64,000 nt of DNA from the human T2T-CHM13v2.0 reference genome, Homo sapiens (GCF_009914755.1 NC_060931.1), one strand, 5' to 3'; numbered from the stretch's first letter, positions 1-64,000 are shown. The notes: a model not told the origin generated them from the sequence alone. Numbers and translations: made by a program.

Positions 1-198
1 GTGAACCAGTGTCTCTTAATTTTCAGTTTTCTTTATATAGAGGTTATAATAGTCTTAAACCCTAAAAATGTTTAAATCAAAAAGGAATTAGGAAAAACAT
101 AATGATAGGTATATTTCTATTTGTGTAGGGTTTTTTAATGTACAGCTTTATTGAGATATAATTCACATACCATACAATTCACCATTTAAAGTATACTA

Positions 199-502
<304 letters not shown>

Positions 503-633
503 TGTATTATTCAGTGGTTTTTAATATATCCACAGAGTTACGCAACCATCACCACAATTTTAGAACATTTTCATCACCCCAAAAAGAAACCTTGTACTGA
601 TTAGCAATGGTTCCCTATTTCCCCCAACGCCCC

Positions 634-1650
<1,017 letters not shown>

Positions 1651-2417
1651 AAACCTCCCAAACACCATAGCCCTAGGCAACCACTAATCTACTTTCTGTC
1701 TCTAGATTTGATTATTCTGAACATTTTTAGTAGGGTTTTCAATTTTGCACTCTATTGAAAAATGTGGCTAGTTTAATTTTTTGAGAGTGAAATATCCATT
1801 TATTATATTACAATATAGCTATATAATTTGACAATCTCCTATGTAGAATATACAGTACCTGTCTAAGATATTTTAAGTACACCAGCATTTCCTTTTAGGC
1901 TATGTCAATTGACTAGAACACACTATAGTAAATACATACACAGGTTTGATGTGGATTATAATGAAGTGGTTTTTTTCCTTAGTAATCTGTATCATAATTC
2001 CCAATTAGTGTCTTTTTCTGCCTTGGAAATTTCTACAGAATTGTCAATATCAGGATAGTGCGTAAAAGTACACTCACCATACTGACAAGCACATTTTCTA
2101 TTTTGTTGCCCAAAACTCCCTGTCCTGTAAAGTGCTCTGCTTGCTTTTTAGTAGACATTTGATAAGTTAATGTTATATCCTTTGCAATGATATTATTTTG
2201 ATGACAAAGTAAGTTTATGCTTTCAAAAATCACAATTCGGTCAGAAAAGTTTAGCATCTTAAAAAAATTGTTGCTATTTGAAAAAAACAAAACAAAACAT
2301 ATACTTGTGACTTTGTGGTCCAGCTGGCAAAAACTTGACATATCATCCCATGAAAATTTTAAGTCATGAATTATTTTGACATGACAATATTGCTAACAAA
2401 ATCAAAATCAGCCGTTT

Positions 2418-2423
2418 AATAAA
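2418..2423 (+). terminator. AATAAA, possible distal polyA signal of the upstream gene (KLHL7 by locus recollection)
   Basis: Hexamer seen in unique AT-rich sequence; gene assignment is from memory of synteny only. Confidence 0.25.
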
Positions 2424-3769
2424 CAATTATTCCACCAAGCAGTCTATATTCCTTTTGCCATATATACTGTTAACAGCAAAAATTTTGGATTTGCTACATA
2501 TGCATGGGTAAAGGAGGTATTTAGACGAAATTTTGCTTTCTAAGGTTATACCAAAGACTTGAGAAAATCCAATTTACTCCCACATGGCACCAAACCAGCT
2601 CTCACTGAGAGTCATTATTTGGACCCTTAAGTCCAAATAATCTGTTCTTTTAATGAAAGGACATTTTACAGGTGGCATCATTCAGCGTTTGATAAATCCT
2701 TCCTTTAAATAGCCTCCTCCCTCTTTACAGTTGCCTCAAAAGACTTCAAAAAGCTTGAATCCACTTTTATCTTTCTCACCTTCCTCCTTCCCAAGATGAT
2801 TCACACTACTTTAGAAAAAATAAAAATTTTATTTAAAAAAGTCTGTGCTGGGAAATTGTTTGAAATGTTGCCCTTATTAACTAGAAATCTTTTTACTCTC
2901 CAGAGCTTTACGCCCTCTCTCATAACAGATTTAAAATGGGGTTCAAGATCTAGTTTGAATCTTATAGAAATTCCCTCAGACTTTATCTTCTAACCTTCTT
3001 TAATTTGTTCCCACTATCTACGTTTTCCAAGAGTACTTTATTTCTATAATTGTTCTTTTATATAGTATGCCATTCTTGTTTCATGTTATCCTCTCTGATG
3101 ATATTTTAGTTTCTTTAAATTTTAAAAATATTTTAGTGTTTTTGTTTCCTCTAACTTCTTTTTCTGTTTCTTTGCTTTGCTCTTTCCTGTTGGCATCTGC
3201 CTTCAAATGTCTAGTCCCTGACTGTGCATTTGGATTTAAATGAGACATCTGAAAATTGATAATTCAGGGGTACAAGGGTGAGCTTAATCAATGAACTTCA
3301 TTATATGATGAGGAGATGGCCAACTATTTTTGTTGCTAGTCCATAAGAGATCCATAGGTATTTTTCTGGGATGTTTGACTCACCATTCAATAAGCATAAG
3401 CCCTCTCTGTACCTGATGTCCTAGAATCTGAAGTGTCTCTCATTCCTTTTTATTGGGGAGGAATCCTATCTCCTATCAAGTCGAGACAGTTGCCTCATCC
3501 AATTGGAAGGGGAGGCAGCAGTATTTTTCCTCTGCCATCTTGAAGAAATCAGAAGTTTCCTTCCTGTAACCCCACTCTCCTGATTTCCACCTATATATAC
3601 CCATCACCAAACCGATCACTACCAAGTCCTGCAAGCCCTAGGCTCTCATTGTCTCACACACACTCCACCTAGACAGTCTCAACCGGCATTCTGGCCTTGC
3701 CCCTCTCTACCTTCACCAAGCACTGGGCTTACCCTCACTTAAGTTTCAGTCACCACTGGTATTATTTTA

Positions 3770-5140
3770 GGTATTTGATCCCAGCAAAGTCCTTACACAT
3801 GCTGACATGTGCAGGAATGAGAAGTCAGTGGCTACAAAGCAATACTGGTTAACACAAGGTGGTAATAAAATAAATATACTAAGGTTAATGAAAGCCAAGT
3901 TTCTTGTTATCAATGGAGTTAAAAATAGAGGAAAATAAAATGAATCATGTGATTTTGGATTGAAATTGGAGATTATCAGTGTGAACTCAAGTTTTTTTCT
4001 TTTTTTCATAGTCTTTGACATAGAAGGCATAATAGTTTTAATATATAAAATATAGAAATGTTTGATGTAAATGTTCGTGTTTGTTTATACATATGTATTT
4101 CCCAGCAATGTTCATGACAGCAAAGACATCCCAGTAGCAATAAGCACATTAAAGCTCAGATCTTGGTTTCTAAGCAGCACCAAAAGGACCCCTGGAGAAA
4201 TAACTGATTTCAGGACTGGAGTAGAGAATGTAAAAATGAGCCTGGAACATCTCTGCACCAGAAAGTAAAAAAGTGCTCAAGTAATCATGGGGAATTTTTT
4301 TTTCTCCTTTTTCGAATGTGTAAAGGAGCTTAAAGGGGGTCCCATTGGCCAAATTGGAGATGATCTGAGCATCAAAATAAATAATGATAGTAATGGATTA
4401 TAACCCATTGAATAACATTGGAAATCATGAGTCCATACTGATATAAATAAATAAGTGAATGAGCTAAAAGTTGGATGAACAATCAGATTTTTATATACTT
4501 TCAAAGTACCTCCCCACAAAATTCTTATTAATAACAAAAAGGAAAAGAATAACTTTATGGTAGAGCAGCTTGGCAGACACCACCTTAAGCAAGTAATCCA
4601 TTGAGCATTACAGGTAACAGGACAAATTGAAATTGTGCACAACCTGCAATGTGAAAACCGCAGCATCACTTCTGTGATAATCCTGACAAAGATGCATAAT
4701 CTGAATCTAATCAAGAGAAAACATCAAACAGACCTGCACTAAGGAACCTCTACAGTATAAGCAGCCTGTAGTCTTTAATAGTGTCAAGGTCATGAAAAGG
4801 AAAAACAAAAAATCTTCCAAATTGAAGGAGACACAAGAAATATGACTAAGCAACAATGATTCCGAACTGAACCCTTTTCCTCTAAAGGACAATATTGGGA
4901 CATTTGGCAAAACATAAATGGAGTCTAAGGATTAGAGAGTAGTAGTGCATCAGTATCAATGTCCTAATTTTGTTGGCTGTGTTGTGGTTATGTAGAATGC
5001 CCTGGTTTGTTTGTAGAAAATATACAATAAGTATTTGGATCATGGGGCATTAGGTCTGCAACATAGTCTCAAATGGTTCAGGAAAAAAGTTCTTTGTACT
5101 GTTATTTGTAACTTTTCCATAAATTTGTTTCAAAATAAAT
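3770..5140 (+). mobile_element. Old L1 (L1MC/MD-like) 3' fragment
   Basis: Typical old L1 3'UTR motifs (AGATGCATAATCTGAATCTAATC, GGACAATATTGGGACATTTGGCAAA). Confidence 0.6.
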
Positions 5141-5708
5141 GAATTGCATTGATTAAAGAAAATAAAAAACTAGTTTGGACAAGTAGTTCCCGTCCTGTAG
5201 ATTCTGCTGTCTTCAAAATCCAAACAAATTACATGAGCAAGAATGATGGCTCACTCCCAGCTCAATAATCCTAAAACCACCAGCACAAACCTGTAATCCA
5301 ACAAAGTCAGATCTATTGACTTATTGCAATCAAGAAGACTGCACACCAGAGGAGCTGTGGTGTGTCTCACCGTACAAAATAAAAGGTAGTTATTGTATGT
5401 TTTGGCGGGGAGAGTGAAGTTTAGGTGAAATTTAAATGAAATCTCAAAGCATAGCTGTGTGTAAAGGCATTAACATCAGGTCTGGACGAGAATTGAATGT
5501 AGGGCATGTTTCCTTGGAAACTGCAAAGTTAAGAAAATACAGAATGTTTTCAGAACCGTTTATCTGAAGCTCTACACCTGGATAGAAATTGAGGCTGCTT
5601 CTCTGCGTCAAAGAGACTTAGATCCTCCAGGCAAGGATGGGACTTTTCACTCGTTCTGATATAATTTCAAATAGCAACGTTTATGTGGACTTGAAAGAAC
5701 AAGGTTTC

Positions 5709-6009
5709 GGCCAGACGCGGTGGCTCACACCTGTAATCGCAGCACTTTGGGAGGCGGACGCGGGCGGATCACGAGGTCAGAAAATAGAGACCATCCTGGC
5801 TAACACGGTGAAACCGTGTCTACTAAAAATACAAAAAAATTAGCCGGGCGTGGTGGCGGGCACCTGTAGTCCCAGCTACTCGGGAGGCTGAGGCACGAGA
5901 ACGGCATGAACCTTGGAGGCAGAGCTTGCCTCCAAGCTCTGCCACTGTACTCCAGCCTGGGCGACAGAGCGAGACTCCGTCTCAAAAAAAAAAAAAAAAA
6001 AGAAGAAAT
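5709..6009 (+). mobile_element. AluY-like
   Basis: Diagnostic ACCATCCTGGCTAACACGG; TSD AACAAGGTTTC. Confidence 0.9.
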
Positions 6010-6609
6010 AACAAGGTTTCTCAGTGTGTAGTAAGAATGTACTTAAGTGGTAATACTTTTCCGTTGCAGCATGTCCTAAAAGAAACATTGTTTCCTCTTA
6101 ACGTCGTCTGGCTTTATTTGACTCTGTTATCCATCCAGATGAAAGGCTAGGCAGTTTGTTACTTTCTCAGCCCAAGCTAAGTTTTACCGTCTCAGCAAGA
6201 ACGACTCAGTCTCTCAAATCATAGCTAATTCTCCTCTGAGGGCCTTGCTGAAGTTCTGCGTTTGCTTGCTCCGCTTTCCTCTCATTTTGGACCTCCAGCC
6301 TTCCTGTAGTCCGAGGCCCTGCACCGGGGTCAAACGCGCCTCCGGTCTTCACGTAACCGTTCAAGCATCCCTCCTTCCCAGGACACACTCAAAGCGTCAG
6401 AGCGGTCCGCTCTTCTCAAGTCCTATTGGCTCAAGTCCATGCGTCTCATGGCACTGCCGGGTGAGAGGCGGAAAAAGGCCTTCCCAGGCGCGAGAAGATG
6501 ACGTCACAGTAGCCCGGCCGGGCGCCGAGGTTGCCTTAGGGCTCTCTGCCCAGTAACAGGCATCGAACGGTGCAGACTGAAGACGCCCTCCGTCAGCGAC
6601 GCCGTCGCA

Positions 6610-25271
<18,662 letters not shown>

Positions 25272-25335
25272 AAGGGCAATTTTAAATACAAAAAAGAATG
25301 ATGTTTAAAATTGCTTTGAGTGATTCATACAGAGA

Positions 25336-25359
25336 TGTATATATGCATACATGTATATA
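25336..25359 (+). promoter_or_regulatory. Two Pumilio response elements (TGTATATA at 25336 and 25352) in the NUP42 3'UTR
   Basis: Exact matches to UGUANAUA between the stop codon and the polyA signal. Confidence 0.6.
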
Positions 25360-25509
25360 TTCATAAGGAATATAAGCTTCCATCAATAGTGATTTTAAAT
25401 TTGATTTTTTTCTTAACTCTAAATATTTAAGTAAAAAGTAACAAAAACTCTGCAAGCAAGGGAATTTTTTTGTACTGTAATTTTGAATGGAACTGAAAAA
25501 TTATGCACG

Positions 25510-25515
25510 AATAAA
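25510..25515 (+). terminator. NUP42 polyadenylation signal AATAAA
   Basis: AATAAA ~240 nt after the stop codon, followed by T-rich sequence. Confidence 0.8.
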
Positions 25516-25989
25516 GTACTTTTCTCATGCCATACCACTTTACTGTCTCACAATTTAAAGTTTTAAACTTTTTTTTTTAGGAAGGAGATAATTTCTGTAA
25601 TTATTAGGGGGAACATGCTCAAATATTTAACCTACTTTTAGAGTAAACATTAGTAGCATGACTTCATGTTCAGGATTCTCTCAAAGAGATAAATCAGTTT
25701 GTAAAGAGTGACAAGCTTTTAGTTTTAGAACCATAGGGGCATTTCCCCCCCGATAAGTTTGGTTCCCTCTCAACTTTGGCGGTCTCGTGGACCACCATTT
25801 GAGTTTTCTTCAACAATCTTAGGCTGCTTTTTATTTTGGCCTCACTTTTATAGAATTCTATTTATTCATCACATTAGTCTGTCAAATGGATGAGTTGTAA
25901 GAGAAACAAATTGTGATCTCATGTGAATAAATAATGTGTGTAGTGGGGTCAGGATTCACCAGTTTCTGTTTCTAGATCTTCTCAGGCAT

Positions 25990-26396
<407 letters not shown>

Positions 26397-26538
26397 TCAC
26401 GAGTTGAAGCAGGTATATCAGACTTCTGCGCTTTCTCAGTCCTCAAAAATTGCATAGCTAGCACTGCCAGAGCAGTTACTAACACGGTTCTGGCATTCAG
26501 CTGATTTTTCTAAGTGAATATAAAACCTTACATAATAA

Positions 26539-26933
<395 letters not shown>

Positions 26934-28419
26934 TCCATTACACTTTTTGAGGAGCTGCATGACTCATCTGACAGTTCTGGAACCCCAGTGTTTGGTACAG
27001 AATCTATACTATAACCAGGGGATATATATTTGAAACCATGCTGGTGTAGAGATGGTAAATAGAGCATAAGTTCCTTTAGAAGGAGCAAGATTAAAACAAA
27101 AAGAGCATAAATTCCTTCTTTGGTCTCAAGCTCTACAGACTTTCCAGTATTCGAACTAATACTTGAATCCTAGAATTTTCCTGCCCCGCCCCCCCCCCCC
27201 CCGGGATGACCCCTACACTACCTCTAAATTGCATACAAGCTCCCTGAGGTCTCAGTTGAACTTCCCAGTGTCCTGGAAGATCTCAGAAAATCCTAGTTAA
27301 AAGCCCATTGTTTCCAACTGTGCCTGATTATAGGAATCACCTGGGGTGTTAAATAATATATCCAGATAACATATCCAAATTACAGGAGCTGCCCATTGGG
27401 ATGGGCTTGGGAATATGTCAACAGGTATTCCTTGTGGTCCTTCAGGCAAGTTTGGGAAACAGGACTATCCAGCTGGATTTAGGCTACTTAGTAATACCTG
27501 ATTTGGGAGTTTTAATTGTTGAAGTCTGTTTTCTGTGCTCCCATATAGACAAAAATGTGGGAATTTAACAGGATCCGAAGTTTTTTAAAAAGCACAAATA
27601 AGTGCTACAGGCTACTAAAAAATTTTGAGAAACTAAAGCAGAGAGGCCCACAAAGTAGAAACTAGCACCATGCATACATACTGGTGTCAGAAGTCAAGAA
27701 AACTGGTAACTCCCAGACCTAGGCTAAGGGGCATCGCGGCTTCAGAAAATCAGAAACAGGTAACAATGAGGTGGCAGCAGCTGGGTATAAAGGTAGGTTG
27801 AGTGTTCAGACCCCAAGAGGGAGGTAGTAGAAGGGAAAAGGCACCCACAACAAAAGGATGTGCCAGCATCTTCTGGATGGTATCTCCTAATCTCATATCC
27901 AGTGAGACTAGCAGAGCTGGACTAACTAAGAGGCATACCCTAAAATAGGCAAAAATAGCCTGCCTTCACAGCTGCTGTAATAGCTGTCCTTTTCACCTAA
28001 GGTCTAGAGCAAGTGACAGAATTGTAGATAAGGTATAGCAAATAAACTGATTTAACTCGATTGATTATCTGATCACAGATTAGAAGGGGAGAATGGTAAC
28101 AGCTGAGAGCTGATTAAAAGGGGAGAGAAAGTGAGCTGATATTAAAACTAAAAGGTATAAAATGATTTAGCTATGCAGTATTATTCATGAGTAAAATAAT
28201 TCAACTTGAAGCATCAAACAATGATTTAATTGTGGTAGATACATACATTGGAATACTAAACAGCCTTTCTAAATGACTTAATAGAGAATAACTTGGAAAT
28301 GTTTTCATTCTGCAATCAGTGGACGAGAGTTTGCTATAAAAAGAGCATGTACAGTGTGATCCAATTTGGAGAGAAAGAATATATTAATGGGGGGGAGGCT
28401 AAAACTTAACAATAATAGC

Positions 28420-28670
28420 TCAAATTTTAGTGAGTTTTTGCTATGTGCCAGACAATGTCCTAAGCATTCTGTATCTAGTATATTAGCAAATTGCCTCATC
28501 ACAACCATATAACCTAGGTGCTATTATAACAATTCTCATTTTCAAAATGAGAAGAGCAAGATTTGGAGACATTAAATGACCTATCCAAAGTCACTCAACT
28601 TCCAAGTAGTTGAGTTGTAATTCAAACACTGAATTTAAAGGGGCCATGCTTTAAACCACTCTGCTATACC
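28420..28670 (-). mobile_element. MIR
   Basis: MIR core-like sequence. Confidence 0.55.
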
Positions 28671-29141
28671 ACATACTAGATTATGAGGACACTTTGTCTT
28701 TTTTTTTTGTATTTTCTACAATAGCATTACCTTTATATGTTTCCCCCATTTTTCCTCATATGAGTACAATTTGCAGTCCCACCCCAAACTTACTGAATCA
28801 GTCTGTATTTTAACAAGACCCACCAAATGATTTGTATGCACATGAACATGTCAGAAACTATTTCATGTGTAAAGGAGATGTACAAAAATGTACACAGTAT
28901 TGTTTATATAGCAAAACAGAAAGCACCAGAAGTCCATCCACGGGATAATGGATAAACTTTGGCATAATGGAATATAACTGTATAATGACTCAAGTTACTT
29001 GTATAAACAACCACCAAAAAGGGGGAAGGTACAGAATAGTATGTATGATATACCATTTAAAGTACAAAAGAGCAAAACAATACTGTAGTATTATGTATGG
29101 ATTCATAAACACAGGAATAATAGCATGTGGATAATAAGCAC

Positions 29142-29493
29142 TGATATGAGTTGGCTGTGTCCCCACCCAAAATCTCATCTTGAATTGTAATAATCCCCAT
29201 GTGTCAAGGGCAGGACCACGTGGAGACAATTGAATCATGGAGCTGGTTTCCCTCATTCTGTTCCCACGATAGTGAGTTCTCATGAGATCTGATGGTTTAG
29301 GGGCTTCCCCCTTTCCTGGGCTCTTATTCTCTCTGCTGCCGCCATGTGAAGAAGGATGTGTTTGCGTCTCCTTCTGCCATGATTGTTAAGTTTTCTGAGG
29401 CCTCCCCAGCCATGCAAAACTGTGAGTCAATTAAACCTCTTTTCTTTATAAATCACCCAGTCTTTATTAGCAGTGTGAGAATGGACTAATACA
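29142..29493 (+). mobile_element. THE1/MST-type MaLR solo LTR
   Basis: TGATATGAGTTGGCTGTGTCCCCACCCAAAATCTCATCTTGAATTG...GGACTAATACA; 5-bp TSD AGCAC. Confidence 0.88.
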
Positions 29494-29601
29494 AGCACCA
29501 AATTCAGAACAGTGTTTACCTAGGGAAAGAAAAAAAGAAATGGGATCTGAAAGGCACAGACAGGGAGCTTTATATGTGACTTAAAAAAAAAAAAAAGCTT
29601 A

Positions 29602-29838
<237 letters not shown>

Positions 29839-30455
29839 CTATACTTTCCCACATGCTTGAAATAAGTCTGCAAACTTTTAAATATTTGATTTAGGGGGAA
29901 AATGCCTTTTTCCCCACCCTAAATTGTGTATTATCAAGTCACTTTCAGATTTCTGCAGTGATCACTGTGAATCCACTGGTTTGCCAAATGGTGTCCAAGC
30001 CTGTTGGATTAAATATGTCATGCTGATGAGGCTTGTCATTCAAACACTGAAGCACAGGAGTAAAACTAGAGAACTGACTGTAGAGGTGGAAAATGTAATT
30101 TTTGCTATCAGACTAACGAAATATAAAAGGTACACATTTGTGGAACAAAATAAAAATCTTTGATTCACTAGTTGTGTGTTTGTTTCTCTAATTACACTGG
30201 ACGAGGAAAATAATCTAGAATCAACATATTAAGTAGTTACCTTGAGGCTCTTTTCTCAACCACACATCATCAACCACCTGGAAATCTGTTCCTTTTTCCT
30301 GGTTATTTACAATGCAAGCAGCTTTTAGCCCTGGCAGCACAGAAGCAGAAGAATTGAGGAATTCTCTGCCACTCCTGTAGTATCCTTTAACAGGTTAAGT
30401 GGTTGTCAAGCTTCTTTTTTAAATTTGTAAACCTATTTGAATCAATTTGTGACTC

Positions 30456-32579
30456 CTGCATTCCGGCCCGGCAGAAAGAGCTCGAAGAGACGCAGAGCGC
30501 GGCGCGCTCCCCCACGGCCCTCCAGGCCGGCGGGTGAGATGGGGAGATGAGCTAGGGGGCCCCGGACTGGCTGCGCCCTCTGCCCTGCAGACACGGGGGG
30601 CCCCGCTGTGGCTGCCCACTGGCCGGGCGCAGGCCTCGAAGCCGCGGCGAACCTCTCTTCCCCACCCCACCTCGGTGACTGTTGGCGGCGGCCTCTCCCT
30701 GCCCAGACCCCGCCGCCGGATCCTGCCCGGCCTCGACGAAACCCCGCCGAGCCGCCGAGACGCAGTGTCTCCGGGTGGCGGCGGGAGAGGCGGGCCGGGA
30801 AGCATGGCGGCCGCCCCAACACCGCGCGGCGGAGACCGTTAGGGTGTGCAGGGCCCGGGAAGGCGGTCTCGCGACGCAGGCAAGCTCGGCCGCCTCTTTA
30901 GGCCACGGAGCCGCGCGAGTCCGGGCCCGGGTGACCGCTCTGTTCCCACTGGACGAGACCTGCCGAGTCCTCAGGACAACGGACAAAGGCCTTAACGGGC
31001 TTGGGAGGTGAGCGAAGTCCCGAACGATGACGGGTGGAACAGTTAGCGGCCTTCGGGCGGTTGGTCTCGTTCTACCAGAGCTTGCTGTCGGAAGAGAGAA
31101 ATGGTGGAATGACAAGCCACGTCTGGCCTCTTGGAAATGCCCACCACCCTTTGGGAAGATTTACTGGCCGTTTATGGAAGGCCTGTGTATTTAATATGAA
31201 ACAGCTGCTCTCAACACTACCCAAACCTTTTAATAGAAAACATTTGCCACATCTAGCCCTTCTATGAGCTAGATGGAAAGAGGTTGCTGATGTATGATAA
31301 AGTTAGAAAATCACACATCTTGTAAATTCTCATTTGCTTAAAAGAAATCATAGAAAATAAATGTCTTCTGGAGACGACTTTTGGAAATGGAGTTGTTAAC
31401 ACGGCCTCTGGAAGCGAGACGTCCACGTTTGTTAAGTGGTTTAGAGGACATGGAGCTGGAAGACCTGAGAAGGAAGAGAAGAAGCTTCTGTGCCAGACTG
31501 GTCATATTTAGAAGACATTTTCATATTCTCTCCATTGTTTTGTGTGCATTTCATTCCTCACTACTGTGTATATGGTTGACAATGCTAAGCTTTTTTGAAA
31601 TGTCTATTCTTTTTAGATATTCTGAAGTGCCTGATATATGTAGAAAAAAATAACCTTTTGTAAATATCTTTTTGTTACAATTCATATGAAATGTTTGGTG
31701 GGGGAATGGCCCAATCACCTGTTGAGTAATACTCATTGTGTTTGTGCACTGGTTCAGGGGAGGAGGGGGAAGTGCAGAGATCTCTATGCCACTGTGCTTA
31801 CAGCGAGGCAAGATTAATCATTATCTCTGCGCATTTTGTTTTACTTGTCTGTGTATATAGTGTACATAAAGGACAGACAAGTCCTGATTTACAACATCTA
31901 GTCTTTCTAGATATTAAAGAGGTTGCCAGTACATGATAAAAGTAGAGTTAGTAAACTAATATATTTTGTACATTTTGTTTTAGAAGTCCTAGGAAAGATT
32001 GTCTTCTGAAAATTTGAGCATTCTTGCCCGCTGGGTTGATGGAGATGGGAAGGGTTCTAGGCCAGAATGTTCCTATTTGGAAGACTCTTTCAAATTATAA
32101 CTGTTGTCACATGTTTGCAGTTTATTCAAGACTGCTGTGTTCGTAGTGGACAAATGAACTCCTTACTTGAAACATCTAGTCTATCTAGATGTTTAGAAGT
32201 GCCCAATGTATGTTAAATGTAGAGGTAGTAAAATACCACTTCGTAAATATCTTTTTGCTAAAATTCATGGGGAATGCTGTCTTTTGGAAATTGAATTGTG
32301 AAGCCACCTTTGTGAGCAGTATAGTACTGTCTATACTTGTTCAGTGGTTTAGAGGAGATGGGAGGGAAGACATTGCAAAAGATAATATGCCAGTGTGTTC
32401 ATACTTGGACATTTTCAGACACCATTTTTTGCATGTTTTGTGCATGTTGTTTTGCTCTGTATATAGTGTATAAAACGGACAAATGAGTCCTAATTTTGCA
32501 ACATCTAGTGTCTAGATGTTAAAGAGGTTGCCAGTGTATGACAAAGTATTTAGTACAATTAGCATATTTTGTAAAAAAA
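30456..32579 (+). pseudogene. Processed retrocopy of lncRNA NORAD (LINC00657), 5' ~2.1 kb
   Basis: TSD AATTTGTGACTC at 30444-30455 and 32580-32591, short A tail from 32573. 5' end TTCCGGCCCGGCAGAAAGAG...GGACAAAGGCCTTAA...GGAAGATTTACTGGCCGTTTATGGAAGG and repeat units TGTATATAGTGTACATAAAGGACAG...ACATCTAGTCTTTCTAGAT match my recollection of NORAD. Confidence 0.88.
30460..31090 (+). promoter_or_regulatory. CpG-island-like 5' part of the NORAD retrocopy, with a YY1-like AAGCATGGCGGC at ~30800-30811
   Basis: Very high GC and CpG density in otherwise AT-rich flanks. Confidence 0.65.
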
Positions 32580-33377
32580 AATTTGTGACTCTTTATGACT
32601 CATACCTCTCCTCCACAAAAAAAAAAAGAAGACATTACTTGAATTATCTATTATTTCAGAAGTTTCTCAACTCAGAGACATTTACATAATTCGGTGGATT
32701 CAGCATATAGTCCGGTATAAGGAAAAGGTTGCTTGATTGGTTAGATTGTTATTCCTCAATATTAAGGACCCATCAAATGCTACACTTAAGGATTCAGTCC
32801 TAACACCTACCCTGTAGGTTTGGAATCAGGCTCTGAAGGATCACGGGAAGTTCCAGGCAAATGATCAACGCTCAAGCAAAAGAGGGAGAGGAAAAGAATA
32901 GAAACATTGCATACAAATCCAAATGGTGACAGGTGCAAAGACCAAGAAAGGAGTGCATTAAAATGCTAGAGAGTAGAGTGAATGCAGTCACTAGGGGCTA
33001 CAGCCTGTGATAACTTCCCAGAGGAAATGGATTTGAGTAGTTTTGAGAGGGAAGTGAAATCATAACGGGAAGGAGAAATAGCCAAAATAGAAGTCACCTT
33101 CTCATAGAGACAAAATGAGCCTGTGGAGATTACATTAACCTTAGATAGCGTTTGAAAATATTCTTTAAAGAATATTTACTACCTTGCTGAAATTAGGTTA
33201 ACTTTTCTAAGTATCACCTGTAGAATATGTAATACCCACCATCTGGTGATTTTGTGAATAGTAAATGAAAAAATGAACTCTAAATGCTTAGCAGAGAAAT
33301 TATGCTCAATTCTATCATTGAGAAAAATAATGCTTATTCACTATAGAGGATTCCAGTCACATAGAAATACATAAAAT

Positions 33378-34917
<1,540 letters not shown>

Positions 34918-35780
34918 TCAGGCATTGATCGGCTCTGCAGACTAGTTTTTACAATATCTAATGGTACCGAATGTATGAGCCTGTCATTCACCCCAGAGAT
35001 GAATCTCGACAAAACAAAAGGAAAAAAAATTTTTACTTCTAGAAAGTAACACCTTACACAGCTCACTGGTCCCCAGAGAAGTGGACAGAGGTGACTCTAA
35101 TACAACTCCAGCTTTCTAACTAGCCAAGCAGCTTCTAAAAAGCCAAACCTGAGACCAAAATGGGTATAAGCTGCAACAGGGAGAGGAAAACTCAAATAGG
35201 GGAAGAGAGAACCATCCCCACATGATTTCGCCACCTCCTGGCCTTGCATATTTCTTTAGCCAAGATTGCACGGCCCATGGCTATAATCATTCTTTTGAAA
35301 ATGTGTTAACTTCAACTCCTCTGTCTCCTCTTCCTCCAAGCACTTGGCTGGCCAACCTGTGCTCCTGGGAGGCTGTCTCCTCTGCCCAGCCCACCTGTGG
35401 GGTGGAGGGCTGCAGAGGAAAGTGCCCTGTGAGGTTGCTGCCTGCCACCTCAGTGACCCTGGGCTGCAGTCCACGTGGCACCTCCAGTGGGCTCAGCACC
35501 TGTTCCCACAGCAGCAAGTCCATACCTTCACCACTGTCTTCTCATCTGTCCTCTCTCTGAGGAATAGCCCACCTCCTGCTTCACAGAGAAAACAGAAGGC
35601 ATCACAGAGGACACTGGTCACTGTCACCTGCACTCCAAGGCCAGCCCTCCACACATGCTGGGTGGCACTCACAATCAACACCCTCTTCTCCTGCATTCCC
35701 TGGTCTCCCTCTTCACCCAGTCATGGAAGGACACATGACCCAAGCTGGGCCAGAAAGCATCCTCTCTGGGACTTCCTCTA

Positions 35781-36158
<378 letters not shown>

Positions 36159-36409
36159 TCACCAGTACCCACTCTGCGGGCTCCCAGGTGAGACGCCGGA
36201 ACTACATTTCCCAGAGTCCCTATCATCCCATGGTTCCGGATTCAAGTTGGCCTGCAAAAGGTTCCTGCTCAATATCTGCAAGAAGGAAGGAGAGATGCCA
36301 TTCTCCTCTGGAGGCTGCTCCCTCTAGGCATGTGGGAGACATGAGGTTCCAGCGGCCCGCCACAACCTTGTGTGAGGTGGAGCACGGACCCTCCCTTTTT
36401 TTAGAGGCC

Positions 36410-37150
36410 TGTGGACCGTAAGCATGGAAATAAATCTTAAGTTCCTTCAGGGGAAATTCCAGGCGCCTAGCTAGCCCTGAGAAGTAAATAAATAACTTGT
36501 TAAACAAGAAGGTGATAGTAGCCTAAAACAACAGCTAAAGAAGTTGGAGTCCCAGAGATGTTTGCTTTCCCTATAGAAATTAAAGATAGTATCTTCACGT
36601 ATGTCCCTGAGTTGTCTTTCAGAGGCTTGGACCCCCTAACTGAGGACCCCCCAAACTGATCAGGGGCATGGCAGGTAGACCCCAGATAAGGGGGAAATGA
36701 AGACTAAACTTTATTGTCCTTTGTTCTAAGTTTTTTCCTGAAGGGCTTGGAGAAAGTCACTCCCCCTAACCAGTTAACTCTACTGGCTTTACATTTTTAA
36801 ACAAAGTTTCTCTTCCTTAGCCAATTGCAAACCAGAAGATGTTTAAATCTACCTATGACATGTAAGCCCCTAGCTTCAATATATCTCACCCTTTTCGGCC
36901 AAAATCAATGTGGAGCCTCCATGTATTGATTTATGATTTGCCTGTAGCTTCTGTTTTCCTGACATTTACCCCTGCCCTTAAAAACCTTACCTGCAAGCCA
37001 TCAAGGAGTTAGAGACTTAAGCATAAGCTGACGATTTCCCTTGCTTGGCACCCTGCAGTAAATGCCTTCTTTTCTATCACTGCAAAAACCTCAGTGTGAG
37101 TATCTGGTTTTACTGCACTGGAGGAGCAGGCCCCAGTTCACTTCTATAAC
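36410..37150 (+). mobile_element. ERV1-class solo LTR (subfamily uncertain)
   Basis: LTR-like organisation with AGTAAA polyA variant at ~37057 and a U5-like end. Confidence 0.55.
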
Positions 37151-37703
37151 CTGTGTGAACCTCTCACATTGGTCCTTCAGGCTGAGGTCACCAGCAGCAG
37201 CTTCCCTGACCTCCACTCTTTCAGCCTTTCCAATAACTCCCTACAGTAAAAGTCTCCTAAATGGAATACACAGAGGCTCTTCTGATATCCTGATCCAACC
37301 GTGATACAGAGATCTACCTTGCTCGTTTTAACAGCTGAATAGTATCCCAGTGCCTAACTGTCTTATAATGAATTTAACTTCTCCCTTAATGATGGACACT
37401 TGGGTTTTTCTAGCAATTTACTAACACAATTAATGTCAGGATGAACTTTCTTTCTTGCACACACATACACACATACAAGTTCTTTATTTGCCACCCTCAA
37501 GCACATGACTGCTGAATTGTGCTTTAAAGAACTTTCCATCACACCACGAACATGTCACATTGTTAGGTTCGTGTGATCACTATGAGGAAGAGGAGGGGGA
37601 GGGGACCATGGAGGCCGTAATGTCTAGACTCTTTCTTCCCTGTCTTCAGTTCACCAAATGTAGTTCAACTGTGGACAAAGGGGCTCTTTGAAGCGTCCTC
37701 TAA

Positions 37704-38160
<457 letters not shown>

Positions 38161-38187
38161 CCTAAATTTATTTTTTAATTGTCAAGT

Positions 38188-38920
38188 TGTTACCAGCAGT
38201 GAATCCATACAGGTCTGCAACAACCTCAGTTCTTGCCTCCTCAGAAGAAAGAATTCGACCAAGGGGGCATAAGGTAGAGTGAGAGACCAAGGCAAGTTTT
38301 ACAACAGTAGTGAAAGTTTATTAAAAAGTTTTATGGCGGGAATGAAAGAAAGTGAAGTACACTTGGAAGAGGGCCAAGCGGACAACTTGAGAGAGTCAAG
38401 TGTGCTGTTTGACCTTTGACTTGGGGTTTTATATGTTGGTATGCTTCTGGGGGTTGCATCTCTTCTCCCCTGATCCTTCCCTTAGGTTGGGCTGTCCGCA
38501 TGCGTGGTGGTCGGCCAGCACCTGGGCGGGGGGAAGCATGCGCAGTATGTTTACTGAGGTTGTACGCATGCTCACTTGAGGCGTTCTTCCCTTACCAGCG
38601 CAGTGCTACCAGAGGAAGCTAAACCAGTTAAACTACGCCATTTTGCCTCTTAGTGGGCATGCTTGAGTCCACTCACCCAACTCCTGATATCTTATTCGTA
38701 AGTTGCTAATCACCAATTTCAGATGTTTCTATTTATTGGGAGACAACCTTTCCCTGGCACTGCGACCAATTATTATTTTAGAGAGACAGCTTAACAACCG
38801 CTTGACCATCACCTGATGGTCCCCTGACATTCCTGGTGGGGGCAGGGGGCCTCTCCTGTTCCTGGGGCAGGCGCAGCACTCTCTTAGCTCTACCCTGTAG
38901 CCCCTGCTTCCACCATAACA
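38188..38920 (-). mobile_element. ERV1 (MER4-group, MER50-like) solo LTR
   Basis: TGTTACCAGCAGTGAATCC...CTCAGAAGAAAGAATTCGAC...AAAGTTTATTAAAA; ends ATAACA. Confidence 0.65.
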
Positions 38921-39732
38921 GTTCACAAAGAACTGGCAAACCCTTGAAATTTCCAATTTCCCTTCTTTTGCCATTTTCTGTAGGCTGCTATGATTCAAGC
39001 CAGAGAAAGCTGCCGCCTCAGCCCCCACCTCCATCGCCGCGGGGGTGAGGCCCCAGATACCTGCCTGGCTTCTTCAGCTCTCCCCTTGGCTCCTAGCTTT
39101 GTGCTGAATGGTCCTGCCTTCCCACAATGCCCTTATCTCACCAAATCTTCACCCTGAAGCCATGAATTAGAGCTTCTAGCTGACTAAATGCAGTATCTCT
39201 CAGAAATCTGTCATGTGTCCTTTCTGCTTCTCGTGCCCAATTAACTAATTAGCATCATTTTACAAACTTCTCTGGGCTAGCCCTAGAGCTCAGCTCTAAC
39301 ACCACCCAGGTCTCCAGGTAAAGCCTGGCTATACCTCCTATCCTTGTTTTGTTGCTGATAAATAAGCTTTTTATTGATCTTGCAGAAAAATTATTTTTCT
39401 AATTTTTTTCTCTTTTGCCTTTCTATCTTGAGTTGTGCCATGACAAAACACCACCAACCCCATTTTCCAAACCTTACATAGAGGTTCTCTTCCCCCTTCT
39501 CCCTGTGTGCCCAGCATGGTGTGAAAACACAGCCTGAAAATATTCTCTCCAGCTTCTTCTGTCAGGTTCCCCACCCTTCTCCATCAGCATTCTTAACGCC
39601 ACAGGGATTCCTTCCAGCCCACTTTGGAGTACAGTTTCCCTCAGGCCACAACATTTACTGTTATTTTATGAATAAAACTTTATTTTACTGGCGGTTGGTA
39701 AACTGAACGAACAAGTACTATTTATAAAATAA

Positions 39733-40078
<346 letters not shown>

Positions 40079-40965
40079 TACTGCCAGCTTTGTTTCTAAA
40101 GGGCATTACAAACATTGCCCTACTGGTGTTAGTAAACATACTTGTTTTAAAGGCTCAATTTTATCAGAAGAAACCTAGAAACAGAAACTGGAATGGTGTA
40201 AAAGGCTCTACCCTATGATTATTTGGTTTTCCCAAACCTAATTTTTTTTTGTAGATCTACATACATTAGCTATTCTTTATTCTTTGAAAATAGCACTTTA
40301 ACTTAGCGTAACTACCTAATCCCCATTTACTCATGAGATTTTAGAAGAGAGGAGTTCAGAAGGAAAAGTTATTCAACTTAAAACAAAATCTCTAAGTAAA
40401 TGATGCTTGAAGCAGATGAAAAACCAGCTGACCTACTTCCATTACTTAATTAAGAAGGTGGAATCAATATACAAGTGTTTGCTAATTTTATTCATTTTTT
40501 TGGTCAGTTACGTTTATGATATTCAGTGATGTCTGTTTACAGTAATGTATGTGTGTATATATATATACACAGTGAGGCAGTGAGGCAGAATCCACCTGCT
40601 AGATTAATTGCATTGTGTTTGGGTATCAGAAAAGGCCATGGAGCATTTATCTGTCCAGTGGCCAGTGAGTTGATTTGGGTTTGTTTTGCTTTTAAAAAAG
40701 AGGAAGAGGGTGGTAGTGATCTCCTCTCCAAGAGCCCTAAGCAGCTGACTTCAGGGTGTCACGGGGTCTTGCCGGCCTGGAAGCATTTCAACACCAGGCT
40801 CAGGTCCCTGCAGAGCAAATCCCATGACTCCAGTCACTGTTGTGCCAGAATTCTGTTGTGGGCAATTCAGTTTAAGTGAGCAAGTCTTGAAACATCTTTT
40901 TATGTTATAGGGATTTTATGGGAAGAGAGGCTTAATTCTGCAGGATTTGATTTATTTTAGTATTA

Positions 40966-41816
<851 letters not shown>

Positions 41817-43579
41817 TGAAAAGAGAATACAACTGCTCAGGAGAAGGCTAAGCATTCTGTATGCTGAGATCAGAGAGAAATTTCTCACGTACATGTAATG
41901 CCTTCAAAAGGATCCTCAGTGAATTCCTTTGGATGGACCACAGTGACTTCCCAGGGCTATTTCATATGATGTCCTTTTGCAGAATAGGGCGCTTCAGGCC
42001 AAAGTGAGCATGGGAAATCAGTTCTACAGGGAGCCAAGATGATGCCCTTTGGGGACCCATCTCAGCTTGTTAGCTGAGTGGGTTTTGGAGGGCCTGATGG
42101 GTGGTCAGACCTATTATCACTGAGCAAGCTCTGCAGCATCAGTGAGTTCAGGAAAGCATATTAATAACTGCTGGGCTTTGGTGCTGTGTGCTTAAAGGTG
42201 CTGAGCGAGAGGCAGGGTTAGGACTGGCTGCATGAATTGTGAGATCCAGGGCAAAATGAAAATACAGGGTTCCTTGTTCAAAAATTAGGAATATCAAGAT
42301 GGTGACAACAGAGCATTAAACCAACCGAAGCTCGTTTCTAAGAGTGGGGCCCTGTGGGACTGCACAAGTCACACCTCTATGTTGCTGGCCCTAGGCAGGA
42401 GATATGTCCTCATGAAAAGTCAAAGAACCTGGTGAGGACACAGCCTGAAGAGAAGGTCAAGCCAACCTGCATTCTGCTGAGCCCCAGACTGCAAACAGGT
42501 TCCTAAAGACTATGTCTCTCAAATCCCAAACTCGGGTGTGGGAGAAATACTACTTTATTTCTCATAACAAGTTAATTTTTGGCTCCACACCTCACATTAC
42601 AAGGCTGACAGAAAAGTAAATGAGTAAACAAACCCCCACCACCAATCACATCCTAAAGCCCAGTACCCCCTGCAGTTTTTGCATAGGAAGCTTTATTATT
42701 TGAGTTATTCAGGGTGCTTCCCCATAACAATCTCCTGCAAGAAATATTGGGGAGAACAGGGACAGTGGCATGTAGCCCCACTTGGTCTAACAGAGTGTTT
42801 TAATGAGAGCTGGAGGAGGAAGGTCAGTCTCTGGGTGACAGGCAGCCACTGGTGGGAGGATCCTGCCCCATTAGATGCTTCTCTGCCACCTCAGACCCGG
42901 GTGGGCCCAGCTCCACCTCCCAGGCTAGATGTAGCCAGGCCCCAAAGCTCAGGACGTTTACAGGAGGTCTAGAGCAGGAACCACCAAAGAATCAGAACTG
43001 TTCGTTCATTCAATGCATGTTTATTGAATGCCAGCTAGGTCAGGCACTGCTCTTGGGGCTAGGGAGACAGTCAAGAATAAAACAGACCCAAATCCCTGCT
43101 CTTGTGGAGCTCATATACTATTTATGGAAGACAGTCTGTTTTTAAATGAGTCAACCATCTTGTATCTAGGAAAATAATAAGTGCTATGTTAAAAAATAAA
43201 CATGAAAGGAAATAGGTTATACTAGGTGTGGCTATTGCTATTACCAATAAGGGTGTCAATGACGATCTCACTGAAAAGGGGCATTTGGGCAGAATACGAA
43301 GAAGTCAGGAAGCGAGCCAGGCAAATTCCTGGGGGAATGGTGGCTAGTGCACAGGCCCTGAGGTCAGAGAGCCTGGTGGGCTTGAAGCATAGCAGGAGAC
43401 TGTGGGGACCTTGAGCAGAGTGGGGTTGGTGCTAGGGGGTGAAGTCAGGGAGGGAGCAGTGGCTGCAGCAGCACTTGTGGAAGGATTAAGTGGCGTATTA
43501 GAGATAGAGAGGAATGAAAATTGGAGTTTAATTTTGGACACTTGATATTTGAGATGTTATTATATATCCACATAAGTTA

Positions 43580-45020
<1,441 letters not shown>

Positions 45021-46506
45021 GGTGAGAAAAATAGCCAATTCTATAGGCCCCTTCATGACCTCTCCCAGACGTGCTTTTACCCTTTTCACTCCAGACCTTT
45101 TGCTAATAGGCTAACAGAACCATAGACAAAGGTCTCCCTTTGGATCCAAAAAGGAGTAGAATAAGCTGGACAGTGACTCTCAAGTGGCTGGAGTTTTTTG
45201 TTTTGTTTTGAGTAAATCTAGGAACATTCTACTACGAGATCTGAGAAGGTTGTATCCTAGCCTAGAACACAGCCAGAGGCAAAAGCTTGCACGCTAATGT
45301 CTTACTGAAATATACAATCCAAGAGAGGCAGGAGTGATAGAAAAGGAGACCTGGGTCAGGGAAGGAGGGAGAACAAAGAGCAGGGGAGGGACTGCTGAGC
45401 TTGTCACAGCTTGCAACAAACGCAGCAGGTTGCTCCTTCTCACAGGACATCTCAAGAGAGGCCAGAGAAACCTACTGCATTTGAAACAGTCTGTTGTTGG
45501 GGAGGAAAGGCGAGTCACTTATCTGCTGGCTTCTTTCCATCTTCTCTCAAAATCCCCATAGGGCGTCAGCTTCCCAGTACTGCTCCACGTTGCGGAAGCC
45601 GAAGCCTCTGTCAGTGGGCTGTGCACATAGGCACTCCTTGGTCTGTGGTGGCCGAGTCTGTGGCCAGGGCTTTGCCACAGTGGGAGGAATGGGAGCTTTC
45701 ACTGAGACCACTCACGCTGGGAGGGAAGGTCACTAGGGTCAGCAGGTCTGGGAGGATGCCAGGCTGGTCTGGTAGAGTTGGGTGCCTGCAGTCTGTGCAC
45801 AGAAAGCTCCCTATATCTGGGTAAGTGTGGAGTTTCCAAAAAGGGTGATGGAACCCAAGGGACACTGCTGTGGTGGTGTTCCCAGACCCAGCAAGACTGA
45901 CAAGAGTAGGTGCACTAATTGGAAACAACTTTACCCTCTTTTGAGTGTTACCAATTCTACTGGGTTGAATAGTGGCCCCCCAAAATTCGTCTTCACCCAG
46001 AAGCCTGTGAATGGGACCTTATTTGGAAATATGCCCTTTGCAGAGGTATTCAAGTCAAGATGAGGTCAAACTGGATTAGGGTGGCCCCTAAATCCAATGA
46101 CTGGTGGTGTTACAAGAAGAGAGAAATTTTGGCCAGGCACGGTGGCTCACATCTGTAATCCAGCACTTTGGGAGGCTGAGGTGGGTGGATCACCTGAGCT
46201 CAGGAGTTTGAGACCAGGCTGGCCAACATAGTGAAACCCCCTCTCTACTAAAAATATAAAAATTAGCTGTGGGGCTGTGGGCATTGAGTGCTCACCGGAG
46301 AGGGAAGAAACAGTAGCGCTAAGCATAGCTCTGGTTTTTCTGGTCCACGATGGCCCCAAGTGAAAGAGACATTTCTGCTGATATATTTAGCCAAACATTG
46401 CTCACTAAAACTACCTATTCAGAAATTACTCAGACAGGCATTCCCTGTGATTTAAGAGTCCATTAATTATTTTGTCTTCTGGAATGAGCCATCCAGCCTA
46501 GGGCAG

Positions 46507-46870
46507 TGTTATGGCTGAATTGTGTCTCCCCAGAATTCACATATTGAAGTCCTGCCCTGCAGTGCCGCAAAATGTGACTGGGTTTGAAGATAGGATCTTT
46601 AAAGAAGTGATTGAGGTGAAATGAGGGCATATGGGCAGGCTGTAACCCAGGGTGATTGGTGTCCTTATAAGAAGAGACTAGGACACAGGCATGTGTGTAC
46701 ATAGCAAGAAGACGGCCATCTGAAAGCTAATGAAAGAAGTCTCAGAGCAAACAAACCTGCCAACACCTTGATCTCAGACATCAGCCTCCAGAACTGTGAG
46801 AAGTAAATTTCTGTGATTCAGGGTTCCCAGTCTGTGCTACTTTGTTATGGCAGCCCTAGCAAACTAGTAC
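46507..46870 (+). mobile_element. MLT1 MaLR LTR
   Basis: TGTTATGGCTGAATTGTGTCTCCCC...GGCAGCCCTAGCAAACTAGTACA. Confidence 0.8.
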
Positions 46871-48379
46871 AGGAAGCATCCTGGTGGCAAGAGATCACTT
46901 CGTTGGGAGCATCAGACATGCCTCAGGCAGGATCAGAAGTTGCACAGAGGCTTAGGGCTTGGGAGTAAATGATTTTTAGTTTTCAGTTTCCCTGCTCAGG
47001 TCTATTAGCGGAAATGAAAACGTCTAGGATCACTTCTTAGGGCTCCCAAGGACCCTCTCCTGGAGGGATTTAACAAAACAGAACCCAGGAGAGAAGAGGC
47101 AAGGGACAGCCAGGGGGCATATTATTCCACACTCGTGGAGCTCAGGAACAGTGCCACCTATGGCACTTCCTATTGATTGATATTTGAGAAGAAGCCCAGG
47201 CTGCCCTTTGACCTCTGTTTTTGGTCCAGAGAAAACGGATGCAGCTAGGAAGCCTTGCTCAGTGTGCAGCTAAATTGAGGACACATTCCAAGATGCTTAT
47301 TGGCCAGTGGCCAAGGCCCCTCAGCCAAACCCCACTTGCCAATAAAAGGAGACCATGACCCAAGTAGTGTGCCCAGAGCAACAGCTGGACAATTGTGTCT
47401 GGCTGTGAAATTCGAGTCCCAGGTCAGCACTGGCCAACAGGCTGCTGCACTTAGATGTTATAGCCAGGGAGGAACCAAGTCAAAGTACTGTTACTTGGTG
47501 AGGGGAGCAGAAGCCAGAGCCTGAGTTACTCTGAGAATGTATCCCCACAGCCTCTTACCAGTGGGGGGACTGGAGAATTGGTGGAATCCACCCAGCCTCC
47601 AGACAGGAACAGCCTCTATCAGAGAGCTGACAATGTTCCAAGTTTACCCCCACCCACTCACCCCTAACCTCTGCAAAGAGAAGGTTTGGGACAATTAGTG
47701 GGTGGAGAGCCCAGTGACCCCCCAGTTTTAGCTAGGGGTGGATCCCTTCCCATAGAGTATCAGGGGCAACCAACCTCCTCCCCTAGAATCCTCAGAGGGC
47801 TGACTTCAGGAAGAAGGCAGCAGGGCCGGGTCAGTGATGAGGCTAATGTTGTCATGGAAGGAGAGGGAAGTTTTCTGAGCAGAGAGGACCCCACCGTGCA
47901 AAGTGTAGGAGCCAGGGACAGCTCCTCACAATGTGTATCAGGAAACCATCTCATTGCAACTGACCTACGACTGGCTCAGTGCATTCCAGGAGACCACCTC
48001 TCACATAGCCCAGCAGGACCACCAGCTCTTCTCTATCACTAAACATGGGGGCAGGGTCAGCCCCACCCTTAAAGAGTCGGGAGCTTGTGGCTAAAAGGAA
48101 CTGTTTGTCTCTTTGCCCATTTTGTCCCTTCACCTCCTCCTCTGTCTGCTGGTGGGATGAGCATATCTTTCAGGATAATAATCTATAGGAGGTAACCAGT
48201 ATTAGAAAGAGAGAGGTTTGTTGATGTTGAAGCTACTCCAGTCTGAAGAATGGGAATATCTGTGTGGTCACCAGCCTTGGACACAAGGGCACAGCATGAA
48301 GCCAGAACTGGATGAGACAGAAGATGGGGGTTAGAGGACGACCGAAGGTAAGGGATTACAAGCATTTGATGGACACAGA

Positions 48380-52694
<4,315 letters not shown>

Positions 52695-52839
52695 TGAGCG
52701 AGTCAATCCACAATATCCATCACAGTGTGGATGGAATCAATTTGGGAGGGAAAATCAGGAGTTCAGTTTTGAACACTATAAATTTAAGTTGTCATTTCGA
52801 TATATGACTAGAGCTGAGTAGTAGGCAGGGAAATAAAAT

Positions 52840-53120
52840 GCAGTGTAATGTAGTGGTAAGAGCACAGATTCTGGAACCAGTCTGCTTGGTTTCATATCAT
52901 AGCTACCTCATTTATTAGCTGTGTGACATTGAGCAAGTATCTTAACCTCCCTGTGCCTCAGTTTTACCAGCTGTAAAATGACAATAATAATGTTATTTAA
53001 TAACCATTTATTTCAGTATCTTCCCGAGTAGTGTCGTTATGAGAAATTAAATGAGTTAATATTTGTAAAGCATTTAAAACACTGCCTGGCACAAAATAAC
53101 CAATGTATATGTGTTTGCTA
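52840..53120 (+). mobile_element. MIR
   Basis: AGCTGTGTGACATTGAGCAAGTATCTTAACCTCCCTGTGCCTCAGTTT. Confidence 0.7.
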
Positions 53121-54052
53121 TGATAATAATAATAATAATTTTAATTAATAATGGTTTGTTTAATTATTATTATTTTAATTAATAACCTAGCAAATACACA
53201 TACACAAATGCACTGCTTATTTTATTGTTGTTACTATGAGCTCACCTAAGGAGTACATGTAGCTAGAGCAGAGAAGAGATTGGAGCACTGTGACATCCAG
53301 AGGTCAAGGAGATGAGAAGGAACTAGCAAGGTGACTGAGCAGGAGGGACAAGGAGAAGTTGGTTCAAGAATCCAGGAAAAAGGATTGCAAGGAAAAGGGT
53401 GACCAGCAGTGCCTGATGGTGCTCTTAGTCGAAACAAGATGAAGCCCGAGAATGGACCATCAGATTTGACATAATAAGAAGGTCATGGTGACAAGAGCTG
53501 TCCAATGGGAAGGTGGGAAAGAAACCCTGATAGCAATGGTTTCAAAAGGGAATCAGGGAGAGGGTGTGAAGGCAGCAAGTGTGGCCATTCTTTTGAGGAG
53601 CTGCACTGCAAAGAGGAGCAGAGAACTGGGAGAGTAGCTGACCAGAAAGAAAATGGAAACCTCAGTCCTACAACCACAGGAACTGAATTCTGCTAACACC
53701 ATATGCGTTTGGAACAAGACCCTGGGATCTAGAATGAACACAGCCCACCTGACACCTTAATCACTGCCTGTGTGATGCTGAGCAAAGGACCCAGTTGAGC
53801 TGCGCTCAGACTTCTAACCCATGGAGATTATGAGATAATGAATTTGTGCATTTCCAAGCCGCTAAATTTATGGTAATCTGTTATGTAGCCCCGGGTAACT
53901 AATACAATGACTAAGTATAATGCAATATTAAGGAATTATTGTTAACATGTAACTGTTGTAATTTGGAGTTACAAAAAATGCTCTTTTTTTAGTGATGCAT
54001 ATGAAAGTGCTAAGGAAGTATCTGTGATTTGTTTAAAAATAAAGATAAAGAA

Positions 54053-54731
<679 letters not shown>

Positions 54732-56104
54732 TTATTAATCCAGGTGATGGATATACAGGAATCATTATACTGTTTTATGTCTTAAATTTTCATAATAAAA
54801 TGTAAATATATACATAATGATGTGTGTGTATGGGTGGGTGTGTGTGTTAGAGAGAGAAAAAGTGAGGGCCTAGTCTTAAGGCCCCTTTCTTCTCCTCCTG
54901 CTCCTCCTCCTTTATGTTGTTTCCTGATTGCCCTTTTGGTCTACCTCTCTTACAGGGCTGTCCCCTTTTGGCCTGCTGTCTTTCTGAAGATTGTACCTTC
55001 TAGAGCATATTTTCATAATCCCCTCCTAATAGAAGTTGTATTGAGCCTTTAATCTCCAGCCCTGTGTGTCATGGAATCTGGCGTGAGCTGACCCAGAAGG
55101 ACAGCCACCTCCCCTCAGTAGGTCTGGGTGAGCCCCTGGGGGCTGAAGTGTCATTGTACAATGGCCCTTATTCACAGCAGGGCTGCCTTTCAGGGGGCCT
55201 GGTGTGCTCTCCTCGTGCCAACCCCAGCTGTCTTTCTCACCATTCTGAGCTCTCCTCTGCCACCTTGGCCCAGGCCTTAATACTTTCTCAGAAACCCAAT
55301 TCCTTCGGCAGAAGCCACATGTTCCGCTCAGGCCCCATCTGACAGCTGTGGCCCCTGGCCCAGCCCCATAGACGTTCAGTGTTCCCTTTCACAGGCCCTG
55401 GTGTGTTCCTGCCAGAAAAGTCCACTTCCTTTACGATTCTCTTTTTCATGGTGTCACTTTTTTTGGCCTTGTGCATCATGCCAATTCCTTGCACACTTGA
55501 TGAAAGGATTCAGGGGCAGAGAACTTGAATCAATGGGGTCTTTTTATTTTTGAACATCAGTAAACAGCACAAATCAATTCAATGAGTTCAGCCCCCTTGG
55601 TTATTTTCGTGCTTACTGCAGTCTATGCCCAGCATTAAATCCCACTGAAAATGCCTCTTGTTATTGCCAGCTAATGAAGAATGTCGCTCTTTTTTCTAGG
55701 TTTGAACACACTCCAAAACATTGGCCTGAAAGATCAGTTTAACATTGGAAAGCCCTGAATGTAAAATCTTTAACTTTCCCCCTTAAACAGTTCATTGACA
55801 TTATTCTAATCATTTTCTTTCCTCTGCGTTTTACTGTACTCACTGGCAGTATTTTGATCTGTTTGTTAGTGCAAAATGCAGTCATTTATTTTCGAGACTT
55901 AGGAAGATATGCCAAAATCTTTCCCACTGATTAAGTTAAAGATTATGTAATTAGAGATTAAAAGGTACAGTTAACCTGTTGACTTGTCATAGTTGTACTT
56001 CCATCAAAGTGGCCCCTTTTCACCTTTTTTGGTCATTCTCAATATCCAGGCCCAGAAAGGACAGTTCACAGTATGTTTAGTGGCACTAGCAAAGAACGTA
56101 GACT

Positions 56105-57100
<996 letters not shown>

Positions 57101-57259
57101 GGCTGCCTCATATTTAAGGGGAAAAAAAGACAAAAAAAAAAACCATTAAACTTTTGTTCCCATTTGAAATATCAAGACATGAATTAAGTGGTGCAGACAG
57201 GTGGCTTCACCAGATACTGCTAACATCTAGTGAGGCCCTCTGCACAGTGAGAAGGTTCA

Positions 57260-57460
57260 ATGGTAGATTCTGGAACCAGACAGCAGGGATTCAAATGCCA
57301 GATCCAGTACTTACTAGCTGTGTGATCTTGGACAAATTACTTCTCTCTGTGCCCTAGTCTGCTCATCTATAAAATCAGAACAATTAGAGTTTCTACCCCA
57401 CGGGGTTGTTGTGAGTGTGTAGAATGCTTCGATTACTGTCCAGCATATGAAAAGCAATCG
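57260..57460 (+). mobile_element. MIR
   Basis: CTAGCTGTGTGATCTTGGACAAATTACTTCTCTCTGTGCC. Confidence 0.65.
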
Positions 57461-58253
57461 TCACAGTCATCATTATGTCCTGGGTGGATGACAATGACTT
57501 TCTGGTCCAGCCTTCACAACATTGCCAGAATGGTCTTCCTGGAAGTCTGCTCCTGTCCTCTCTCACATTCCTGCTCCCTAACACAGGATCTGCCTCTCCC
57601 CCTAGGAGGAAGTCACCAGGTGATAAACTACTTTCACTCAGAAGGCAGGAATGAGCAGGAAGCCTCCAGGTCACAACAGGAAACTGAGCTGCTTTTTCAA
57701 GATGTTCTTCAATTTTTTTGGGGGGGGTGGTTATTAACCTAGGTGAGGAGAGTTGAGTTCATTTCATTCCTCAGTTCAAGGCACATGCTTGTGATTAGTC
57801 GGCATAAGTCCCTTCCCTTGCTTTATATTTTATTTATTCTCTTTTATCCACTTTCCTTACTCCTACATCCCCCTACCCCACCATTCTGTTTCCAAGTATT
57901 TGTGTAAAGGGAGTGTTGTGGTGGTGAATGCCTGACTTCAAGTTACACGGCTGATGAATGGAGTGTTCCCCACACAGTCTTAAGATCTGTGCTGCCATGA
58001 GGACCTCTCATCTTCTCTTCTGACATCTGCCTGTGACCCCCTGGTGTGCATCCTTACATTTCATGCTCCCCTTCCCCAGGTGACAGACACCCAGGTTGCC
58101 TCCAATCATCCTCTGCAACGAACCAGGGAAAAGACGGATTTCTCGGAAGATGGTACCAGGAAATCTTGGTACTATGTGGATAAAAATACAGCTGGATCCC
58201 CACCTAAGTTACTCCATATGAAGTGAACTCTAGGTCAGGTCGATTAAAGATCA

Positions 58254-58580
<327 letters not shown>

Positions 58581-58870
58581 TTACTAGAAGGAAATGTAGG
58601 TGAATGAATATCTCAGTGACCTAGGGAAAGAACCTCTCAGGCAAAACTTCAGATACATACAATTCCTTGAACATTTCTTCCATTCAGATTGGTTTTTCCA
58701 GTTCTCTCTCACCTCTTGGTCAGCCCTTCTCAACTGCTGAGAGATTATCTTTTGTTTAAGGATAAAAGGGGAAGAAAACCAAAACCTTGAAGGCTGCATT
58801 TTCTTTACCTTCAGTTTTGTGTCTGTTTTTTGTTTGTTTGTTTTTTTCTAGATTTCTCCTTTGCCCAGAA

Positions 58871-59183
58871 CAGAGGTCAGCAAACTATGGCTGTGAGGCA
58901 AATCCAGCCCACTGCATATTTTCGTACAGCCTACTAAGAAAGGCTTTTACATCTTAATTGGTTAAGTCAGAGAAAACAAAATAAGAATAATATTTTGTGA
59001 CACATTAACATTATGTGAAATACAACTCTCACTATTCATGTGTTTCATTGGAACACAGACTGTGGATGGCTGCTTTCTCACAACTGCAGAGTTAAGTAGT
59101 TATGACAGAGACCATATGGCCCACAAAGCCAAAAATATTTTCTACCTGGCCCTTTGCAGAAAAAAAAAAAATGCCAACTCCTG
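58871..59183. mobile_element. MER58-like hAT MITE
   Basis: CAGAGGTCAGCAAACTATGG...TGCCAACTCCTG termini. Confidence 0.7.
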
Positions 59184-59894
59184 AACTCTTGTGTGCCCCT
59201 TGAGGATGGAAATCATATCCAGTATTTGTCTTGTTTCCCTGACTGCTCAGCACAGGGCCTGGCAGGTAATCGGTGCTATTTCTACCACTTTGGACTACTT
59301 TCAGTTTCAAGTAACAGAATACCCTACCGAAAGGGTTTTAGTTCTCACATAACAAGAACTCTAGAGAGAAAACCGGCACTGCTTCAATCTCGGTGACGTT
59401 GCATCAGGGACTTGGGTCAACGCCTTCTCCCCCTGCCCTAATGGTTTCAAGATGGCCATAGCACCCACCTCCTTGGGTCATTTCCTCGTACAACCTTTGT
59501 TGAAAGACAGAACATGCACAGCAACATATGCAAATAACTTGACCTAGTAAACAAGTCAAGGAGGAAAATAATCCCTGGAGCCCCAAAGCAGACTTCCCCT
59601 CATGGCATTAGCCAGGAGTGGATCACATGCTCCCTCACACTAGGGTCCGGACCCCTTCCCTTGAGAACTAGAGATTTCCACCCAAAACTCCAGCAGCATC
59701 AGGGAATGAGGAATCAAGAAATGTCTTTGGGGTCGGCAAAGAGAAGTATCTGCCCCAAGGCTGATTAATAGGGAGGCTGATTTCTGACTTTTGAAAGACA
59801 ACCCAGAAATTAGAACTATTTTTTATGTGCAGAACCAAATTTAATTCCAACCTTTCTTAAGACGCGTAACTCATTTTAAAATAAGATAATTTCT

Positions 59895-60170
59895 TGGTGG
59901 GGCACAGTGGCTCATGTCTGTCATCCCAGCACTTTGGGAGGCCGAGGTGGGCTGATCACTTGAGATCAGGAGTTCGATACCAGCCTGGCAAACATGGCAA
60001 AACCCCGTCTCCACTAAAAATACAAAAGTTAGTGTGGGATTACAGGCATGGTGGCACACACCTGTAATCCCACCTACTCGAGGGGGATGAGGCAGGAGAA
60101 TCATTTGAACCCGTAAGGTAGAGGTTGCAGTGAGATTGCACCACTGCACTCCAGCCTGGGCAACAGAAAA
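59895..60170 (+). mobile_element. Alu (S)
   Basis: Alu consensus; TSD AAGATAATTTCTT. Confidence 0.85.
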
Positions 60171-60749
60171 AGATAATTTCTTCAAGTGATTTCACATGGT
60201 TTTCAAACCATAGAAGCACAAAAGTTAGCTAAGTAGCTTTTATAAATTCTGGGTGGCTTTTTTGAATCAAATTCAATGTTCCACAGTCAGGACTCTTCTG
60301 TTGCTGGACAGTCACGTGGTGCAAGGCTGTAAGTTGAAGAGTGTCCCATAGGCCTTGTGCAGTAAAAGCTCTGCTCTTCATCATAATGGTTGGCTCATCA
60401 GGACCATCAGAGTGATCTCTTGGCAATAGTTAAGCAATCAAACGGAGCTATAGTAATGGCTTATAACCAAAGTACACAATCAGTGTCAAAAAGAAAGACA
60501 GGGATGTGAACACACAGGTTCCCAGGAGACGCGGAGCCAGAACTTAGCATGGGATCCCAGCCCTGGTGAGTCAGAGCCCATGAGCATGCCCTGGCAGGTG
60601 GCCCGTTTGATTCTCCCGGCTCACAGGTTGCATGCTCTGCCTGTGACCCTCTGCCTACAAGACTCAGCAGATGAGCAAATGAAGGCCCAATCAAACAAGA
60701 ACTAACAAGAAATGCAATATAACTTTTAAAATTAGAAATCTCGAAATGC

Positions 60750-61065
<316 letters not shown>

Positions 61066-62489
61066 TTATACCTTTTAAAAATTTCCTTGCTTTGCTTGTT
61101 ACTTATCAGCATTTCTCAACTTTTTTTCAGTCTGTGACTTTGGTGGGATCTGTCTCCCCACTCTTTGCCTGTCCTGCTCTGACCATCCCATCTGACCCAG
61201 GTATGAACACAGAGTCCATCCACGCAGTCCTCCCCAAGAGGAACTTGGAGGAAGTAGGGGCCATGGTAAGAAATTACAGATGTCTGTGGGGCAAATAAAA
61301 TACTGTTTGCACAAAGGCAATTGCTTTGGCCAATCAAGTGCGAAGTCCTAACTTTGTAGATGTTTCCTAATGTGAGAAGACTGCGAAGAATTGCTCAAAA
61401 GAGCAACAAAAAACATCTAAACTTTAAAACATCAACTACTGCTATGAACCAGAATCTATCCATATGTCCGGAAATTTAAATATAGCCAAGAGGACGCTCT
61501 CTGTGTCAGTCAAATATTGCACCTTTTGTGACCTCTTGTTACCTGCTGCCCAACACACACACACACTCACTCAAAAATCTTAATAGAATTTCCATTTTGT
61601 GGAGAACAGGTGGAAAGGAAGGGAGTCAAGAATGCTGCGTCAGCTTCCAGCCATAGCCCTTTCCACCCTATCTGCAGGTTCCTGGAAAGAATGATAGTGG
61701 GAAGCCCTGATGCTGGGCCCTAAATCTAACTCTGCTCAGAGGTTAGGCTCTGGAACATCATCCTGTTTCATTTTATACAGGTGTGCACACTCTTTACTGC
61801 ATTGTATTTCTTTTGCCTCTATTTCCATATTTAGCCTTTAGTTAGAGGTTCTGAGCAAAACTTCCATTTCATTTGCAGTCATTCCATTGTAAAGAATTAG
61901 TGAAAATATACCATTTAGCTATAAATATTTGAGCTTTCGAATTCACATGATTAATAAAAGGAAGGTAAGTAAATGTGCAAGAAAGTTATTGTCCAGGCCC
62001 AGTGAACTAAGAAAACTCTGAAGGTAGAGGGCAAGATGGAAAACTTCTAGAATGTAGCCTCTTATAAAAAAGGATCTGCTATAATAAGAAAGAGTGTGTT
62101 ATTTTATATATCTTTTTTTAAGAGTGTGTTTTTATATAGGTGAGCTGAGGTATATATCTCATTACATTTATGTGAATATTCTCTATGAGAGCATGTTCTA
62201 AACATTTTTCAGGATTTTCCCATATAGACTAAAATCAGAGAACTTTGCTGCTGTTTATGTGCATGAAACTTTAATTTGTTTTATAAATTTCTTGTGAGAA
62301 TAGGAATAGCCTCCTTACTGACATAAGGTCTCCAAGCCTCAATCAATTCATAAGAATGTTTCAGAGCCTACTCTATGCCTGGCCCTGTAGTAAGTCTGTA
62401 GATATTTCTGTTTAAATCATATCGTCTTTAATTTAATGAATGGAAAGTTATTGGAAGATGTAATGCACTGAAAAGGAAGTAATATCAGG

Positions 62490-63390
62490 TACGTGGTGTT
62501 CTTGTCCAAAACACATAACCTGAATCTACATCATACAACTCCAAAATGGGGGGCACTCTATTAAAAACTAGCCTATGTTCTTCAAAAATATTAATGTCAT
62601 GAAAGACAAAGTTAGGAATGTTCCAGATTAAAGAAGACGAAAGAGACATGACAACAATATATAAAGCATGATCCTCGATTGGATCCCGAATTAGAGGGGG
62701 AATATAGGGCTGTAAAGGATGTTATTGGGATAATTGGCAAAATTTGGGGATTAGATAGTAGTATTGTATTGATGTATTGATGTTACATTTCATGTTTTGT
62801 ATTGATGTTAAATTTCATGATTTTGATAACTGCACTGTACTTACATTAAGAGAATGCCATTGATCTCTGGAAATAGCAGCTGAAGAAAATAAGAGTAAAG
62901 GAGTATGATGTCTGCAACTTATAGTTCATTATAAAACTAGTAAGTATATATGCTTACTACACACACATATGTAAATTAGATATCGTGCAAATGTGGCAAA
63001 ATTTTAACATTGGTAAATCTGGGTAAAGGATACATGATAGTTCTTGTACTATTCTTTTTTTTTTTTTTTTCGAGACGGAGTTTCACTCTGTCACCCAGGC
63101 TGGAGGGCAGCAGTGAACCTCAGCCTCCCGGGCTCAAGCAATTCTCCTACCTCAGCCTCTTGAGTAGCTGGGATTACAGGCACCCACCACCATGCCAACT
63201 AATTTTTGTATTTTTAGTAGAGACAGAGTTTTACCATGTTGGTCAGGCTGGTCTCAAACTACTGACCTCGTGATCCTCCTGCCTCAACCTCCCAAAGTGC
63301 TGGGATTACAGGCATAAGCCACCACTCCCGGCCCTCTTGTACTATTTTTGTAACTCTTCTGTATGTTTGAAATTATTTCAAAATAAAATT
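62490..63390 (+). mobile_element. Old L1ME/MC 3' fragment with Alu
   Basis: GTTCCAGATTAAAGAAGAC...GGGATAATTGGCAAAATTTG. Confidence 0.6.
63055..63333 (-). mobile_element. Alu (S)
   Basis: Reverse Alu consensus; TSD TCTTGTACTATT. Confidence 0.85.
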
Positions 63391-64000
63391 AAATTTTATA
63401 AAATTGTTGGTACATACACTAAACTTGTCCTGAAATTAGTTGCCTTGTGAGATTTTACTCTTGGCTAACACTTAAACATTATCTTGAGCAAGGCACTGAT
63501 GACTAGGTTGAGATCAAAAAGTTTTACAACCAAGTTTTGCAAGATTTATTTCTACTTTGAAAAGAAAGCTGGAGACGGACAGTCGGGTGTGGGGAGTGGT
63601 CATTAAATCAATTATGTGTAATGGGAACTCGGCCTCTACATTTCCACTTCTTTATTGCCACTCCTGGGAAATCGGTCAGAGAAAAAAATACGAGATGCAC
63701 ATGCAAACATCTTCCCTGTGATACTCACTTTCCATAAAAATCAGGCACAACCCTGTACCCTTGCCCACTGGAGTTTGTCACCCTCAGGGCTGGCAGGCCT
63801 CAGCACTCTCCTGGGCCAGGGCTCCCACGCCGTTTCCCACTGAGAGAGGCCCAAGCTGTGGCTCCTCCAGAAGCCTTTTGTGTCCCTCCAGAACTATGCC
63901 GTCCAATACAGTAGCCACTGGCACATGTGGCTGCGAGCTCCTGCGATGAGCTGGTCTGAACTGACATGTGCTGTCAGTGCAAAACCCACACTGGGTTTCA

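What the first reader, a model, noticed from the sequence alone, without database searches (positions are those of the whole stretch)
30456..32579. TSD-flanked retrocopy of the lncRNA NORAD: a candidate second, 'mini' Pumilio decoy
Seen: a 2.1-kb insert bounded by an exact 12-bp duplication (AATTTGTGACTC at 30444 and 32580) with a short A tail, a GC-rich 5' third and an AT-rich repetitive 3' two-thirds. Knowledge: it matches my recollection of the 5' ~2 kb of NORAD (LINC00657), the unspliced ~5.3-kb lncRNA that sequesters PUM1/PUM2. NORAD-derived copies are known elsewhere in the genome. Inference: this copy seems to start at the parent's 5' end and keeps its modules, so it could be a transcribed, partly functional paralogue rather than dead sequence. 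The interval is, from memory, the GPNMB/NUP42/KLHL7 Parkinson's disease GWAS locus.
Basis: partly seen in the sequence, partly recalled or inferred. Interest (0 to 1): 0.85.

Follow-up and report, generated by a model that had tools for sequence, protein, structure and literature searches.

The report
Old truncated NORAD retrocopy on chr7
This is an old retrotransposed copy of the first 2.1 kb of the lncRNA NORAD, one of dozens in the human genome, whose Pumilio sites are decaying while its imported CpG island has stayed intact.

Summary
An exact 12-bp duplication (30444-30455 and 32580-32591) brackets a 2,124-bp insert with a 6-A tail, a GC-rich 5' third and a repetitive AT-rich remainder.

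The insert aligns colinearly with nt 1-2147 of the chr20 NORAD locus (87% identity). It starts where four other retrocopies start. So the identity claim holds: it is an L1-type retrocopy.

It is not a "second" copy. At least 41 other NORAD-derived loci exist, and the expressed one, HCG11, is already in print.

The decoy reading finds no support:
- Only 4 of 7 parental (4 of about 9 ancestral) Pumilio elements survive.
- That is no better than a similar-age copy and slightly below neutral expectation.
- RefSeq lists no transcript here.

Two points go beyond the finding:
- The copy ends at NORAD nt 2147-2149, where two other independent copies also end in A-runs. An AGTAAA hexamer lies upstream. 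This points to a short, internally polyadenylated NORAD isoform as the template.
- The imported 667-bp CpG island is undecayed (CpG o/e 0.91, against 0.65 in a similar-age copy). This suggests lasting germline hypomethylation and possible regulatory use.

Expression, PUM binding and primate dating could not be tested.

The parts
30444..30455 (+). 5' target-site duplication AATTTGTGACTC
   Evidence: Exact 12-mer found only twice in the window; 0 of 100 shuffles reach 2 matches.
30456..30460 (+). 5 nt (CTGCA) at the 5' junction with no clear homology to the chr20 locus; extra junction nucleotides or a slightly upstream start
   Evidence: Pairwise alignment and 5'-end comparison.
30461..32573 (+). 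Colinear copy of NORAD nt 1-2147 (my numbering, nt 1 = G000:C20:37771938, minus strand)
   Evidence: blastn 87.2% over 2,173 columns. Substitution divergence 9.3%, K2P 0.100, non-CpG K2P 0.074. The 5' boundary is shared with four other retrocopies.
30456..31122 (.). Imported CpG island: 667 bp, GC 0.70, 75 CpG, o/e 0.91. It contains the RefSeq 'silencer' 30490-30770 and 'enhancer' 30961-31020 of the hub table.
   Evidence: The flanking 1-kb stretches have o/e 0.11 and 0.31, and the rest of the insert 0.25.
31123..32573 (+). AT-rich part with about five NORAD repeat modules of roughly 300 nt
   Evidence: Direct-repeat families with spacings of 277-328 and about 600-645 nt. Aligns to NORAD nt ~700-2147.
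31659..31666 (+). Retained Pumilio response element TGTAAATA
31852..31868 (+). Two retained adjacent PREs, TGTATATA (31852-31859) and TGTACATA (31861-31868)
32458..32465 (+). Retained PRE TGTATATA
31186..31193 (+). Lost PRE (TGTATTTA; parent TGTATATA). Two further lost parental PREs lie at 31567-31574 (TGTATATG) and 32242-32249 (CGTAAATA).
   Evidence: coordinates read.
32552..32557 (+). Mutated poly(A)-signal hexamer (AGTACA). The parent and 15 of the other 16 copies aligned have AGTAAA here; chr7:25.27M has a deletion across it.
32574..32579 (+). Residual poly(A) tail (6 A)
32580..32591 (+). 3' target-site duplication AATTTGTGACTC

Best explanation
The insert is an L1-mediated processed retrocopy of a short NORAD transcript. 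That RNA began at the normal NORAD start site on chr20. It was cleaved and polyadenylated at an internal site near nt 2149 instead of the usual end near nt 5340. It was reverse-transcribed into the NUP42-GPNMB intergenic region, probably roughly 35-55 million years ago, and before the copy I take to be HCG11 arose. Since then its body has drifted like neutral DNA, and 5 of about 9 Pumilio elements and its own poly(A) hexamer have been lost. So it is not maintained as a Pumilio decoy, and with 4 sites it could add little even if transcribed. The 5' CpG island it imported has kept full CpG density, which implies lasting germline hypomethylation. Shown: identity, boundaries, family size, shared 3' end, PRE decay, CpG retention. 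Inferred: use of the internal poly(A) site, the age, the hypomethylation, and the lack of decoy function.
For: Identity of the insert:
- Best non-self match in the genome is G000:C20:37769792-37771938(-), 87% over insert nt 6-2118; it is colinear.
- The chr20 locus carries two published NORAD shRNA targets from PMC6029837: one exact, one with 1 mismatch.
- The chr20 locus has 15 TGTANATA sites in 5,341 nt.

Retrotransposition hallmarks:
- Exact 12-bp duplication and an A tail.
- A 5' boundary shared with 4 other copies, on chr12, chr6, chrX and chr5.

Internal poly(A) site:
- 3 of the 4 copies whose homology stops near nt 2134-2149 end at nt 2147-2149 followed by A-runs. These are chr7, chr2:53.55M and chr9:105.94M. 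The fourth (chr12:75.89M) is broken by two Alus and unreadable.
- AGTAAA sits at nt 2126, about 17 nt upstream, and GT-rich TTTGTGTTG follows the site. The parent has no A-tract there.
- chr7 and chr2:53.55M share only 1 exclusive state, so they are independent events.

Age order:
- The tree is comb-shaped, with chr7 splitting off before the chr6:26.39M, chrX, chr12 and chr5 copies. Its terminal branch is 0.061.
- A 4-bp indel puts chr7 in the older layer.

No selection on PREs:
- 4 of 7 parental and 4 of about 9 ancestral PREs are kept, and chr9:116.17M also has 4.
- Neutral expectation is 5.2-6.8.

CpG island:
- o/e is 0.91 with 75 CpG, against 0.65 with 45 CpG in chr9:116.17M.

Decoy capacity:
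- Bohn et al. estimate that NORAD and HCG11 each hold <1% of expressed PREs in HEK293 (PMC5758885, passages).
Against: - No expression, CAGE, methylation or CLIP data could be consulted, so 'not a working decoy' rests on sequence decay and annotation only.
- PRE loss below neutral expectation is not significant (P = 0.045-0.29, depending on the branch length and on whether 8 or 9 ancestral sites are counted).
- The intact CpG island and the RefSeq silencer and enhancer features inside it show that part of the insert is not behaving as dead DNA.
- A lincRNA, AC005082.12 (ENSG00000226816), is described as '29 kb 5' to GPNMB' and is an rs199347 eQTL target in 18 non-brain tissues (PMC5522530). 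I could not establish whether it overlaps the insert.
- The target site is only a loose match to the L1 endonuclease consensus (bottom strand AATT/GA against TTTT/AA, the consensus being recalled).
- The age rests on primate neutral rates recalled from memory.
Confidence: 0.85

Rival explanations
1. Co-opted CpG island. The NORAD 5' CpG island delivered by the retrocopy has stayed unmethylated and now works as an orphan promoter or other regulatory element in the NUP42-GPNMB interval. It may drive a local lncRNA such as AC005082.12. This is compatible with the main explanation for the origin of the insert and differs only on present function.
For: - The island is 667 bp with GC 0.70 and CpG o/e 0.91. 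Flanks are at 0.11 and 0.31, so it came with the insert.
- It keeps 52 of 72 ancestral CpGs and has 23 private ones. The similar-age chr9:116.17M copy keeps 31 of 66, and older copies have o/e 0.12-0.76.
- Only 8 of its 20 lost ancestral CpGs became TG/CA, against 19 of 35 in chr9:116.17M.
- The chr6:26.39M copy, which I take to be the expressed HCG11, also keeps o/e 0.88.
- RefSeq places a silencer (30490-30770) and an enhancer (30961-31020) inside the island (hub table).
Against: - No methylation, chromatin or transcript data were available.
- RefSeq has no transcript starting here.
- CpG-dense DNA can stay unmethylated without having a function.
- Reporter-assay features may reflect sequence shared with NORAD itself.
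- Apart from CpG retention, the island evolves as fast as in the decayed copy (terminal branch 0.12 against 0.15).
Confidence: 0.35
2. Working mini-decoy. The copy is transcribed into a stable cytoplasmic RNA that binds PUM1/PUM2 through its remaining PREs and adds to NORAD's buffering of Pumilio.
For: - Four canonical UGUANAUA sites remain on the sense strand within 0.8 kb.
- The 5' CpG island is intact.
- HCG11 shows that a NORAD retrocopy can be expressed and PUM-bound (PMC4947167 and PMC5758885, passages).
Against: - It keeps 4 PREs against the parent's 15, and 5 of about 9 ancestral sites have been lost. That is the same count as a copy with a decayed island and below the neutral expectation of 5.2-6.8.
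- Its own poly(A) hexamer is mutated to AGTACA.
- There is no RefSeq transcript.
- Tichon et al. report that the NORAD pseudogenes other than HCG11 do not appear to be expressed. That statement concerns the four copies >90% identical over >4 kb, so it does not cover this one directly.
- Even NORAD and HCG11 each hold <1% of expressed PREs in HEK293.
Confidence: 0.06
3. The 3' truncation is not due to an internal poly(A) site. It arose from internal priming, from template switching by the L1 reverse transcriptase, or from a later deletion that happened to leave an A-run.
For: - The tail is only 6 A.
- AGTAAA is a weak signal variant.
- No paper describing a short NORAD isoform was found (search and passages of one review; search gave 0 papers).
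- Another copy (chr5:25.29M) ends at a different internal position, nt 2591, with no obvious signal.
Against: - Three independent copies of very different age (terminal branches 0.040, 0.056 and 0.10) end within 2 nt of each other, each followed by an A-run.
- The parent has no A-rich tract at that position for internal priming.
- A hexamer, a CA cleavage dinucleotide and a GT-rich downstream element are correctly spaced.
- The target-site duplication directly abuts the tail, which excludes a later deletion.
Confidence: 0.12

Closest known systems
NORAD (LINC00657), chr20q11.23, the parent gene
   Same: Colinear with its first 2,147 nt. Same 5' CpG-rich leader, same ~300-nt repeat modules, and four of the same PRE positions.
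   Different: Covers only 40% of the length. Has 4 PREs against 15, and 9.3% substitution divergence plus indels. It lacks the upstream promoter DNA and lacks repeat units 6-12, which by Tichon et al. include some of the most constrained units (3-5 and 7-9). No evidence of expression.
HCG11 (6p22.2), the known expressed NORAD retrocopy. I take it to be the chr6:26.39M copy, L026; the name was not verified by annotation.
   Same: Same origin and the same 5' boundary. The CpG island is preserved in both (o/e 0.88 against 0.91).
   Different: HCG11 is near full length (nt 1-5341 with an extra Alu). It is younger (terminal branch 0.035 against 0.061) and keeps 8 TGTANATA sites in the first 2.1 kb. 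Bohn et al. count 19 PREs overall. It is documented as expressed and PUM-bound.
Other NORAD processed pseudogenes (at least 41 loci in T2T-CHM13)
   Same: Same mechanism and the same comb-like budding from one master gene. Two of them, chr2:53.55M and chr9:105.94M, share the very same 3' end.
   Different: Most are 5'-truncated, fragmented by Alus, or have decayed CpG islands (o/e 0.12-0.76). This copy is complete at the 5' end, uninterrupted, and keeps its island.
Retrocopies that inherit part of a parental CpG-island promoter, and orphan CpG islands (Okamura and Nakai 2008; Illingworth et al. 2010; both recalled, not read here)
   Same: A CpG island carried inside the transcribed 5' end of the parent persists at the new locus.
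   Different: Promoter activity at this locus is not shown. The parent is a lncRNA rather than a protein-coding gene.

Membership tests
L1-mediated processed retrocopy | Colinear match to the mature parental transcript, located on another chromosome | tested here: met
   Window 30461-32573 matches NORAD nt 1-2147 on chr20 at 87.2% in a single HSP. Intron loss is uninformative because, by Bohn et al., NORAD is intronless.
L1-mediated processed retrocopy | Target-site duplication directly flanking the insert | tested here: met
   Exact 12-bp duplication; 0 of 100 shuffles reach 2 matches.
L1-mediated processed retrocopy | 3' poly(A) tail not encoded in the parent | tested here: met
   6 A lie between the last homologous base and the duplication. 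The parent reads CACTTTG at that point. The tail is short, as expected for an old copy.
L1-mediated processed retrocopy | Homology confined to transcribed sequence, starting at or after the transcription start | tested here: met
   Homology starts at the same base as in four other retrocopies; upstream sequences are unrelated.
L1-mediated processed retrocopy | L1 endonuclease-like target (TTTT/AA on the nicked strand; consensus recalled) | tested here: inconclusive
   The nicked strand reads AATT/GA, which is only a loose match (read).
NORAD-type Pumilio decoy lncRNA | High density of PREs (15-17 in NORAD) | tested here: not met
   4 TGTANATA sites on the sense strand, against 15 in the parent and 7 in the homologous stretch.
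NORAD-type Pumilio decoy lncRNA | Evolutionary maintenance of the PREs | tested here: not met
   4 of about 9 ancestral PREs are kept. Neutral expectation is 5.2-6.8, and the similar-age copy chr9:116.17M also has 4.
NORAD-type Pumilio decoy lncRNA | Abundant, stable, cytoplasmic transcript | not testable with these tools
   No expression data are available here. RefSeq has no transcript over the insert (hub table).
NORAD-type Pumilio decoy lncRNA | Direct PUM1/PUM2 binding | not testable with these tools
   Needs eCLIP or PAR-CLIP reads assigned by chr7-specific variants.
CpG island (Gardiner-Garden and Frommer / Takai and Jones criteria, recalled) | Length >500 bp, GC >55%, CpG o/e >0.65 | tested here: met
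   30456-31122: 667 bp, GC 0.70, o/e 0.91.
CpG island (functional, unmethylated) | Unmethylated in germline or soma; promoter chromatin marks | not testable with these tools
   Inferred only, from CpG retention compared with sister copies.

The most novel reading that the evidence does not exclude
The retrocopy delivered a self-sustaining, unmethylated CpG island into the NUP42-GPNMB interval. That island now acts as an orphan promoter or regulatory element inside the Parkinson's-risk LD block. It may be the origin of the lincRNA AC005082.12, whose level tracks the risk SNP rs199347. In addition, its 3' end and those of two sister copies record a previously undescribed ~2.15-kb NORAD isoform, made at an internal poly(A) site and carrying 7 of the 15 PREs.
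Probability: 0.25. Interest if true: 0.5.

Novelty: new member of a known kind. Interest (0 to 1): 0.27.

Why it matters
Mostly as a caution. NORAD has dozens of genomic copies, so reads, probes, shRNAs and CLIP tags for NORAD can cross-map, and a NORAD-like stretch is not by itself a decoy.

Two smaller points could matter if confirmed:
- A conserved internal poly(A) site would mean NORAD can make a 2.15-kb RNA that lacks more than half of its Pumilio sites. That would be a possible way to tune decoy strength.
- A retrocopy-borne CpG island that stayed intact for tens of millions of years inside a Parkinson's GWAS block is a reasonable candidate regulatory element for eQTL fine-mapping.

Tried and rejected
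- Rfam scan of 29500-33500 (E up to 1) gave only SRP and microRNA-family matches at 29626-29775 and 33380-33495, which I take to be flanking Alus. No family covers the insert.
- Tandem Repeats Finder found only trivial short arrays. The ~300-nt modules are too diverged for it.
- ATG ORFs under the standard code: four of 61-128 aa overlap the insert. I did not pursue them. Tichon et al. report negative PhyloCSF scores for NORAD.
- Copy-of-a-copy test: chr7 and chr2:53.55M share 1 exclusive state and do not pair in the tree. So there is no sign that the chr7 copy was itself retrotransposed.
- The position of AC005082.12 stayed unresolved. The main texts of five papers gave no coordinates for it; the fullest, PMC5522530, says only '29 kb 5' to GPNMB'. 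The PMC5522530 supplement gave only its Ensembl id. ENSG00000214871 lies elsewhere, at 23,210,760-23,234,503 hg19.
- Literature searches for 'NORAD' + 'retrocopy' gave 0 papers. 'NORAD' + 'alternative polyadenylation' gave 42 papers with 12 listed, all but one of them reviews; the one I opened did not concern NORAD's own 3' ends.
- The 3' end of the chr12:75.89M copy could not be read because two Alus interrupt it.
- No primate genomes are held, so orthologous empty sites could not be examined.

Full report
**Observation.** The 12-mer AATTTGTGACTC occurs exactly twice in the window, at 30444-30455 and 32580-32591. None of 100 dinucleotide-preserving shuffles gave two matches. The 2,124 bases between the repeats end in a short A-run. 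Six A (32574-32579) separate the last parent-homologous base from the 3' repeat. GC is 0.70-0.77 across 30500-31000 and 0.29-0.44 from 31100 onward. The AT-rich part contains diverged modules of about 300 nt.

**Identity.** The window's own genome could be searched.
- The best non-self match of the insert is G000:C20:37769792-37771938 on the minus strand, 87% over insert nt 6-2118.
- A direct alignment gives one colinear HSP, 87.2% over 2,173 columns, from window 30461 to 32573.
- Counting substitutions only, divergence is 9.3% (K2P 0.100; 0.074 outside CpG contexts).

I have no annotation for chr20, so I checked the name in two ways.
- Two NORAD shRNA target sequences printed in PMC6029837 hit this locus on the same strand. 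One is exact and one has a single mismatch.
- The locus carries 15 TGTANATA and 17 TGTRTATA sites in about 5.34 kb. Tichon et al. report 17 UGURUAUA motifs (PMC4947167, passages).

The location of NORAD on 20q11.23 is my recollection.

**Boundaries.** The 5' limit of homology falls at the same base as in four other copies on chr12, chr6, chrX and chr5. Their upstream flanks are all unrelated. The copy therefore begins at the parental start site, give or take the 5 unexplained junction bases CTGCA.

Full-length copies run to about nt 5335-5341. This one stops at nt 2147, so it is 3'-truncated, which is unusual for L1-made copies.

Two other copies at unrelated loci stop at the same place and then continue in A-runs.
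- chr2:53.55M covers nt 1424-2147.
- chr9:105.94M covers nt 608-2149 and is interrupted by an Alu.
- A fourth candidate, chr12:75.89M, is broken by two Alus and cannot be read.

The parent has the following features at this site:
- AGTAAA at nt 2126.
- A CA dinucleotide at 2148-2149.
- A GT-rich stretch, TTTGTGTTG, just downstream.
- No A-tract.

The three copies differ widely in age, with terminal branches of 0.040, 0.056 and 0.10. chr7 and chr2:53.55M share only one exclusive state. The simplest reading is an internal poly(A) site of NORAD that was used repeatedly in the germline and gave a ~2.15-kb isoform. I found no paper describing it (searches; passages of one review). That is not proof of absence, because subscription papers are not covered.

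**Family and age.** together show NORAD-derived sequence at 42 loci besides chr20, this one included. This is a lower bound, because only the best candidates are scored. [quoted passage not shown] They also note four copies >90% identical over >4 kb, of which only HCG11 appears expressed.

Maximum-likelihood trees are comb-shaped, as expected for copies budding from one slowly changing master.
- The trees are 18 rows over nt 1424-2147 and 8 rows over nt 1-2147.
- One copy, chr6:28.48M, was dropped from the 18-row set because it is split there.
- The chr20 locus has the shortest terminal branch (0.004).
- The chr7 copy branches before chr9:116.17M (support 84/88). It also branches before the chr6:26.39M copy (probably HCG11, 6p22.2 by PMC13373682, abstract only) and before the chrX, chr12 and chr5 copies.
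- A 4-bp indel next to the poly(A) hexamer agrees. Older copies, chr7 included, read AAAGTAYTTAGTAAA, and younger ones read AAAG----TAGTAAA.

The chr7 terminal branch is 0.061 overall and 0.047 in the CpG-poor part. With primate neutral rates recalled from memory, this suggests roughly 35-55 million years. No primate genomes were available to test this.

**Decoy function.**
- Within nt 1-2147 the parent has 7 TGTANATA sites. The chr7 copy keeps 4 and has lost 3 by single substitutions.
- Two further sites are ancestral by the evidence of other copies and are also gone. That makes 4 of about 9.
- The similar-age copy chr9:116.17M also has 4.
- Neutral decay along the chr7 branch predicts 5.2-6.8 survivors. 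The observed 4 is, if anything, low (P = 0.045-0.29).
- The copy's own poly(A) hexamer is mutated to AGTACA.
- RefSeq lists no transcript here (hub table).

I conclude that the body of the copy is not maintained as a Pumilio sponge. It could add little even if transcribed.

One caveat on the window-wide motif count: TGTANATA occurs 24 times in the window against 7.7 expected from shuffles, but only 4 of those lie in the insert.

**The CpG island.** The 5' 667 bp of the insert (30456-31122) has GC 0.70, 75 CpG and o/e 0.91. The neighbouring 1-kb flanks have o/e 0.11 and 0.31, and the rest of the insert has 0.25. So the island arrived with the retrocopy.

| Sequence | CpG count | CpG o/e | Ancestral CpGs kept | Lost CpGs that are TG/CA |
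|---|---|---|---|---|
| chr20 parent | 71 | 0.87 | 64 of 79 | 8 of 15 |
| chr7 copy | 75 | 0.91 | 52 of 72, plus 23 private | 8 of 20 |
| chr9:116.17M (similar age) | 45 | 0.65 | 31 of 66 | 19 of 35 |
| older copies | | 0.12-0.76 | | |

Sequence turnover in the island is nevertheless high, with a terminal branch of 0.12 against 0.15 in chr9:116.17M. What is preserved is CpG density, not sequence. That is the signature of long-term germline hypomethylation.

The chr6:26.39M copy also keeps its island (o/e 0.88). RefSeq places a silencer (30490-30770) and an enhancer (30961-31020) inside the chr7 island (hub table). I could not check their experimental source. This leaves room for a regulatory role, which I rate at about one in three.

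**Disease locus.** The NUPL2 hg19 coordinates in PMC8700849 give a window-to-hg19 offset. By that offset the insert lies near chr7:23.245-23.247 Mb. This is inside the block chr7:23,145,089-23,314,256 studied by Murthy et al. (PMC5522530, passages).

That paper reports a lincRNA, AC005082.12 (ENSG00000226816), "29 kb 5' to the GPNMB transcript", with rs199347 eQTLs in 18 non-brain tissues. A TWAS paper lists it as a PD risk gene (PMC11300466, passages). Whether this lincRNA overlaps the retrocopy, or instead corresponds to LOC101927890 (38535-64201), could not be settled. No coordinates appear in the texts I could read.

**Verdict.** The finding is real and correctly identified, but it is ordinary in kind: one more NORAD retrocopy, and not a special second decoy. 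Two observations are worth keeping and both are testable with public data. One is the shared internal 3' end, which points to a short NORAD isoform. The other is the unusually well-preserved imported CpG island inside a GWAS block.

Noticed in passing
L009 (G000:C20), NORAD nt 2126-2160 in my numbering; L010 1496; L022 2984: Three independent NORAD retrocopies (chr7, chr2:53.55M, chr9:105.94M) end at the same parental position, nt 2147-2149, followed by A-runs. AGTAAA lies about 17 nt upstream and a GT-rich element downstream. This is a candidate internal poly(A) site giving a ~2.15-kb NORAD isoform.
   Followed up: partly
L028 (G000:C5:25292000-25298000), 1611-4176: A young NORAD copy (96.6% identical) covers nt 1-2591 only. 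It ends in an A-run and is flanked by the duplication AAAATGGTCTGGTCT. This is a second, different internal 3' end with no obvious poly(A) signal.
   Followed up: partly
L009, NORAD nt ~3660-3948: NORAD contains an Alu-like stretch that matches many places in both orientations. It is present in the chr12:29.26M, chr6:26.39M and chrX:79.43M copies. It is absent from older ones such as chr9:116.17M, so it is a relative-age marker for the copies.
   Followed up: partly
Alignment, next to the AGTAAA hexamer (window 32544-32552): A 4-bp deletion (TAYT) arose in the NORAD lineage after the chr7 and chr2:108.87M copies and before the chr6:26.39M copy. Present-day NORAD also differs from its four youngest copies by one base there (GGAG against GTAG).
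   Followed up: yes
window 29626-29775 and 33380-33495: Sub-threshold Rfam SRP and microRNA-family matches, which I take to be Alu fragments flanking the insert on both sides. They are not part of it.
   Followed up: no
whole window: TGTANATA occurs 24 times on both strands against 7.7 expected from shuffles, and only 4 of these lie in the insert. The motif is over-represented in this AT-rich region in general, so raw PRE counts need a local background.
   Followed up: no
L023 (G000:C5:33156000-33160500): This old copy jumps from NORAD nt ~1589 to nt ~2857. That looks like a deletion by recombination between NORAD's own repeat units.
   Followed up: no
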